DNA of 64,000 nucleotides. It comes from a virus. Lineage: Duplodnaviria > Caudoviricetes. Shown here in pieces: positions 1 through 64,000 of the stretch. Position 1 is the first letter of the stretch; the number at the start of each line of letters is the position of its first letter. Position numbers and translations under genes: made by a program. The stretch lies in IMG/VR virus record IMGVR_UViG_3300016265_001297, positions 11,864 through 75,863 of that record. The stretch is one strand, 5' to 3'. The notes under the pieces are model-generated. The model saw only the letters and a program-made list of their open reading frames with translations, ran no database searches and was not told where the DNA came from.

Positions 1-214
1 GAACACTATTAGTGCTTACCAAACTATCAATTCTATCATTAGAACAACCAGCCGCTATTATTTCTGCTGTTTTATTATCAAAAATTACAGCACCAGTTTT
101 AAACCTAGCAAAAGTTGATCGGCTAGATTGTTTTGCTGCCGCTTTCCAAATTTCATCGAACTGTCGCTCAGTAAATTTTTCTATATAAAAATCTTTAGGA
201 TAATTATTTAACAT
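1..214 (-). CDS. Cytidine/dCMP deaminase-like protein, N-terminal part (runs off window start)
   Basis: Hand translation MLNNYPKDF...SRSTFARFKTGAVIFDNKTAEIIAAGCSN resembles the S..r.kvGAVI.....IIa.G.N deaminase N-terminus; SD AAAGGA upstream; Zn ligands lie outside the window. Confidence 0.5.
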   Translation of the reverse strand, partial: MLNNYPKDFYIEKFTERQFDEIWKAAAKQSSRSTFARFKTGAVIFDNKTAEIIAAGCSNDRIDSLVSTNSV

Positions 215-300
215 TTTGTCCTTTTTGGCTTGCTGGCCTGTGTGAAGACACTATATCAGACGGGCGACAAAGCCGCAGACAAAATTATGCAAAAAGTCTT

Positions 301-331
301 TTCACAGCTTTTTCTAGGGCTGCTATAAAGT
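301..331 (+). promoter_or_regulatory. Early promoter TTCACA-N19-TAAAGT; a divergent promoter (TATAGT on -) lies just upstream
   Basis: Matches the repeated early promoter consensus; followed by a GC hairpin and AGAAAGGA SD. Confidence 0.6.
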
Positions 332-385
332 GTCTCACGAAAACCGGCGACCGCCAGCAGGCGTTAGCCAAAAAGAAAGGAAACA

Positions 386-706
386 ATGAACACAGCAGAG
401 ATTGTTGGAAATATTGTCACAGGAGAATGTGATGATGTTCTTAATGATATTGTAAAGGCAGTAAACAATAGGAGAAATTCTATTGCGTCCGATAAGATAA
501 ACAGCCTAAGCATTGGTGATGTAGTAGTGTTCACTGATGATATTAGGCCGAAGTATCTAGCAGGAAAGACAGCAGTAATTGTAAAAGTAAACCGGAAAAC
601 AGTTGCGGTTGATTGTCCAAATGACCCTGAGTATAGGTCTTATTGCGGCGCTCATTCGGTAAAGTGTCCGGTTGGCATTGTTAGGAAGGAAAATGACAAA
701 GTATAA
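386..706 (+). CDS. Hypothetical protein, SH3/KOW-like beta barrel
   Basis: SD AGAAAGGA; LSIGDVVVF...GKTAVIVKVNRKTVAV pattern. Confidence 0.7.
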   Translation: MNTAEIVGNIVTGECDDVLNDIVKAVNNRRNSIASDKINSLSIGDVVVFTDDIRPKYLAGKTAVIVKVNRKTVAVDCPNDPEYRSYCGAHSVKCPVGIVRKENDKV

Positions 707-854
707 CTTCGAAGATGAAGACCGGCCAAGAAAATTTGACCCGGAGAGAAAAAATAGGAAAACAGAAGATCAAGAATGGCGCAAGGAATACGAAGAGTAC
801 CTTGACGAACTAGATAGTTTAAGCAATTTTGACGAAGGAGATAATAATGAGTAG
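693..854 (+). CDS. Small charged hypothetical protein
   Basis: ATG 693 after AGGAAGGA; overlaps neighbours. Confidence 0.6.
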   Translation: MTKYNFEDEDRPRKFDPERKNRKTEDQEWRKEYEEYLDELDSLSNFDEGDNNE

Positions 855-1200
855 AGAATTTCCCAACCAAGACCCCTATCTTCCGCCCGGAGTGTCACCA
901 AATGACCCTCATTTTCAGGGAGGATATGAACCAGAAATTGATATTGACTATGCCAAGAAACTTATTGGTTGGCTAGAAGAGGCAGAAGGAACAGTAGAAG
1001 ATTCTGTTAAAATGTTAGTTTCTGCTGGAGAATATACTTCTGAAATGGCAGAAAAAGATATGAAGCTATCAAAGGAAATCGCTGGCATTAGAGATATGCT
1101 AGAACATTGTGTTGAGATCGAAGAGCAGAAAATTAATGGCGAGTATGATGAATATGATGCTGATTTTGCTTACGAATCTTGGCGCGATGACAATATGTAG
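847..1200 (+). CDS. Acidic hypothetical protein
   Basis: ATG 847 after GAAGGAGA; starts PNQDPYLPPGV. Confidence 0.7.
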   Translation: MSREFPNQDPYLPPGVSPNDPHFQGGYEPEIDIDYAKKLIGWLEEAEGTVEDSVKMLVSAGEYTSEMAEKDMKLSKEIAGIRDMLEHCVEIEEQKINGEYDEYDADFAYESWRDDNM

Positions 1201-1213
1201 AAAGGAAATTAAA

Positions 1214-1345
1214 ATGAGTCCAGACTGGTGGATAGAAGCGTGGGAAGCCTGCGCTGAACTTTACGAAGAAAAATGGGAAACAATGAGTGACTGTGAGCGC
1301 GATGAAGCAATTTCAGATTATGTGCTTGGAAATGGAGAATATTAA
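1214..1345 (+). CDS. Small acidic hypothetical protein
   Basis: SD AGAAAGGA, ATG 1214. Confidence 0.6.
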   Translation: MSPDWWIEAWEACAELYEEKWETMSDCERDEAISDYVLGNGEY

Positions 1346-1672
1346 ATGAAAGCTATAAAAATTTACGCAGACGGAAAACAAGAAATTGTTAATGTTTCAA
1401 CTCTTGATGATTTTCAAGAAGCTGTTGAAGGATATATTGAAGCAACTGGAAGATTTCCTAGCGACCCAAACCTTATTGGTTTTGTTAATGAGGATGGCAA
1501 ATTTCAAGAACTTCCAGTTAATGTAAAGGCAAGTGAACTAGTTTTTGGAGAACAATTCAAAAAAGATTATGTTTCTGGACAAGTTTACGATGCGGTTTGC
1601 GGGACTATGCTAGTATTAGGATACGACCCGGAGACAGGCGAGGAAAAAGATATTCCTCACGATTATCTTTAA
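1346..1672 (+). CDS. DUF3846-like protein
   Basis: LDDFQEAVEGYIE...FVNEDGK..LPVN...VCGTMLVLG pattern. Confidence 0.7.
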   Translation: MKAIKIYADGKQEIVNVSTLDDFQEAVEGYIEATGRFPSDPNLIGFVNEDGKFQELPVNVKASELVFGEQFKKDYVSGQVYDAVCGTMLVLGYDPETGEEKDIPHDYL

Positions 1673-1683
1673 GAAAGGAAAAA

Positions 1684-2136
1684 ATGAAAGTTTGGGGAAT
1701 GACTGACCCAAAAAACCTAAAAGACAAACATCTTTTGGGAGAACACCTAGAAATTCATACACTTATATCAGGAGGATGGGAAAATCATCCAGAGTCATTG
1801 TATAAGCGTTTTGACGGCGATATTCGTTGGCCTATTATGAGGCACGAATTTATTAGAATTGCTATGAATGATAGGTGGGAAGGCAGACACACTAAAAATA
1901 CACATAAAAGCCCGGTTGATAAATCTATGCTTGACGATGAATTTATTAATTATATTAATGATTATAAATTGTCAATTGATTTACAATCTTTTGATGCTTA
2001 TCAAAGCCAACAATATTTTGAAGAGTTTATGGAAGAAATTGGATTTCCAGAAACCACTATCGGTTATGATAGGCCGTGGGAAAGAGAAAATGTAACTATG
2101 GAACAATATTGGGATATGGAAGGAGTGAGAGCATAA
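1684..2136 (+). CDS. Pyrimidine dimer DNA glycosylase/endonuclease V-like protein
   Basis: N-terminal MKVWGMTDPKNLKDKHLLGEHLEIH fits the family motif (W.i.P..L...HLLGEh.ElH). Confidence 0.6.
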   Translation: MKVWGMTDPKNLKDKHLLGEHLEIHTLISGGWENHPESLYKRFDGDIRWPIMRHEFIRIAMNDRWEGRHTKNTHKSPVDKSMLDDEFINYINDYKLSIDLQSFDAYQSQQYFEEFMEEIGFPETTIGYDRPWERENVTMEQYWDMEGVRA

Positions 2137-2312
2137 TGAATATAGACGGATGTTTTGCTTGTTGTATCCCAGAAGATATAGGAACAGATATAGCAACAGA
2201 AGTAAACGCGCTATCTGAAATGGAAAAGTCAGAATTTTTCAATTCGTTTATGGCAAATCTAGATGAAGATAGTATCAGCATAATTGAATCTCACATTGAT
2301 TTTATCGTGTGA
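2136..2312 (+). CDS. Small hypothetical protein
   Basis: TAATG coupling with upstream gene, SD GGAGTG. Confidence 0.55.
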   Translation: MNIDGCFACCIPEDIGTDIATEVNALSEMEKSEFFNSFMANLDEDSISIIESHIDFIV

Positions 2313-2325
2313 GTGACTAGCGACT

Positions 2326-2356
2326 TTTACAACAAGAAAAGTAACTATGCTAGTAT
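2326..2356 (+). promoter_or_regulatory. Early promoter TTTACA-N19-TAGTAT
   Basis: Consensus match; GC hairpin and SD follow. Confidence 0.7.
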
Positions 2357-2421
2357 GTGACTGCGGCTAGTGGCGAATCCGCTACTGTCGCCGCGAACAA
2401 TATAAAAGAGAAAGGAATATA

Positions 2422-2658
2422 ATGAATTCAAAGAAGTTTTATGAGGAATACTATTCCTCACTAAAAGGCTGGACTTGTGTTGATGTAATTATCAAGACAG
2501 AAGATAACTATGGACTAGAGGATAACTGGCCTACGCTAGTATTTACTCATCCAGAATTCAAGAATGAAATTCACCTAGAACTATCTAGTGATGAAGAAGG
2601 CAATAGGCCCGGATTTGCTTTTGGGCTACCAATTCCAGAAGTACCAGCAACTAACTAA
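2422..2658 (+). CDS. Hypothetical protein
   Basis: SD AGAAAGGA; ends in SSDEEGNRPG motif. Confidence 0.7.
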   Translation: MNSKKFYEEYYSSLKGWTCVDVIIKTEDNYGLEDNWPTLVFTHPEFKNEIHLELSSDEEGNRPGFAFGLPIPEVPATN

Positions 2659-2670
2659 AAGAGAGGAAAA

Positions 2671-3315
2671 ATGGGAATTATCAAAAATACAGATATTCTT
2701 TTGCGTAGAGCAGAAGAGCATAAGGCAGCAGATCATATTTCTCAAGGAAGTTATGGGGTAATTGATTATTCTAAGAATGGAAAAATTGAGACAACAGAAT
2801 GGCGAGGATGCGCTATTGGATGCCTAGCAACAGAAACAACTATTCAGGCATTGATGAAGCAAGATGATTTTGACTTTGATTTTGATGCCGCTTTAGTTGA
2901 TCACGAAAATGGAGTATCTTACTACGAAATTAGGCTTACCTCACCAAGACTAAGAGAAATGCTACAGAATAAGTTTGGTATGCCTAATAAGCTAATTTTT
3001 CTAGCAGAAGCTATTTTCGAAGGTGCTGACCCCGAATATGCTAGAGATTGGCCGGTAGAGTTTGCTAAGGCTATGAAAACACTAGAGGGAATCAACATTA
3101 CCGATGACGATATTGATTCTTTTTGGAAGAAAATAGTATCAGAAAGAAGTATCGGATGTTATGATTATCCAGAAGAATTCGACCCCGGAAACTTCGTGGA
3201 TGATGATGAACTGCTTTGGGGAATTGATGATTATTTTCAGGTAGTTGATTACGATGTAGGCAATATGCTCATTTCTTGGACAGAAGACATTTATCGCAAG
3301 TTTACACATGAATAA
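2671..3315 (+). CDS. Hypothetical phage protein
   Basis: 214 aa ORF with SD; H..AD...QG.Y, GCAIGCL, FGMP...LAEAIFEG motifs. Confidence 0.75.
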   Translation: MGIIKNTDILLRRAEEHKAADHISQGSYGVIDYSKNGKIETTEWRGCAIGCLATETTIQALMKQDDFDFDFDAALVDHENGVSYYEIRLTSPRLREMLQNKFGMPNKLIFLAEAIFEGADPEYARDWPVEFAKAMKTLEGINITDDDIDSFWKKIVSERSIGCYDYPEEFDPGNFVDDDELLWGIDDYFQVVDYDVGNMLISWTEDIYRKFTHE

Positions 3316-3331
3316 TGTGCTGTGATAAGGT
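3301..3331 (+). promoter_or_regulatory. Early promoter TTTACA-N19-TAAGGT
   Basis: Consensus match. Confidence 0.65.
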
Positions 3332-3376
3332 AGTCCTGCGGCTGTATCCCGGCGATGCCGGGGCAGCCAGCAGGCA
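3331..3376 (+). repeat. 46-bp GC-rich leader hairpin, exact copy at 6941-6986
   Basis: TAGTCCTGCGGCTGTATCCCGGCGATGCCGGGGCAGCCAGCAGGCA identical at both sites. Confidence 0.95.
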
Positions 3377-3399
3377 CTAAAAAGAGAAAGGATATAATT

Positions 3400-3852
3400 A
3401 TGACACTAGACACAACAAGCATTGATGATATTACAGAAAGCCTAGATCATTTTGATTCTGAGGACCAAATTTCAGTAGGGGAACTAGTTTCTGCTAGAAA
3501 CGAGGTAATTGATAAGTATCTTTCATATTGTAAGAGTTGCGATGATATTGGCGACACTGATATTGAATATCATATTTCTGTTCTTACTCAGGTAAAAAAT
3601 ATTGACGATAATGTTGGACACCTAAGCCACTATACAGAGTTGGTATCAGAAAATAATGTTGAGGAATACATTAGGGAGCATATCGAAAATGAGTTTCCCG
3701 AGGCCGCTGAATACGCACAAGGATATTACAGTAGTTGGCCTATGAATCATATTGAGTTTGATCTAGATGCGGCCATTGAGGAAAAGGTTAGCGAGGCAGA
3801 AGAGATTACTATTTCTGGAACTACTTTTTATGTAGTTGACCTATCTTACTAA
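3400..3852 (+). CDS. Acidic protein, WP..ID-like paralog family (ArdA/DNA-mimic-like)
   Basis: SWPMNHIEFDLDAA...ISGTTFY resembles 10710 and 14549 ORFs; very D/E rich. Confidence 0.6.
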   Translation: MTLDTTSIDDITESLDHFDSEDQISVGELVSARNEVIDKYLSYCKSCDDIGDTDIEYHISVLTQVKNIDDNVGHLSHYTELVSENNVEEYIREHIENEFPEAAEYAQGYYSSWPMNHIEFDLDAAIEEKVSEAEEITISGTTFYVVDLSY

Positions 3853-3867
3853 GAAAGAAGGTATAAA

Positions 3868-3954
3868 ATGGAAGAAGATGTAGGAACATCCATCGTGATA
3901 CTATTCTTTTTAGTATTAGGAATTATTGTTAATTTGTTTGACAAGTTTATGTAG
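3868..3954 (+). CDS. 28-aa membrane peptide
   Basis: MEEDVGTSIVILFFLVLGIIVNLFDKFM; SD AGAAGG. Confidence 0.5.
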   Translation: MEEDVGTSIVILFFLVLGIIVNLFDKFM

Positions 3955-3963
3955 AAAGGAACT

Positions 3964-4461
3964 ATGGATAAACAAGAATACCTAGTAAAGCAGTTTTGGT
4001 TTGAGCCTGTTTATGGAGAAGATCGTTATAAATATGAATGCTTAGTAATGAAGCATCCTTTTGGACACTATGTTTCTTATGCTAGTGTTTCAGAAAATTC
4101 TCCACTGTATAAGATAAGTGGGCAAACTGAGGTAGAAAGCATTATTCAAAATATGTTTTCAGAAGATTCTTTTGAAGACATTATTAGTTTTAAAACTGAA
4201 AATTTTCCACAAGGAATTACATACTACGATAGTATAAATCCCCTAACTGATTCAGAAGATGAAGACAATAGATGGTGGATTGGAACTGACTATGTAAATT
4301 GGATGGAAAAGTCAAAAAAAGAAGTTATAGAGGGCGCTTTGGCAATGGCTATGCTTGTACAAATGATTGATTCAGCAACTTCTGAATATTTTTCACATAT
4401 TCTACAAAAGAATATGTTGAAATTTACATACGAAAATGTTTGCTGGAAAAGAGAACATTAA
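3964..4461 (+). CDS. Hypothetical protein
   Basis: SD AGAAAGGA; GHYVSYASV and WWIGTDY motifs. Confidence 0.7.
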   Translation: MDKQEYLVKQFWFEPVYGEDRYKYECLVMKHPFGHYVSYASVSENSPLYKISGQTEVESIIQNMFSEDSFEDIISFKTENFPQGITYYDSINPLTDSEDEDNRWWIGTDYVNWMEKSKKEVIEGALAMAMLVQMIDSATSEYFSHILQKNMLKFTYENVCWKREH

Positions 4462-4471
4462 CTAGTTTTTA

Positions 4472-4545
4472 GGGGAAGTAACTCAAATAGGTAGAGTAGC
4501 AGACTTTTAATCTGATGGTTATGGGTTCGATTCCCATCTTCCCCA
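4472..4545 (+). tRNA. tRNA-Lys(UUU), CCA not encoded
   Basis: Cloverleaf GGGGAAG/CTTCCCC, loop CT-TTT-AA, GGTTCGATTCC T arm. Confidence 0.92.
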
Positions 4546-4553
4546 TAAAACTT

Positions 4554-4625
4554 GCCGCTATGGTCTAATGGTCAAGACACTAGTTTTTCACGCTAGTTAT
4601 CTGAGTTCGATTCTCAGTAGCGGTA
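4554..4625 (+). tRNA. tRNA-Glu(UUC), CCA not encoded
   Basis: GCCGCTA/TAGCGGT acceptor, loop TT-TTC-AC, GTTCGATTC T arm. Confidence 0.9.
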
Positions 4626-4632
4626 TAATTTC

Positions 4633-4663
4633 TTCACACAGAAAAAATGCGGTACGGTAGTAT
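4633..4663 (+). promoter_or_regulatory. Early promoter TTCACA-N19-TAGTAT
   Basis: Consensus match; GCGGT-AGAGA-ACCGC hairpin follows. Confidence 0.7.
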
Positions 4664-4711
4664 TGTCTTAGCGGTAGAGAACCGCACCAAAACAAAGAAA
4701 GAGAGAAAATT

Positions 4712-5098
4712 ATGAGTAAGATTCATATTGGCGATGTAGCGGTTGATTCTGGACAACTTATGATTACTGACCCTTGCTATATTGATATGTTTGAGACTCA
4801 AAACGATAGCGATTTTTATGAGTCAATTCCAGAAGGTGTTGATCTAAATAATCATCATAACGAAGAGCCACTAGATAATTATCCGTACACTTATGGTGGC
4901 GCTTGTGCTGCTAGTTGTAATAGGGATGGCGCTGCTGTAATGACTGCTTCTACAATGAATACGCCGGGAATTGGCGCGTGTTTTTCTACTGGATATGGCG
5001 ACGGTATGTATCCAGTGTATGTAGAGCATAGTGACGATGGTAGAGTAAAGAGTGTTACTATTGAGTTTATGGAAGGCGAAGAAGAGGATATTTGGTAA
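4712..5098 (+). CDS. DUF4241-like protein
   Basis: VAVDSGQLMITDPCY...FSTGYGDGMYPVY motif. Confidence 0.7.
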   Translation: MSKIHIGDVAVDSGQLMITDPCYIDMFETQNDSDFYESIPEGVDLNNHHNEEPLDNYPYTYGGACAASCNRDGAAVMTASTMNTPGIGACFSTGYGDGMYPVYVEHSDDGRVKSVTIEFMEGEEEDIW

Positions 5099-5136
5099 TG
5101 ATAAAATTTCAAAATGACATAAAGGAGTGGTAAAAT

Positions 5137-5565
5137 ATGGCTACTAGGTCACAAGTATTGTTTTATGAAGAAGGTTATGATAGACCAATTGTTTTTTACC
5201 AGCATTGGGACGGTTATGAGTTACCACATATTGTTGCTGATGCCCTTGATAGGGCAGATAAAGCCGGTAGGCTAACCGATACGCCTTATCTTGGAAGAAT
5301 TATTTTTTCTGAAATGCTTAGGCATAGCAATCATAATAATGAAGATTGGAATACTGCTCTCAGCGACCCACTTAGTTATGGAATATCTTTTTCTAAAACT
5401 GATTGGATTGAGTGGACAGTAGAAGTTCACAGCAAATATAATGATAAGCCAACTATTGTAGTAAATGAAGATGCTTATTCTTTCGATAATTTTATTACTC
5501 ATTATTTAAAAGAAAATGGCGCTTGGAACTGGAAAAATAAAGTAGAGGAACCGGTAAATGTCTAG
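5137..5565 (+). CDS. Hypothetical phage protein (Y.HWDGY family)
   Basis: MATRS...VFYQHWDGY; SD AAGGAG. Confidence 0.7.
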   Translation: MATRSQVLFYEEGYDRPIVFYQHWDGYELPHIVADALDRADKAGRLTDTPYLGRIIFSEMLRHSNHNNEDWNTALSDPLSYGISFSKTDWIEWTVEVHSKYNDKPTIVVNEDAYSFDNFITHYLKENGAWNWKNKVEEPVNV

Positions 5566-5854
5566 AAAACCAAAAGTAAGTGACGCAGAAGGTTGGGAAC
5601 AAACATATAAGAGTGAGCGTGAGTATGAAAATGTAGTTGTAGAATCTCCGACCGGGCTTACTGTAAAAAATCCAGAAAGTGAAAAGCGATTCAGTTATGT
5701 TGGAGAAAGAATTGCTCTTGACAATTGGTTTAGGCTAAAAGCGACCGGACATAGGACTAAGTATTTTTATGGGGAAACTGCTTGGTCAGATGTTTACAGA
5801 GAAGCAAATGAACTAGATTGGCAAATAGAAAAGGATAAAAACGGATGGCGATAA
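5558..5854 (+). CDS. Hypothetical protein
   Basis: Overlapping start, SD GAGGA; KYFYGETAWSD motif. Confidence 0.65.
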   Translation: MSRKPKVSDAEGWEQTYKSEREYENVVVESPTGLTVKNPESEKRFSYVGERIALDNWFRLKATGHRTKYFYGETAWSDVYREANELDWQIEKDKNGWR

Positions 5855-6075
5855 AAAATCGGTGTTGTCCAAACTGTAGTAATGAAAAAACATTTTCAAC
5901 TATAGAAAAAACTATAGCAACATCTAGCGTAGATTATATTACATCTGATGGAGTTATAGAATGGACTGGCGAAACAGACTGCGATGATTTTGAGACAATA
6001 GGAATTATCTGTATGGCCTGCGGTTGGGAGCATATAGGTAAAAATTGGATGGCTGCTTTACACACAAAAAACTAG
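5845..6075 (+). CDS. Zinc-ribbon protein
   Basis: CPNC...CMAC ligands. Confidence 0.6.
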   Translation: MAIKNRCCPNCSNEKTFSTIEKTIATSSVDYITSDGVIEWTGETDCDDFETIGIICMACGWEHIGKNWMAALHTKN

Positions 6076-6087
6076 GTAGGCTATACT
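6057..6087 (+). promoter_or_regulatory. Early promoter TTTACA-N19-TATACT
   Basis: Consensus match. Confidence 0.7.
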
Positions 6088-6132
6088 GGGTTTCCGGTCG
6101 CACTAGCGGCATAACCAGACAGAAAGAAAATT

Positions 6133-6672
6133 ATGAGTAACTATCACGAATATGGAGTAAATGTAAAAGTTTACGATAGCATTTATGTAGAAGGTCAAGA
6201 AATTCTTGATGAAGATGACCTAAATTTTGCTTATGAATCAGCAGTACAAAGTTTTTGGAATAGTCTTTCTGACTATACAAAAAAGACTTTCAATAAAGAT
6301 TGTTGGTCAGAAGGCAGAAGCGGTGGTTGGGCTATATTTGATACAGGAGAATATGAACCGCCAGAGGAATGGGTAGAAACAGTAATAGAATACCTCGGTT
6401 GGGCAAAAGACGATATTTATCCTAGTATTGTAAAAGATATTATTGAAGACAGAAGGTGGCAAGAGCATATTGTTTTTGTCACTAGCGACAAAGAAACATT
6501 TGAAATTATAAACAAGAAAAGCGTAGTGGCTACTGTAGAAACTGATCTTCTTAGCGATAAAAGTCAGGAAGATCAGATTCAGCAAAAGATAGATGATGAT
6601 TTTGAGGATATGGCACTAATTCTTGATGGAAATCACATTGTTGATTTTGTAAATATAAAAAGGAGAAACTAA
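6133..6672 (+). CDS. Acidic hypothetical protein (GRSGGW family)
   Basis: 179 aa ORF, EGRSGGW motif. Confidence 0.7.
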   Translation: MSNYHEYGVNVKVYDSIYVEGQEILDEDDLNFAYESAVQSFWNSLSDYTKKTFNKDCWSEGRSGGWAIFDTGEYEPPEEWVETVIEYLGWAKDDIYPSIVKDIIEDRRWQEHIVFVTSDKETFEIINKKSVVATVETDLLSDKSQEDQIQQKIDDDFEDMALILDGNHIVDFVNIKRRN

Positions 6673-6909
6673 ATGACTGAACTATACGGTGGAGAAGTAG
6701 TTTTTGAGTGTGATTACGAAAAAGAAAACTATAAGCAGTTTTGTGATGATATGCTTTACGCAGGACTTGAGTGTAAGCATTATTTTGGAAGGTTTTTTTA
6801 CGAGGGTCCATCGGTTGTAGTAAGTGATATTCAGAAAGCACTAAGCAATACTAAGGTCAAGTGTAGAACTGATAGTATGGGCCTTGAATATGTAGTTTAT
6901 CCAGAGTAG
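6673..6909 (+). CDS. Hypothetical protein
   Basis: GRFFYEGPSV...DSMGLEYVVYP; SD AGGAG. Confidence 0.7.
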   Translation: MTELYGGEVVFECDYEKENYKQFCDDMLYAGLECKHYFGRFFYEGPSVVVSDIQKALSNTKVKCRTDSMGLEYVVYPE

Positions 6910-6940
6910 GCTCCCACTAAAAAAATCAGATAGCCTAGTA

Positions 6941-6986
6941 TAGTCCTGCGGCTGTATCCCGGCGATGCCGGGGCAGCCAGCAGGCA
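6941..6986 (+). repeat. Second copy of the 46-bp leader hairpin, directly after a TAGTAT -10 box
   Basis: Exact match to 3331-3376. Confidence 0.95.
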
Positions 6987-7003
6987 AATACTAGAAAGGA
7001 ATT

Positions 7004-7261
7004 ATGAAGGTAGATAGCAACATTGTTATTGAGAGAGAAAGTATTTCTCTTGAAAAGTGTGAAAAGAATGTTTGGAAACTGTCCATTGAAGGCAATGTAT
7101 ATTACATTCATTACGGCAATGGCAAATTTGGAATAACCAAAGAATACAGTAATACAGTACAAGGTTATGGCGGCGAAGAGACACTTAGCAGAGAAATTCT
7201 TATAGAAGAGTTTAGCGACCCTTATAAACTAGCAAGATACATTATAGAAAACATTTTATAA
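7004..7261 (+). CDS. Hypothetical protein
   Basis: SD AGAAAGGA. Confidence 0.65.
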   Translation: MKVDSNIVIERESISLEKCEKNVWKLSIEGNVYYIHYGNGKFGITKEYSNTVQGYGGEETLSREILIEEFSDPYKLARYIIENIL

Positions 7262-7263
7262 TT

Positions 7264-7518
7264 ATGGAAGACCTTACTATAGAAAAGGCAGTAGAGAACG
7301 CAGCAAAAGTAGGAGAACCTTTTGTTGTAAATAGCCTTTATGAATCTTCGCCAAGAAATTTGTATGTGGCTATGGTAAAAAGAGATTTTTCGCCTTTTGG
7401 CGAAGAGAGATCATTTGCTACAATTTTGGTAAATGAAACTCGTTGCTTTGATGGTCATTATGATATGACTTATACTGATGCTTGGGATGATTTACTAGAA
7501 AGGAGTAATAGAAAATAA
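7264..7518 (+). CDS. Hypothetical protein
   Basis: Co-oriented; FDGHYDMTY motif. Confidence 0.65.
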   Translation: MEDLTIEKAVENAAKVGEPFVVNSLYESSPRNLYVAMVKRDFSPFGEERSFATILVNETRCFDGHYDMTYTDAWDDLLERSNRK

Positions 7519-7745
7519 TGGGACTAACTGAGGCTGTACTCGCAATTTGTGAGGCAAATATTGATCATATGGCTAAATATAGGTGGGATATTGAAGAGAT
7601 TGATTATGAAAGTAGTTCGTACTATGATTGGCTTGTTGATGAATCTAATAAAATGGCAGACTTTGTTTTTGAAGGAATTGATAACTCTATTGAGAGGTAT
7701 ATTGATTCTGGAGATATGAATCCTCCGCCTGATAAGGATAAGTAA
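7518..7745 (+). CDS. Acidic hypothetical protein
   Basis: TAATG coupling. Confidence 0.6.
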   Translation: MGLTEAVLAICEANIDHMAKYRWDIEEIDYESSSYYDWLVDESNKMADFVFEGIDNSIERYIDSGDMNPPPDKDK

Positions 7746-7975
7746 TGAATTACGACCAGTATGATTTATATTATATTCTGGAGCGAGATTTTGAAGCAAG
7801 AATAAGTAGTCTTTGCCGCGACCTTATAAAGCAAAAAGCTGGCGGAAAAGTTTATGAATTTGATTTAGAAGAAGAGGTTTGGTCTATAACCGATACGATT
7901 CTACAATCAATTCAAGACAATATTAGTCAGCACCTAGATAATAACATACCTAGTTGGAAGGAGAATAATGAGTAG
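7745..7975 (+). CDS. Hypothetical protein
   Basis: TAATG coupling. Confidence 0.6.
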   Translation: MNYDQYDLYYILERDFEARISSLCRDLIKQKAGGKVYEFDLEEEVWSITDTILQSIQDNISQHLDNNIPSWKENNE

Positions 7976-8552
7976 GAAACTTAGAAATCAATGGTGGGAA
8001 GATTATGACTGGTATAAAGCACAAGGATTTGCTGATGATTATGAGGATATTCCCGGCGTAAATTTTGACGAAGAAGGCGTAGTAAGTTTTCCAGACAATA
8101 TTGAACAATATAATCTTCCTATGGTGACTGCGGAAGCATATTACGATACTGTTGATGTAGAAGTTACTATTTGCCAAATTGATGATTCTCAGGCTAGTTA
8201 TAGTGATGTAGTTGATTGTGCTAATGAAATCATTTCTGGGCATTCTACTGTAATAAAAGATTGGCCCGGAGAATTTGCCGGAGCAGCAATAACAAGCGCA
8301 ATAGAAAATACAAGAATTATTATTTCTGGAATTACATTTGTTTGGGGAAGGCAAACAGAATTTTTTAGAAGTTTTTCTGAGCGCCACCCGTTTGTGGAAA
8401 TTCATTGTGAATCAACTAATATTGATTCGAATTATTTTTGTGAAGATATTTTTGCTGACGGTAGATATATTCTAAATTGCGAAGATAGTTTTTCCAATAA
8501 GTATCCAGATATTTACCGCGAGTATCTAGAAGAAGTAATGGCGGAAAACTAG
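7968..8552 (+). CDS. Acidic hypothetical protein
   Basis: 194 aa, SD AAGGAG. Confidence 0.7.
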   Translation: MSRKLRNQWWEDYDWYKAQGFADDYEDIPGVNFDEEGVVSFPDNIEQYNLPMVTAEAYYDTVDVEVTICQIDDSQASYSDVVDCANEIISGHSTVIKDWPGEFAGAAITSAIENTRIIISGITFVWGRQTEFFRSFSERHPFVEIHCESTNIDSNYFCEDIFADGRYILNCEDSFSNKYPDIYREYLEEVMAEN

Positions 8553-8562
8553 CCGGTAAATT

Positions 8563-8593
8563 GTCACACAAGAAAAATTGGCGGTGCTATATT
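8563..8593 (+). promoter_or_regulatory. Early promoter GTCACA-N19-TATATT
   Basis: Consensus match with A-tract. Confidence 0.65.
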
Positions 8594-8643
8594 GTGTGTC
8601 GCTTGGGAAGCCGCGCAAGACAGAAAATGAGAAAGGAAATACA

Positions 8644-9144
8644 ATGAAGATCGTTACCGATGAAGTTTCAGGCAGAAAACTGATAGTTGATGAAGATTAT
8701 TGGACAGATTATGGAGAAAACGCAGACGAATATTTTTCTCGGTTCAATATTCGTTCTAATCTATACGCTATTAGAAATAGGGCCAGCATTAGTGAAGTAA
8801 TTGACTTTGCTAATAAGGTTCGCAAAGCAGGCGGAGGAAATATTATTGATAGTCTTATGCCTAGCACTCCTGAACAATCAGATAGTTGTCTTATTGCTAA
8901 TGCTCTAAATTTTGATTGTACTATCGAACCTAATAGTGATGATACTTGGAGTATGATTATTGATGATGTAGATACTGGTGAGAAAATTGCTGAGAAACTT
9001 GGCCTTGACTATAATCACCACGGCGATTCTATTGAGATTATTTTGCCAAAAAAGATTGGCCTAGTAGCAAAAGCATTTGATACTTATATGGATTATGAGT
9101 TGGAAACTTATAACATACACACTGAGATAATGGAGGTAGCATAA
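8644..9144 (+). CDS. Hypothetical protein
   Basis: SD AGAAAGGA, ATG 8644; CLIANALNF motif. Confidence 0.7.
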   Translation: MKIVTDEVSGRKLIVDEDYWTDYGENADEYFSRFNIRSNLYAIRNRASISEVIDFANKVRKAGGGNIIDSLMPSTPEQSDSCLIANALNFDCTIEPNSDDTWSMIIDDVDTGEKIAEKLGLDYNHHGDSIEIILPKKIGLVAKAFDTYMDYELETYNIHTEIMEVA

Positions 9145-9632
9145 TGCCTAATTGGTGTCGTAACGACCTAGATATTGTTGGTCAGGAAAATGTTGTAAAT
9201 GATTTTATTGAGGTAGCCAAACTAGAAATAGATGAAGGAATTGTTCCTCTTTGTTTTGCCAACCTTTATCCAGAGCCTGATTATGATAAAAATCCGTCAG
9301 AGGATTCTTCCGTTATGCCAGATTGGTACAATTGGAGAATTGAGAATTGGGGAACAAAGTGGGATTTGGATATAAATACTCAATTTGATTCAGGAATAGG
9401 ATGGGCAAGTTATGTATTTGATACTGCTTGGAGTCCACCACTAGAATTATTTGATGTAGTGGCAGGAGATTATCCAGCACTAAAGTTTACACTTACTTTC
9501 GGTGAAATGGGTATGTGGTTTTCAGGACGAACTGTTTGGCAAACAGGAAAAAGATTCTCTCATATTGAGGGAGAATATGAAGCATTTTTTCCAGAAGAAG
9601 CAGAACAACTATTAGAGTATTCGGAGGAATAG
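9144..9632 (+). CDS. DUF1281/YubB ferredoxin-like protein
   Basis: MPNWC.N...DWYNWRIENWGTKWD...FDTAWSPP motif. Confidence 0.8.
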   Translation: MPNWCRNDLDIVGQENVVNDFIEVAKLEIDEGIVPLCFANLYPEPDYDKNPSEDSSVMPDWYNWRIENWGTKWDLDINTQFDSGIGWASYVFDTAWSPPLELFDVVAGDYPALKFTLTFGEMGMWFSGRTVWQTGKRFSHIEGEYEAFFPEEAEQLLEYSEE

Positions 9633-9633
9633 A

Positions 9634-10617
9634 TTGGCTAAAGGAAAAAAGACAGCAGAGATTTATGAAGAGGTAACTCAAAGAATTATTGATTCTTTGG
9701 AAAAGGGAATTATTCCGTGGAATAAACCGTGGGTTTCTATTGGAGGTCATAAGAATTATGTTTCTCAGAAACCTTATAGGGGAATAAATCCTTTCCTACT
9801 ACAAATCTCATCTATTGACAATGATTTTGTTTCACCCTTTTGGCTGACTTATAATCAGGCAAGCGAATTGTCTGTCAAAAAGTGGCTAAAGGATAATAAC
9901 CTTACAGACACAGATGATAATAGAGCAGCATATAAGAATGACGAAAATGGATACAAAGGTGTAAGGAAGGGCGAAAAGTCCACCACAATTATTTTCTGGA
10001 ATACATTTACTATCGAAGATAAGGATAACCGTGATGAAAATGGGAAGCCAGAGAAAAAGACAATTCCTTATCTAAAGTATATTTCTATTTTCAATACAGA
10101 TCAAACCGATCTTGGTATAGAAATTCCAGAAATTAGCGATAAACAATTTGACCCAATTGAGGAAGCACAATCCGTAATTGATGATTGGCCGGACAGACCA
10201 GAAATAAATCACGGAGGGGATATTGCTTCATACATTCCTTCATACGATCAGATTACTATGCCGCTTCCAGAAATGTTTGATAGTGAAAATTATTATTACA
10301 AAACTCTTTACCACGAAGCAATCCATTCTACTGGTCATAAAAGTAGGCTGAACAGAATCAAGGAATCGTCAGGATTTGGAAGCGACCCATATGCTAAGGA
10401 AGAATTGGTAGCAGAATTGGGAGCCGCTATTATGATGAATTATGTTGGAATCGAAACTCCAGAAACTGATAAAAATACAGAGGCATACATAAAAAGCTGG
10501 ATAAAGAGATTCAAGGAAGATTCTAAATTGATAATTTCAGCAGGGTCTAAGGCGCAGAAAGCAGCAGACTATATTATCGGCGCAGAAGATGAAACAGAAA
10601 CTGACGATAAGGGTTAG
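9634..10617 (+). CDS. ardC: ArdC-family ssDNA-binding antirestriction protein with zincin-like domain
   Basis: VTQRIIDSLEKGIIPWNKPW, YRGIN, GVRKGEKST, HEAIHSTGH..RL.R, YAKEELVAELGAA. Confidence 0.88.
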   Translation: MAKGKKTAEIYEEVTQRIIDSLEKGIIPWNKPWVSIGGHKNYVSQKPYRGINPFLLQISSIDNDFVSPFWLTYNQASELSVKKWLKDNNLTDTDDNRAAYKNDENGYKGVRKGEKSTTIIFWNTFTIEDKDNRDENGKPEKKTIPYLKYISIFNTDQTDLGIEIPEISDKQFDPIEEAQSVIDDWPDRPEINHGGDIASYIPSYDQITMPLPEMFDSENYYYKTLYHEAIHSTGHKSRLNRIKESSGFGSDPYAKEELVAELGAAIMMNYVGIETPETDKNTEAYIKSWIKRFKEDSKLIISAGSKAQKAADYIIGAEDETETDDKG

Positions 10618-10624
10618 CAAACTT

Positions 10625-10655
10625 TTCACACAGCAAAAATTAGGCTTGGTAGCCT
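10625..10655 (+). promoter_or_regulatory. Early promoter TTCACA-N19-TAGCCT
   Basis: Consensus match. Confidence 0.7.
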
Positions 10656-10709
10656 TACATAGTCGCGGTACACTATCCGCAGACAATCCAGCCACTAAGA
10701 AAGGTAAAA

Positions 10710-11078
10710 ATGCCAGAAAATATTTCTACAGATGATTTGATTGATCGTAAAGACGAAATCATAAAAGAAATCGAAGATGCTCTTCATAACGGTCTTTGTG
10801 ATATTGACACATTCAAAGATATGGTTGATGAATTTTACGAAATTTCTCAGATTGGGGCAGATTGTAGTGATTTTGATTATGGCGCAACGCTAATTCACGA
10901 AGACAATTTCACAGATTACATTGAAGAGTTTATTGCTGATGTATATCACGAAACATATCAATTGGTGGAAAATTGTAGTTGGCCTGTAATCAAAATTGAT
11001 TATGAACAAAGCGCCAGCGATGCTAGAATGGACTACACAGAAGTAGAATATCTTGGTGAAACTTATCTGACTAGATAG
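10710..11078 (+). CDS. Acidic protein, WP..ID paralog family (ArdA/DNA-mimic-like)
   Basis: LIHEDNFTDYIEEF...SWPVIKIDYEQSASD..MDYTEVEY.GETY. Confidence 0.65.
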   Translation: MPENISTDDLIDRKDEIIKEIEDALHNGLCDIDTFKDMVDEFYEISQIGADCSDFDYGATLIHEDNFTDYIEEFIADVYHETYQLVENCSWPVIKIDYEQSASDARMDYTEVEYLGETYLTR

Positions 11079-11090
11079 TTTTGTTACATT

Positions 11091-11121
11091 TTCGCGCAAC
11101 AAAAACTACCTAGCCTATACT
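11091..11121 (+). promoter_or_regulatory. Early promoter TTCGCG-N19-TATACT
   Basis: Same register and A-tract as the others; hairpin GCGGTC-GGAGGAT-GGCCGC follows. Confidence 0.6.
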
Positions 11122-11171
11122 AAGTGAGCGGTCGGAGGATGGCCGCAAAAATAATCAAGAAAGGAAAGTAA

Positions 11172-11912
11172 ATGCCAACCAAGACAGAAGAAATCCTAGC
11201 AGAAATGCTTACAGAAAATACTGGACGGCATATGCTAGATTCTGGTGGAGCATATGGAAGAAATTGGGAAAGAAATCAAGGCCTTACTGTAAACGATTTT
11301 ATAAATTCAGATAAGGTAAGAATTACTAAGTATGGTCCGGTCGCAAGTCTATTTCATTATCTAAATGATAGTTTGGAATATGCGGAGGAACTAGATAAGG
11401 AATTTCAGGAGTGGATAGATAATCCTATTCGCAAAGATAATTCATATATACAAGATAGTTGTGATTGGGCCAGCAATTTTGAGGAATCATATTATCCTAG
11501 TTTCAATAGTTATGACGGCGAGAATATTCTTTCTCAGTGTTTCCAAGTAGAAACTTTTAGAGTAGATGGTGACGAATATTGTAGTCTTTCTATTCACGGA
11601 GGATGCGATATTCGCGGCGGATATACTAGGCCAAGAATTTTCAAGGTTTATTCAGAAAGTTTTGGCTGGAGTTGTTCTGATTACACTATATTCTCAGTAG
11701 ATAGAAAGGCAGAAAAAGTTGCTTTGGATATTAGGGGTGGGGAAATTATTGATTATGAAGGAAGTTATGTTGCTTATGATGACCCTCTAAGTAATTGGGC
11801 AGACTTCTACACACAAAAAGAAGGTTATCCAATTTGGGATGAAGAAAAAGAAATGTGGAAAGCGCCAGATGGTGATGGATACATTGATATTGATGTTTGT
11901 TGGGATTACTAG
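11172..11912 (+). CDS. Conserved hypothetical phage protein
   Basis: MLTENTGRHMLDSGGAYGRNWERNQ and IHGGCDIRGGYT motifs. Confidence 0.75.
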   Translation: MPTKTEEILAEMLTENTGRHMLDSGGAYGRNWERNQGLTVNDFINSDKVRITKYGPVASLFHYLNDSLEYAEELDKEFQEWIDNPIRKDNSYIQDSCDWASNFEESYYPSFNSYDGENILSQCFQVETFRVDGDEYCSLSIHGGCDIRGGYTRPRIFKVYSESFGWSCSDYTIFSVDRKAEKVALDIRGGEIIDYEGSYVAYDDPLSNWADFYTQKEGYPIWDEEKEMWKAPDGDGYIDIDVCWDY

Positions 11913-11922
11913 AAGGAGCAAT

Positions 11923-12156
11923 ATGAATTATCAAGAAATTATTGATAGCGTTATTGAGCATCACGAAAGAGGCGACGAAACTGTAAGCGTAAATGATATT
12001 GCTATGACTTTTGGTTACGATAAAAAAGATGTAGAAAGTTGTTTTGTCGAACTAAAAGAAATTGGCTTGATGGATAGTAATTCAGAAGGTCTTTGGTGGT
12101 CAAAAGTAAAAGAAGCAACTATAGTAGAAGATTGGGAATACTTTACACTACAATAA
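11923..12156 (+). CDS. Winged-helix-like small protein
   Basis: SVNDIAMTFGYDKKDVESCFVELKEIGLM pattern. Confidence 0.55.
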   Translation: MNYQEIIDSVIEHHERGDETVSVNDIAMTFGYDKKDVESCFVELKEIGLMDSNSEGLWWSKVKEATIVEDWEYFTLQ

Positions 12157-12452
12157 TGGCCTCTAACACAGAACAATTCGCAAAGTCTTTTATAGGTACT
12201 AGACTAATTATAGATAATAAAAATTGGACTATTACTAATTTTTATGATGGAGATACTAATGCGGAAGAAGACTGTTGGTTTATTCTTTCTGACGGAAAAA
12301 ACAATATTGAAATTCATTATGAAGATTATGATGAAGGACAGATATTTTCGCCAGAGGATTATTATCTAGATGGAAAACTAATAGAATATCCTGACGGGGA
12401 ACCGCCTAGCGTTTCTATTAGAAGAGAAGAGCAAAAGAAAGAGGAACAATGA
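12156..12452 (+). CDS. Acidic hypothetical protein
   Basis: TAATG coupling at 12154-12158. Confidence 0.65.
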   Translation: MASNTEQFAKSFIGTRLIIDNKNWTITNFYDGDTNAEEDCWFILSDGKNNIEIHYEDYDEGQIFSPEDYYLDGKLIEYPDGEPPSVSIRREEQKKEEQ

Positions 12453-12796
12453 ATACACCGTGGGGAAATGCTGAATTTATACACTATTTTGGAAATAGCC
12501 TAGAGCAAAGAAAAGAAAATGTGGTTATAGTATCTACCCCTAGTCACGGAGGAATTGGAATAAAGGTAGATGCCGCAGAAAACTTTTATGAAATTTCTGA
12601 TTACGCAAAAGATATAGCAATCAAGTCAAATGGATATTACTGGTTTGAGGAAGATTGCGACTGGTCAGTAGCAGTAATAGAGTTAGAATTATATGATATA
12701 TTTGGGTCAGAGCAAAGAGATTCAGCAATAGATTGTGCTGAAAGGTGGCACTCAGATTATCTAAGCAGAATTGGCGGAGCAGAAACTAGCGCGTAA
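12449..12796 (+). CDS. DUF7007-like protein
   Basis: TPWG...STPSHGGI...WFEEDCDW motif. Confidence 0.7.
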   Translation: MNTPWGNAEFIHYFGNSLEQRKENVVIVSTPSHGGIGIKVDAAENFYEISDYAKDIAIKSNGYYWFEEDCDWSVAVIELELYDIFGSEQRDSAIDCAERWHSDYLSRIGGAETSA

Positions 12797-12809
12797 AATT
12801 AGGCTAGTC

Positions 12810-12840
12810 TTTACACTACAATAATGGCTTGGTCTAGCCT
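12810..12840 (+). promoter_or_regulatory. Early promoter TTTACA-N19-TAGCCT directly upstream of the tandem array
   Basis: Consensus match; predicted start about 12847. Confidence 0.7.
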
Positions 12841-12847
12841 TACTGGG

Positions 12848-12973
12848 GCGCGACAGGACAGCGCCATAGCGCGACAGGACAGCGCCATAGCGCGACAGGA
12901 CAGCGCCATAGCGCGACAGGACAGCGCCATAGCGCGACAGGACAGCGCCATAGCGCGACAGGACAGCGCCATA
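12848..12973 (+). repeat. Six perfect tandem copies of GCGCGACAGGACAGCGCCATA (21 bp)
   Basis: Units start at 12848, 12869, 12890, 12911, 12932 and 12953. Confidence 0.98.
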
Positions 12974-13043
12974 TATATACAACGGCCCGGAGGATAAAAT
13001 ATACGAATCAAATAAAAATAATAAAAAAGTTAGATCAAATGAT

Positions 13044-13238
13044 TTGATTGATTTTTCTGATAAAATGTGGGAAAAATATCAAGATTCTTTTTCAGATTTA
13101 CAAAAAAGCGACTTTCTAAGATATATCAAAGACCATCTTTACGAAAATAATCCTATGATAGTTGGCAAAAGCAAGGTAAAAAATCTAGATATTTTTATTG
13201 ACTACAATCACAACAATAAAGGAAAAAATGAAGCCTAA
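13044..13238 (+). CDS. Small hypothetical protein
   Basis: ORF track; weak start signal. Confidence 0.4.
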   Translation: MIDFSDKMWEKYQDSFSDLQKSDFLRYIKDHLYENNPMIVGKSKVKNLDIFIDYNHNNKGKNEA

Positions 13239-13539
13239 ACCATTTATTGATATGACAAACGAGCAAGAGGTAATCAGAGAAGCAAATCAAATTTTTGATG
13301 GCGATCAATATAAAGCAGAAACTATTGAGCAAGCACTAAATATGTTTGTTCATAATGGAGAATATGATGAAATTGTTTCTATAGAAGGAAATGAGCCAGA
13401 AAATGCCGTAAGGATTAGCGATTGGATTTTGTGGACAGACTCACAAGGAAATCAAACAGCATTTCAGTATGAGAATGAAGAAACCGCTTCTCATTTGATA
13501 GAATGTTATGATAAGGGAATCGAAAATCCGGGGGTATAA
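13228..13539 (+). CDS. Hypothetical protein
   Basis: SD AAAGGA, ATG 13228; WTDSQG motif. Confidence 0.65.
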   Translation: MKPKPFIDMTNEQEVIREANQIFDGDQYKAETIEQALNMFVHNGEYDEIVSIEGNEPENAVRISDWILWTDSQGNQTAFQYENEETASHLIECYDKGIENPGV

Positions 13540-13660
13540 TGTATAAAATCGTTCATAAAAACAATGGCAACACTGTAATTTTTTCCACAAAAGAAAAGAA
13601 AGAAGTAGAAGTTAGGCCAGACGGAATAGTTATTATTAGAAAGAGAAAGGATAAGTAATA

Positions 13661-13804
13661 ATGGATGATGATATTCAGATTGACGAGTTGGAAGATATTA
13701 TGTTTGATGGAATGGCAACTCTAGATTGTGGTTGTACAGTAGAACCCGATGGAGTTTGTCCCTGCGGTAATCAATCACCACTATTGGAATTGGGAATGAT
13801 ATAA
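13661..13804 (+). CDS. 47-aa Cys-rich zinc-binding peptide
   Basis: LDCGCTVEPDGVCPCGNQSPLLELGMI; SD AGAAAGGA. Confidence 0.75.
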   Translation: MDDDIQIDELEDIMFDGMATLDCGCTVEPDGVCPCGNQSPLLELGMI

Positions 13805-13826
13805 ACAAACTTTTGCCTGACGAGTT

Positions 13827-13857
13827 TTTCCACAAGAAAAATTCGGCCTGATAGACT
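13827..13857 (+). promoter_or_regulatory. Early promoter TTTCCA-N19-TAGACT, CTGACGAG subfamily
   Basis: Shares upstream CTGACGAGTTT with 15005 and 16540. Confidence 0.65.
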
Positions 13858-13859
13858 GA

Positions 13860-14090
13860 TTAGGTCGCGTAAGTAGAGCGGAAGTTTATCCGCTAAAAAT
13901 ATGCGGCCCTTTAGTTGTTTACTACTCGCCCGAATCAAATATCGGAAACAAAAGAAATAAAAGTCAGAATCTCCCTTTCCTGATTACTGATAAAAGAAAT
14001 CTTATTGGCTTTCTTGCGTAGTAAGAAAAGAGATTTCCAGAATTTATTCTGAATCCACCGAGGCGATTATTTTTATAACAGAAAGAGGAA
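13860..14090 (+). ncRNA. Candidate structured leader/ncRNA
   Basis: Consecutive hairpins with G-U pairs; shares two motifs with 15335-15980. Confidence 0.4.
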
Positions 14091-14096
14091 AACATT

Positions 14097-14255
14097 ATGT
14101 GGACAGTAAAACTCATTTACGGTATTAGATTTACCGCTAAAAATATGTCAAAAAACAATAATGTTCTTGTTTTTAGTGGAACAGATTACACTAAATCTGG
14201 CCTCGTATATGTTCATAAAAGCCAAATCGAAAAAATGGAAAGGGTAAGCCGATAA
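14097..14255 (+). CDS. 52-aa hypothetical protein
   Basis: SD AGAAAGAGGA, ATG 14097. Confidence 0.5.
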   Translation: MWTVKLIYGIRFTAKNMSKNNNVLVFSGTDYTKSGLVYVHKSQIEKMERVSR

Positions 14256-14256
14256 A

Positions 14257-14547
14257 ATGATAAACGCTAATCCAGATTACATTTCTGATATTGCCTACGC
14301 AGTAAAAAAGATTGAGCAGTTTGGAGAAGGATATTACAATAATGTAATGGCTTCGCTAAAGATTATTGAGGGAGTTATTGCTCAAAATGATGACAAAATT
14401 CTTTGCGGAGATTTTACTATCTGTGCGAAAGGCGTAGAAAAAAAGGCTAAGGATTTGGCTGCGGCTATTATGATTCATTCTAGTCTAAATACTCGCGGAG
14501 AAAAGAAAATCATTCTTGATAACGATATTGTTATTTTGGAGGGCTAA
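14257..14547 (+). CDS. Hypothetical protein
   Basis: Co-oriented ORF. Confidence 0.6.
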   Translation: MINANPDYISDIAYAVKKIEQFGEGYYNNVMASLKIIEGVIAQNDDKILCGDFTICAKGVEKKAKDLAAAIMIHSSLNTRGEKKIILDNDIVILEG

Positions 14548-14548
14548 A

Positions 14549-14995
14549 ATGCTTCTGGATTTTTCTGACAAAACTAATCAGTATCAAGATATTGACCACG
14601 CTAATCGTATTATCCAAAAGCGTATCAATGACGCTGAAATGGAACTAGAGTTTATTATTGTAAATGAGGCAGACGATAAGGAAAATATTTGCGAGAGCAT
14701 AAATGATCTACTCTATAATAAACTGGGCATTGATGAAGATACTGCCAATATGGATTTCTGGATGATTTTTCCAGAAATGTTTATGGATGAATTTTCCCAA
14801 AAGGTATTCTTTTCGCTTATGTTCTATCCAGATATGCGAGACAAAAAGATTACTTATGAAGATTATAGTTGGCCGCTTGATTTTATTGATTGGGATATGG
14901 CTACAAATAATCTTTTTGAGAGTATTGACCACAAAAAGTTTGATTGGAATGGAGAAACTTTTATAGCAGTGTATGATTGGGAAAGTTGTATCTAA
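14549..14995 (+). CDS. Acidic protein, WP..IDW paralog family
   Basis: SWPLDFIDWDMA...FDWNGETF. Confidence 0.65.
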   Translation: MLLDFSDKTNQYQDIDHANRIIQKRINDAEMELEFIIVNEADDKENICESINDLLYNKLGIDEDTANMDFWMIFPEMFMDEFSQKVFFSLMFYPDMRDKKITYEDYSWPLDFIDWDMATNNLFESIDHKKFDWNGETFIAVYDWESCI

Positions 14996-15014
14996 AATAA
15001 AAGGCTGACGAGTT

Positions 15015-15045
15015 TTTACCCAAAAAATATTCAGCGTGGTACGCT
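15015..15045 (+). promoter_or_regulatory. Early promoter TTTACC-N19-TACGCT
   Basis: Consensus match, CTGACGAG upstream. Confidence 0.65.
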
Positions 15046-15116
15046 TCCGGTATCGCGTGATTGTCTTTATATATGGCAGGCCACGCTAGAGAAACAAAAC
15101 GGAAAGGAAAACCTAA

Positions 15117-15332
15117 ATGGTTATTGATGGAATGGTTATTGTAAATGTAAAGTGGGATACAACTACTGACGAATATCCATATGGAGAACCGGAAGTAGAA
15201 ACTGAATCAGTTGTAGGTGTCCCGGTAGATATTTACGAAATGGACGAAGAAAATAACTTTGACACTAACTATGTCACAGATTATTTGTCAGATGAATATG
15301 GCTGGTGCGTAGAATATTGGGGAAACTACTAA
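15117..15332 (+). CDS. Acidic hypothetical protein
   Basis: SD GAAAGGA; TDYLSDEYGWCV motif. Confidence 0.7.
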   Translation: MVIDGMVIVNVKWDTTTDEYPYGEPEVETESVVGVPVDIYEMDEENNFDTNYVTDYLSDEYGWCVEYWGNY

Positions 15333-15334
15333 AC

Positions 15335-15975
15335 TTTACAAATATTCGCCCGAAGTAAATATCGGAAATATCGAAATTTATTTCGCTCTACTAAAAGTAT
15401 AAAATAATCGGGCAAGCACTTTTATTTTATACAAACAATGTCGGATAAGTTCAGACTAAGACAATATTTTTATTGTCTAGCAGAGGCGAAAATGGTATAG
15501 CGCCTACTTTTATAAAAAATAAAGAGCCAACCGAAGCGAAATAAAATATAGATAAAAAGATATATCTATTATTGGTTTTATAGATACTCTGCCTGTATAA
15601 ACATTAGTGAACAAGCAGCAACAGGATAAAAGATAAAACCACCGAGGCGAATAAAATTTATAAGTTATTTCGTTCGAATAAAAGTGCCGGAACGCGGCAT
15701 ACAATATCGGAAAAAAGATACGCGAGACAGAATAATACTAGTAAAGTTCTGAAAACGAATAAAGAATGGAACACTATTACCCGAGCAACAAAAGGCAAAA
15801 ACATTTTCGGGTAGCCTAATCAAAAGTGAAAATAGTGGTCTTTATTTGACAGCGGTTCCACCGAAACGGAATAAAATATTTATAAAAATACCGCCCGTAG
15901 TAAAGAACACAGTATCGGGGAAAGTATCGAATAAAGAGAAATCTGAAAAAGCCGAGGCGGTAAGATTTTACAAAA
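15335..15975 (+). ncRNA. Candidate large structured ncRNA / non-coding region
   Basis: About 640 bp without SD-backed ORFs; nested long stems; recurring CCRCCGARGCGAA and CGAATAAA motifs. Confidence 0.4.
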
Positions 15976-15981
15976 GGAAAA

Positions 15982-16188
15982 ATGAGCGAGATCAAACTAA
16001 CATATTACGAAAAGTTGCTTCTCATTGAGGCTATGGAAATGAAGATTGAGAAGGCCGAAGATATGATCAAGCAAGCAAAAAAGTGGAAGAATCAAGGAAT
16101 AGAAGTTCATTCAGAAAAGATAGTTGATGTTTACCAATCAGTTATCGAACAGCACAATGAAATCATAGAAAAGTTGTGGAAAAGGTAA
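15982..16188 (+). CDS. Small coiled-coil protein (LT..E family)
   Basis: IKLTYYEKLLLIEAM; SD AAAGGA. Confidence 0.65.
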   Translation: MSEIKLTYYEKLLLIEAMEMKIEKAEDMIKQAKKWKNQGIEVHSEKIVDVYQSVIEQHNEIIEKLWKR

Positions 16189-16192
16189 ATAA

Positions 16193-16495
16193 ATGACAGA
16201 AGATTCTTTCAATAAGTTAGTAGAAGAAGTTATGGAAAATGCTTCTGATCAAGAAAAAGAATACCTAGAGCAAGAAAGAAAAAGGGTAGAGCAACAAATG
16301 GAAGCAGAGTGGAAAAACATATGGGTAATCCAAACCAAAAATTCTGATGGAGATTGGGTAAGTATTACTCAGGGCGATCAAATGATTAGGTTTGGAAATA
16401 AGGAATCAGCACAAGGAGTAATGAATTCTTTTATCGAAAACTACGGAATGAATCCTAACGATATAAGAATACAAGCAATCATAACAAGTGAGTAA
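16193..16495 (+). CDS. Hypothetical protein
   Basis: Co-oriented ORF ending at a terminator. Confidence 0.65.
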   Translation: MTEDSFNKLVEEVMENASDQEKEYLEQERKRVEQQMEAEWKNIWVIQTKNSDGDWVSITQGDQMIRFGNKESAQGVMNSFIENYGMNPNDIRIQAIITSE

Positions 16496-16496
16496 G

Positions 16497-16526
16497 AACC
16501 GGGCTAATAAAATTGGTCCGGTTTTT
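16497..16526 (+). terminator. Intrinsic terminator
   Basis: AACCGGGCTAAT-AAA-ATTGGTCCGGTT followed by T-run. Confidence 0.75.
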
Positions 16527-16548
16527 GCTTTAGAAAATACTGACGAGT

Positions 16549-16580
16549 TTGACACCAAAAAATATTCGATAGTTTAGACT
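16549..16580 (+). promoter_or_regulatory. Early promoter (TTGACA / TAGACT), CTGACGAG subfamily
   Basis: Same register as the 15015 promoter. Confidence 0.7.
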
Positions 16581-16645
16581 AGCGGTAGCGGGTGAGTCAC
16601 TACAACCGACCGCCCCGAGGAAACAGAAAAACAGGAAAGGAAAAT

Positions 16646-17032
16646 ATGTCGCTCGATTGGAATCTGGAAAACATAGAAGATTATGAAAATATTTGTTGGG
16701 AAGTGAATGAGAAAACAGGAGAAAAGTATATGAATCCTATAACTCACTCACTTATTTTTGCGACAATATCAGTAGGGATAAGTGAAATCACGCAAGATAA
16801 TGTCGCAGAGTTTTACAACAGGACTATTCTGACAGCCAATGTTTATGGTGAACCTATAAGTGAGTTTCCAGAAGAAGGCGGAATAGTTAGAAGAAACTAT
16901 ACTTTCGAGGAAGTAAAGCAACATATTGGGCTATCAACAAATGCCAGCCATTATTCCGATAAGGAGTTTATGGAAAAAGTAAACAACGCCCAAGCCCAAA
17001 ATCAAAAAGATTTGGAAGTATTCAATAAGTAA
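16646..17032 (+). CDS. Conserved hypothetical phage protein
   Basis: MSLDWNLENI...LIFATISVGISEITQDNVAEFYNR. Confidence 0.7.
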   Translation: MSLDWNLENIEDYENICWEVNEKTGEKYMNPITHSLIFATISVGISEITQDNVAEFYNRTILTANVYGEPISEFPEEGGIVRRNYTFEEVKQHIGLSTNASHYSDKEFMEKVNNAQAQNQKDLEVFNK

Positions 17033-17050
17033 AAGGAAAGGAATATCAAA

Positions 17051-17449
17051 ATGATTGATGAAATGTTTGATAAAGATTTTCATACTGATTTCATAGTCAA
17101 AATCCATAACTATATTAGTTATGACGAAACTGAAGAGTTAGTTTCGTATGATATTGATATTGTAAAATGTTGGCAGGAAATATTTGTGAACGATGATGAA
17201 GCAATAATGTTTATGAAAGAAGTAGGAATCCTAAATAACCCAAAGAAACTTTTGGCAACAGTTTTGGGAACAAAGATTATGAGGATAATGGAAAAAGAAG
17301 TCAGGCGCACAACGGATTCTCAAAATCCTATTACTGATAGAATAATTGAAATGATATATGTTTTGATTATTGATGAAGTTTCTTCCGCAAGCATAGACTT
17401 TGGAGAAAATAAGAATCTAGTTTTGGAGGTAGAAAATGCCAACCTATGA
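17051..17449 (+). CDS. Hypothetical protein
   Basis: SD GGAAAGGA. Confidence 0.65.
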   Translation: MIDEMFDKDFHTDFIVKIHNYISYDETEELVSYDIDIVKCWQEIFVNDDEAIMFMKEVGILNNPKKLLATVLGTKIMRIMEKEVRRTTDSQNPITDRIIEMIYVLIIDEVSSASIDFGENKNLVLEVENANL

Positions 17450-17648
17450 ACAAATAAAAGATTTTAGCCAAGATGAGTTTTTGATAAATGAAATCAAAAA
17501 CTTTTTTGAGAAAAAAGGAATCTGTTATAGGCACGAAGTAGATAAATGGTCCACCAGATTTCTTATAAATCATTTTATTGAGATTTATGAAGGCGAAATA
17601 GAAGATTTTATTCTTCAAGTAAATATCAAAAAAGATTTCGCACAATAA
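17436..17648 (+). CDS. Hypothetical protein
   Basis: SD GGAGG. Confidence 0.65.
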   Translation: MPTYEQIKDFSQDEFLINEIKNFFEKKGICYRHEVDKWSTRFLINHFIEIYEGEIEDFILQVNIKKDFAQ

Positions 17649-17664
17649 AATAGGAAAGGAAAAA

Positions 17665-17967
17665 ATGAATAACTCAATTTATAATCTGATTACTTATTGC
17701 GTAAATGATGCGTCTGGAAGTAATGATAAAGAATATGTTGGCATAAATAGTTTTCAGGCATCAGAAATCATTGACGGTTATGTAAAAATTGATTGTAGCA
17801 AAATAGTAGAAGAAGTTTTTGACAAAGTAGAATATATTGATTCTAATAGAGAACAACTAATTGATATTCTAAATAATATGGAAATAGCAGAAGTTTTTGA
17901 CGCAACATTATTTTCAGAAGATAATGAGCAAATAATAGGCGCAATAACAATAAGCAGAACCCGATGA
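17665..17967 (+). CDS. Hypothetical protein
   Basis: SD GGAAAGGA. Confidence 0.65.
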   Translation: MNNSIYNLITYCVNDASGSNDKEYVGINSFQASEIIDGYVKIDCSKIVEEVFDKVEYIDSNREQLIDILNNMEIAEVFDATLFSEDNEQIIGAITISRTR

Positions 17968-17986
17968 AAGACTTATTCGTAGAGTT

Positions 17987-18017
17987 TTTTCCCAAGTAGT
18001 ATTCTGGCTGGTATGAT
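17987..18017 (+). promoter_or_regulatory. Early promoter TTTTCC-N19-TATGAT
   Basis: Same register; leader paralogous to 16582-16645. Confidence 0.6.
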
Positions 18018-18086
18018 CGCGGGTGCGCGGGTGAATCACCACAACGGAACGCCCGAGGATACAGAAAAACAGGAAAGGAAAAGTAA

Positions 18087-18314
18087 ATGCCAGAACTACA
18101 TCTAAAAACCAAAACCGGAACTGAAAAGTGGATTCTGGATGAGTATTACAGAATCGGGCCGAAAACCGGAAAACTGATTGATTATTCTGTAACCCAACAA
18201 ATAATCGAAAACCCAAACGGTATTTTGGAACACAAATATCGTTTGGAATTTGTTTTCCAAAATGACCAAGAGGAATGGTCATACGGAATGTTGATAACCG
18301 ATTGGTTGTCGTAA
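18087..18314 (+). CDS. Hypothetical protein
   Basis: SD ACAGGAAAGGA. Confidence 0.65.
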   Translation: MPELHLKTKTGTEKWILDEYYRIGPKTGKLIDYSVTQQIIENPNGILEHKYRLEFVFQNDQEEWSYGMLITDWLS

Positions 18315-18330
18315 ACAGGAAAGGAAAAAA

Positions 18331-18480
18331 GTGGAAAAAAAGGAAAAAGAGTACAGCGAAAAAGAAGTCAAAGCAGTAGCGCAAGTTATAGCGGATATAA
18401 CAAAACTAGACCCGAATAAAAATTTGGCAAAAGTTTACGCGAAAAGAATACTTGACGCGATTAGCGAAAGCCAAAACTAA
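18331..18480 (+). CDS. 49-aa hypothetical protein (GTG start)
   Basis: SD ACAGGAAAGGA; MEKKEKEYSEKEVKAVAQVIAD. Confidence 0.55.
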   Translation: MEKKEKEYSEKEVKAVAQVIADITKLDPNKNLAKVYAKRILDAISESQN

Positions 18481-18496
18481 AAACAGGAAAGGAAAA

Positions 18497-18691
18497 ATGT
18501 TTACAAGAGGCGAAAAATGGGATGTTCTATTCGCAATAAAAGGCGAAATAAATAAGTGTAATACAAGGATAATAACCCTTGACCAAAAGGATTCAGAAAG
18601 CCTTATCGCTTATTACGAAGAACAAGTCGAAAATCTAAAACGGTTAGCACAAAAGATAGAAGATTCTCCTACGATATGGGAGGAAAGGTAA
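18497..18691 (+). CDS. Small coiled-coil protein
   Basis: SD ACAGGAAAGGA, ATG 18497. Confidence 0.65.
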   Translation: MFTRGEKWDVLFAIKGEINKCNTRIITLDQKDSESLIAYYEEQVENLKRLAQKIEDSPTIWEER

Positions 18692-18885
18692 TGCTACACG
18701 AAAATCAAATACCAGAGCCAGAAACTCATATGGTAGAACTTACCTATTATGAGAAATGTTTAGTCCAAAAGATATTGAGAACATATCAATATCTAATGGA
18801 AAATCCAGAATCAGAACTAAAAATCACAGAAGAGGCTCGCCAAGCAAAAGACATAGAAAGAATAGTAAAAAGGATGGGGATATAA
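18691..18885 (+). CDS. Small protein (LT..E family)
   Basis: VELTYYEKCLVQK; TAATG coupling. Confidence 0.6.
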   Translation: MLHENQIPEPETHMVELTYYEKCLVQKILRTYQYLMENPESELKITEEARQAKDIERIVKRMGI

Positions 18886-18887
18886 AA

Positions 18888-19007
18888 ATGGAAATCCTTG
18901 CCTTTATCTACAAAGCAATAATGCTAACAATAACTGTTAGTGGTATTGCTTTTTTGTTATTTCTATCGGTTATTTGGATGGTAGAAGATTATAAGGAAAG
19001 GAAATAA
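18888..19007 (+). CDS. 39-aa membrane peptide
   Basis: MEILAFIYKAIMLTITVSGIAFLLFLSVIWMVEDYKERK. Confidence 0.55.
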   Translation: MEILAFIYKAIMLTITVSGIAFLLFLSVIWMVEDYKERK

Positions 19008-19008
19008 A

Positions 19009-19215
19009 ATGGCTTCAAAAAGAATCATAAAACAATACGCAAATAACAGAATCCTGATGGAAGAAATAAAAGAGTGGATATATGATTGCGGATATGGTGA
19101 TATGAAAACCATAAACGCACATTCCAACCTTCATATTGTAAGGTGTATGGATAAAGAATATGCGGGAGGAATAGAACAGTTCATAATAGATTGTGACCTA
19201 TTAGAAATCGCATAA
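19009..19215 (+). CDS. Hypothetical protein
   Basis: SD GGAAAGGA; YAGGIEQF motif. Confidence 0.65.
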   Translation: MASKRIIKQYANNRILMEEIKEWIYDCGYGDMKTINAHSNLHIVRCMDKEYAGGIEQFIIDCDLLEIA

Positions 19216-19216
19216 A

Positions 19217-19274
19217 CTATATGGTATGGTGAGCGATAAATCTATATGGTATGGTGAAAGGTATATGGTATGGT
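19217..19274 (+). repeat. Three direct repeats of TATATGGTATGGT
   Basis: Copies at 19218, 19243 and 19262. Confidence 0.85.
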
Positions 19275-19509
19275 AAAAGAAATAATGATAATGGCAAAAG
19301 ATAGTGATGGTGAGATAATCGAAAAAGAAAATCAGATTGATTATCTTGACATTATAACAAAAGTTACAATCTATTTTGAGAAATACATAAAAAATGCCGA
19401 ACAGAAAAAGATTGATAAGTTTATTGATGAACTATTGATAAACGGTTCAGCAAACTGTATTTCAGAAAACAATAGAAGAATGATTGAGGCAACAGCAATA
19501 AAAGCGTAA
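19270..19509 (+). CDS. Hypothetical protein (start uncertain)
   Basis: ORF track; followed by a terminator. Confidence 0.5.
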   Translation: MVKEIMIMAKDSDGEIIEKENQIDYLDIITKVTIYFEKYIKNAEQKKIDKFIDELLINGSANCISENNRRMIEATAIKA

Positions 19510-19533
19510 AAAAGAAAAAAATAAAGGGAATCT

Positions 19534-19560
19534 AGGCCGAATATATGTTCGGTCTTTTTT
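19534..19560 (+). terminator. Intrinsic terminator
   Basis: AGGCCGAA-TATATG-TTCGGTCT followed by T-run. Confidence 0.75.
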
Positions 19561-20020
19561 TATGGGAAAATCGCCCCACCTAAGAAAAACCTATAAATAT
19601 TACCTATAAACTAACTATAAAAGACCTAAAACAAAACACACCGTATATAGCGTAAAACAAATAGATACTTACAGAATAACTCCATATATGGAATAAAAAC
19701 AAAAATAACCAATAAAATAAATAAAACCTTTCAGTTTATAGCAATAATCAAAAGAAAAAGACAATATCTTGCTGAGTTATCTAATCTTTCAGAAAAAATC
19801 TTTTGTTCAAACCAAAAAGAAAAAAGAAAAAGTTTGCGGAAAAAATAAATAAATAAGACATAAACTAATACGAAAGGCATAACATAAGGCAAATAAGATA
19901 TAGAAAAAAATATTCAAAAAGTTTATACTCAAGTTTTATTCGGCGTGATAGTATATGTTTATAGCCAAAGAATAAACCGAGGGCAAAATCTGCCCCGGTA
20001 AAAAGAAAGGAAAAAAGAAA

Positions 20021-20203
20021 GTGATAACTATTACAATCACAGAAGAAGAAGTAGAAGTAATCCAGAAGGCTATGTGGAAAGAAGAAGAAGAAATAGATTG
20101 GATTATTCAGAGTGAAAGATTCACTAACAAAGCAACAATAGAAGCACAAAAGGAAAAGAAAAAAATAAATAGCATTAGAAATAAAATCTGGCAAGCACAA
20201 TAA
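20021..20203 (+). CDS. Small coiled-coil protein (GTG start), last early gene
   Basis: TAGTAT -10 at 19949, leader hairpin, SD AGAAAGGA; ITITEEEVEVIQKAM. Confidence 0.6.
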   Translation: MITITITEEEVEVIQKAMWKEEEEIDWIIQSERFTNKATIEAQKEKKKINSIRNKIWQAQ

Positions 20204-20410
20204 AAAAAAGAAAAAATAAATCAGAAAGAAAAAAAGAAAATGAAAAAATAAATAATAAAAAAAATAAATAAGAAAAAAAATAAAAAGAAAAAAATAATAA
20301 TAAACATAAAACAAAACAGAAACAAACATAAACAACAACAAAGACTAACAGCAAACAGAAACACCTAACAACAATAAGAAAGAATAATAAGAAAGTGAAA
20401 GAATATATCT
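20204..20410. repeat. About 200-bp low-complexity A-tract region
   Basis: + strand mostly A, with sparse T/G then C. Confidence 0.9.
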
Positions 20411-20412
20411 GG

Positions 20413-20429
20413 CCCGCCCGCCCCCGCCC
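20413..20429 (-). other. G-quadruplex-forming motif GGG-C-GGGGG-C-GGG-C-GGG
   Basis: + strand reads CCCGCCCGCCCCCGCCC. Confidence 0.7.
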
Positions 20430-20465
20430 TGCCGCCATAGCCTACCACATTCTGAGCGTCCGTTG

Positions 20466-20481
20466 TGTGAGATTCGTCACA
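20466..20481. promoter_or_regulatory. Perfect CRP/GlxR-type box TGTGA-N6-TCACA
   Basis: TGTGAGATTCGTCACA; overlapped by inverted repeat TCACATA-N7-TATGTGA (20477-20497). Confidence 0.65.
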
Positions 20482-20550
20482 TAACGAATATATGTGAAAC
20501 TTACCGGACTCCTAACAGTTTCCTAACATTACTTTGATACTCTCTCCGGT

Positions 20551-20901
20551 ATGAAGTCCAACAGCGCAGAGAGCGCAGCCGGGAAGACCGGCCAACAGTC
20601 AGCCCGAAAGGGAAACAGCCGTCCCGCTCCGGTAATGAGGAAGCGGGGCAGGCCGAAGGGAAGTACCGATCAGTCCCGCGAGGCCGACCGCGCCGAGTTT
20701 CTGGCAGCGGTAGAGAAGGAGGCCGCGAAGGGTCCGGGGTGGATTGACGAGGCGGTAGAAGCCGTCCAGTCCAGCCGGGAAGGACGGGGCAAACCCCGGT
20801 ACACCGAGTCCAGCCTACGCCAGACGCTGACCGCCTGGGGTCGTGAGGCCGGGTTCACCATCCAGCGCCACGAAGAAGGTTGGGCCGCCGAGAAGCGGTA
20901 G
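20551..20901 (+). CDS. GC-rich, probably leaderless AT-hook DNA-binding protein
   Basis: RKRGRPKGS AT-hook; about two-thirds GC; TACTCT -10 ends 7 nt before the ATG; no SD. Confidence 0.7.
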   Translation: MKSNSAESAAGKTGQQSARKGNSRPAPVMRKRGRPKGSTDQSREADRAEFLAAVEKEAAKGPGWIDEAVEAVQSSREGRGKPRYTESSLRQTLTAWGREAGFTIQRHEEGWAAEKR

Positions 20902-20916
20902 CCCGTCCTCGACGGT

Positions 20917-20954
20917 GGGGTAGCGGTCGGGGTGGAAACGCTCCGGCCCTACCC
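20917..20954 (+). terminator. Long GC hairpin with GAAA tetraloop (no U-tract)
   Basis: GGGGTAG-C-GGTCGGGGTG-GAAA-CGCTCCGGCC-CTACCC, with three G-U pairs. Confidence 0.5.
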
Positions 20955-21264
20955 TATAGCTGTTCATAATTTGTCCCTGAAGTTTCGATATTTTCGTTAG
21001 TAGTTTTGATTCATTTGTGTTATAGGTGAAATCGCCCTATGTAAATAGCGGTTTGGCCCCTTAAAAAATGAGTTTTGCCTTTTAGCAAAGACCTATCTTT
21101 CTAGTGATTTACCCTATGTAAATATATATAATATACTAGGTTTTGAGTATTTTGTTAGTAGTTTTGTGTTAAGATGCTACTGTTTTTCTCAAAAATCGCC
21201 CTTAAAACTCTAAGCTTGTCACCATTTGGCTATGTAAATGCTTTATTTGGCTTATTATTGTCTA

Positions 21265-21346
21265 TGCTAGGGGTAGGAATCGAACCTACATAGCCTGCGG
21301 CGACAGATTTACAGTCTGCGGGACTCACCACCTGTCCAACCCTAGC
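21265..21346 (-). tRNA. tRNA-Tyr(GUA)
   Basis: GCTAGGG/CCCTAGC acceptor, CT-GTA-AA loop, long variable arm, GGTTCGATTCC. Confidence 0.92.
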
Positions 21347-21490
21347 TTGTTTTTGAGTAAATCTTCTCTTAGGCGCTTTCTCAGAGCTTTCTATGGCTTA
21401 ATTTATATTTTAGAAGCTGCTTCTTTAGAAAATTGCCTGTGGGCCGAAACCATCACAAAAATCACTCAAATTATTAGTTAAAACCTTTAG

Positions 21491-21778
21491 TTATTCCTCG
21501 TCAATTTCTTCTAGGTCTTTTTCCCATTTAGCGTGTAGCTTTTCACTGTATTTACCGAACTTATCAAGTGAGTTTGAAGGAACTGCTTTTGCATTATTAA
21601 GTTGGCTTGCTAGTCTTTCGGCCTCTTCTTGATTAATACCTAGAGGGCTTTGTAGATATACTAGCTTATCTTCATTTGCATGGCCCTTTCCACCAACTAC
21701 TGACCACCTTTCAATATCTGGAAGGCTTTGCGGCTTTACAGCCTTTACTCTAAATGCTGATACTTTCTTTTTGCCCAT
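21491..21778 (-). CDS. Hypothetical protein
   Basis: Co-oriented ORF in the minus-strand block. Confidence 0.65.
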   Translation of the reverse strand: MGKKKVSAFRVKAVKPQSLPDIERWSVVGGKGHANEDKLVYLQSPLGINQEEAERLASQLNNAKAVPSNSLDKFGKYSEKLHAKWEKDLEEIDEE

Positions 21779-21779
21779 T

Positions 21780-22016
21780 TTAAGAGTGACAGTAGCTAAC
21801 TAGTGCGGTAACAACAGGATTAGTTTCTGCTGAGTACGCTACGGATTCTACTATAAAAGGCTCTTCATCAACCATAATGTAATCTCCTTCGCGTGGCACA
21901 AATCCAAAATCTACATTTTCTCTTACTACGGCCTCTTCGCCTTTTGCTCCAGCTTTAATTAGCCCACCGTCATAAAGGCTAGTTAGCGGAACATTGTTTT
22001 TAGTGTTAGTAAACAT
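21780..22016 (-). CDS. Hypothetical protein
   Basis: SD GGAAAAGGTG; FVPREGDYIMV motif. Confidence 0.65.
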   Translation of the reverse strand: MFTNTKNNVPLTSLYDGGLIKAGAKGEEAVVRENVDFGFVPREGDYIMVDEEPFIVESVAYSAETNPVVTALVSYCHS

Positions 22017-22112
22017 TAATCACCTTTTCCTTCTTTGGTTTTAAGGCAACGCAAGACGCGCCACCAATAAAGACTGTATCACGGAGAATAAATTCTGTGC
22101 AAAAACTTGTAT

Positions 22113-22325
22113 TTAAGACTTTTTCCTTTCTTTTAGGCCCATACCAGCCCCTCCGTTAGTGCCTCCCTTTACTTTGCCAAAAATTGAAGACTTAGAATAG
22201 TCCCTTTTCATTGGAATTTTACAGTTTGGGCAATTTTCACTGTATTTTTCTACATTAACTAGGCTGAAAAAGTAAAAAGTGTCTTTATGCCCACATTCGT
22301 GGCAAATCATATCATAGATGGGCAT
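22113..22325 (-). CDS. FmdB-family zinc-ribbon protein
   Basis: MPIYDMICHECGH...CPNC...MKR. Confidence 0.8.
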   Translation of the reverse strand: MPIYDMICHECGHKDTFYFFSLVNVEKYSENCPNCKIPMKRDYSKSSIFGKVKGGTNGGAGMGLKERKKS

Positions 22326-23065
22326 TATTTCTCCTGTGATTCCTTAAACTCTTGTAAAAATTCGTCAAACAGCATTCCGTTCCTAGTAAAGCCAAAAGCC
22401 TCTAGGGTAGCGTCAAAATCTCCGGTTTGCTTTACTAATCTTAGCATATCGTTGGCGATATTTTGAATTTCTAACTGAGCTTCTTCATCGGCCCTAAGAT
22501 TTACAAAATGAGCAAAGCTTCTCCAATTAAACATTACATCAATCACAATCTGACCGCCATAAGGAAGAAAAAACCTAGCTGATTCTTTTGCTCTTTTTCT
22601 TCCAAGTGAAGGTTCAAGCTTTTCAATGGCTTCATGATAGTTTTGATAAGCATCCTCACAAAACCTTATATATGTTTCGTAAACTTCTTCTACTTCTGTA
22701 TTTTCTTTGTTTTCATTTATGTAATATTCACTGCTAGGATTCCAATCAATTGGAAGATAAACTTTATCATCCTTTAGCTCTTTATATCTAGCTGATTCTC
22801 CATTTATCGAAACACCTATTCGATGTTTTAAAAAGTGAATATGGGAAGCCGTATCGCAAGTTACAAGAAAATGTAGTGAGGATTTTTCAAATGGGGTATG
22901 ATGCCCATTTTGTGCTAGAAACTTAAGAAGATTAGGAATCCTTTCCTCTTTTTCTTCATCTAATTCTCTACTGGTACTAGTCCAAGCAGAAAGAGCATGA
23001 GTAAGATCGCCACCATAGTAACCCATAAGCTCAACTTTGTTGGGCTGAAAGTTACTCTTCATCAA
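22325..23065 (-). CDS. thyX: FAD-dependent thymidylate synthase
   Basis: GHHTPFE, KHRIGVSINGESARY, ARFFLP, NWRSFAHFVNLR. Confidence 0.92.
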   Translation of the reverse strand: MMKSNFQPNKVELMGYYGGDLTHALSAWTSTSRELDEEKEERIPNLLKFLAQNGHHTPFEKSSLHFLVTCDTASHIHFLKHRIGVSINGESARYKELKDDKVYLPIDWNPSSEYYINENKENTEVEEVYETYIRFCEDAYQNYHEAIEKLEPSLGRKRAKESARFFLPYGGQIVIDVMFNWRSFAHFVNLRADEEAQLEIQNIANDMLRLVKQTGDFDATLEAFGFTRNGMLFDEFLQEFKESQEK

Positions 23066-23423
23066 TAAAGTCTTCCGGGTTAATATCCCTTAATTGTTCA
23101 ACAAAATTGTCAACAATTTCTTCGTGATCTTCTTCTTGATCAAAAACACCTTTTTCTTTTTGTGCTTTCTCAATGTTTTGCAAGGCCACTAGCCGCTTAG
23201 TCTTTTGATTCATAATTAAGTCGCCAATTTCTCGCATATTTAATTCTTCGTCAAATAAAACTGGCATCCAACTGTCAGCGATCATATCAAAAACATCATC
23301 ACTCAAAACATCAGCAAATTCTCTTATTTGTTCAAGATCAAGCCCAACTGTTCCAAACTGATAAACAATGCTATAAATTACAGCATAACTTCTAGCTTCC
23401 ATTTCATCTTTAAATTCCATCAT
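23052..23423 (-). CDS. Acidic hypothetical protein
   Basis: Overlapping co-oriented ORF. Confidence 0.65.
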   Translation of the reverse strand: MMEFKDEMEARSYAVIYSIVYQFGTVGLDLEQIREFADVLSDDVFDMIADSWMPVLFDEELNMREIGDLIMNQKTKRLVALQNIEKAQKEKGVFDQEEDHEEIVDNFVEQLRDINPEDFIDEE

Positions 23424-23611
23424 TTTGCTTTCCTAGCACTTTTTATAAATTCCAAAAAATCATAAGTGTTTTTAGCGTGTGTGCCAAAAAGATAGACTCC
23501 AAAAAGAGTAACTGGAACCCAATACTGAATTTCTAAAGCCATAGTTATACCGGCCATCATAAAAGCTACGCCTAAATCAACCATTGACTGAAAATAATAA
23601 AATCCTCGCAT
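23420..23611 (-). CDS. Two-TM membrane protein
   Basis: Hydrophobic segments; SD AGAAAGGAG. Confidence 0.65.
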   Translation of the reverse strand: MRGFYYFQSMVDLGVAFMMAGITMALEIQYWVPVTLFGVYLFGTHAKNTYDFLEFIKSARKAK

Positions 23612-23654
23612 TTTTCTCCTTTCTCTAGTAGCTTTATACTATTATAACAAACTT

Positions 23655-23750
23655 TAAAAAATGACGCGGCGTTCAGGGGAGAGAAAGAAACCCTTACTAA
23701 CCGCGCCTACTATGTACTATACAAATGAGCGGCTTACTCACGCTCGCCAA
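23655..23750 (-). ncRNA. Candidate sRNA with a CU-rich anti-SD-like loop
   Basis: TTGCAC-N17-TATGAT promoter, two hairpins, loop UUUCUUUCUCUC, U-tract. Confidence 0.45.
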
Positions 23751-23786
23751 AGCATCATATCATAGTTTTCGATCTTGTGCAAAAAC

Positions 23787-24365
23787 TTAATACTTTGCTG
23801 GATGCCTAGCTACAAATCCGCTCTTATCTCCGCTTGTCTTGTGCCATCTTGGGCCTGACCCGCCAGTTCCAGAAGTATCAAATCTGATTCCCGCTACTTC
23901 TAAATAAGCGTGTCCTGAATGAGTATAAACGGTAATCCAATCTCCCTTGCCGCTACTTCCCCAACTCATAAATGAGCCGGAAGTTAAAGGAGAAGAAACA
24001 AAGTTTCCTCCATTTAGGGCATAGCTGATAGCGCCAGAACAATCATAGCCTTCTGACTCAAAAGAACCGTGACCTCCACCATAAATATATGGCTTATGCC
24101 TTATCCTGTTTCCTGCAGCAATAACCTTTTTAACTTTTGTAGGAGCAAGTGTAGGAGCAATTGCCTTGCCGTTGACTACACTAGCTTTATAATCTGACTT
24201 AGTAATCTTATCTCCGCATAGTGGAGCTAGAGTCAATCCACCGCTTTTTCCTAAACAAACTTTTTCGCTTGCATAAGAGTCTGCCACATTTAGCAAAATA
24301 ATAGTTGTTGCTATAAACGCAGCCAAAAATATTGCGACTTTAATTTTGATTCTAGAATTTCGCAT
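23787..24365 (-). CDS. Secreted NlpC/P60-family peptidoglycan endopeptidase
   Basis: Signal peptide; PYIYGGGH, YDCSGAISYAL, GHAYLEV. Confidence 0.85.
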   Translation of the reverse strand: MRNSRIKIKVAIFLAAFIATTIILLNVADSYASEKVCLGKSGGLTLAPLCGDKITKSDYKASVVNGKAIAPTLAPTKVKKVIAAGNRIRHKPYIYGGGHGSFESEGYDCSGAISYALNGGNFVSSPLTSGSFMSWGSSGKGDWITVYTHSGHAYLEVAGIRFDTSGTGGSGPRWHKTSGDKSGFVARHPAKY

Positions 24366-24923
24366 TTACGCACACCCCCACGGAGAAGTACCATACATGG
24401 CTAATAGCCTGTTTGCGACTTTCATCTGCTGTCGCCATGTGGCATAACCGGCATTACTTGGCATGCCCGGATACTTAAATCCTGACCATGTTCCGTACCA
24501 GAATCCAAGACCTCCTTGAAAGGTTGGTCCTGTATGTGACCAGTTGACTCCCATATAGCCGGAGCCGGGTTGCTCGCAAATACCAATTTTTATCCACAAA
24601 TCGTGATTGTCTGGAAGAATAGATTTTTTAATCTTTTTCCAGTTAGCCTTCATAATTGTTTTATGATTTGGACCTACTGCACACATTACAATATGCCGAT
24701 GCTTTTCTTTTGCTTTATCAGGAATAAAGTAAGCGCGTCTAAATTTTTCTGCCCAAATCTTGTGGCTTTTAGCATTATAAGATACACCTTTACAAGCCGG
24801 ATGAAGCTTAGGTTTGTTTGGCTCGTCTGTATCTAAATTTTCCCCCTCAAATCCAAAACCTTCTGAAACAAAAAGTACAGAAGTTACTGCAATGGTTATT
24901 ATGAGTGTTTTAATTAGATTCAT
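24366..24923 (-). CDS. Secreted Rpf-like (resuscitation-promoting factor) transglycosylase
   Basis: Signal peptide; W..I..CE, NW, GGLGF..GTW, ATWRQQMKVANRL, PWGC. Confidence 0.8.
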   Translation of the reverse strand: MNLIKTLIITIAVTSVLFVSEGFGFEGENLDTDEPNKPKLHPACKGVSYNAKSHKIWAEKFRRAYFIPDKAKEKHRHIVMCAVGPNHKTIMKANWKKIKKSILPDNHDLWIKIGICEQPGSGYMGVNWSHTGPTFQGGLGFWYGTWSGFKYPGMPSNAGYATWRQQMKVANRLLAMYGTSPWGCA

Positions 24924-25094
24924 ATACCAACCCAATCAACAGCCTTTTCGCTACGGGACTTCGCTATCTAGTTTGCATATCAACCAGCAGGGTAGTTCTG
25001 TTGATTATTCGGGGTTTTACCTCCTTTGTCGTGATTTACACATTTCTAATAATAGTATCAAACCTATTTGGCTTGATGTGTCAATTTGGCATTA

Positions 25095-25550
25095 TTATTC
25101 TATATCACTAGCATAACAGCCATAGGTTTTGGCTGATTTGCCATTCCATATCCAAATATAGAAATAATCTCCTGTGCCTCCATACCAAAATGCCTGAACT
25201 GCATCGGCATCTGGAAATTCTGATTTAGCATAAGCAATAACTTTTTCTTTCTGTTCTCGCCTAGCCTTAATCTCTCTATTCTTTTCTAGCTTTTCTGCTT
25301 TTGCAGCAGCTATCTTTTCTTGCTTGCTCATTTCTGAAAAAGTTTCATCAACTGGAAACTGCATACCTTCTTTAATTAAGAAGTATCCGCCTCTTCCACG
25401 AAACGATTCAATAAGGTCATTTTCTTTTAGCCACTTCTTAGCGTCTTTAATCTGTCCCAAGTTTAGGCCAGTCTTTTCTTTTACGCTTGCCTCACTGATT
25501 TTTTCTCCGTGAGCAATATTTTCAAATATTTCTTTTGCGTTATTCACCAA
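25095..25550 (-). CDS. Winged-helix DNA-binding protein
   Basis: HTH-like N-terminus with a FRGRGGYF wing. Confidence 0.55.
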   Translation of the reverse strand: MVNNAKEIFENIAHGEKISEASVKEKTGLNLGQIKDAKKWLKENDLIESFRGRGGYFLIKEGMQFPVDETFSEMSKQEKIAAAKAEKLEKNREIKARREQKEKVIAYAKSEFPDADAVQAFWYGGTGDYFYIWIWNGKSAKTYGCYASDIE

Positions 25551-26172
25551 TAACTTCTTTCTTTTTTAGATAATATCTTAATCCTAACCAAGTAGGCGCT
25601 AGATAGACATTGTTCAAGTCAGTCAGCGCTTGATTGTAACTATACCACAAACCAAAAGCAACTCTCGGCTTCTTGGAATGTTCTGTGGAGCCATTCCATT
25701 TTTTCCAAGTATAGTCAGATACAAAGTCAGCAATCGTGCTTGGCCTATCGTCAATAAGATATTGACAACTTCTGATCAGCGGAATCTTGTCTCCGCTAAC
25801 ACAAAGCATTTCTCCAAAAGGAAATCCTTCATCCTTTAGCCATTGCTGAGTTGCTTCATGACAACTTTCTTGCCTGCTTGAAATATATATAATCTCATGA
25901 CCATTAGCAGAAAGCTCATTTAAAACCTCTGCTGAATTTTCATACGGCCTTTGAGACAAAATAGCTTCATCTGAATGAACTCTATGAATAGCCTCCTTTG
26001 CAAACTCAACTCCTAATGAGTCTGTCAAGCTCCGCCATTCGACAAAAGGCATGTAAGCGCCCTTTAAAATCTCTTTATCTTCATATTCAATTGCCATCTT
26101 GAAAAACTCTTCACGAATCTTGATATTGAAATCATAAAGAGTATCATCTATGTCAACTGCTACCTTAGCCAT
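25540..26172 (-). CDS. HAD-family 5'(3')-deoxyribonucleotidase-like protein
   Basis: VDIDDTL, YISSR, LIDDRP. Confidence 0.8.
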   Translation of the reverse strand: MAKVAVDIDDTLYDFNIKIREEFFKMAIEYEDKEILKGAYMPFVEWRSLTDSLGVEFAKEAIHRVHSDEAILSQRPYENSAEVLNELSANGHEIIYISSRQESCHEATQQWLKDEGFPFGEMLCVSGDKIPLIRSCQYLIDDRPSTIADFVSDYTWKKWNGSTEHSKKPRVAFGLWYSYNQALTDLNNVYLAPTWLGLRYYLKKKEVIGE

Positions 26173-26776
26173 TTTTTAACTTAAAAACAATCCTTTCTGC
26201 AAATACACTTGCAATAGATTTTAATTCTTCAACACTGCCATTGTTTTCTACAACAAAGTCAATAAGCTCTTCTGATATTCCTCGCTCTGAGTCGTGATTA
26301 TCATTGTTCGCTTCTGCTTTATTGTTTTGAATCTTAACAACTATACCACCTTTGCTTTTAACTGACTCTGCCTCATTATCAAATCTGCAATCAGTAATAA
26401 TAAGAACATCGGCATTTTGAAAGCTATTGTTCTGCCAAAAAGCGTCAATCCAAAAGTTTTCTCCAAACAATTCCCTATGTGCTTCTGTTCCATATCTTTG
26501 CAAAAATTCTCTGCCACTAATTGTATGAACTACTTTGCCATCAGCGTTTATAATCTGTAATTTATGTGCTTCTTTAAATGTATTTGCCCAAACCTCGTAA
26601 AATTTGTAATCTTCTTCTTCTGCAATCCCAAGCGATTCATAAGCAGATTCTTTCACAAACCTTGCCCAAGAACCTTCTTGGACTTTTATGCTATAGTTGT
26701 CTAACTCTTCCGCAATTAGCGAAGAAAAAGTATTTTTGCCGGAGCGCTTCGCTCCAGAAATACCAACGATAACCAT
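26165..26776 (-). CDS. Deoxynucleoside monophosphate kinase
   Basis: GAKRSGKN P-loop, REFLQRYGTE..R, ITDCRFDNE, HDSE. Confidence 0.88.
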   Translation of the reverse strand: MVIVGISGAKRSGKNTFSSLIAEELDNYSIKVQEGSWARFVKESAYESLGIAEEEDYKFYEVWANTFKEAHKLQIINADGKVVHTISGREFLQRYGTEAHRELFGENFWIDAFWQNNSFQNADVLIITDCRFDNEAESVKSKGGIVVKIQNNKAEANNDNHDSERGISEELIDFVVENNGSVEELKSIASVFAERIVFKLKNG

Positions 26777-26906
26777 GATGATGCTCTCCTTTCTTGGCTG
26801 TATTTAGAAAGATTGTATCACATAGGCTGTCGGTCAAAAAAAATTTTTTGGAATGCTGTTAACTTTGTTATAATGATATGGCAACCAAAGAAAGGAGTTT
26901 GCACTT

Positions 26907-28175
26907 ATGAAGAAAACTGAAAAGCTAGAAGGCCGCAAAGATGAAATCGCAAAGATGGTGCGTGAGAAAGGACAAGCACAAGCAGCCCGTCATTTTAATG
27001 TTTCACGCTCAACTTTTAGGGATTTCCTCTATAAGCATGACCTTCCTACTAAAAAAGACGAAAAGCTTATTCAGGACGAAGTTTCAAAAACTGCTTCTGT
27101 TGATGACCCGCTAAGACTAGCGGTTGACAAGTTGCAGCTAGAGAATAAGACACTTAAAAAAGAAAATAGTGAATATTCAAAACTATTTGCGTCTAGGCAA
27201 ATTTTCCTAGATCAAATCAGGGAAGTAATTTCTACACCAGTAGAAACTTCCACATATAAGGTAGCCCATCAGAAAAGGGGCAGGCCGGAAGAATCATGTA
27301 TTGTTCCCATTTTTGACCAGCAGTATGGTCAGCAAGTAACTAGGGAAGATACCCCCGGAGGAAGGGGAGAATACAATACTGAGATTTTCGATCAGCGCCT
27401 AGACAGATGGCTTGATGCCGCAACTGGCATTCTCGGCAAAAGAGCAAAGGGATATAACATTACAGAACTAATCATTCCTTTAGGTGGTGACCAAGTAGAA
27501 GGCGACGAAATTTTTGCTGGACAAGCTTGGCAGCTACAGATTTCTCCGCCCGAACAAGTTTGGCAGCTTTCAGAAAAGATGAAAGTGGCTATTCAAAAGC
27601 TAATTAAATTTGCCAAAGAGGAAGTAGGCGTAGAATGGATTGCTCTATATGGAGTTGACGATAATCACGGCAAGGTAGGTGGTAAAAGGTCTGGTGCTAG
27701 ACCAGCAGCCTATTCTTGGAATTGGCTATTCCAGCAAATCCTTTTTGACAAGCTTGCTGGAGAACCAATTGATGAATTCGCGGCAGACCCCGGAGGTTCA
27801 CTTTTCTTTTATTGTGCAGGCCATGAGTTTCAGCTAATTCACGGCCACCAAATTAAGGGATGGGGAGGAATTCCTTATTATGGAATCAATAAATTCGAAA
27901 GTAAATCAATCAGGCTACATAATAGGGCTTATAAGTATCTTCTTATGGGACATATTCATCAGCCTGCAGAAATCTCTAATGGAGCAGCCGAAGCAATTGT
28001 GTCTGGAGATTGGGTAGGCCCAAACAATCTTTCTGGTCAAATGGTGGCAGGCTCTAGGCCACAGCAGAAAGTTATTTTTGTGTCTGACCGATGGGGCGTT
28101 TCTAACACTGAAAGGATTTATTTCCAAGAGGCAGAAGAAGCGTTCGCAAAGACTCAAATTTTTGGTCAGCAGTAA
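26907..28175 (+). CDS. Metallophosphoesterase/nuclease with N-terminal HTH
   Basis: DQQYG, GGDQVEG, DDNHG, IHGH, MGHIHQ; ARHFNVSRST HTH. Confidence 0.8.
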   Translation: MKKTEKLEGRKDEIAKMVREKGQAQAARHFNVSRSTFRDFLYKHDLPTKKDEKLIQDEVSKTASVDDPLRLAVDKLQLENKTLKKENSEYSKLFASRQIFLDQIREVISTPVETSTYKVAHQKRGRPEESCIVPIFDQQYGQQVTREDTPGGRGEYNTEIFDQRLDRWLDAATGILGKRAKGYNITELIIPLGGDQVEGDEIFAGQAWQLQISPPEQVWQLSEKMKVAIQKLIKFAKEEVGVEWIALYGVDDNHGKVGGKRSGARPAAYSWNWLFQQILFDKLAGEPIDEFAADPGGSLFFYCAGHEFQLIHGHQIKGWGGIPYYGINKFESKSIRLHNRAYKYLLMGHIHQPAEISNGAAEAIVSGDWVGPNNLSGQMVAGSRPQQKVIFVSDRWGVSNTERIYFQEAEEAFAKTQIFGQQ

Positions 28176-28200
28176 AAAAAATAATATAAATTAACCAATG

Positions 28201-28242
28201 AAAGCCTGCAACTGTTATACTATAGTTGTAGGCTTTTGTTTT
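28201..28242 (+). terminator. Intrinsic terminator overlapping a TATACT box
   Basis: AAAGCCTGCAACT...AGTTGTAGGCTTT followed by T-run. Confidence 0.7.
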
Positions 28243-28253
28243 AAGGAGGAATA

Positions 28254-28919
28254 ATGGCTGAAAACGGAAGATTACCAAAAAGCAGCTTGTCAAGAATTTA
28301 TCATCCGAATTACGATGTATATCTAGAGAAGGAAGCAGCAGCAGCATTTAACACACTTCGTTCTTGGTCTAAAAAATGGATGAAAGTTGATTTATATCCT
28401 ACTGGTCCACGATCTGCTTACAGAAGCTATGAAGAGCAGCAATATTTTTGGAACCTTTACCAAAGTGGACAGGGAAATCTAGCAGCCTACCCCGGCACTT
28501 CTAATCACGGTTGGGGTAATGCTATTGATTTAGCAGCTTGGTCAATGAAAGTTATTTTAGATCGTTTTGGCGCAAGAGTAGGTTGGAAAAAGACCGAAGC
28601 GTTTAGCGAGTGGTGGCATTATAATTATGTAGGCGGATTTGACAGGCCTAATCCCGGCCCTAGTGCTAGGTATCCAATTGCTAAAAGAGGGTCAGGAGGT
28701 TTTGGTCAAAAATGGTATGTAAAAAAACTAGAAAGGAGACTACGAAAACTAGGCTACAAAGTTAAGTCCGATGGAAACTTCGGAATTGTTACAAAGGGAG
28801 CAGTAGAAAACTTTCAAAAGAATAAAGGCCTAAAGGTTGACGGAATTGTTGGAAAGAAAACTTGGATGGCCTTAGAAAATGCTAACCCTAGAGCCTATAA
28901 GAAGAAATACAGAAAATGA
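28254..28919 (+). CDS. Endolysin: M15 (VanY-like) peptidase plus PG-binding domain
   Basis: SAYRSYEEQ, PGTSNHGWGNAIDL, EWWHY; DGNFG..T..AV..FQ...GL..DGIVG..TW. Confidence 0.88.
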   Translation: MAENGRLPKSSLSRIYHPNYDVYLEKEAAAAFNTLRSWSKKWMKVDLYPTGPRSAYRSYEEQQYFWNLYQSGQGNLAAYPGTSNHGWGNAIDLAAWSMKVILDRFGARVGWKKTEAFSEWWHYNYVGGFDRPNPGPSARYPIAKRGSGGFGQKWYVKKLERRLRKLGYKVKSDGNFGIVTKGAVENFQKNKGLKVDGIVGKKTWMALENANPRAYKKKYRK

Positions 28920-29617
28920 ATAATTTAAAATCAATTAGAAAACAGATTAGAAAGCTAAGGGCAAGGCGAGATAGACAGATTGCTCTTTATAAGCAGACTG
29001 CTAAAGCTGGTCACGGCAAAAAGGCGTTTAGTATCAGCAAAGAAATTAAACTTCTTAGGGGTAAACTATTAAGCTTGATTACGCCTAAAGATATTAGTCC
29101 AAAAGGAGTTAAGTTTATCTCTGATTGGGAAGGATTTTTGCCTAAGCCATATAATGACCCGGTTGGATATGCAACAGTTGGTTTTGGTTATCTTTTAGGA
29201 TACCGGCCAGTTCTTCCAGCAGACAAAAAAGCTATTTGGGTAAAAGGACAAAAAATTCCCGGACAGCTAACCAAAAAAGAAGGAAGAGATTTGCTAGCAA
29301 GTCAGCTAAAGAAAATTTATGAGCCTACTGTTAAAAAGTTATTTAGTAAAGGTGGCCCTCTATATGGAAAGTTTACTCAGAATAGATATGACGCTTTAGT
29401 TAGCTTTGCATATAACTTAGGTCCGGCCTCTTTAACAGGCATTCCCGGCTTTGAAACAATGGGAAGAGCAATCAAGTCAGGGGATATACAGGCTATTGGT
29501 GACGCAATGCTTTTATACGATAAAGCTGGTGGACAAGCTCTGCTAGGCTTAACAAGAAGAAGAAAAGCTGAAAGAAGGGTATTTTTGGACGGAAACTACT
29601 CTATTGACGATATTTAA
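28916..29617 (+). CDS. Endolysin: GH24 lysozyme with a cationic N-terminal extension
   Basis: WEGF...YNDPVGYATVGFG, YDALVSFAYNLG, GLTRRRKAER. Confidence 0.88.
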   Translation: MNNLKSIRKQIRKLRARRDRQIALYKQTAKAGHGKKAFSISKEIKLLRGKLLSLITPKDISPKGVKFISDWEGFLPKPYNDPVGYATVGFGYLLGYRPVLPADKKAIWVKGQKIPGQLTKKEGRDLLASQLKKIYEPTVKKLFSKGGPLYGKFTQNRYDALVSFAYNLGPASLTGIPGFETMGRAIKSGDIQAIGDAMLLYDKAGGQALLGLTRRRKAERRVFLDGNYSIDDI

Positions 29618-29626
29618 AGGAGGCAC

Positions 29627-29815
29627 ATGAAAGTATTAGAAAGAATTCCTTTAGCATCAGTAATTACAATCCTAACAACTGCAGGAGCTTTGTACGCTCT
29701 TATTGACGGACAGATTGACTTTATTGAATTTGCCGCTGTAGTTGGTGGAGTAAGCGCTGGTAGCGGAGTGCTAGGTATGGCTCGTAACGGCGCAGGTCAC
29801 GGAGTTAGTAAGTAG
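29627..29815 (+). CDS. Holin (two TM helices)
   Basis: Small hydrophobic ORF after the lysins, SD GGAGG. Confidence 0.6.
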   Translation: MKVLERIPLASVITILTTAGALYALIDGQIDFIEFAAVVGGVSAGSGVLGMARNGAGHGVSK

Positions 29816-29903
29816 GAGAATTTAAAAGAAAACGCTCTAGGCGGTTTTCGAAAGCTACTTAGGGGGTGGTCCAAAAAATAATAGCTCTAGAGCTATATAA
29901 CAC

Positions 29904-29932
29904 AAGAAGGCCCGAGTACATCGGGTCTTTTT
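29904..29932 (+). terminator. Intrinsic terminator
   Basis: AGAAGGCCCGA-GTACA-TCGGGTCTTTT. Confidence 0.75.
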
Positions 29933-29948
29933 GTTATAAAATTTAATT

Positions 29949-30221
29949 ATGAAAAGAATATTAAAAAATTGCCCAAGATGTAATTCAAAACAATCTTTTG
30001 TCCAAAGAAAGAGAGATTGCGAAGACGGAACCTCTGAGCTTTACATAAAATGTTCCAAATGCTATTGGCTCAAAGTCACTAAAAAAGAAAATAGTAGTAT
30101 AATGTTAGAAGAGGAACAAATTAACAAGTTAAAAAAGAAGTCTCAAAAAGTGCCTAGCTTAAAAAATATTATTTCTAAAAAAAGGAAAAAGATTGGAAAG
30201 ATTAACAGAAAAGCAAACTAA
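29949..30221 (+). CDS. Zinc-ribbon protein with basic tail
   Basis: CPRC...CSKC. Confidence 0.65.
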   Translation: MKRILKNCPRCNSKQSFVQRKRDCEDGTSELYIKCSKCYWLKVTKKENSSIMLEEEQINKLKKKSQKVPSLKNIISKKRKKIGKINRKAN

Positions 30222-30420
30222 ATATGTTGCTGAGTTGGCAGAAGGAAAGTCAACAAAGCAGATTGCTTTAGATAATTCTGTAAGCCATCACACAATTAGA
30301 AATACGCTTAGAAATGCTAGGCTGCGGCTTGATTGTCCTAACTCTATTAGTTTAGTTGCCACTGCTATTTGTGAAAATATGATAGTAAAAACAGAAAGCG
30401 GGTTTTCGCCTAATATTTGA
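30193..30420 (+). CDS. LuxR/GerE-type HTH regulator
   Basis: LTEKQ..V..LAEGKSTKQIA....VS..TI.N.LRNAR.RL. Confidence 0.8.
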   Translation: MERLTEKQTKYVAELAEGKSTKQIALDNSVSHHTIRNTLRNARLRLDCPNSISLVATAICENMIVKTESGFSPNI

Positions 30421-30611
30421 TGAAAGAAAGCATACTAAATTCAGAAGGGATGATTTGTCCGAGATGCGAAGAACGCTCAAACCTACTTGACTTTAAAAAA
30501 CTTATGCAGGTAAATCAGGAGAAGTATAACACAGTTCCTATTTATAAATGTTCAAAATGCAGATATGTTTTTGCTCCCTTACCTGACCCGGTTGATTTTA
30601 TCAATAGCTGA
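30417..30611 (+). CDS. Zinc-ribbon protein
   Basis: CPRC...CSKC. Confidence 0.65.
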   Translation: MMKESILNSEGMICPRCEERSNLLDFKKLMQVNQEKYNTVPIYKCSKCRYVFAPLPDPVDFINS

Positions 30612-30681
30612 TATATACAAAATTAAAATTTTGTGGTATTATTTATATTAAGTGTATATACCTTATTAGGAGATTATTACT

Positions 30682-32214
30682 TTGTCCGAAACAATTTTAT
30701 TTGACCAAAATGAGAATGAATCAGATAACTCTTTGGGATATGAGGTTTTTATGTCCGAAGGAGATACCATTGAAACAGAAGATGGTCTTATTTGGAAAGA
30801 AGTTTTAAGAGAGGGAACTTGGTCTTATAGGCCCGGTCCCGGCCATAAACCTCTAGCTAAACCACTAAGCATTGTAGCAGGGAACTCTACCAATGAAGAT
30901 GAAATTGGTATGGCAGACCTTATTGACGCTTTTGAGGATAACGCAATTGATCACATTACAGTACCAACTAGTCATGATGATAAGCCTCATGAAAATACTG
31001 GTTATGTAAGAAAGCTACAGCAGGGAGTTAGAAATGGCCGTAAAGTTTTGATGGCTGGCCTTGAATTTACAGAGCCTGACATTAAAGAAAAGGCTATTAG
31101 GGGTTCTATTGCTAATACTTCCGCAGGAATTATTGCAGGGTATATTAATAAGCTAACCGGAAAAACATATAAATATGCACTAGGCCATATTGCTTTAACA
31201 AATAAGCCGTGGATTAGTGGCATGACCCCTTTCGGAGCAAATTCTAACTTTTCAGAGGACAACATTATTCCAGTTGCTATTGAGCTTTCATCATACATGG
31301 ATGGTGAAGATAGCCAAAGCGAAGAAGGAATGGCCGCAGAGTTTCTTGACGAGCTTCTAATGGCTTTTATGGACAAGGATTCAGAGAAACTAGCCGATAT
31401 TTTCTCAGCATTTGAAGGCAAGTGGCCTTCTGCTTGGGATAGGCCAATTTCAGAAATGCTTTATGAGGGAAGGGAAGACGATTTGAATACGCTTAGAAAA
31501 ATCGTAGATGAATTAAAGGGAGCTAAAAGCGAGACTTTTGATAAAGACTTTTTTGAGAGAATGCTTTCTAGCATGGATTTCTCAGAAGAAAATTTCGGGG
31601 AAAGCTCAGATAATGAGTCCCACGAAAACGAGGAAGAAGATGATTCTTCCGAAGATGAAGGCGCTGATTCAAGCGCTTCTAAAGACGATGAAGACAAAAA
31701 AGGAGGTAATGATATGTCTGAATCTTCAACCGAAAGCGTAGAGTCAGATAAGACTGAGCTTTCCGAAGATGTTACTACCGACCTTCTTAATGAGCATAAG
31801 GCCGAATTCTCAGAGCAGCTAGCCGAAAGGGACGCTGAGATTGAGAAACTACGGTCAGAAGTTCATGAGAACAAGGTTGATAAGAGCATTGAAGACCTAA
31901 AGGCATTGGGGTTCTCAGAGTTCCCCGGCTTCCTAAAGGCTGTTAGGGATATTTACCTAGCAGATGTTAAGGAAGCTAGCATTATCACTCTTTCAGAAGA
32001 GGATGGTTCAAGTGTTGAGCTATCAGCTTCTGAGATTGTAGATAGAATCATTAAGTCTCTCCCTACCGAAGAGCTATTTAAGCACTCTTTCTCAGATAAC
32101 ATTACCAGCATGGACGATCACGGTCGGCCCGATGTTGGTCTTTCTGATAATGAGCGTGGCGAGCGGTTGGCAGAGCATCTTGGCATTGAGTTGCCAAAGG
32201 ATGGTGATAACTAA
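30682..32214 (+). CDS. Prohead protease fused to scaffolding domain
   Basis: WKEVLREGTW, HIALTNKP motifs; acidic linker; directly before capsid genes. Confidence 0.75.
   Translation: MSETILFDQNENESDNSLGYEVFMSEGDTIETEDGLIWKEVLREGTWSYRPGPGHKPLAKPLSIVAGNSTNEDEIGMADLIDAFEDNAIDHITVPTSHDDKPHENTGYVRKLQQGVRNGRKVLMAGLEFTEPDIKEKAIRGSIANTSAGIIAGYINKLTGKTYKYALGHIALTNKPWISGMTPFGANSNFSEDNIIPVAIELSSYMDGEDSQSEEGMAAEFLDELLMAFMDKDSEKLADIFSAFEGKWPSAWDRPISEMLYEGREDDLNTLRKIVDELKGAKSETFDKDFFERMLSSMDFSEENFGESSDNESHENEEEDDSSEDEGADSSASKDDEDKKGGNDMSESSTESVESDKTELSEDVTTDLLNEHKAEFSEQLAERDAEIEKLRSEVHENKVDKSIEDLKALGFSEFPGFLKAVRDIYLADVKEASIITLSEEDGSSVELSASEIVDRIIKSLPTEELFKHSFSDNITSMDDHGRPDVGLSDNERGERLAEHLGIELPKDGDN
31714..32214 (+). 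CDS. Nested in-frame scaffolding protein
   Basis: AAGGAGGT SD before an in-frame ATG (MSESSTES). Confidence 0.6.
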   Translation: MSESSTESVESDKTELSEDVTTDLLNEHKAEFSEQLAERDAEIEKLRSEVHENKVDKSIEDLKALGFSEFPGFLKAVRDIYLADVKEASIITLSEEDGSSVELSASEIVDRIIKSLPTEELFKHSFSDNITSMDDHGRPDVGLSDNERGERLAEHLGIELPKDGDN

Positions 32215-32633
32215 TGGCTTGGAACATTCGTAAAGAATCAAAGAGTGTTAAGAAGGAAATTCTAAAGTTTCCTGCTGGTCTTGACGCGCAAGAGTCAGTA
32301 GTTCTCCGAGCTTCTGGTGCGCCTACTGTTGCATCAGCAACTGTTGGTTATGCAGGCCAGAAGGGTTATCTAGCCGGAACAATTCTAAAGAAGGTTAACC
32401 CCGGCACAGACGATAGGGTAACTAAGTACAATGGTTCAGGAGATATTGTTGGTATTCTAGCTGACAATGTTTTCTTTGACGGTGAGACAACAGACTACGA
32501 CGAGCCTATTAACATGTTCGTCCACGGCTGCGTCTTTAACAAGAATAACATCATTGACTACGCAACCTACGAGTCCGATCTTAAGAGCGATCTATACACT
32601 TGTCGCTTTGAAGATGTAAACACACAACAGTAA
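32214..32633 (+). CDS. Head decoration protein
   Basis: YLAGTIL..V, GILADNV...P.NMFVHG; between scaffold and capsid. Confidence 0.7.
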   Translation: MAWNIRKESKSVKKEILKFPAGLDAQESVVLRASGAPTVASATVGYAGQKGYLAGTILKKVNPGTDDRVTKYNGSGDIVGILADNVFFDGETTDYDEPINMFVHGCVFNKNNIIDYATYESDLKSDLYTCRFEDVNTQQ

Positions 32634-32647
32634 GGAGTCTGATTTAT

Positions 32648-33706
32648 ATGTCATACGAGATTGATGTATTCGATCAGGCCGCTCTAACTGATGTAATCAA
32701 TAGGTCATTCCAGTCACGCGAGGATGGTTCTCCGTCAGTTGGCGCTCAGATTGCGCCGCTACGCCCCGTCCAGTCACGCTCAGTGAAAGTGAACGGTCGA
32801 ATCGTAAACGGTAACGGCCTCGGTCAGCTTCGTGCGCCGGGAGCCACACCACCGCTCTACGAGCCTACCGCTAGCTTCGAAGAGTCAGTGATTGAGCTTG
32901 CCCTACCAGACGAAATGCATCGCATTAACGAGGAAGATTACTTGGCTCTAAGGTCTAACGATGTTAATTACAGGCGTAAGGCCGGAGTTGAGCTAGTAGA
33001 GCGGGTTGAGTCTCTAGTAGTAAGGAACATTAACCGTACTGAAAAGATGCGGTGGGAAGCATTTAGTGGTGAAGTTACACTTGAGTACGCAAGTGGAGCT
33101 ACACTAACTGTTGACTATGATGTTCCCGCAACAAACAAGCCGTCAGCTTCTGTTCCGTGGCAGAACACTGCCACATCAGACCCAATTGCTGACCTAAAGG
33201 CTTGGCAGAAACTAACTGCTAATGAGGTTGGCGCTTATGGTACTAAGATTCACATGTCTTCTGAGGCATATGATCTTATGATCGCAAGCGACAAGCTAGT
33301 TCAGAAACTAACTGGTTCTGAGCGTCCACTATATGTTCCTACCCGGGATGATGTTCTTTCACTTCTCCGGGCCGGAACCGAAATCATCATTTATGATGGT
33401 GGTTGGAGGCCAGATGGCAGTTCCGACCGTGGAATTGATGGTCTAAACCGATTCTTGCCAAAGGACAAGGTTCTAATCACTACTGATTACAGCCTTAACG
33501 GTCAGCGTATTGCTGATACTCCTGATGGTCAGGTCTTGGTTGGTAACAGTATTAACTCTGCACCAGTCATTCGACAGGGCGCACAGACTGAAATCATTTA
33601 CGACCAGATTTCACATGAGCATCTAGTCCGTTACGCATCAGCACGAATTGTAAGGCTTCATGAGCCGGGTGCTTTTGTTTACGCAGATGTTGGAACAGTA
33701 GTCTAA
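32648..33706 (+). CDS. Major capsid protein (lambda gpE-like family)
   Basis: 352 aa; RTEKMRWEAFSG, W......DPIADL, FLPKDKV; optimised codons. Confidence 0.88.
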   Translation: MSYEIDVFDQAALTDVINRSFQSREDGSPSVGAQIAPLRPVQSRSVKVNGRIVNGNGLGQLRAPGATPPLYEPTASFEESVIELALPDEMHRINEEDYLALRSNDVNYRRKAGVELVERVESLVVRNINRTEKMRWEAFSGEVTLEYASGATLTVDYDVPATNKPSASVPWQNTATSDPIADLKAWQKLTANEVGAYGTKIHMSSEAYDLMIASDKLVQKLTGSERPLYVPTRDDVLSLLRAGTEIIIYDGGWRPDGSSDRGIDGLNRFLPKDKVLITTDYSLNGQRIADTPDGQVLVGNSINSAPVIRQGAQTEIIYDQISHEHLVRYASARIVRLHEPGAFVYADVGTVV

Positions 33707-33716
33707 TATTGAATAA

Positions 33717-33986
33717 ATGGCTTTTGAAGTATTACAAGACGGAGCCACTATTCACACAGTAACTGATAGGGGCGGGGTTTCCGAAGATGGAAATCCCGTC
33801 CTAGTTACTGTTTCTGTAGTATGTAAAAAAGGAGATATTCTTGAGGATAAAGAAATTTCTCCGGTTATTCTAGAGCTTTATGAGTCAGGCGATGAAAGAA
33901 TTCGAAGCCTAATCAAGAAAAAAGAGCAAAAGAAGGCCACACCAAAAAGAAAACCAGCAGCTAAAAAAACAACTGCTGATAAATAA
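33717..33986 (+). CDS. Small virion/head protein with Lys-rich tail
   Basis: Position after capsid; KKATPKRKPAAKK. Confidence 0.6.
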   Translation: MAFEVLQDGATIHTVTDRGGVSEDGNPVLVTVSVVCKKGDILEDKEISPVILELYESGDERIRSLIKKKEQKKATPKRKPAAKKTTADK

Positions 33987-34133
33987 GTCATAAACAATCA
34001 TTTGATTGTTTTTATTTAAAAGGCTAAATTATGGATAGATTTATTATTTGCAAACATAATATTGAAAAAAATAAACTATCGCAAAAGCCTTTTTATATTT
34101 TTAGTAAACGGCAACCTTGTTTAGAAGGTTAAA

Positions 34134-34442
34134 ATGCCATTTACTCCTAAAAACTGGAAAGACTTTCCAGATAAGTCAACACCTATAACAGCAGATTCAC
34201 TTAAAGACTTAGAACAAAGAGTATATGACGCTGCAGCGGCTGACGGAGATAAGTTTTATCAGCATACTCAATCTACGCCTTCTGCTAGCTGGACTATTAC
34301 TCATAACTTGGGTAAAAAACCAAGTGTTACTGTTGTTGACTCTGGTGGGACTGAATGGCAAACCGAAGTACAACACATAGATGAAAACCAATGCATTGCT
34401 AGATTCTCAGCACCTTTTTCTGGCAAAGCATATTTAAACTAA
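34134..34442 (+). CDS. Virion structural protein (fibre-associated)
   Basis: W.D.P...TPITA and HTQ..S..W.I.HNLG..P.V modules. Confidence 0.65.
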   Translation: MPFTPKNWKDFPDKSTPITADSLKDLEQRVYDAAAADGDKFYQHTQSTPSASWTITHNLGKKPSVTVVDSGGTEWQTEVQHIDENQCIARFSAPFSGKAYLN

Positions 34443-34458
34443 AGGAGGTATTTAAGTT

Positions 34459-35946
34459 ATGGCAGTTACATTCGCTTCTCCAATAGACTTAGGAAAGCTT
34501 GAATTACAGAATGCCAGAATTCAAAACTTAGCTACTGCTCCTGCAAGTCCAGTAGAAGGTCAGATTTATTACAACACTACTGACGATAATCTATATGTTT
34601 ACGCTGACAGTAGTTGGGTAGATTTAACCTCTCAAGGCGTTACATATTCAGCAGGAACAGGATTAAGTTTAGCAAGCACTACTTTTTCAGTTAATTATGG
34701 TACTACTTCTGGAACAGCAGCCGAAGGTAACGATGCTCGGCTAAGTGACTCTAGAACTCCAACAGGAAATGCTGGCGGAGATTTAACTGGTACTTATCCT
34801 AACCCTACAATCGGTTCTGGAAAAGTAACTAGCGATCATATCGCTAATGGCGCAATTGTAAATGAAGACATTAACTCTTCTGCTGCAATTGCACTAAGCA
34901 AGCTAGCTACTGACCCTCTTGCTAGGGCAAACCACACTGGAACTCAGACAGCTTCAACTATTTCTGATTTTGATACTCAGGTAAGGACAAACCGCCTAGA
35001 TCAGATGGCGGCACCTACCGCTTCTGTAAGCCTTAACTCTCAAAAGATTACTGGTCTTGCAGATGGTACTAGTGCTGGCGATGCAGTCAATAAAGGACAG
35101 CTAGATGCTGCTCAGAATGGCCTAGATGTAAAGGCTTCTGTTAAGGCTGCAACAACTGGTTCAAATATTACTATTTCAACAGCGCTAAACTCTGGCGATA
35201 CTCTCGATGGAATTAGCTTATCAAATGGTGATAGGGTACTAGTAAAAGATCAGACAGACAAAACAGAAAACGGTATTTGGGTAGTTGGCTCAACTCCTGA
35301 ACGAGCTGGTGATGCTAACGCCGCTGGTGAGCTTTCTGGAGGCTCTTTCGTATTTGTCGAAGAAGGAACAGCTAACGCTGACACTGGTTGGGTAATTACT
35401 ACAAATGGCTCAATTACTCCCGGCACAACCGCTCATGACTGGGCTGTATTTTCAAGAGCCGGAGAACTAGTTGCTGGCGACGGTCTTACTAAGACTGGCG
35501 CTACACTAGCTGTTGATTCAACAGTTGCAAGAAGGAATGCCGCTAACCAGTTTACTGACACTGTTTCAGCCTCACATGCTAGCTCTGCAGCATTTAAAGT
35601 TGATACTGGTCACGGTACTGGCGCAGCTTTTGACGCTAACTCAGAAGGCAAAATTATTAATGTTGTTGACCCGACTAACGCTCAAGATGCAGCTACTAAA
35701 GCGTATGTTGATGCTCAAGTTGGAGCAGGCACCTACAAGACTAACATTGGTAATGGTTCTGCCACAGAAATTACTGTAACTCACAACCTCGGAACACGCG
35801 ATGTTATGGTTGAAGTAATCACAAATTCTGGCAACTATGATACAATTATTTGTGAAGTTCAAAGGACTTCAACAAGCGCTGTTAAGCTAGTGTTTGGTGT
35901 TGCTCCTACAACTGATCAATATAGGGTACTAGTAAGGACAGTATAA
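34459..35946 (+). CDS. Fibre-like structural protein
   Basis: S/T/G-rich; GQIYYNT, DAVNKGQLD, RVLVKDQT..TENGIW modules. Confidence 0.7.
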   Translation: MAVTFASPIDLGKLELQNARIQNLATAPASPVEGQIYYNTTDDNLYVYADSSWVDLTSQGVTYSAGTGLSLASTTFSVNYGTTSGTAAEGNDARLSDSRTPTGNAGGDLTGTYPNPTIGSGKVTSDHIANGAIVNEDINSSAAIALSKLATDPLARANHTGTQTASTISDFDTQVRTNRLDQMAAPTASVSLNSQKITGLADGTSAGDAVNKGQLDAAQNGLDVKASVKAATTGSNITISTALNSGDTLDGISLSNGDRVLVKDQTDKTENGIWVVGSTPERAGDANAAGELSGGSFVFVEEGTANADTGWVITTNGSITPGTTAHDWAVFSRAGELVAGDGLTKTGATLAVDSTVARRNAANQFTDTVSASHASSAAFKVDTGHGTGAAFDANSEGKIINVVDPTNAQDAATKAYVDAQVGAGTYKTNIGNGSATEITVTHNLGTRDVMVEVITNSGNYDTIICEVQRTSTSAVKLVFGVAPTTDQYRVLVRTV

Positions 35947-35947
35947 T

Positions 35948-36682
35948 ATGACAAAATATCTCGGCCCCAAAGTAGCAGGAACAGCTTTATCTACACAAGA
36001 TGATGTTAATTCATTGATTCAAGCTTCTGCAACTCCGCCATCTTCTCCTTCAACTGGAGATTTGTGGTTGGACTCTGACAATGGCAGCTTGTACATTTAT
36101 TATGATTCATCTTGGATTACTCCTGTTGCTGTTGGGGCGGGGATTAAAACTTCATCAGCACAAACTATTACTGGAACAAACACAGAAGGTAGCTCTAATA
36201 ATTTGGCAAGAGCAGATCACAATCACGCAATAGGTTCTGGAGTTATTGGAACTTCTCAGCTTTCTTCAAGCGTTGGAAATTTTAGTGCTTGGACTTCTTA
36301 TACTCCTACACTAACAGCCAGCACAACTAATCCAACTTTAGGAACTGGCTCTACTGCAGAAGGATTTTACTGTCAGATTGGCAAAAGCGTATTTTGGAGA
36401 GCTAATATAACTTTTGGAACAGCTTCTGTAAACGCTGGAAGTGGATTTTATTTTATTTCTTTGCCGGTTACAGCTAAAGCAGCAGGATTTTTAACCCCTA
36501 TGGGTAGCTTTGTCGCAGAAGATGTTAGTACAGGAACAAGATATATGGGCGCTGCTGCTTATGATAATACTACAAGAGTTGCTATGCAAAGAAACGCTGC
36601 TGGAGCATTTCAGGCAACTGACCCAATGACTTGGGCAGCATCTGATTATATTAGAATTCAAGGAGTTTACGAAGCAGCATAA
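35948..36682 (+). CDS. Fibre/adhesin paralog
   Basis: PSTGDLWLDSD, ARADHNH, W.SYTPT, G.Y.QIGK.V modules. Confidence 0.7.
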   Translation: MTKYLGPKVAGTALSTQDDVNSLIQASATPPSSPSTGDLWLDSDNGSLYIYYDSSWITPVAVGAGIKTSSAQTITGTNTEGSSNNLARADHNHAIGSGVIGTSQLSSSVGNFSAWTSYTPTLTASTTNPTLGTGSTAEGFYCQIGKSVFWRANITFGTASVNAGSGFYFISLPVTAKAAGFLTPMGSFVAEDVSTGTRYMGAAAYDNTTRVAMQRNAAGAFQATDPMTWAASDYIRIQGVYEAA

Positions 36683-37542
36683 TGCCACTAGATTTTCCTA
36701 ACAGCCCGACAGTAAATCAAGAGTTTACCGCTAATGGTGTTACTTGGAAATATGACGGAGTAGCTTGGAATATTGTTTCTGGCGGCTCTGGATTTAGAGT
36801 TTCTAGTGGAGCGCCATCTTCTCCTGCTCTTGGAGATTTGTGGTATGAAAGTGATTCTGGAGAAATGTTTATTTATTATGATTCTCAATGGGTTTCTCCT
36901 GCTGTATTAGCTACTGTAGGGACTAGTGCTATTGGTACTGCACAATTAGCTTCTAGCGCTGTTACTACAGCTAAGTTAGCCTCTAGTGCGGTCACTACTG
37001 AAAAATTAGCTCTAGGCCCAACATATGTAACATCTTTACCATCTTCTGCTACCGTAGTTGATGGTCAAGAGATTTATTATGCGGCTAGCTCTGCTTCTTC
37101 AGTTATTTGGCATCTTAGGTATAGGTCTTCTAATAGCAGATGGGAATATCTTGGAGGGCCAAGATTAGAGTCACAAAACTTAGGCCAAGAAAGTGCTAGC
37201 AGAACTGGGAGTGCTTGGTTTTCTATGACTAGTGACCCGGCTTTAACCTTGCCAGAAAAAGGTAAATATATTATAACTTTAAGATTTACTCAGTTTACTA
37301 CTAACGCTGGAGGCGGAAGGCATGTAGCATCATACAAAATTGATACTTCAGAAGCTGTTGAAGCAGACGGCTGTAGGGCTGACGCAGCTAATGCAACTAT
37401 GTTGGCTTTTGGATACAAAGAAGAAGCTAAAACTTTTACTTCAAAATCAACTTTAACTATGAGGTATCTAGTTTATGATACAGGAACTTATTATACTGGC
37501 AACAGGCTTTTAGCTGTTACCCCAGTATATCTTACTTACTAA
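36682..37542 (+). CDS. Fibre/adhesin paralog
   Basis: MPLDFPNSP N-terminus, GDLWYESD, DGQEIYY..IWHLRYR. Confidence 0.7.
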   Translation: MPLDFPNSPTVNQEFTANGVTWKYDGVAWNIVSGGSGFRVSSGAPSSPALGDLWYESDSGEMFIYYDSQWVSPAVLATVGTSAIGTAQLASSAVTTAKLASSAVTTEKLALGPTYVTSLPSSATVVDGQEIYYAASSASSVIWHLRYRSSNSRWEYLGGPRLESQNLGQESASRTGSAWFSMTSDPALTLPEKGKYIITLRFTQFTTNAGGGRHVASYKIDTSEAVEADGCRADAANATMLAFGYKEEAKTFTSKSTLTMRYLVYDTGTYYTGNRLLAVTPVYLTY

Positions 37543-37543
37543 T

Positions 37544-38194
37544 ATGACACTTAACTTTCCAGACAATCCCGTATTAAATCAAACTTATTCTTATGGAAGT
37601 ATTATTTGGCGCTACGATGGAGAAAAATGGCGCGTAACTGGTACTGCCTCTCAGCCTACTGTTCAAGTTTCAGCTACTATTCCTAGTAGCGGTTCTGCTT
37701 CTGTAGGTGACGCTTGGGTAGATTCTGATAATGGCGCACTTTATATTTTTTATGATGGTTTTTGGGTTGCTCCTAATGTTAATTATGCAGTTGGCACTAG
37801 CGCGATTGGTACTTCTCAGATAGCAACTAGCGCTGTAACAGATAGCAAAGTAGCTTCTCCAGAAAGCTGGTATGAAATTGGTGCAGCAGGCAATCCTGCT
37901 TTTACAAACAGTTGGGTAAATTATGGCGATGTATATAATACAGCAGCATATTATAAAGATCATCAAAATAGAGTATTTTTAAAAGGCTTAATTAAATCTG
38001 GAACAAGAGGGTCTGCAGCTTTTACTTTACCAGTTGGCTATCGTCCAGTAAAAAATGAAATTTTTCCTAGTATGAGCAATGATCAAATAAGTAGAACAGA
38101 TGTTACTAGTGCCGGAGCAGTAATACCAACTTCATTTTCTACAGGCTCTAACGCATATGTTTCTCTTGACGGAATAAGTTTTAGGGCCGTATAA
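37544..38194 (+). CDS. Fibre/adhesin paralog
   Basis: MTLNFPDNP, GDAWVDSD, V.LKG.IKSG...FTLP.GYRP tip. Confidence 0.7.
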   Translation: MTLNFPDNPVLNQTYSYGSIIWRYDGEKWRVTGTASQPTVQVSATIPSSGSASVGDAWVDSDNGALYIFYDGFWVAPNVNYAVGTSAIGTSQIATSAVTDSKVASPESWYEIGAAGNPAFTNSWVNYGDVYNTAAYYKDHQNRVFLKGLIKSGTRGSAAFTLPVGYRPVKNEIFPSMSNDQISRTDVTSAGAVIPTSFSTGSNAYVSLDGISFRAV

Positions 38195-38826
38195 TGCCGT
38201 TGGACTTTCCAAATAGCCCAAGTGTAGGAGCTAGTTATTCTTCTTCTGGAATAACTTGGACTTATGATGGTGAAAAATGGAATATTGCTGCAAGTGGTGG
38301 ACCTTCTTATGTTACCTCGCTTCCTGCCTCTCCAATTGACGGTCAAGAAATATATTATGGGGCTGACGCTACGAATGGCATTATTTGGCATTTAAGATAT
38401 AGGTCTGCATCATCTAGCACCTATAAATGGGAATATATTGGAGGGCCAAGCTTAACTAATTATGTGGTCACAGATCAAACAACTACAAGCAATTCAATTG
38501 TAGATTTAGCTACAGATGGGCCGTCCATAACTGTGCCGGTTAGCGGCGATTATGAAATTAATTTTTATGCAACAATATACAATGAAGGCGTTGGAAATAA
38601 TACTGGAGGAAGAGTTTGGTTATTTATAAACGGAAGCCAAAGCTCGCCATACATTGAATATCTTAGCGCTGGTGATGCCTATAGTCCTTATTCGTTAGCT
38701 CAATCTACTAGAAAAGAAATTTCTGGAAACAAAATAGTAAAATTAAGATATAATAACCGTGGCGGTAGTGGGCTAGCGCATTTTATTGATAGAGGTCTTG
38801 TTGTTAAGCCAATTAGAGTAGGATAA
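38194..38826 (+). CDS. Fibre/adhesin paralog
   Basis: MPLDFPNSP, DGQEIYY..IWHLRYR. Confidence 0.7.
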   Translation: MPLDFPNSPSVGASYSSSGITWTYDGEKWNIAASGGPSYVTSLPASPIDGQEIYYGADATNGIIWHLRYRSASSSTYKWEYIGGPSLTNYVVTDQTTTSNSIVDLATDGPSITVPVSGDYEINFYATIYNEGVGNNTGGRVWLFINGSQSSPYIEYLSAGDAYSPYSLAQSTRKEISGNKIVKLRYNNRGGSGLAHFIDRGLVVKPIRVG

Positions 38827-38827
38827 A

Positions 38828-39109
38828 ATGCCTTTATATCCATCAAATAATCTTTTTCCATCAAATAATATTTATGCAAGCATGATCGTTGCTGGATTTG
38901 ATTTTGACGCTGCAATAAACTATAATAATGTAAGGGCTTCCAACAAGAAAATTTCATTGTTGAGTAAGCTAGAGGATACAAAAGTTTCATTGTTGAGTAA
39001 CCTAGAAAACACAGGCATCGCAGTACAGAAAACAGAAAAAGGTATAGACTCTTCTCCCGAAGGCTCTCGTCTATCTTTAAACAAGCCAAGAGGTAATAAG
39101 ATTAAATGA
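38828..39109 (+). CDS. Small structural protein
   Basis: LYPSNNLFPS N-terminal motif. Confidence 0.55.
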   Translation: MPLYPSNNLFPSNNIYASMIVAGFDFDAAINYNNVRASNKKISLLSKLEDTKVSLLSNLENTGIAVQKTEKGIDSSPEGSRLSLNKPRGNKIK

Positions 39110-39957
39110 GTGAAGACCCGATAATTATTTATCTTAACAATACTGGTCAGCCTTTTAATGATCAAATTAAGATAGGCACAAAACCATTTGAAATTCCTGC
39201 TGGGGCTGCTGTATCATTTAAAATGCGTTACGCTACTAGCTCTGCTGTAAAAGTTGATTCTGGAGCAGATATTGTTGACGCTGTAAAAGGCAAAGTGTCT
39301 TATGAATGGGGCGCAACTGACCTAGATACTGCTGGCGAATATTTTGGTTGGTGGGAAATTGTAGCTGGTCTTGAAGTTGTAGAAAGTGAAGAATTTTCTA
39401 TTATTGTAGCAAAACATTCTCCCGGTTTAAGAACTACTACTGGAGCAATTTATAGGGCGGCTAGATCATTTTTGCCTTCAACATGGGTTGCTTTAGAAAA
39501 TTCTCCTACATACGGAGATTCTTTATTGCAAGATAAAGTTGATTATGTAAAAATGCATGTATTAGGCAGCGCGGTTCCAGTAGAGCAAGAAGAAAACTTA
39601 GATATTAGAGTAATAGAATTTTTGGCAAAGAATGTAGCGGTTAAAGTAATCCCTGCAGGAATAGATTATTGGTTAGATCAAAAAGTTTCAGTAAGGATAG
39701 AAACTGCGGCTGCAGCACAAGAAATTTATGATTATGAAGATCGCGCAAAATCTTTAATGGATTTATATGAAAAGCTTTTAAAAGAAATTTCCGAAGAAGA
39801 AAGAGACATTATGGATATATTAGATACTCCATTAACTCGTAGAGAAAATTCAATAGCTTCTTATGCGGAAGGTCAAGATGAAGGATTTGTTACTCCTTCT
39901 CCAGTATTAAACTTTAGACCTTATCATTTTCCTCCTTCCAGATGGGATAGGTGGTAA
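39106..39957 (+). CDS. Head-tail adaptor with BppU-like N-terminal domain
   Basis: G.V.Y.W...DLDTAG.Y.GW motif; position. Confidence 0.6.
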   Translation: MSEDPIIIYLNNTGQPFNDQIKIGTKPFEIPAGAAVSFKMRYATSSAVKVDSGADIVDAVKGKVSYEWGATDLDTAGEYFGWWEIVAGLEVVESEEFSIIVAKHSPGLRTTTGAIYRAARSFLPSTWVALENSPTYGDSLLQDKVDYVKMHVLGSAVPVEQEENLDIRVIEFLAKNVAVKVIPAGIDYWLDQKVSVRIETAAAAQEIYDYEDRAKSLMDLYEKLLKEISEEERDIMDILDTPLTRRENSIASYAEGQDEGFVTPSPVLNFRPYHFPPSRWDRW

Positions 39958-40548
39958 ATGACTGATTTAATAACCGCTAGGGGATTTGGCCTAGAAATTA
40001 TTGAAAGAGAAGTTCATGTTATTCTTTTTGAACAATTAAATAATGAATTAGATGTTCAAGAAGAGCTTTGGTATGAAAATGATGAAGAGTTTAGCGAAAA
40101 AGTTTCTATTGATTTAACCAAGACTTTTTTAGAACATTTTCCGCCAGAAAATTTTTATTCTGGACACAGGCCATCTTTGCTAAAAGGCGGAGCAGAAAAT
40201 TTTCCTAATATATGTGTTATGTGCTACGCAGCAATTCCAGTTGAAGATGTTGACCAAACTCAAAATTGGCTAGTAGATATTGATATTGAAGTTATGGTTA
40301 AATCAGAAATAGGAGAAGAAGATGCTAACAGAAAAATTCATAGAACTGTAGAAGCTGTTAACCAAGTAATGTTTAGAAACGAATCTTTAAACGGTTATTC
40401 TATTGGCTATACTGGCGACCCTGATGTAATTATTACCAATATTTTCTATCAGAATGAAGAAGTTAGTCATGGCAAAGAATGGTGGTGGATGGGCGCTAGA
40501 ATAGGATATAATATTATTAGACACTCAAAATTGCCGCTAGGAGCATAA
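39958..40548 (+). CDS. Tail terminator-like protein
   Basis: Position; NFPNICV motif and alternating beta pattern. Confidence 0.55.
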   Translation: MTDLITARGFGLEIIEREVHVILFEQLNNELDVQEELWYENDEEFSEKVSIDLTKTFLEHFPPENFYSGHRPSLLKGGAENFPNICVMCYAAIPVEDVDQTQNWLVDIDIEVMVKSEIGEEDANRKIHRTVEAVNQVMFRNESLNGYSIGYTGDPDVIITNIFYQNEEVSHGKEWWWMGARIGYNIIRHSKLPLGA

Positions 40549-40667
40549 TGGTAGATTTTTCGAAAATTTTTAAAAGTTTTAGCGAAGAAAAAATCGCTAA
40601 AAGTGATTCATATGAATCATATTATCATAACAAACCTACTCTTATTATCAAGGGGGTGAAATAGCAT

Positions 40668-41300
40668 ATGGCAAACGATTTCCACAGAGTTGACCCGGTA
40701 GGTGGCTGGAACTTTGTTCGTGGTGCTGCTAGGCTTCTAGTTGCAGACAAGGACGCAGCCTTCCCTTCCCAAATCAGCGATATTGTTGTATTGTCTTCTG
40801 GCGCTACTCAGTATAACGCTACATCAGCATGGACTGATCTAGGCGCTACTAAGACTGGTATTGCTATCAGCAACAACCACTCAGAAGAAACCTTCGATGT
40901 TGATCAGGTTTATGGTGACATTGATTCTCAGCCTACAAACTGGGAGTACAATGTTCAGACAGCATTGGCAGAAATGACCCTAGAAAGCCTCAAATTGGCT
41001 TGGGAAGGTTCTGATATTACAACTAACAACAGCCCAACAGTCCCTGAGAGGACTATTGGTTTCGGCAACCCTGACGAGTATGTAGTCCGTCGCCTAGCGG
41101 TTCTATATAAGAGCGCAGAGGATTACATTCGGGCATTTGTTTTCAGGCGAGTGCAGCTTGCTCCAGTAGAGTCAACCGCCACCTTCAACAAGACTGGTGA
41201 GCAGATTTCTCTACCTGTACAGTTTAAGTCATTCCCTGACTTCGCAGTTGCTGACCCATACAAGAGGAACTATGTTGTAATCGAGCAGGTTCCGGCATAA
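40668..41300 (+). CDS. Major tail tube protein
   Basis: W.DLGATKTGI, DVDQ, TALAEMTLE..K.AW; optimised codons; own terminator. Confidence 0.85.
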   Translation: MANDFHRVDPVGGWNFVRGAARLLVADKDAAFPSQISDIVVLSSGATQYNATSAWTDLGATKTGIAISNNHSEETFDVDQVYGDIDSQPTNWEYNVQTALAEMTLESLKLAWEGSDITTNNSPTVPERTIGFGNPDEYVVRRLAVLYKSAEDYIRAFVFRRVQLAPVESTATFNKTGEQISLPVQFKSFPDFAVADPYKRNYVVIEQVPA

Positions 41301-41331
41301 GCATTAACATATGCTATTGCCTTCGGGATTT

Positions 41332-41363
41332 AAAGAGAGCGGGGGAAACCCCGCTTTCTTTTT
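41332..41363 (+). terminator. Intrinsic terminator
   Basis: AAAGAGAGCGGGG-GAAA-CCCCGCTTTCTTT followed by T-run. Confidence 0.85.
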
Positions 41364-41387
41364 GCTTTCTTAATGTATAATTAATTT

Positions 41388-42299
41388 ATGGCAAGAAAAA
41401 GAAGAAAAAGAAGCAAGACTGGTATCGTTAAAGATTCACAAGGAAGGTGGCGATATGCAGATACAGGCAAGTTTGCGCCTTCTCCACAAGCTGTTGCCGC
41501 ACAAAATAGAAAGAAAAAAGATAAAAAGGGAAATATATCTGAAAGCAGGCCGCAAATAGCTTATGAAAGGCAAATGATAGGAGGCTTAAAAGATATTGGG
41601 CTTTCTGGAGGATCTAGCAGAAGAAAATTAGAACGGTCTAAAAAGCGTTCGGAATCAGCAAAAAGAGGTTGGGAGACAAGAAGGATAAGAGAAGCTGCAG
41701 AAAGAGCGGCTGCCGAAAGAAGGTCAGAATCTGCCAGAAAAGGTTGGGAAACAAGAAGGCAAAAAGAAAAAATAAAAGTTCAAAAAAAGTTTGAAGCAGC
41801 AGAAAAAGGCAAAAGAACAAAAGCAGCTAATCAAGCAGCAAAGGAAATAGCTGGCAAAGCTAAAGGCTCTTCGTTAGGAACTACTAGGCCCGGAACAAAT
41901 AAATATCAAAATATCTTAAAAAGGTTTGCTGAAAAAGTTGCGGCATTTGGTCAAAGAACTATGGAAGAAGAGGCTCCGGTTATGGATGGAAATTTGCAAA
42001 GCAGTATAACCTCTACTGTAGAAAAAACATCATATGGATATAGTGTTTCTGTTTATCCAAATATTTATTATGCGGAATGGGTAAATTATGGAACTGACCC
42101 GTATGGAACTGTAAATGCTGATTATATGGAATTTATTTGGAAGCAAAGAGGAAATATTTATGTTAAAACTACTGAGGTTAGTGGACAAATGGCAAACCCA
42201 TTTATTGACAGAACAGAGGCAGCTACGCAGGCTTATGTCGCGTCACAGGAAGCAGACTTAGCAGATCAAATAGAGTTAGCTTTTAGAACTGGAACATAA
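41388..42299 (+). CDS. HK97 gp10-like protein with a long basic N-terminal extension
   Basis: APVMDGNLQSSI, YAEWVNYGT, ANPFI; two SES.R.GWETRR repeats. Confidence 0.75.
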   Translation: MARKRRKRSKTGIVKDSQGRWRYADTGKFAPSPQAVAAQNRKKKDKKGNISESRPQIAYERQMIGGLKDIGLSGGSSRRKLERSKKRSESAKRGWETRRIREAAERAAAERRSESARKGWETRRQKEKIKVQKKFEAAEKGKRTKAANQAAKEIAGKAKGSSLGTTRPGTNKYQNILKRFAEKVAAFGQRTMEEEAPVMDGNLQSSITSTVEKTSYGYSVSVYPNIYYAEWVNYGTDPYGTVNADYMEFIWKQRGNIYVKTTEVSGQMANPFIDRTEAATQAYVASQEADLADQIELAFRTGT

Positions 42300-42364
42300 T
42301 ATAAAAATAGTGTAAAATATGTTTATATAGTTTAAACTAATGCCTGAAAACAAAGGAGGGCAAA

Positions 42365-43021
42365 TTGACAATTACTGACTTAACCGACGAAAGCAAGCAA
42401 GAAGAAACCGAAGAAGTATCTTCTAAAGAAGCAGAAGATATTAAGAAAGAACTTGCTGCTAAAGAAAAAGAGCTTGACGAGCAGATTAAGGTTTTTGAGC
42501 CTATTGCTCTAGTAGTTGAGCGCGAAATTACCCATCCAGACGGAACTAAAAAAGTTTTTATCCAGAAGGAATTTAGCTTCATGACTAAAATTAGGTTTTT
42601 GAGGCTTCTATCTGGAACCGTTAGGCTTGCTGCAGAAGCTGGAGGCACTAGTGTTGCTGGTGTTATTCAAGACACTTTTGGTGATATGCAAGACCTACTT
42701 AATCAAGGAATTGATGTTAACAATGCCGACGAGATTATGGCTAATCAGTTTATCTCAGTAGTTTTGAGACTAGTAGAATTGGCTCCAGATTTCTTGGAAG
42801 AACTATTCTTGATTGCACTAGATGTTCCTAAGAAGGAAGACGAAATTAAATGGGCGCTAGAGGCTTTCGATACGCTAGACGATGAAGAGGGTTTTGCAAT
42901 CCTAGATACAATCGTTGCACAAAACAGCAAGGCGATCAAAGATTTTTTTACGGAGCGGATAGCGAATACAGCCCGGAGGGGAAGTCAGGAGTTGAACTTG
43001 GATTTGAAACCTACGGACTAG
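42365..43021 (+). CDS. Tail assembly chaperone (G)
   Basis: Position before the tape measure; T7 slippery site at 42943-42949. Confidence 0.7.
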   Translation: MTITDLTDESKQEETEEVSSKEAEDIKKELAAKEKELDEQIKVFEPIALVVEREITHPDGTKKVFIQKEFSFMTKIRFLRLLSGTVRLAAEAGGTSVAGVIQDTFGDMQDLLNQGIDVNNADEIMANQFISVVLRLVELAPDFLEELFLIALDVPKKEDEIKWALEAFDTLDDEEGFAILDTIVAQNSKAIKDFFTERIANTARRGSQELNLDLKPTD

Positions 43022-43389
43022 GAGTTAGAGATTACAACATTGTGGAAACAGTAGAAGCATTTTGCGCCGCTCATAATGAACCAGTAGATACTGTAATTTA
43101 TGAGTGGCCTGCTTCTAAATTTGAGGCATTAAACAAAGCATTTCAAAAACGAGCATTAGCAGATGCTCTAAATGAAAAAAGAAGTTTAGAAATTGCTTCT
43201 TTGTATGCTAATGGAAATTTCGAAAATTCAGAACAAATGGAAAGCGCAATAAAATCAATTGGCTCAATGTATGGCAAAAGTATTGCCTCCCTTTATGGCG
43301 CTTTTGATATGGCTAGTGCTGATGAACAAGAAGAGTTTGACATTGATATGGAAGACCCATTCTTTGCAGCAATGAAGCTTGGTGAATAA
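42943..43389 (+). CDS. Tail assembly chaperone -1 frameshift extension (GT)
   Basis: -1 frame is open from T TTT TTT (FFYGADSEYSPEG...) through 43389. Confidence 0.7.
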   Translation, partial: FFYGADSEYSPEGKSGVELGFETYGLGVRDYNIVETVEAFCAAHNEPVDTVIYEWPASKFEALNKAFQKRALADALNEKRSLEIASLYANGNFENSEQMESAIKSIGSMYGKSIASLYGAFDMASADEQEEFDIDMEDPFFAAMKLGE

Positions 43390-46300
43390 TGGCTGAAAAT
43401 CGCTCTATAAATATTCTTGTCAATTTAATTGATAATGTAAGCGATAAAGCTGACAATATTCAGCGCAAATTAAACGGTCTTGAAAACCGTAAAAAAGCTT
43501 ATGAAAAAGCTGAAAAAGATGGCGATAAAAAACGCGCAGCCGAATTAAGAAAATCCTATAAAGAAGATAGAGAAGCAGCACTAGCTGAATTAGAAAAGTT
43601 AAATAAACAAAAAGAAAAATATCTCAGTAGGCTAGCCTCAGAAGAAGCAAAAGAAAGAGATAGGTCTGTTAAGGCCGCGCAAAAAGAATCTGATTCTAAA
43701 TTAAAAATTGCTGAAAAAGAAGCAGAGGCTAGAGCAACTTTAGCTAAAGCGGAAAGAGCAGAAAGAGAACAAGCTGCTAGAGCAAGCACTTTAAGGGTAG
43801 CGGCAGAGGAAAGAAAAGCAACATTAGCTTATCAAAAAGAATTAGATAGAAGAAATAGTTTATCTAGAAATGCTTCAAGGGTTAGGGCTGCTGGAGATAT
43901 AGCTAGGATTCAGGCAGAAGCAACAAGGGAAACAGAAAGTATTAGAAATGAAGCTAGAGCAGAAAATAGAAGATTAATTAGGCAAGAAAATGAATTAATT
44001 AAAATTCAAAGACAACAACAAATAGAATATGAAAGAACTGCTACATTTATGGGCAGGGCAAGATACCAGACAAAATTGTTGGGCGATGAATCTAATAGAT
44101 TAACAGTAAGGCTTTCAAGAGTAGGTTTGGCAGTAAGGGGCGTTGTTGTGGCAAATGCTCTAGTTTTTGCTAGAGCATTAATTTCAGTTTTTGTAGCGCT
44201 AGCTGGTCAGGCAGTAGCGCTAGCAGGGTCATTAGTTTATGCAGCGGGAGCATTAGGTGGAGCGTTTGTAGCAGCGGCTTCTCAAGCATTGCCAGTAATA
44301 GGCCTGTTAGGGGCTGCTATGAGCAGGCTATCAATTATTCAAGAGGCTGTAAATCAAAATGATTTAATGCAAAAACAACAGTTTGGAGATACGGGGGCTG
44401 CTGGAGCAGCTTCTGACGCTGCTCAACAAGTAGCAGACGCTCAAGACGCTGTAAAAGAAGCACAAGAAAATTTAACAAAAGCAAGACAAGACGCAAAAAG
44501 AGAATTAAGAGATTTAATTCTTAGCGAAAAAGAAGCCGAGCTAGCTTTTAAAAGGTCTGGTTTATCACAAAAAGAAGCAAGAGCAGCGCTAAAAGAAAGA
44601 ATTTCTACAGGAGAAGGCTCTTATCTTGAATTTCAAAGCGATATGTTGGCTGTTCCAGAGGCAAGGCTTTCTAGGCGGCGCTCACGCAATGAATTAACTG
44701 ACACAAGGCAAGACCTAGCAAAAGCATTAAAGGGCGGCATAGAGGGAATGGAGGGCGTTAAAAATGCTACTAAAGCCCTAGCAAGCGCTCAAAGGCAATT
44801 AGCGCAGGCTCAAGCCTCAGCTTCTTCTGGTATGGACTCGCAATCTGCCGCCGCAAGCAACTTACAATTTTTCCTTTCTCAGCTAACTCCTACCGAAAGA
44901 AAAATATATAAAGCATTTATTGGGTTTAGAGATAGATTTAGAGAAGTAATGAGCAGTGTAACAGATATTCTTTTCAAAAGCGTTTTGGGGTCATTTGGAA
45001 AAATAGAAAAAGCAATATTTAATCCAAGACTTCTTTCTGGCTTTAAAAATCTTTCTAGGTCAATAGGCGGAGCTTTTAAAGAACTAATAGGTGTAGTAAC
45101 AAGCAAAGAGTCACTTAATTTTTGGGATAAAACTTTAGGGAGAGCAGCTAGCAATATAAAGCCTCTAACTAGTATTGCAAAAAGTCTTTATAAAATATTT
45201 ATGAATATTGCTGACGCTGCTGGCCCTGCTTTTAAAGAAATTTTATCATTAATAAATGGCGAGTTTAAAAAATTTGAAAAAACAACAAATAATAAAAAAG
45301 GCGTAAGAGCATTTTTTGATACTGGAATAAAACAACTAAAAGCTTGGGGTAGATTAATAGGTTCTGTTATAGAGTTGTTTGCTGAACTATTTGGCGCTTC
45401 AAGTGAATCAGCGTTAAACACACTAGATGATTTAACTAAAAGAATTGATAAAGCCACGGCTTGGATTAGAGAAAATCCAAAACAAGTCCAAGAATTTTTT
45501 ATGGCTACTTCTGTCGCTTTTGGTTATTTGCTTGATATTGTAGAGCATGTAGGTGCCGCAATGTTAAGGCTATTTGATGCCGACACAATTGAAACTTTTT
45601 CAATTATTGTTGACGATGTTTTAATTCCAGCATTAGTCGGGGCGATTGAAACTTTTGCAGTAGTGGTAGAGCTTTTTGAAGCTTTTATTAGAATACCTTT
45701 TGTGCCTCAAGTTTTAGCTATGTTAGGTGCGGTTAAAATATTTACAGGTTCACTAGGACTTCTCTTGGCGTTGCTAAAAAGCTTGGTTATGCCACTTTGG
45801 AGATTTGCTAATGTTTTATTTCCTGCTGCTACCGCATCAATGAAAGCTTTCTTTGCTGCAGAAAACTGGAGTTATGCAGCGCTTAAAGAAACTTTTAAAA
45901 AAGCCGCTAGGGAAGTTTTGTTTTTTGTGCAATATGTAAAAAGCACAAATGTTGGTCAAGCCTTTGTTAATGCTTGGAATTCTACTGTAACTCCTTTCTT
46001 TGCAAATGTATTTCCTAAGCGCTTTAGAGGCTTTTTAGGAGGGAGGTTAAAAGGAATTGCTGGTAAAGTAGGAAAAGGCGCAGGTATTATTTTCGCTGCA
46101 GCAATGCTGGCTGGACTAGTTGATAGTTTAAGTGACGGAAAGTTCTTCATTAAGTTTGAAGAATTTAGTATAAAATTAGTTGCTTTATTAGTTGATGCTT
46201 TTGAAGCTGGAATAAATATAATTATTGGCGGGTTAAATAAATTAATTGATTTATTTAATAAAGTTAAGCCCGGGCCTGATATTAGTCCAGTTCAAGAAGT

Positions 46301-49300
46301 TGATTTTGGTATGGGCGAAAGAGCAAAAGAAATAATTTTTGCTCAAAAATTAAAAACAATTGAAGAAGAAATTAACGCTTTAAGGGCTAGCGGCAACGCA
46401 AAAACAAGTGAAGCTGTTAGAAACAGAATTAAAGGGCTAGAAAAAGAAAGAGAATCTGTAATAAACAGGTATAGAAAAGAAAAAGAGCTACAACAATCAC
46501 TTGAAAAAGGCAAGAGAGCCTTAGGTGGGGCTGATGTATCTCCCATAACACCTAGATATGATAGGCAACAGCAAAGAAGAATGTTCGGTCCTGACTTAAT
46601 TCCTCGTAGCGGTGATGAAAAAAGAACTTCTAAAGAAACTAAAGAAATTGAAAAAAATACAGAAGCTAAAAAAGAAAATGCTAAAGCAACAATGCGTTTG
46701 GCTAATCGTCAAGAAGATTCTGCAACAGCTACTAGGAAAGCAGCTAGAAGACAATCTGAACAAAGAGAAGAAGTTAAAAGAAATCGTTTTCAGCAAGCTT
46801 TACTTGGAAACAAGCTAGAAGAAAATAAAGACGCTCAAAATAAGTTTGATAAGGCGACTAGTAGAGCAACAAAGCAATCTGATTCACAAAGGAAAGGAGC
46901 TAAAAAGCTAAGTAAAGGCTTAGGCTCTCTTGATAAAGTTGTTCGTGGTGTAGGCGGGAACTCTCGCGGGCTAGGAAAAATCTTTGGCGATGTTACTAAC
47001 AAGGTTCTTTCTCAGTTTGGTGTTAAAAAACTTTCGTTCAGCCTTCCGTCAGTAGAATCAGTATTTGAAGCCGCAACAGATATTGTAGGCGGCGCTTTTG
47101 CCGAAGGTGGTTATTTCGGAGATAAATCATTAAGAAACCGTGATGATAGACTAATTGCGGTAGCCGGTGGAGAAGCAATTCTTACTGGTTATCATCAGCC
47201 AGAAGTTAATAAAGCTATGGCGTTTGCTAATGCTTATGGCGTTTCTAGGTTTAATAGTCTTGATTCTATGTTTAGCGGAGAAAAGCGTCCACATTATACA
47301 GCGCCGGGTTACAATACTGGCGGCAGAGTACCGGGATTTGCTACTGGAGGATACCCCGGACTTACTGGCGACCTAGACTTCGGTGTTCCTCTCGGACGCG
47401 CTCTTTCAAGAATGGCTATTTCTACTGGCACTCCTATTTATGTTCAGGATGGCGGAAGAACTATGGCTGAACAGGCAATTCTTTATCAAAGATGGTTAGA
47501 CGGAACAGGAAACTTAGCTGCCGCGCCTAATGCTAATGCTCCACATATTAGGGGTATTGCTGCTGACATTACTCCCGGCAGTGAGGTTTTTGGAAGTGTT
47601 GCTGGAAGGTTCGGACTTGGATTCACAGTACCCGGCGAATCTTGGCACATTGAATTATTAAGCGGTGAAAGTTTCGGTATGGGCGGCGCAGGAATGGTTG
47701 CTCCGCAAATTAAAAAGATTGAGATTAAAGGTCCAGATGGTCCATACAAGAGTATGCTAACTGGAGAAGAAAAGGTATTAAGAGAAGCAGCTAACGAATA
47801 CTTAAAAGCTAATTTGCCAACAGATGAGGGCGGCACTCTACCAATATCTGTTCAAAACATAGAAGACTTTAGTGCTATTAATAGAATTTTCCCTGAACAT
47901 AACTCAGCTTATGGAGATTGGGGAGGAACTAAGCTTCCATTTAACTTAGTTGCTGCTCTTGCACAGGCAGTAGGCCTGCCCGGAATTACTTTTGCTCAGA
48001 TTGCTATTGGTGAATCAGGATTGCGTCCCGGCGCTACAGGCATTGACCCCGGAGGAACTAAGGGTCTAGGCTTGTGGATGATCACAACCGGATATAACGA
48101 TGAACTAATTGCTCAGTTTGGCGGTCAAGCTCAGATGCGTAACCCAGTTAAAAACGCTATGGCCGCTAAGATGATTTATGATAGTCAGGGAACTGGAGCT
48201 TGGTACGGAACAGGATTTGTTACTGACTTTAATAATCCTTATACTGGAAAGGTTCCTTCAATTGGTCGTAAACAAACTGGCGGTGAAATTCCTGAATTTA
48301 ATGACGGCGGTGTTGTGCCGGGTAGAATGGGAGAGCCAGTTATTGCAAGAGTGCATGCTGGAGAAACAATTCTGCCAACTCATAGAAGGTTTGCAGGGGG
48401 AGGAAATGTTCCTAGCTCAAATAACAACAACGCAGATAAAGAGTGGCAAAAAGATTGGAAAAAGGGAGAAGCAAAAGAAGATGATAAAAAGAAAGAGTGG
48501 ACTCCAAAGCCAGCAGAAATGTTCACAAAAGGCTTTTTGGGAGGCCTTGAAGAACTAAGCGCTGCGTTTAGAGGAATTAGCGTAGCTTTAACTAAATCTG
48601 AGTTTGCAAAGAAATCAAAAACAATCAAGGAAGAAATTAAAAACCTTGATAAAAGACTTGAAAAATTCTTTGACGCAATTGGTACTGCTGGACGAGAGTT
48701 TGAAGAGCTTGTAACAGACCAAACTAGAAAATTAAACCTTTGGGCTTATAAGGTTATCGGAGGATATGCTTCTCAAGTTAAAACAACTGAACAAATATCT
48801 CAAAGAGAGCTTGAAAATCTTAAACAGCAAAGCAAATATTTAAGAAATCAAGAACGAATGATTGAAAATACTTATAGAGACTTACAAAAAGAATTTAAGG
48901 GAACTGATAAAGAGCAAAAGAAGCTTCGGCAAAAACTTCGCTTTGCAATGAGAAAAGCCAGAGGCGAAATGCAAAATATTCAAGATAAAATGATTGAAAA
49001 CATTCAGGCTCAAATTGAAGCTCAAAGAACTGCTTTCGATGAAGCTATGGCAAAATTTGATGTTAAGCGGTCAATACTTGATGTTAAGTTAAGAATTCAA
49101 GAAGCTTTAGGCGAAGTAGATATGAAAACAAGAAAAGAGGAACTACAAAAACAGCTTGACGAAGCTAAAGCAGCAGGCGATCAAGGTAGGGTTGATGAAC
49201 TAACAAAACAAATTAGTGATATTGAAAGCGGCAAAAATCCCAATCAGCAAGCAATGATTGATTTAATTAATCAAGACACTAATGTTTTACAAGCTGCAAG

Positions 49301-49793
49301 AAAAAGAATTCAAAAAGACTTAGCTAAAGCAAGAAAAGCTGGCGACCAACAAAGAGTTGATGAATTAACACAGCAGTTATTAGACAACCAGCTTGCTATA
49401 ATAGAGAATAACCTTAGAATAAAAGAACTAACGGAGGCTACCGAAGACAACACAGAGACTACCGAAGAAAATACACAGGAAACCTTTAACTTTACTTCTA
49501 CAGCTTGGGATAAATTTAGGTTTGCAGTATTACAAGGAACAGGAGTAAGCCCAGACCTTACTGGAACAATTCCTCAAATGGCTTCTGGAGGATTTGTTTC
49601 AAGAGAAGGCTTGGCATACCTACACTCAGCAGAGGTTGTGGTGCCTGCTGGACAGGCAGATAAATTTATGAGTATGGGTTCAGGTGGTCCGTTAGTAGAA
49701 AATATTAACTTTACACAACCTATGGAAGTAGCAGACCCGATTGCTGTAAGCAATCAGATCGGATTTAAACTATCAACACTAAAATCTTTATAA
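43389..49793 (+). CDS. Tape measure protein with C-terminal M15-like peptidase and lysozyme/SLT-like domains
   Basis: 2134 aa helical; RTMAEQ..LY...APHIRGIAAD..ESWHIEL; IAIGESG...GLGLWMI...KNAMAAK. Confidence 0.92.
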   Translation: MAENRSINILVNLIDNVSDKADNIQRKLNGLENRKKAYEKAEKDGDKKRAAELRKSYKEDREAALAELEKLNKQKEKYLSRLASEEAKERDRSVKAAQKESDSKLKIAEKEAEARATLAKAERAEREQAARASTLRVAAEERKATLAYQKELDRRNSLSRNASRVRAAGDIARIQAEATRETESIRNEARAENRRLIRQENELIKIQRQQQIEYERTATFMGRARYQTKLLGDESNRLTVRLSRVGLAVRGVVVANALVFARALISVFVALAGQAVALAGSLVYAAGALGGAFVAAASQALPVIGLLGAAMSRLSIIQEAVNQNDLMQKQQFGDTGAAGAASDAAQQVADAQDAVKEAQENLTKARQDAKRELRDLILSEKEAELAFKRSGLSQKEARAALKERISTGEGSYLEFQSDMLAVPEARLSRRRSRNELTDTRQDLAKALKGGIEGMEGVKNATKALASAQRQLAQAQASASSGMDSQSAAASNLQFFLSQLTPTERKIYKAFIGFRDRFREVMSSVTDILFKSVLGSFGKIEKAIFNPRLLSGFKNLSRSIGGAFKELIGVVTSKESLNFWDKTLGRAASNIKPLTSIAKSLYKIFMNIADAAGPAFKEILSLINGEFKKFEKTTNNKKGVRAFFDTGIKQLKAWGRLIGSVIELFAELFGASSESALNTLDDLTKRIDKATAWIRENPKQVQEFFMATSVAFGYLLDIVEHVGAAMLRLFDADTIETFSIIVDDVLIPALVGAIETFAVVVELFEAFIRIPFVPQVLAMLGAVKIFTGSLGLLLALLKSLVMPLWRFANVLFPAATASMKAFFAAENWSYAALKETFKKAAREVLFFVQYVKSTNVGQAFVNAWNSTVTPFFANVFPKRFRGFLGGRLKGIAGKVGKGAGIIFAAAMLAGLVDSLSDGKFFIKFEEFSIKLVALLVDAFEAGINIIIGGLNKLIDLFNKVKPGPDISPVQEVDFGMGERAKEIIFAQKLKTIEEEINALRASGNAKTSEAVRNRIKGLEKERESVINRYRKEKELQQSLEKGKRALGGADVSPITPRYDRQQQRRMFGPDLIPRSGDEKRTSKETKEIEKNTEAKKENAKATMRLANRQEDSATATRKAARRQSEQREEVKRNRFQQALLGNKLEENKDAQNKFDKATSRATKQSDSQRKGAKKLSKGLGSLDKVVRGVGGNSRGLGKIFGDVTNKVLSQFGVKKLSFSLPSVESVFEAATDIVGGAFAEGGYFGDKSLRNRDDRLIAVAGGEAILTGYHQPEVNKAMAFANAYGVSRFNSLDSMFSGEKRPHYTAPGYNTGGRVPGFATGGYPGLTGDLDFGVPLGRALSRMAISTGTPIYVQDGGRTMAEQAILYQRWLDGTGNLAAAPNANAPHIRGIAADITPGSEVFGSVAGRFGLGFTVPGESWHIELLSGESFGMGGAGMVAPQIKKIEIKGPDGPYKSMLTGEEKVLREAANEYLKANLPTDEGGTLPISVQNIEDFSAINRIFPEHNSAYGDWGGTKLPFNLVAALAQAVGLPGITFAQIAIGESGLRPGATGIDPGGTKGLGLWMITTGYNDELIAQFGGQAQMRNPVKNAMAAKMIYDSQGTGAWYGTGFVTDFNNPYTGKVPSIGRKQTGGEIPEFNDGGVVPGRMGEPVIARVHAGETILPTHRRFAGGGNVPSSNNNNADKEWQKDWKKGEAKEDDKKKEWTPKPAEMFTKGFLGGLEELSAAFRGISVALTKSEFAKKSKTIKEEIKNLDKRLEKFFDAIGTAGREFEELVTDQTRKLNLWAYKVIGGYASQVKTTEQISQRELENLKQQSKYLRNQERMIENTYRDLQKEFKGTDKEQKKLRQKLRFAMRKARGEMQNIQDKMIENIQAQIEAQRTAFDEAMAKFDVKRSILDVKLRIQEALGEVDMKTRKEELQKQLDEAKAAGDQGRVDELTKQISDIESGKNPNQQAMIDLINQDTNVLQAARKRIQKDLAKARKAGDQQRVDELTQQLLDNQLAIIENNLRIKELTEATEDNTETTEENTQETFNFTSTAWDKFRFAVLQGTGVSPDLTGTIPQMASGGFVSREGLAYLHSAEVVVPAGQADKFMSMGSGGPLVENINFTQPMEVADPIAVSNQIGFKLSTLKSL

Positions 49794-49805
49794 AGAAGGA
49801 GAATT

Positions 49806-50633
49806 ATGGCACAAAGATCAGGATTTGATGCGGTTTTCCTAAATGATCAAGGCCAACCGCTCACAGATTTAAATATTAGGGTTTTAGACGGAAACGGCAA
49901 TCAGGTTCAAGTATATGAAACAAAAACCGGCACTAGTCTAAAACCGCAGCCTATTACTACTATTTCAGCTAACAAAGGACTAGTTCAATTTTGGGCTGAC
50001 CCCGGATATTATCAAGTAGAAGTTTCAGATACACAGATTCCAGCTAGAATTGCAACAAGAGTAGTTCCTTTTGACGCAGTTGCTGGTGACACTACTTTAG
50101 GAGCAGAAGGCATTAGTCTTTCTCAAGTACCTACTGTAACAAACTCAAAAATTGGTGAAGCAGCAATTACAGAATCAAAAATTGGTGATCGTCAAGTAGG
50201 AACCCTTAAAATTAAACAAAAAGCAGTTGACTGGGGAGAAATTAATGATAATGCTATCCGCGCAAATCATATTTTAGACGGTCAAGTTACTGGAACTAAA
50301 GTAGATTTAACTAGGTATAAAGCAACTTTAGGATATAATGCTTCTCCAGCAAATCTTGGCTGGAATGATTACTTGCATTTAACTATGCCCGCAGGAATTT
50401 ATTTTTTGATGGTAAGCGGTTCTTATTCTAATAATGCAGAATATACTGCTCAAATAACAATGACTGATGGGTATCACTTTAGTACCTATGGCATTGATGT
50501 AGCTAGGAATAGCTCTTTTGCTAGGCAAGATATTACTTACACAAATGGAAATGTTAGATTTTCTATTTACCCATATGGCGGAAAAGCTGGACTTGCTGCT
50601 GGAACTCAAATGACCGCAATAAGGATAGGATAA
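49806..50633 (+). CDS. Minor tail/structural protein
   Basis: In tail operon; Ig-like N-terminus, ITESKIG repeats. Confidence 0.6.
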   Translation: MAQRSGFDAVFLNDQGQPLTDLNIRVLDGNGNQVQVYETKTGTSLKPQPITTISANKGLVQFWADPGYYQVEVSDTQIPARIATRVVPFDAVAGDTTLGAEGISLSQVPTVTNSKIGEAAITESKIGDRQVGTLKIKQKAVDWGEINDNAIRANHILDGQVTGTKVDLTRYKATLGYNASPANLGWNDYLHLTMPAGIYFLMVSGSYSNNAEYTAQITMTDGYHFSTYGIDVARNSSFARQDITYTNGNVRFSIYPYGGKAGLAAGTQMTAIRIG

Positions 50634-50635
50634 TT

Positions 50636-51052
50636 ATGACTATTGAAGAAATTAAAAATTTAATGGAAAGCCTAACCGACTATTCAGATTCTGAAACAAA
50701 GGCTACTCTTGAATTAAAAGCTAGTGTTCATGAAGAGATTAGGCAAGAATATGTTATTAACGCCGACATTATTTTAGACAAAGAAAAAGTTGGAGAAATT
50801 ATTTTTACATTTTTAATTGATAAAAATTCTCTAAAGCTTTCTTATTCTGATATGAGCGAAGAATTGATTGGTCAAGGTATCGGAGGAAGATATGTAGAAT
50901 ATGCAACAAATAAAGCTTCTCAAGCTGGCGCTGATTATATTTTCGCTAATGCTGTAAGTGATGTTGCAAAAAATATGTATGTTTCTGCTGGCTGGACTAC
51001 AGCGCCTTCTGAGCTAGGCGATGCTGGCGAAATTTTAGCATTAAAACTATAA
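50636..51052 (+). CDS. GNAT-fold acetyltransferase-like protein
   Basis: EELIGQGIGGRYVEYA motif A; A.NMY..AGW motif B. Confidence 0.6.
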   Translation: MTIEEIKNLMESLTDYSDSETKATLELKASVHEEIRQEYVINADIILDKEKVGEIIFTFLIDKNSLKLSYSDMSEELIGQGIGGRYVEYATNKASQAGADYIFANAVSDVAKNMYVSAGWTTAPSELGDAGEILALKL

Positions 51053-51053
51053 A

Positions 51054-53237
51054 ATGACTAAGCAGTATATAACTTATCCAACTAGTGATAACTATAAGTG
51101 GCAAGGCGACCCTGATGTTTCACTAGTTGGTACTGGTTACTCTGTTCCTAGAGGAATTGAGGCTATCCTAAGTTATAATGGTGTTGTTTTTAATGATACC
51201 TCTGTAGTTGATAAATATAGAGTTTTAAGCATTGACGGCCTAGCTGACCCTGATATTAGAGATAGCCGCGAAGATGTTCCCGGTGATGATGGTGAAGATG
51301 CCTACGATGCTTATTATGGCGGAAGAACGATTGTAATAAGATTAAGAATTGAAGCTTTTCAGCTAGATAAACTAAGGGATATGGAAGAGGCTTTAAGAAC
51401 TGCTTTTGCTGTAATTGAAGAAAAGCCTCTTTACTTTCTTACTGACGACCCTGAAAAAGATCACTATATTAATTGTAGAAAATCTGCTTCATTGTCTAAA
51501 GAAGATAATGTTCAAACTTTTGGTCAAAGGCACTTTAGAGAATGGCAAATTACTCTCCGGGCTTCTGACCCTAGATTTTATAGAGTAAAGAAAAAGTTTT
51601 TAAGCCGGTTTATTAATAGAGGCCCAACTGAATTAAATAACTCTTCTTCTTCTGGTTTTGGATATAGCACATACAGAAAAAATTTAACTGATAGCGTTCC
51701 AACTTTTGCTATTTCTTTAGGAGAAACTAGCGGAACAACTAATCTTTCTTCTGCTTCACATACAATTAATACTTCTGGAAGTGTCACTGTTGGTAATTAT
51801 CCTTTAGGCGTTTTCGGGAATGAAAACGATGGCGCTACTACTTTTGACAATATTGACGATAGCATAACTACAAATTATCAATGGTGTTCAAATACATTAG
51901 ACAGAACATTATCTATTTGGTTTAGGCCAGAAGATATTCCTTTAACTTCTGGTGCGCCTGCTTCTGGAACCTCTGCTTCTCAGGCTTCTGCTTCATCTGC
52001 TGTATATACATTGTTTGGGAGCGACAATTCTTCTGGTGGTCAAATAGGTATAAATAGCAGTGGTCAAGTATTTTTACAAACTCATACTAGCAGCGCTTCT
52101 ACTAGAACTTTCTTTGGCGCTACTGCAGATCAAAATAAATGGAATCATTTAGCTATGATTGTAAATAGAAGCTCGGCAACTGACAATGCTACTTTATATT
52201 TAAACGGAAAACTTATAAGTACAGTCAATATTCCTAATTATGGCAATACTACAGCAAACTTATTAATTGGAGCTAGGTCTGCTGGCGGTGTGCCGCTTGA
52301 TGTATTTAAGGGCCAACTAGCTTATCCTGCTGTTCATGCCGCTAAACTAACAGAAAATCAATTAAAAAGCTATTTTGTTAATATACAATTATTTAGCGAC
52401 TATTCTATTGTTGATGAAAATGTTCAAGTTTTTGTTAATGAAGACTGGCCGGGTATGTCTTCTTCTGGCACAACTTCTTTGCAAGCTAAATTTACTAACA
52501 ATGAAGATAACTATTTCAAAATAGCTAAAAACTTTAGTAGCGCTATTTCTGTTGGCGAAACTTATTCTTTTTCTGGAGAAATTAAATACACTAGAGTTTC
52601 AGAAATGGGAGTTGAAGTTTATAAGTCAATAGACCCATCAAGAATAAGTGATTTTACTTTAAGAGTAGCTCTTGTTTTTTACACAGAAGCAATGAATGTA
52701 GTTGGAGAAAAATATATAGAATATACGCTAGATGCAAATAAAACTTTTAAATTTAATATTTCAGATAAATTTCCTGCTACAGCAAGCATCTTAGGCATGG
52801 AAATTGACGCTGTTTCTCTTGAGGATGTAACAACTATTAGTATTGATAATCTATCTTTAAGAACATCTGAAACATTTCCAGAGTTAGGCTATGTTAACTT
52901 AACGACTGTAGGAAATTATAATTCTTATCCTGTTATTTACCTAACTGGTCCAATGACAGCAACAGAAATTATTAACGAAAACTCTTCTGAGCCTTTTAAC
53001 AATATTAAATTTAAAAACACAGTAACAATTCCAAGCAGCGGATTTTATAAGATTGATACAAAAAATAAAACTATTGTTGACCAGCTTGATAATAATAAAA
53101 TTTCTGAATTAGACCCCACTTCTGGTTGGCTAAGATTAATGCCCGGAGAAAATAAAATATCTTTTTCGTCTGGAACTAATTTAAGTTCTGCTGCTGGTGT
53201 TCAAATTGCTGCCGACTGGCAGGATGCTTGGATATAA
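51054..53237 (+). CDS. Distal tail protein (Dit) with inserted LamG-like and carbohydrate-binding-like domains
   Basis: DGL..P.IR..R..PG.DG, YGGRTI, ASDPRFY, L.PGEN.I; insert has TLSIWF, WNHLA, LYLNG. Confidence 0.8.
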   Translation: MTKQYITYPTSDNYKWQGDPDVSLVGTGYSVPRGIEAILSYNGVVFNDTSVVDKYRVLSIDGLADPDIRDSREDVPGDDGEDAYDAYYGGRTIVIRLRIEAFQLDKLRDMEEALRTAFAVIEEKPLYFLTDDPEKDHYINCRKSASLSKEDNVQTFGQRHFREWQITLRASDPRFYRVKKKFLSRFINRGPTELNNSSSSGFGYSTYRKNLTDSVPTFAISLGETSGTTNLSSASHTINTSGSVTVGNYPLGVFGNENDGATTFDNIDDSITTNYQWCSNTLDRTLSIWFRPEDIPLTSGAPASGTSASQASASSAVYTLFGSDNSSGGQIGINSSGQVFLQTHTSSASTRTFFGATADQNKWNHLAMIVNRSSATDNATLYLNGKLISTVNIPNYGNTTANLLIGARSAGGVPLDVFKGQLAYPAVHAAKLTENQLKSYFVNIQLFSDYSIVDENVQVFVNEDWPGMSSSGTTSLQAKFTNNEDNYFKIAKNFSSAISVGETYSFSGEIKYTRVSEMGVEVYKSIDPSRISDFTLRVALVFYTEAMNVVGEKYIEYTLDANKTFKFNISDKFPATASILGMEIDAVSLEDVTTISIDNLSLRTSETFPELGYVNLTTVGNYNSYPVIYLTGPMTATEIINENSSEPFNNIKFKNTVTIPSSGFYKIDTKNKTIVDQLDNNKISELDPTSGWLRLMPGENKISFSSGTNLSSAAGVQIAADWQDAWI

Positions 53238-54307
53238 TGTCTAATTGGAAATTTTTCTTAGCAAATTCTAATGACCTAAGCCTTGAAAAAGACATAACTT
53301 TTGAGGCTAGAGGAAAGCAGCTTAATTTAAGTCACAATAGGTCTGGCAATTTAAGTTTTAATCTTCCTTTAAACGGAGATAACTATGATAATACATTTAC
53401 AAATAAAAAATGTGTTATCGCTTTAAAAAATAAAAATATCGTTTGGTCAGGGCCGATTTGGACTAGGAATCTTGATCTAAATGCAGACAAGATAGAAATA
53501 AGCGCTGTAGGCTGGTTTGAAATCCTTATGTATAGGCATTTTTATGCCGAAAAAACTTTTACAAATATAAAAGATACAACAATTGCTTTTGACCTTTTAA
53601 ACACTGCTAACGCCGACATTCCTACTTGGATTACCGCAGGCTCAAGTGCATCAAATGTAAACAGAACAATAACTTATAATGTTTGGCAAAGTATTGGTGA
53701 AGAAATTCTTGCTCTTTCTGATATGGAATCTGGATTTGATCTAGAAGTTGACCCTGAAACTAGACAGCTTAATTTAAAACCATATAATCAGTTTGCCGAC
53801 AGGACTAATGTTCCTTTTGGTTACAACTGGGGTCCAAATAATATTTCTAACATTGTTATTGCAGAAAATGGTGGAGAAATGAGAAACAGAGTAAGTGTTG
53901 TAGGTTCTAACAATATGGTTAAAAATTACCCTTATCCTCCGGTAAGTTCTGCAAGTTCTTCTGTTAGTCAAAGCCAAACAGATAATAACTTGTTAGCTGA
54001 AATTATAGAAATGACAGAAGTTTCTGATGAAAATGTTTTAAATGCTATAGCAGAAAGCGAGGGAGGAATAAAAGAATACCCTCAAGTAAACTATGAAATT
54101 ACATTAAAGCCTCAAGGCCCGTCTAATCCTTATGATTTTTTTGAAGATTATGGGCTTGGCGACAAAATATACTTTACGGCTCAAAAATCTGTAGAAGGAA
54201 AAAACATAGTTATTGAAAAAGCTGTTAGAATCTTTGGTGCTTCTATCTCTATTGACGAAAATGGAAAAGAAGTTGTTAGCTCACTACAAACTACTTTTTC
54301 TGGATAA
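53237..54307 (+). CDS. Baseplate hub/Tal-like (Gp37-like) minor tail protein
   Basis: After Dit; IVWSGPIW, GFDLEVDP, DYGLGDKI. Confidence 0.75.
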   Translation: MSNWKFFLANSNDLSLEKDITFEARGKQLNLSHNRSGNLSFNLPLNGDNYDNTFTNKKCVIALKNKNIVWSGPIWTRNLDLNADKIEISAVGWFEILMYRHFYAEKTFTNIKDTTIAFDLLNTANADIPTWITAGSSASNVNRTITYNVWQSIGEEILALSDMESGFDLEVDPETRQLNLKPYNQFADRTNVPFGYNWGPNNISNIVIAENGGEMRNRVSVVGSNNMVKNYPYPPVSSASSSVSQSQTDNNLLAEIIEMTEVSDENVLNAIAESEGGIKEYPQVNYEITLKPQGPSNPYDFFEDYGLGDKIYFTAQKSVEGKNIVIEKAVRIFGASISIDENGKEVVSSLQTTFSG

Positions 54308-55956
54308 TGGCTAATTTACCAAGAAATCAAACTTTAACTAGTCTTTTAAAAAAGCAAGAACAAGATATTGCTGAATTAAAGCGTGGTCTTTTAAGAAGTG
54401 TATCTGGCACAGTAGGGCCAGCGGGTCCGGCAGGGCCGCAGGGTCCGGCAGGAGCCACGGGAGCAACTGGCGCTCAAGGTCCAGCAGGCCCATCAGGTGT
54501 TCAGGGTCCAGCAGGCCCATCAGGAAGTCAGGGTCCAGCAGGTCCACAAGGAGCAAGCGGAATAGGAGTTCCATCTAGCGGTTTAGAAGGTCAGATTTTA
54601 TCAAAAGCTAGTGATGCTGACTATGATTTTACTTGGATTGATAACTATGCTAGTGAATTAAGAGAAATTTGCAAAAATGATTCTGGTGTGCAGATTAATA
54701 AAGGCGAAGCTGTTATGGCTGTTGATGCAGTCGGTGACAGAATTAGAATTGCTAAAGCAGTCTCAGATGGCTCAGTTGATGCAAAATACTTTTTAGGAGT
54801 AGCGTCAGAAAACATAGCGAATGGAGCAGAAGGATATGTAACTCTTGTTGGCCCTTTAAAGGGTCTTAATACTTCTGCTTTTCCTTTAGGAACAGTTTTA
54901 TATATTGACCCTAATAATGCTGGTCAATTAACTAGCGCTACTCCAGTTGTTCCTGATATTGATTTGTCAATTGCTATTGTTACAAACTCTCATGCCTCTA
55001 ATGGAAGAATTTTTGTTCGTATGTGGTCGCAAGGACAAAAAGTTAGTGAGTTATATGATGTTAAATTAAGTTCTGTTCAAAACAATGATGTTTTAGTTTG
55101 GGATACAGCTAATTCTTATTGGAAAAATGTTCCTGCAACATTTGGCTCAAGCGGAGGGGCAAGCGTAACAGTATCAAGTGGTCCTCCTACAATATCAAGT
55201 TCTGGTGACTTGTGGTTCGACAGCGATAATGCAAATCTATATGTTTATTACGATAACTTTTGGGTTAATCCTGCGTCAATTGGCGCTGGAATTAAAACTT
55301 CTTCTGCTTCAACAATTACAGGCACAAATACAGAAGGTACATCTAATAACTTAGCAAGAGCAGATCATAATCATGCTTATGGGACAAAATCAATTCCTCA
55401 ATCAGCATTAGCTCTAGGCCCAACATATGAAACTGCTTTGCCTTCTGGCGCTGTTGACGGCCAAGAAATATATTACGCGGCTAGTTCTGCTTCTTCAGTT
55501 ATTTGGCATCTTAGGTACAGGTCTGCTGCAAGAAATAGTTCTGGAGCTTGGGAATATCTTGGAGGAAATTCATTAATGGACGGTCCTAAAGGAGAATTAT
55601 TAACTGCTTCTACAACCTATGTTGGCTTAACAAATGGGCCTAGCATAACAGTTCCAAGACAGGGAGCATATAGAATAACTCTTGGTTTAAAAATGAATTA
55701 TGAAAGGATTGGAGCAGATCAAAGTTTTGCTGGACAAGGTAATTCTTTTGGAATAAGTGTTAACAACGCAGACCCAGAGCTTTTTTCAACTCATGTATTT
55801 ATAGACAATTATGAATCTGAAAATATTTCAATAACAAAAGAGATTATTTATTCAACATCTAATTCTTTAACTATTAAATTTAAGAATGATCAGGCTAGTG
55901 AAGAGGTTAGATATAAAGAAGGCGTAATTCAGATTACTCCAGTTTATATTTACTAG
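54307..55956 (+). CDS. Collagen-repeat tail fibre
   Basis: GXY run near 54410-54560; C-terminal modules shared with the 35948 and 36682 ORFs. Confidence 0.8.
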   Translation: MANLPRNQTLTSLLKKQEQDIAELKRGLLRSVSGTVGPAGPAGPQGPAGATGATGAQGPAGPSGVQGPAGPSGSQGPAGPQGASGIGVPSSGLEGQILSKASDADYDFTWIDNYASELREICKNDSGVQINKGEAVMAVDAVGDRIRIAKAVSDGSVDAKYFLGVASENIANGAEGYVTLVGPLKGLNTSAFPLGTVLYIDPNNAGQLTSATPVVPDIDLSIAIVTNSHASNGRIFVRMWSQGQKVSELYDVKLSSVQNNDVLVWDTANSYWKNVPATFGSSGGASVTVSSGPPTISSSGDLWFDSDNANLYVYYDNFWVNPASIGAGIKTSSASTITGTNTEGTSNNLARADHNHAYGTKSIPQSALALGPTYETALPSGAVDGQEIYYAASSASSVIWHLRYRSAARNSSGAWEYLGGNSLMDGPKGELLTASTTYVGLTNGPSITVPRQGAYRITLGLKMNYERIGADQSFAGQGNSFGISVNNADPELFSTHVFIDNYESENISITKEIIYSTSNSLTIKFKNDQASEEVRYKEGVIQITPVYIY

Positions 55957-55992
55957 CCCAAATTATTTTTAAGGCTGCTAAACTGTCAGTCT

Positions 55993-57399
55993 ATGATAAG
56001 GATAGAGGTTTCCAACGATATAAAGATTTATGATCTTCCCGAAGAATGGGAAGAAAGCCTTGCTGCTTTAGTATCTATTCCTAACGAGGCAAAGCGTCGT
56101 GCTATTAAAGAACATGTCTATGGGGCAAAAAATATGCCAGATAGACTAACTGCATTAGAAAAAGAAGATTCTGCTTTAATCGCTCCTAGAGGATTTAAAA
56201 ATCAATTAGTTAGCAGGCTTAAAAAAGCAAATCAAAAGTTTATTATTGATGATAAATCTGTTGATGATAACTGCTTAATTGATTTTAATAAAAGTATTAA
56301 TTTAAGAGCTTTACAAACAAAAGCTTATGAACAAATTTTAGAAAACCAACAAGGCTTAGTTATGGCCTCTCCCGGCTTTGGAAAAACTACTGTTGGACTT
56401 TACACAATTTGTTCTTTACAAAAAAAGTCAATAATACTTATTGATAAAACAGAATTAGCAAAGCAGTGGATTGATAGGGCTTCCGAACAGTTTGATTTAT
56501 CTCTCGGGCTTATTGGCGACAATGAATGGGAAGAAAAAGACATAACAGTTGCCACTTTACAAACTTTAAGATCAAAAGAAGAAGAGCTTGATAAAAACAA
56601 TTTTTGGGATAAATGGTCAGTTGTTTTTTATGATGAAAGTCATCACGCTAGCTCAGAAACATATTATAAAATTATTAACAAATTTCCTGCAAAATATAGA
56701 ATAGGACTTTCTGCAACTAAAGGTAAGACACCGGCTAAAGAAAAAATTTCTGAGCTTATCTTTGGAGAAGTGATATTCGAAGATAAAACTAACAATCTTA
56801 AACCAAACATTGTTAAGGTGCCTACTGATTTTTATTTTGAGTATCAGCCGACTTCAAAGATAGGAAATAAGGTAATCAGAAATAATTACCAAAAACTTAT
56901 TTCTTCTTTAATTGAAGACTCAGAAAGAAATAATTTAATAGCTAAACTTATTTGTAAAGACCCTAACTCTGCTCATTTAATTATTTCTAGGAGACTAAAG
57001 CACCTAGAAGACATACAGAACTCTGTAATAGCGGCTGGTTTCGATTCTAAGCGATGTTTTATGTTAACTGGTAAAGAACCATCTGATGAAAGATTGCGAA
57101 TAGCTAAACTAGCTGACAAAGGCTCTATTGCAATATTTTCTACTGTAGCTGATGAAGGACTTGACATTCCACGGCTTGACAGAATACATCTTGTCTTCCC
57201 ATCAAAAAATCATGAAACAATTAGGCAGCAAGTAGGGCGTGGCCTAAGAAATCACGATGCTAAACAAGAAACTATTGTTTACGACTATGTTGATATTAAA
57301 ATTGGGGTGTCTAAAAATCAGTGGCGAAACAGAATGAATAAATACTACAAACCAAATGATTTTCCAATATCTACTTACAAGCTAGAAACTAATATCTAA
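55993..57399 (+). CDS. SF2 DEAD/DEAH-box helicase
   Basis: ASPGFGKT, DESHH, GLSAT, EGLDIP, QQVGRGLR. Confidence 0.9.
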   Translation: MIRIEVSNDIKIYDLPEEWEESLAALVSIPNEAKRRAIKEHVYGAKNMPDRLTALEKEDSALIAPRGFKNQLVSRLKKANQKFIIDDKSVDDNCLIDFNKSINLRALQTKAYEQILENQQGLVMASPGFGKTTVGLYTICSLQKKSIILIDKTELAKQWIDRASEQFDLSLGLIGDNEWEEKDITVATLQTLRSKEEELDKNNFWDKWSVVFYDESHHASSETYYKIINKFPAKYRIGLSATKGKTPAKEKISELIFGEVIFEDKTNNLKPNIVKVPTDFYFEYQPTSKIGNKVIRNNYQKLISSLIEDSERNNLIAKLICKDPNSAHLIISRRLKHLEDIQNSVIAAGFDSKRCFMLTGKEPSDERLRIAKLADKGSIAIFSTVADEGLDIPRLDRIHLVFPSKNHETIRQQVGRGLRNHDAKQETIVYDYVDIKIGVSKNQWRNRMNKYYKPNDFPISTYKLETNI

Positions 57400-57422
57400 T
57401 CATTAGCTCAAAAGCTAATATA

Positions 57423-57442
57423 AAAAATATAGCTATCGCTAT
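57423..57442 (-). terminator. Terminator hairpin after tRNA-Leu, at the convergence with the helicase
   Basis: TATAGC-GATA-GCTATA followed by T-run on the - strand. Confidence 0.55.
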
Positions 57443-57468
57443 ACCTAATATTACTTCTTTCATTTGAG

Positions 57469-57553
57469 TAGCGAGAGCGGGATTTGAACCCGCAAGCCCT
57501 GAGTGGGCGGCAGATTTTGAGTCTGCTGCGTTTGCCAATTTCGCCATCTCGCC
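57469..57553 (-). tRNA. tRNA-Leu(CAA)
   Basis: GGCGAGA/TCTCGCT acceptor, CT-CAA-AA loop, long variable arm, GGTTCAAATCC. Confidence 0.92.
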
Positions 57554-57640
57554 AAGACCATTATACAAAAAATGAAACTACAATAGCAAGCAAGATTGTA
57601 GCAAACAGAAGCGTCATTGGGAACCAATCTTTTTCTAACA

Positions 57641-58726
57641 TTATAAAGTCTCTACCTTTGAGTTTTCGCCCAAAACAAAACTTAGTGTTTTTGGTGGCCT
57701 ATTCTTTTTATAAATTTTAACTTTTTTGCCTATAAGACTTGCTTCGATTCTGTCTTGTATATTTTCAATTGAAGAGCCTGCTAGAACAATAGAGTATTCT
57801 ATCTCACTATTTTTAATAAGAACATTTTTATCAATAGCGGTATTAGGCCCGACATATGAATCAATTATAGTTGAATTTTTTCCAATAATTGCTGGACCGC
57901 GAATTGTCGAATTAACTATCTTTGCTCCGTCCTCAATTATAACATTGCCATCAACTTTTGAGTCAATTATTTCTCCAATAATGTTTCTTTTTGCAGAATC
58001 TAAAACTAGCCTGTTGGCTTGCAGCATTTCTTCTACACTTCCTGTGTCTTTCCACCATCCGTCAACAATTTTATATTCTACATTTAAATTATCTTTTATC
58101 ATAGTCTGAATAGCTTCTGTTATTTCAAGCTCGCCACGCTTAGAAGGCACAAGAGAGTTAGCTGCAGCAAAAATTTTATTAGTAAAAATATATACTCCAA
58201 CTAGGGCTAAATTTGATTTCGGCTCCGCTGGTTTTTCTTCAAGGCTTTTAATATTATTCCCGTCTAATTCTGCAATCCCATATGATGATGGGTCTTCTAC
58301 TTCTGTCAATAAAATTATTGAATCTGCTTTTGACTCGTTAATAAAATAACTAACTAAATCAGTTATTCCATCGCGGAGAATATTGTCTCCAAGATACATA
58401 ACAAAATCAGAATTTCCAATAAAATCTCTAGCGGTTAAAACTGCATGAGCTAAACCTTTTGGCTGCTGTTGTAGAATGTAAGTTACTTCTGCCCCAAACT
58501 CGCTTCCATTTCCTACACTCTCTTTAATTTCTTCTCCTGTATTTGGAGCAATGATTATGCCTATTTCTGTTATGCCTGCTTCGACTAAAGCCTCTATTCC
58601 ATAATTAATTACCGGTTTATTGGCTACTGGAACTAGTTGCTTTGCAGATGTATGTGTTAAAGGCCTTAGCCTTGTGCCTGCTCCGCCAGAAAGAATTAGT
58701 CCCTTAATGTTTGTATTGTCTTCCAT
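57641..58726 (-). CDS. rmlA: Glucose-1-phosphate thymidylyltransferase (long form)
   Basis: GGAGTRLRPLT...KQLVPVANKP, QQPKGLAHA, GDN, EKP, RGELEIT, WWKDTG. Confidence 0.92.
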   Translation of the reverse strand: MEDNTNIKGLILSGGAGTRLRPLTHTSAKQLVPVANKPVINYGIEALVEAGITEIGIIIAPNTGEEIKESVGNGSEFGAEVTYILQQQPKGLAHAVLTARDFIGNSDFVMYLGDNILRDGITDLVSYFINESKADSIILLTEVEDPSSYGIAELDGNNIKSLEEKPAEPKSNLALVGVYIFTNKIFAAANSLVPSKRGELEITEAIQTMIKDNLNVEYKIVDGWWKDTGSVEEMLQANRLVLDSAKRNIIGEIIDSKVDGNVIIEDGAKIVNSTIRGPAIIGKNSTIIDSYVGPNTAIDKNVLIKNSEIEYSIVLAGSSIENIQDRIEASLIGKKVKIYKKNRPPKTLSFVLGENSKVETL

Positions 58727-59675
58727 AATATTCAAAATATTCTTCGTTTAAAAGTTTTTGCCACCAATCTTTATTTTGTGCATACCAGTCAACAGTAATA
58801 TCTATTCCATGTGCAAACTGATATTTTGGTTGCCATCCAAGCTCCATTATTTTATCAGAATTTAACGAATATCTTGTATCGTGACCAAGCCTGTCTTGCA
58901 CAAAAGTTATTAGGCTTCTTGGTTTGTCTAAAATATCTAAGATAGCCTCAATAACTTCTATGTTGCACAATTCTTCTGGACCGCCTGCATTATAAACTTC
59001 TCCTGCTTTTCCATAACTCAAAGCAGTGTCAATCGCAGCGCAAAAATCTTCAACATAAATCCAGTTTCTAACCTGATTTCCTTTTCCGTAAACTGGTATT
59101 GGTCTATCGCTTAGTGCGTTAATTGTTGTTAAAGGAATTAATTTTTCTGGATATTGATTTGGGCCATAATTATTTGAGCCTCTAATTATTAAAGAATCAA
59201 GCCCATAAGTTTTATAATAAGAATAAACAAGCATATCTCCGCCAGTTTTAGAAGCAGAATATGGAGAAGAAGGCTGAATGGGGGATTGTTCAGTGAATGA
59301 ACCTTCATCAATTGAACCATAAACTTCATCAGTAGATATTTGCAAGTATCTTATGTTTCGTTCTTTTGCTATCTCCAATAGCTTAAATGTTCCTAACACA
59401 TCTGTTTTAATAAACTGTTCAGGTTCAGTAATTGATCTATCAACATGTGTTTCTGCTGCAAAGTTGACTATTGCATCAAAATCAATACCCCTTAAGCTTG
59501 TGTCACAAATATCTCCCAAGATAAAGTTTACCCTTTTATCTTCTGGAAGATTTTCTAAGTTTCCAGCGTAAGTCAGCTTATCCAGAACAATAATCTTTTC
59601 GTCTGAATTAGCTAACTTATACTTTATAAAATTTGAGCCTATAAACCCGGCTGCACCAGTTACTAGTAAAGCCAT
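58704..59675 (-). CDS. rmlB: dTDP-glucose 4,6-dehydratase
   Basis: GAAGFIGS, DKLTYAGN, AAETHVDRS, STDEVYG, YSASK, NNYGP.QYPEK. Confidence 0.93.
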   Translation of the reverse strand: MALLVTGAAGFIGSNFIKYKLANSDEKIIVLDKLTYAGNLENLPEDKRVNFILGDICDTSLRGIDFDAIVNFAAETHVDRSITEPEQFIKTDVLGTFKLLEIAKERNIRYLQISTDEVYGSIDEGSFTEQSPIQPSSPYSASKTGGDMLVYSYYKTYGLDSLIIRGSNNYGPNQYPEKLIPLTTINALSDRPIPVYGKGNQVRNWIYVEDFCAAIDTALSYGKAGEVYNAGGPEELCNIEVIEAILDILDKPRSLITFVQDRLGHDTRYSLNSDKIMELGWQPKYQFAHGIDITVDWYAQNKDWWQKLLNEEYFEYYGRQYKH

Positions 59676-59701
59676 ATTCCCCTTCTTTGTTTTGTTCTAT
59701 A

Positions 59702-61372
59702 TTATACTCCGCAAACACCGCCTACGCAAGTGTCTTCTTCGCTTTCGTAAACTACCCCCTCATGATTTGCTGCTAGGTCATAAGGGACCGGCTCTAGAGG
59801 CTGCCCTCCCCTTGCTCCGTTTGGATAACAAGTTACACCGCGTAGATTAGGTAGGTAATTATATAGCATCTGCTTAAAATCTTCAACTTCTTCTTCATGA
59901 GTAATAGGATAAGGAAGATTAATTGTTGAAGAAATCGCATGATCAACATACTGCTGAACAAAAGCCTGAAACTCTACTCTTTTTTCAACATTATATGCTA
60001 AAGAATATGCATCTTCAATAAGGTCAGGGTCAACTCCATGTTGCTCCACTAACCTTTTAGCAGTTGGGTCAACAACATATTCATATTTCCAATTCTTTCC
60101 GTCTGAAAGATACCGGCGCTTATATGCTGCACAGAACATTGGCTCAATTCCTGTTGTTGTTTCTGCAATAATTCCTATTGTTCCAGTCGGGGCAATGGCC
60201 CTAGTTTTAACTGGCCTAGAAAGCTCATGCTTGTCTGCCCAATGATTAGCTGACTCGCCACTCTTTGCGTATTCTTTTAGCCAATCTTCTAATTCTTCAT
60301 TAGGCCCATATGTGTAACCTTTCTTTAGAAGCCATTCATGGATTCCCATTAGGCCGAGTCCTAACCTTCTATTCTTTTTTCTTACTTCATAAACTTTGTC
60401 ATAAGGAAGCTGTGAATAAACAGTTCCTGCTAAAAGAAATAAAGTAGAATAATGAACAACTTCTTTAAACTCTTCAATGCTATCTATTTTTGACATATTG
60501 ATTGAGCCTAGATTGCAAATGTCTGAATCGTCTGCTGATGTAATTTCGCAACAAGCATTTCTAGCTGTTTCTCCAGCATTTTCTCCAGTATCAATTGAGA
60601 ATCCCGGCTCTGCTGTCTTCAGCATTCTTTTGTTTGTTTCGTTATAAACTTCATGAGCATGTTCATGAAGAGAATGAGAATCATTTTCAAATGCTTCAAA
60701 AAATTCATCGTCTAAAATAACACTGATGTTGGTCATGTCTAAAGTTGCTGGAAAGTTAAAATCTTTTTCTTTTAAATCTCTTACTTCTTGTGACCAATTT
60801 TTAGCGTTAATAAAATCAAAAATGTCATTATGCTTCCAGTTTAGTCCTGCCCAAATAGCTGACCTTCTACTTCCACCTTGCATAATGTGGCGGCCACACT
60901 CATTAACCATTTCCATTAGGCTAATCGGGCCGCTTGCAATTCCTCCAGTTTTTGTTATGACTGAGCCTGAACACCTAACTGCTGAATAATCTACTCCAAT
61001 ACCAGCACCAGTCATTAGTGCCATAGAAGCATTACTTAAAAGCTCTGACCATCCCTCTCTTGAGTCTTCTGCCTTTAAAAGCAAACAATTCTGTGTCTGA
61101 TGAAATTCTCTTCCAGAAGCGTATAGATACCTTCCTCCGGGCAAAAACTTCATTTCAGAAATTAAAGCTAAAATCTTATCGTATTCTTTGTCGCCTTCAC
61201 TATATCCTAAAGCGCCTAGAACATTTGATACAACTCTTTCTGCTGTATCTTCCCAATCTTCAATTACTTCGCCATCTTTATTTTTAAAGGCATACTTAGC
61301 CTCATAGATTCCTCTTGCGAAAGGACTAAAGTTTCCTCCCGACTTAACAGGTTTTTCGTCAACACCTTTCAT
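59702..61372 (-). CDS. nrdJ: Class II (B12-dependent) ribonucleotide reductase
   Basis: PGGRYL, NCLLL, GG.RRSA, NACCEI, CNLGSIN, IAPTGT, ISSTIN, GVTCYP; no beta subunit adjacent. Confidence 0.85.
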   Translation of the reverse strand: MKGVDEKPVKSGGNFSPFARGIYEAKYAFKNKDGEVIEDWEDTAERVVSNVLGALGYSEGDKEYDKILALISEMKFLPGGRYLYASGREFHQTQNCLLLKAEDSREGWSELLSNASMALMTGAGIGVDYSAVRCSGSVITKTGGIASGPISLMEMVNECGRHIMQGGSRRSAIWAGLNWKHNDIFDFINAKNWSQEVRDLKEKDFNFPATLDMTNISVILDDEFFEAFENDSHSLHEHAHEVYNETNKRMLKTAEPGFSIDTGENAGETARNACCEITSADDSDICNLGSINMSKIDSIEEFKEVVHYSTLFLLAGTVYSQLPYDKVYEVRKKNRRLGLGLMGIHEWLLKKGYTYGPNEELEDWLKEYAKSGESANHWADKHELSRPVKTRAIAPTGTIGIIAETTTGIEPMFCAAYKRRYLSDGKNWKYEYVVDPTAKRLVEQHGVDPDLIEDAYSLAYNVEKRVEFQAFVQQYVDHAISSTINLPYPITHEEEVEDFKQMLYNYLPNLRGVTCYPNGARGGQPLEPVPYDLAANHEGVVYESEEDTCVGGVCGV

Positions 61373-61474
61373 AATGCTCCTTTTAGAAAATTAAAATTAA
61401 GTTGTTTCTACATCTTATCAAAAGATGCTGAGGCGTTTCTATGGTAGCCTTGTGTTAAATCTAGTAAAAATTCG

Positions 61475-62515
61475 CTAAATGCGATCAAAAACTTCCGCCC
61501 AATGCAAACACTTAGTTTCCATATTTCTGTTCTCAACAACATAAGCTTTTGCGGCGGAGCTAATTTTTTCTCTCCTTTCTTTTCCTTCTTTTTCGTCTGC
61601 TAAATAAAGAATCTTCTCAAAATAGTCTTGCTCTGTTTCTGCATAAAAGCCTGTTTCTCCATCTTCTATTTCATGATAAATTCTCTTGTCGCCAATAACT
61701 GGCACATTTGAAGCAGAAGCTTCTAGCCATCTTAAATCTGATTTAGATAAATGATATTTGCTTTCGTGTCCCGGCGCTAAAGATATGTCAAAGTTTCCAA
61801 TCACAAATGGATAATTTTCTAGCGATACCCACGGAATAGCAACTACTCTGTCTGGATGAAACTGTCCAACCGCTTGAGCATAATTATAACTAGTTGTGTA
61901 AAAAAGTATGTTGTCATTGCATTCCATAGCAGCATTTAATCCCTTTAGCGCTTCAAGAATTGAATGGTCGTGTCCTGTTCCCCCTGACCAACCGACTACA
62001 ACTTTTCCATTATGTTCCGGCTTTAGTGTTTCATACCTCCAAACATCAAGCTGATTTTTGCACACAAATTGATTTTCATTATATTTTTTATATTGATTAG
62101 AAAGGAAATCAGTTGAACAAATCATTCCGTCACAAAGGTTCATTACTCGCTGAAATCCTTTAATGGCTTTCTTATGAAAACCTTTTGCGTTAGAATGATT
62201 TTTTACTTTCCTAACTCCATGAAGAAAATCATCAACCTCAAATATAAACTTCTTACCTTTCTTCTGATTTTCTTTTATGAACTTCTCCCAATTTTCTCCG
62301 TTAGCAAGCTCTATAACAAAAATGTCGTACTTGTCAATATCAATATCGTTAGGGGTTTCTATGTTTCCGCCCAGAACGGCTCCTTCTCCGGGAGGTCCAT
62401 TTACTATTCCTATCCAGTCTTGGTTAAGATAGTTTGCAGGCAAAGCACATCTGTACCAAGCCTGTGCCGATACTCCTAAGCCGCAGAATAATACTTTTTT
62501 CTCAAGATTTGTCAA
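61475..62515 (-). CDS. Glycosyltransferase (GT-B, GT4-like)
   Basis: WYRCALP, FEVDD, ICSTDFL, VGWSG, SDLRWLEASA...PVI. Confidence 0.8.
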   Translation of the reverse strand: MTNLEKKVLFCGLGVSAQAWYRCALPANYLNQDWIGIVNGPPGEGAVLGGNIETPNDIDIDKYDIFVIELANGENWEKFIKENQKKGKKFIFEVDDFLHGVRKVKNHSNAKGFHKKAIKGFQRVMNLCDGMICSTDFLSNQYKKYNENQFVCKNQLDVWRYETLKPEHNGKVVVGWSGGTGHDHSILEALKGLNAAMECNDNILFYTTSYNYAQAVGQFHPDRVVAIPWVSLENYPFVIGNFDISLAPGHESKYHLSKSDLRWLEASASNVPVIGDKRIYHEIEDGETGFYAETEQDYFEKILYLADEKEGKERREKISSAAKAYVVENRNMETKCLHWAEVFDRI

Positions 62516-62696
62516 TCTTAATTGCCTTGTACATTGAACTGTTAAAAGGAATAAACAGATTCTTATGCGCCCAATGCATATCTTCTGTTTTCCATTCTAC
62601 CCAAACTCCCTCTGCCGGAGCAGAAGCAACTTTTCCTTTGTATTCTTTTTTGCCATCACTATAAGTTACTTCTTGCCCTTGCTCAAATCTATTCAT
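62502..62696 (-). CDS. Small SH3-like hypothetical protein
   Basis: FEQGQEVTY..GKV pattern, overlapping neighbours. Confidence 0.55.
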   Translation of the reverse strand: MNRFEQGQEVTYSDGKKEYKGKVASAPAEGVWVEWKTEDMHWAHKNLFIPFNSSMYKAIKIDKS

Positions 62697-63492
62697 CTTC
62701 TTTCACCAACCTTTCAAACATTGTAGGTGCTACGCCATCGAACGCAACATCTTTATACTTTTTAACAAAATCAAAATATGATTGATTCTGCTCGTAAATA
62801 TTTACTGTTCCTCTAATCACTGATTCGTGATGTATTGCTTTTACATTTGAATTGTAAAGACATTTTCTGCCAGAAAAAATAACCCTTAAACAATAATCAA
62901 CATCTTCATATCCTAAAAAGAATCTTTCGTCATATAACCCCACTTGATGTAGGCACTCATTTGAAATAAATTGTAGCGCTCCTGTAACTGGACAAAAGAA
63001 TAGTCTGTTAGCTTCTGGCTGATTTTCTACGCACCCTTTAAATCTATGATCAAAACTTCTTGTTATCTGAGAAAAATAAATACCGGCATGCTGAATAATT
63101 CTATTTGGGTAAAGCAACAAAGCGCCAACAACACTTTCTCCTGCGGCCTCCATTAGATCAACCCAATTCGTTTCAATAAATTCTATATCTTGGTTAACTA
63201 AAATTGCATTTTGATTTTGTTCTAGCGCTAGCTTTAAACCTTTATTTACAGACTTTGAAAAGCCTAGATTTTCTTCATTTTTAATATATTTAGCACTATG
63301 CTTATTTGCCAAAAGCTCTGCCCAATCATGCCCATCATCTACTCCGGGCGAACAGTCATCAACAATAACTATTGGCTGTCCTTTTTCAGTAGTTTTTCTA
63401 ATGCTATTCAAGCAAGTTTCAAGCAAATCAATATGCTCTTTCTTAGAAATATAAGTAGGTATTACAATTAAATTATTCAATATCTTTCCCAA
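62689..63492 (-). CDS. Glycosyltransferase family 2
   Basis: IVIPTY, IVDDCS, NLGFSK.VN.G, LVNQD, GYEDVDYCLR. Confidence 0.88.
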   Translation of the reverse strand: MGKILNNLIVIPTYISKKEHIDLLETCLNSIRKTTEKGQPIVIVDDCSPGVDDGHDWAELLANKHSAKYIKNEENLGFSKSVNKGLKLALEQNQNAILVNQDIEFIETNWVDLMEAAGESVVGALLLYPNRIIQHAGIYFSQITRSFDHRFKGCVENQPEANRLFFCPVTGALQFISNECLHQVGLYDERFFLGYEDVDYCLRVIFSGRKCLYNSNVKAIHHESVIRGTVNIYEQNQSYFDFVKKYKDVAFDGVAPTMFERLVKEDE

Positions 63493-64000
63493 ATCTCAAG
63501 TGTATTTACTTGTTCTCCAGTTTTAGGGTCAACCCAATCAAATCTTTTGCCGTCTTTTTCTACAACAATAACTCCTTCTTGCTCAACCCACGGATGCCTA
63601 GAGTTTATCATAGGAACCTCTTTTTCGTTTGTATCAACTTTCCAACTCCAGTTAATGGGATGATCTAAGTGCCATCCTCTTGCCTGTGGGACAACCGCCA
63701 TAGCGATTCCCATAGAGGCGCACCTTAAACCCATTTCTCCATCTTCAACTCTTCCTGCAGAAAGCTCATTCCAAAATCCTCCTGCCTTTTTAAATTCTTC
63801 AAGCGGATAAATAATATTGCCTCCAAAGTTAGCTAAAGCAAAATTAATCTCACCAACAGAAGTATAAGTATAATCATATTGTTCGAATAAAGCCCATCTA
63901 GGGTCATTCTTTAAAGACTTGTCAATTTGTCTAAAACCTTCCGGCAACCATTCGTATGGCCCAATTAGAATTCTATCAGGCTCATGCTTTAACGCAATAT
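63477..64000 (-). CDS. Glycosyltransferase (GT-A) C-terminal part, open to window edge
   Basis: Frame open to the edge (IALKHEPDRILIGP...); GGFWNE..GR.EDGEMGLR, WHLDH. Confidence 0.7.
   Translation of the reverse strand, partial: IALKHEPDRILIGPYEWLPEGFRQIDKSLKNDPRWALFEQYDYTYTSVGEINFALANFGGNIIYPLEEFKKAGGFWNELSAGRVEDGEMGLRCASMGIAMAVVPQARGWHLDHPINWSWKVDTNEKEVPMINSRHPWVEQEGVIVVEKDGKRFDWVDPKTGEQVNTLEIWERY

Follow-up and report, generated by a model that had tools for sequence, protein, structure and literature searches.

A conserved GC-rich island encoding a putative leaderless regulator behind a CRP-type box in an AT-rich tailed phage

A GC-rich island at the junction of two gene blocks

The window, that is, the whole stretch of 64,000 nucleotides analysed here, belongs to a 75.8-kb metagenomic record of a tailed phage (IMG/VR record IMGVR_UViG_3300016265_001297) and has a GC content of 37.4%. 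At the junction of its rightward early genes with a leftward gene block it contains an island (20411-20955) with 63.3% GC by base composition. The island and its flanks comprise the following features.

20150..20410, plus strand: A-rich, T-poor tract (A 69%, T 12% over 261 nt)
20411..20440, minus strand: C-run at the left island end, with a minus-strand G-quadruplex motif at 20413-20429
20466..20481, no strand assigned: putative palindromic operator, TGTGA-N6-TCACA, with the CRP-family consensus core; conserved in the second locus, L002
20493..20508, no strand assigned: decayed second box, of which the left TGTGA half-site alone is left, 27 bp after box 1; in L002 the second box is complete, at 28 bp
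20535..20543, plus strand: predicted extended -10 element, TG-n-TACTCT, ending 7 nt before the ATG at 20551
20551..20901, plus strand: gene for a 116-aa protein, with a predicted disordered basic tail (residues 1-30), a GRPKGS arm (33-38) and a winged-helix domain (38-116)
20911..20964, plus strand: GC hairpin without a U-tract, just 3' of the stop codon; conserved in L002
20965..21264, no strand assigned: non-coding, AT-rich block separating the island from tRNA-Tyr; has repeats, promoter-like pairs and identity to L002

In 300-nt segments the GC fraction of the island peaks at 0.69, ∼7 s.d. above the mean of the remaining window (mean 0.372, s.d. 0.045, maximum 0.55), and the DNA of the 116-aa ORF has 66.4% GC. 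A sequence-only reading had reported an island of ∼550 bp and two-thirds GC in an AT-rich phage; the island is as it described, and all of the sequence features that it listed were found where it had placed them. A search of Rfam (E up to 10) matched tRNA-Tyr only, which speaks against the island being one of the known large phage RNAs (GOLLD, ROOL and the like).

Because the record is a metagenome assembly, the island could be an assembly chimera or host contamination, as the sequence-only reading had itself cautioned, or the ORF could be open simply through the lack of stop codons in GC-rich DNA. Chance ORFs do occur in such DNA, and antisense ORFs of 63 and 50 amino acids likewise open in the island. 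However, an independent, diverged metagenome contig (L002) has the same island layout within AT-rich phage flanks, and its junctions match those of the record on both sides; the island is thus neither a chimera nor contamination. The conserved motifs and the purifying selection seen in three protein clusters, together with the codon-position composition of the ORF (below), also argue against an artefact, which we regard as extremely improbable. The comparison at the DNA level covers two loci, the record and L002; the contigs of two further homologues, P0003 (703 bp, ENA) and P0004 (1664 bp), stand outside it. An intergenic region of ∼1.1 kb is conserved in blocks between the two. The non-coding ends are ∼90% identical and the ORF only ∼55% at the nucleotide level, while the phage backbone adjoining the island is ∼69% identical over 333 nt.

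The protein family is small. An exhaustive HMMER search of 1.84 billion representative proteins yielded P0002 (E 1.6e-11) and P0003 (E 1.7e-8), and a further profile search, of 5.8 billion proteins, turned up no additional member, giving three protein clusters in all, the window protein and two others. P0002 and P0004 have four differences, every one of them in the N-terminal tail. Members were seen on metagenome contigs only, and the two whose DNA was read lie in AT-rich phage DNA. A protein-pattern scan of ∼185,000 species genomes found no member of the family. Among 301 Thermoleophilia genomes a profile search gave 10 weak matches and no member; the matches are false, as five of the eight that were translated are adenosine deaminase genes and none of the eight has the family motifs. 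The earlier description of the island as host-like is not demonstrable from these searches. No similar DNA was found in the phages collection, and scans of IMG/VR with four conserved DNA motifs and with the protein profile returned nothing beyond matches at chance level, in phages that are unrelated and mostly GC-rich. No syntenic relatives were retrieved with ThyX or the neighbouring 94-aa protein as queries. A relative lacking the island was not found in IMG/VR, and the sole relative found, L002, has the island too.

The encoded protein and its codon use

The predicted 116-aa ORF, with RKRGRPKGS at residues 30-38, is present at 20551-20901. Alignment of the three homologues contains 32 invariant columns. 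Between the record and L002, dN/dS is ∼0.3 at a saturated dS of ∼1.5, and different codons are used at 32 of the 55 identical residues of the protein pair. In the called frame, GC3 exceeds GC1, which exceeds GC2. On these comparisons, the ORF is a real gene under purifying selection.

A deviant GC content of a phage gene is usually taken as a mark of recent import that fades over time. The GC3 of the island gene is 0.76 and 0.83 in its two copies versus 0.26-0.38 in neighbouring phage genes, and the ratio of AAG to AAA is 8:1 in the island versus 59:64 in phage genes. The gene thus avoids the codons that the tRNAs of the phage itself would read, in line with the earlier claim that the gene needs none of them. 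Since the difference in GC3 is seen despite saturated dS, the GC-richness of the island has far outlasted what neutral drift would permit, and its composition appears to be under selection. That two distant phages hold the gene at GC3 ∼0.8 amid GC3 ∼0.3 suggests that selection acts on composition or on codon choice.

The GC content could also persist through repeated replacement from an unsampled GC-rich gene pool. Composition would then reflect import rather than selection, each phage having acquired or exchanged the gene by recombination in the conserved flanks. The high identity of the non-coding ends relative to the ORF is what such exchange would leave, the deviant GC of morons typically stems from horizontal transfer (PMC3594210), and structural neighbours of the protein in the ESM Atlas are mostly small Actinomycetota proteins. 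However, the family was found in no bacterial genome or GC-rich phage in any of the searches described above (1.84 billion representatives, ∼185,000 species genomes, IMG/VR and 301 Thermoleophilia), and the backbone beside the island is itself only ∼69% identical, so that the lower identity of the ORF is for the most part accounted for by ordinary divergence. We consider import an unlikely explanation, and selection on composition is preferred.

AF2 predicts helices at residues 38-58, 66-78 and 86-100 followed by strands at 102-106 and 111-115, that is, three helices and a β-hairpin, with pLDDT of 81-91 over residues 41-116. Structural comparison ranks domains of winged-helix type highest (MutYX X-domain, Z 7.0; LmrR/PadR; ORC; cullin WH), but all of these matches are weak, with Z of 7.0 or less, a range flagged as common by the tool, and Foldseek E of at least 0.03. 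The predicted recognition helix is invariant across the three homologues at Y84, T85, S87, L89, Q91, T92 and L93. Searches of Pfam (E up to 10), PHROGs, NCBIfam, PADLOC and PDB sequences gave no usable match for the 116-aa protein. Rows returned for it or a homologue, namely a PHROG at E 0.6, antibody light chains and, for one homologue, EspG, are at chance level. By these searches, the family of predicted DNA-binding proteins is previously undescribed and without annotation. The record encodes no integrase, resolvase, WhiB, Lsr2 or CRP-type HTH, and since integrase and resolvase are absent, a role of the island protein as an excisionase or recombination factor is unlikely.

In the model that grew out of the sequence-only reading, an AT-hook protein made immediate-early and gated by cAMP would coat the AT-rich phage genome or dislodge a silencer of the Lsr2 type, and the cassette itself would escape silencing. 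In Actinobacteria, foreign DNA that is AT-rich is a target of Lsr2-type proteins, which are important in infection by actinophages (PMC7002338, PMC10066036, PMC8612146). There are weak signs of an actinobacterial, high-GC host, namely an Rpf-like domain in the record that falls below threshold (25.8 versus 27 bits) and an RmlA 59% similar to that of a Miltoncostaeaceae MAG. The avoidance of phage-tRNA codons and the apparent selection on GC also agree with this model. The AT-hook itself stands in part: the window copy has the R-G-R-P core with basic flanks, but the homologues carry PGRPKGS and AGRPKGS, so the first Arg is not conserved and the invariant part is G-R-P-K-G-S only. In addition, the protein has a single arm and no oligomerization domain, and the Lsr2 Pfam domain (PF11774) was found neither in the whole record nor in 16 genomes of the sole candidate host family. 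A winged helix whose recognition helix is invariant is typical of site-specific binders, and since the GRP arm precedes it, a site-specific binder with a minor-groove arm is suggested, and coating of AT-rich DNA fits less well. We consider the coating or anti-silencing model distinctly unlikely.

A broader proposal is that GC-richness is itself the adaptation, with a host-mimicking island that escapes AT-directed silencing or defence, is translated at once and reads the metabolic state of the host. If so, host-preferred codons and a leaderless mRNA would allow translation before phage tRNAs exist, a CRP-family site would read host metabolism, and the arm-plus-winged-helix product would open or organize the AT-rich phage genome. 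This is speculative, and we hold it to be rather improbable.

Promoter, boxes and flanking structures

The extended -10 element TGA-TACTCT (20535-43) ends 7 nt before an ATG that lacks a Shine-Dalgarno sequence (SD), as had been noted. L002 preserves this leaderless geometry to the nucleotide: its extended -10 element, TG-n-TATAGT, stops at exactly the same 7-nt distance from the ATG, and both copies share the pattern TGnTAnnnT, 7 nt, ATG, no SD. In both, the bases between the -10 element and the ATG are pyrimidine-rich, and the first 12-13 nt of the predicted mRNA are unpaired. We infer that transcription from an extended -10 promoter would yield an mRNA starting at or beside the AUG, which would make it leaderless. 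Selection for an unusually folded mRNA was also considered and is inconsistent between the copies (z=-4.2 in the record, largely due to the terminal hairpin, and -1.3 in L002).

The perfect TGTGA-N6-TCACA that had been placed ∼77 bp upstream of the ATG is an exact match (TGTGAGATTCGTCACA, 20466-20481), with its centre 77.5 nt before the ATG. No other exact copy occurs in the 75.8-kb record, ∼0.07 being expected per 64 kb from base composition. The box is identical in L002 (16 of 16 nt), where another complete copy follows 28 bp further downstream. Comparison with L002 accounts for the TCACATA (20477-83)/TATGTGA (20491-97) inverted repeat that had been pointed out in the record: it is made up of the right half of box 1 and the surviving left half of the decayed second box. 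A tandem CCTAACA, also pointed out earlier, is present (20511-17 and 20522-28) and shows no conservation in L002. Since the CRP-consensus box is conserved, it is probably functional. By our own arithmetic, a conserved 5+5 palindrome would equal the CRP core by chance ∼1 in 1000 times, and a CRP-family binder is therefore favoured. A CRP-type HTH is encoded in 16 of 16 genomes of the candidate host family, and the exact box occurs eight times in these genomes versus two for a control pattern. Counted from the predicted start, the boxes are centred at -77.5 in the record and at -68.5 and -96.5 in L002, off the class I and class II positions (∼-41.5, -61.5, -72.5, -82.5 and -92.5); they share no common helical phase, and classical class I CRP activation is thus not evident.

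Winged-helix proteins often bind palindromes with 11-bp half-site spacing, and many small phage regulators set their own level. The boxes might instead be operators of the island protein itself, bound by a winged-helix dimer that adjusts its own synthesis. Both loci retain the gene along with the boxes, the invariant recognition helix of the three homologues implies a shared DNA target, and the cassette is otherwise self-contained. However, such autoregulation would leave the exact CRP core in all three complete boxes as a ∼1 in 1000 coincidence, and the boxes lie upstream of the promoter without overlapping it. Moreover, AT-rich sequence is lacking in the spacers of the boxes and in most of their flanks, which leaves the conserved GRP arm without an evident minor-groove target at these sites. 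We give autoregulation limited weight, and most likely a host CRP-family regulator would bind the one or two upstream operators.

Distinctive structures are conserved on either side of the unit. The G-quadruplex motif in the C-run, predicted from four G-tracts with 1-nt loops, is, with both strands of the window considered, one of only two matches to G3+N1-7 x4. All G-tracts are retained in L002: both substitutions in the 17-nt motif fall at loop positions, and the flank of the 26-nt C-run has one further substitution. The A-rich tract (AT skew 0.63-0.68) closes the rightward early gene block and adjoins the island, and an A/T-rich tract with 62% A occupies the corresponding place in L002; it may act as a rut-like, DNA-unwinding or bent element. 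Beyond the ORF, the strong GC hairpins reported earlier were borne out, the region 20880-20975 (96 nt, with a small upstream hairpin included) folding at -50.7 kcal/mol (z=-4.8; 0 of 200 shuffles fold as well). The hairpin stem in L002 has 18 predicted pairs, with one two-sided change and two one-sided G-U/G-C changes. As there is no T-run on either strand, a simple terminator scan does not call the hairpin, and without a U-tract termination is not assured. The AT-rich block that follows contains CTATGTAAAT three times (21037, 21114 and 21230) and AAATCGCCCT and GTTAGTAGTTTTG twice each, has stretches of perfect identity with L002, and includes face-to-face pairs of promoter-like sites that are conserved in both loci.

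The A-rich tract, the G-quadruplex motif, the CTATGTAAAT and AAATCGCC repeats and the DNA-binding protein could together mark an origin or other cis-acting site for replication or packaging where transcription converges. The blockwise conservation of the ∼1.1-kb region, the direct repeats beside an A-rich tract that could serve as an unwinding element, and ORC/Cdc6-type winged helices among the weak fold matches are compatible with such a landmark. The cumulative GC skew also turns here, but the turn coincides with the change in gene orientation and so is not independent evidence for an origin. Furthermore, the protein has 116 residues and a single winged helix whereas known iteron initiators are much larger, no replication genes adjoin the island, and the repeats rest on two sequences. 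We find a replication or packaging landmark decidedly doubtful.

A proposed regulator cassette and its likeness to known systems

On balance, and with moderate confidence, we propose that the island is an inherited, self-contained, moron-like cassette for a leaderless regulator with a CRP-type operator, whose GC content is kept by selection. It would be a transcription unit of an uncultured lineage of AT-rich tailed phages, bracketed by the C-run with its G-quadruplex motif on the left and the hairpin on the right, which probably insulate it from converging phage transcripts. Its product, with a variable disordered basic tail, a GRPKGS arm that would lie in the minor groove and a winged helix whose recognition helix does not vary, is most likely a sequence-specific regulator or architectural factor acting on phage DNA. 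That the unit is GC-rich would be a selected property, not the remnant of a recent import. With its predicted leaderless start, its exact CRP-type operator and the structures conserved on its flanks, the cassette is a compact, clonable test case for how an AT-rich phage expresses its first gene in a possibly GC-rich host and for how a phage might sense host physiology.

CRP/GlxR-dependent promoters of Actinobacteria and Proteobacteria have TGTGA-N6-TCACA upstream of the promoter. The island likewise has a perfect box 5' of its predicted promoter, but the distance between box and promoter varies between copies and is off class I phase, and the tandem sites are 27-28 bp apart. Leaderless mRNAs for regulators are known from λ cI, transcribed from PRM, and leaderless genes are abundant in Actinobacteria. 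The island resembles both in having a -10 element 7 nt before an SD-less ATG, the predicted start, ahead of a gene for a small putative DNA-binding regulator.

Hin and resolvase reportedly combine a GRP(R/K) arm with a helix-turn-helix, and a comparable core is reported for HMGA-type AT-hooks (Feng et al. 1994; Aravind and Landsman 1998). As in the Hin/resolvase-type domains, the island protein has a Gly-Arg-Pro arm with basic neighbours directly before a helical DNA-binding domain, and RGRPKGS of the window copy matches the HMGA hook core, although its first Arg is not conserved in the homologues. There is no sequence homology to either group in Pfam, NCBIfam and PDB sequence searches. Unlike Hin and resolvase, the predicted island domain is a winged helix rather than a three-helix homeodomain-like HTH, and it has a single arm and no catalytic domain. 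Nor does the island protein belong by sequence to the Lsr2/H-NS type of silencers, as it has no Pfam match at E up to 10.

The X domain of clusterless MutYX is a C-terminal glycosylase module that reads 8-oxoG (PMC12631127). It is the best structural match to the island protein (PDB 8uuc; Z 7.0, the range of common arrangements; rmsd 3.7 Å over 72 residues, 21% identity), and its three antiparallel helices and short DNA-contacting strands form a fold that resembles the predicted island domain, without a detectable sequence relationship.

In organization the island resembles phage morons of the HK97/HK022 type. Morons are defined by their own promoter, their own terminator and a deviant GC content (PMC3594210), and the island is similarly a single gene between gene blocks, with its own predicted promoter and hairpin and with 63% GC versus 37%. 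A further classic mark of a moron is that it stands out as an extra insertion when related phages are compared; L002, the sole relative found in IMG/VR, has the island as well. No integrase was seen in the phage, which sets the island apart from fitness genes that a prophage expresses while the lysogen is repressed. It also differs from morons in being kept in two distant relatives, with no relative found that lacks it, and its difference in GC content persists through saturated synonymous divergence.

Composition and conservation of the island

The source virus, a 75.8-kb IMG/VR record with an estimated completeness of ∼70%, contains a GC-rich unit (hereafter the island) at the junction of rightward early genes, which extend to 20203, and a leftward block. 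The GC content is 37.4% for the window versus 63.3% at 20411-20955, and in 300-nt windows the island reaches 0.69 versus a mean of 0.372 (s.d. 0.045) and a maximum of 0.55 in the remainder. This confirms the GC island described by the sequence-only reading, whose listed motifs (box, inverted repeat, CCTAACA pair, −10 element, ORF and hairpin) are all in place. The main features are as follows.

20413-20429, minus strand: canonical G-quadruplex motif with 1-nt loops, opposite the C-run at the left end of the island
20466-20481: CRP-type box TGTGAGATTCGTCACA, an exact TGTGA-N6-TCACA
Ending 7 nt 5′ of the ATG of the ORF: extended −10 element, TG-n-TACTCT
20551-20901: 116-aa ORF, with an ATG lacking an SD
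21265-21346: tRNA-Tyr, first in the leftward block to the right of the island

Apart from TGTGAGATTCGTCACA, no exact match to TGTGA-N6-TCACA occurs anywhere in the record, base composition predicting ∼0.07 per 64 kb, and the hairpin 3′ of the ORF stop has a predicted energy of −50.7 kcal/mol (z=−4.8).

HMMER, run exhaustively against 1.84 billion representative proteins, detected P0002 (133 aa, E 1.6e-11) and P0003 (104 aa, E 1.7e-8) as the two homologues. P0002 is encoded on L002, a separate 2.2-kb metagenome contig. The proposed search for island synteny found the parts there in an identical order: A/T-rich tract, C-run, box (in two full copies), −10/ATG, a GC-rich ORF (up to 73% GC), hairpin and, downstream, the same AT-rich phage sequence as in the window. 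Farther downstream the loci differ, with an RmlD-like gene in L002 versus tRNA-Tyr in the window. The L002 reductase lies right at the junction (1049-1879, minus strand); the RmlA-like gene of the window is 37 kb away at 57641-58735. Since the junctions are identical in two diverged sequences, a chimera or contamination is ruled out.

Sequence comparison indicates that the 116-aa ORF is a gene. Its called frame has GC3 > GC1 > GC2, and the window and L002 copies give a dN of 0.43-0.54 and a saturated dS of 1.4-1.5 (dN/dS ∼0.3), with 32 of 55 identical residues encoded by different codons. The three proteins have 32 invariant columns in common, which include GRPKGS and a block across the second and third helices, and P0002 and P0004, which cluster together at 97% identity, differ only within the N-terminal tail, at four residues. 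By contrast with most shared residues, the G-R-P-K-G codons (15 nt, 20643-20657) and R-Q-T-L codons (12 nt, 20809-20820) are the same at every base in both loci, which may reflect nucleotide-level constraint. The family has very few members. Searching 5.8 billion proteins with a profile in a second round added none, and no copies were found in IMG/VR, in ∼185,000 species (one genome each) or in 301 Thermoleophilia genomes.

The island GC3 is 0.76 in the window and 0.83 in L002 versus 0.26-0.38 in neighbouring phage genes. Since synonymous divergence is saturated, this gap would be expected to have closed had the AT-rich genome drifted neutrally. Over 333 nt of adjoining phage backbone the two loci share only ∼69% identity, so ordinary vertical divergence accounts for that of the ORF without gene swapping. 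Exchange of the gene with an unsampled GC-rich pool could also maintain the gap but is less likely. Extra mRNA folding as the cause of high GC was rejected as inconsistent (z=−4.2 in the window versus −1.3 in L002). The sequence-only reading held that the gene needs no phage tRNAs, and codon choice does steer away from theirs (Lys-UUU, Glu-UUC and Leu-CAA), with AAG:AAA of 8:1 versus 59:64 in phage genes and GAG:GAA of 9:4 versus 40:113.

Putative promoter and operator, and flanking DNA

The non-coding parts of the island are ∼90% identical between the two loci versus ∼55% for the ORF. Box 1 is the same at all 16 nt; its second full copy in L002 is 28 bp downstream, and the window has only a TGTGA half-site at 27 bp, a remnant that explains the overlapping TCACATA/TATGTGA inverted repeat noted previously. 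The tandem CCTAACA of the window is not kept in L002. In both copies TGnTAnnnT ends exactly 7 nt 5′ of the ATG, the intervening sequence is pyrimidine-rich without an SD, and the first 12-13 nt of the predicted mRNA are unpaired.

A CRP-family protein is the favoured candidate binder of the box, because a conserved 5+5 palindrome would equal the CRP core by chance about once in a thousand. No CRP-type protein was found in the phage record; CRP-type HTH domains occur in all 16 genomes of the candidate host family, Miltoncostaeaceae, in which the exact box occurs 8 times versus 2 for a control pattern. The main rival is autoregulation, with the island protein itself binding the box, which we consider unlikely. 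The box centres (−77.5 in the window; −68.5 and −96.5 in L002) have no common helical phase, which counts against a simple class I activator.

At the left end, L002 keeps all G-tracts of the predicted G-quadruplex motif, with two substitutions in loops and a third in the flank. The only other such motif in the window, at 54415-54443 on the plus strand, falls within a tail-region gene, and its loops are longer. The right-end hairpin is also kept, one of its 18 predicted pairs being changed on both sides, with no U-tract on either strand. We infer that the two structures may shield the unit from two converging transcripts.

A minus-strand ORF (20175-20438, 87 aa; about 20-150 in L002, ∼43 aa) has a conserved ATG within the left end of the island (MAAG.GRAGQI...) and continues along the T-rich strand; the predicted peptide is highly hydrophobic and rich in F, L and I. 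The frame is probably open simply because this strand has almost no A and so lacks stop codons; a small membrane peptide is possible. To the right is a conserved AT-rich non-coding block (20965-21264; 750-1050 in L002), with repeats CTATGTAAAT (three copies), AAATCGCCCT (two) and GTTAGTAGTTTTG (two) and facing promoter-like sites (plus 21108-21137, minus 21158-21130) that L002 shares. The block could be a small RNA gene, an iteron set or a regulatory hub.

Protein fold, host and silencing

An AlphaFold2 model built on the three-sequence alignment has a disordered N-terminus, helices at 38-58, 66-78 and 86-100 and a beta hairpin at 102-115 (pLDDT 81-91), a predicted winged-helix layout. Structural matches are all of winged-helix type and all weak: the MutYX X domain (Z 7.0, r.m.s.d. 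3.7 Å over 72 residues), LmrR/PadR, ORC and cullin winged helices, and phage HTH proteins. The X domain has three helices plus short strands and resembles LmrR, TFIIIC and cullin domains (PMC12631127). None of the sequence libraries gives the protein a name. RKRGRPKGS in the window copy is, as reported, a textbook AT-hook; the relatives have PGRPKGS or AGRPKGS, so what is conserved is a GRP arm directly before the winged helix, and the recognition helix of that domain does not vary. By analogy with the arm-plus-helix arrangement of Hin and resolvase DNA-binding domains, this suggests a site-specific binder adding a minor-groove contact, and the proposed coating of AT-rich DNA would fit less well.

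A high-GC actinobacterial host is weakly suggested by sequence matches. The closest cellular RmlA (59% identity) is from a freshwater Miltoncostaeaceae MAG (Thermoleophilia, Lake Mendota) with a 2-kb locus of 71% GC, followed by Streptomyces (55%); an Rpf-like domain scoring just under the Pfam cut-off matches actinophage proteins. No close cultured relatives of the phage were found, and its capsid protein is ∼25% identical to those of Arthrobacter, Lactobacillus and Clostridium phages. The Lsr2 Pfam domain was found in none of the 16 Miltoncostaeaceae genomes; if such phages infect this family, Lsr2-type silencing may have no bearing. The phage record has no detected Lsr2, WhiB, integrase or resolvase. 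A gene in its early region (9634-10617) joins an N-terminal ArdC-like anti-restriction domain to a zincin metallopeptidase (Pfam E about 3e-33 each). Two lysis enzymes are encoded side by side at 28254-29617: a phage lysozyme and a VanY-type peptidase that carries a PG_binding_1 domain. They are separate from an Rpf-like/NlpC pair at 23787-24935.

Relation to known systems

The sequence-only interpretation is partly supported; its cAMP gating and anti-silencing are hypothetical, and some features count against them. We class the island as a moron-like regulator cassette. It matches the moron definition (PMC3594210) as far as composition goes and carries its own predicted expression signals, although no relative without the island was found and the phage looks lytic. 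What distinguishes it is GC content apparently held by selection around an orphan, putative DNA-binding protein. In its probable working the island resembles CRP-dependent promoters and leaderless regulator genes, and its protein resembles arm-plus-HTH binders, in each case without being a member by sequence.
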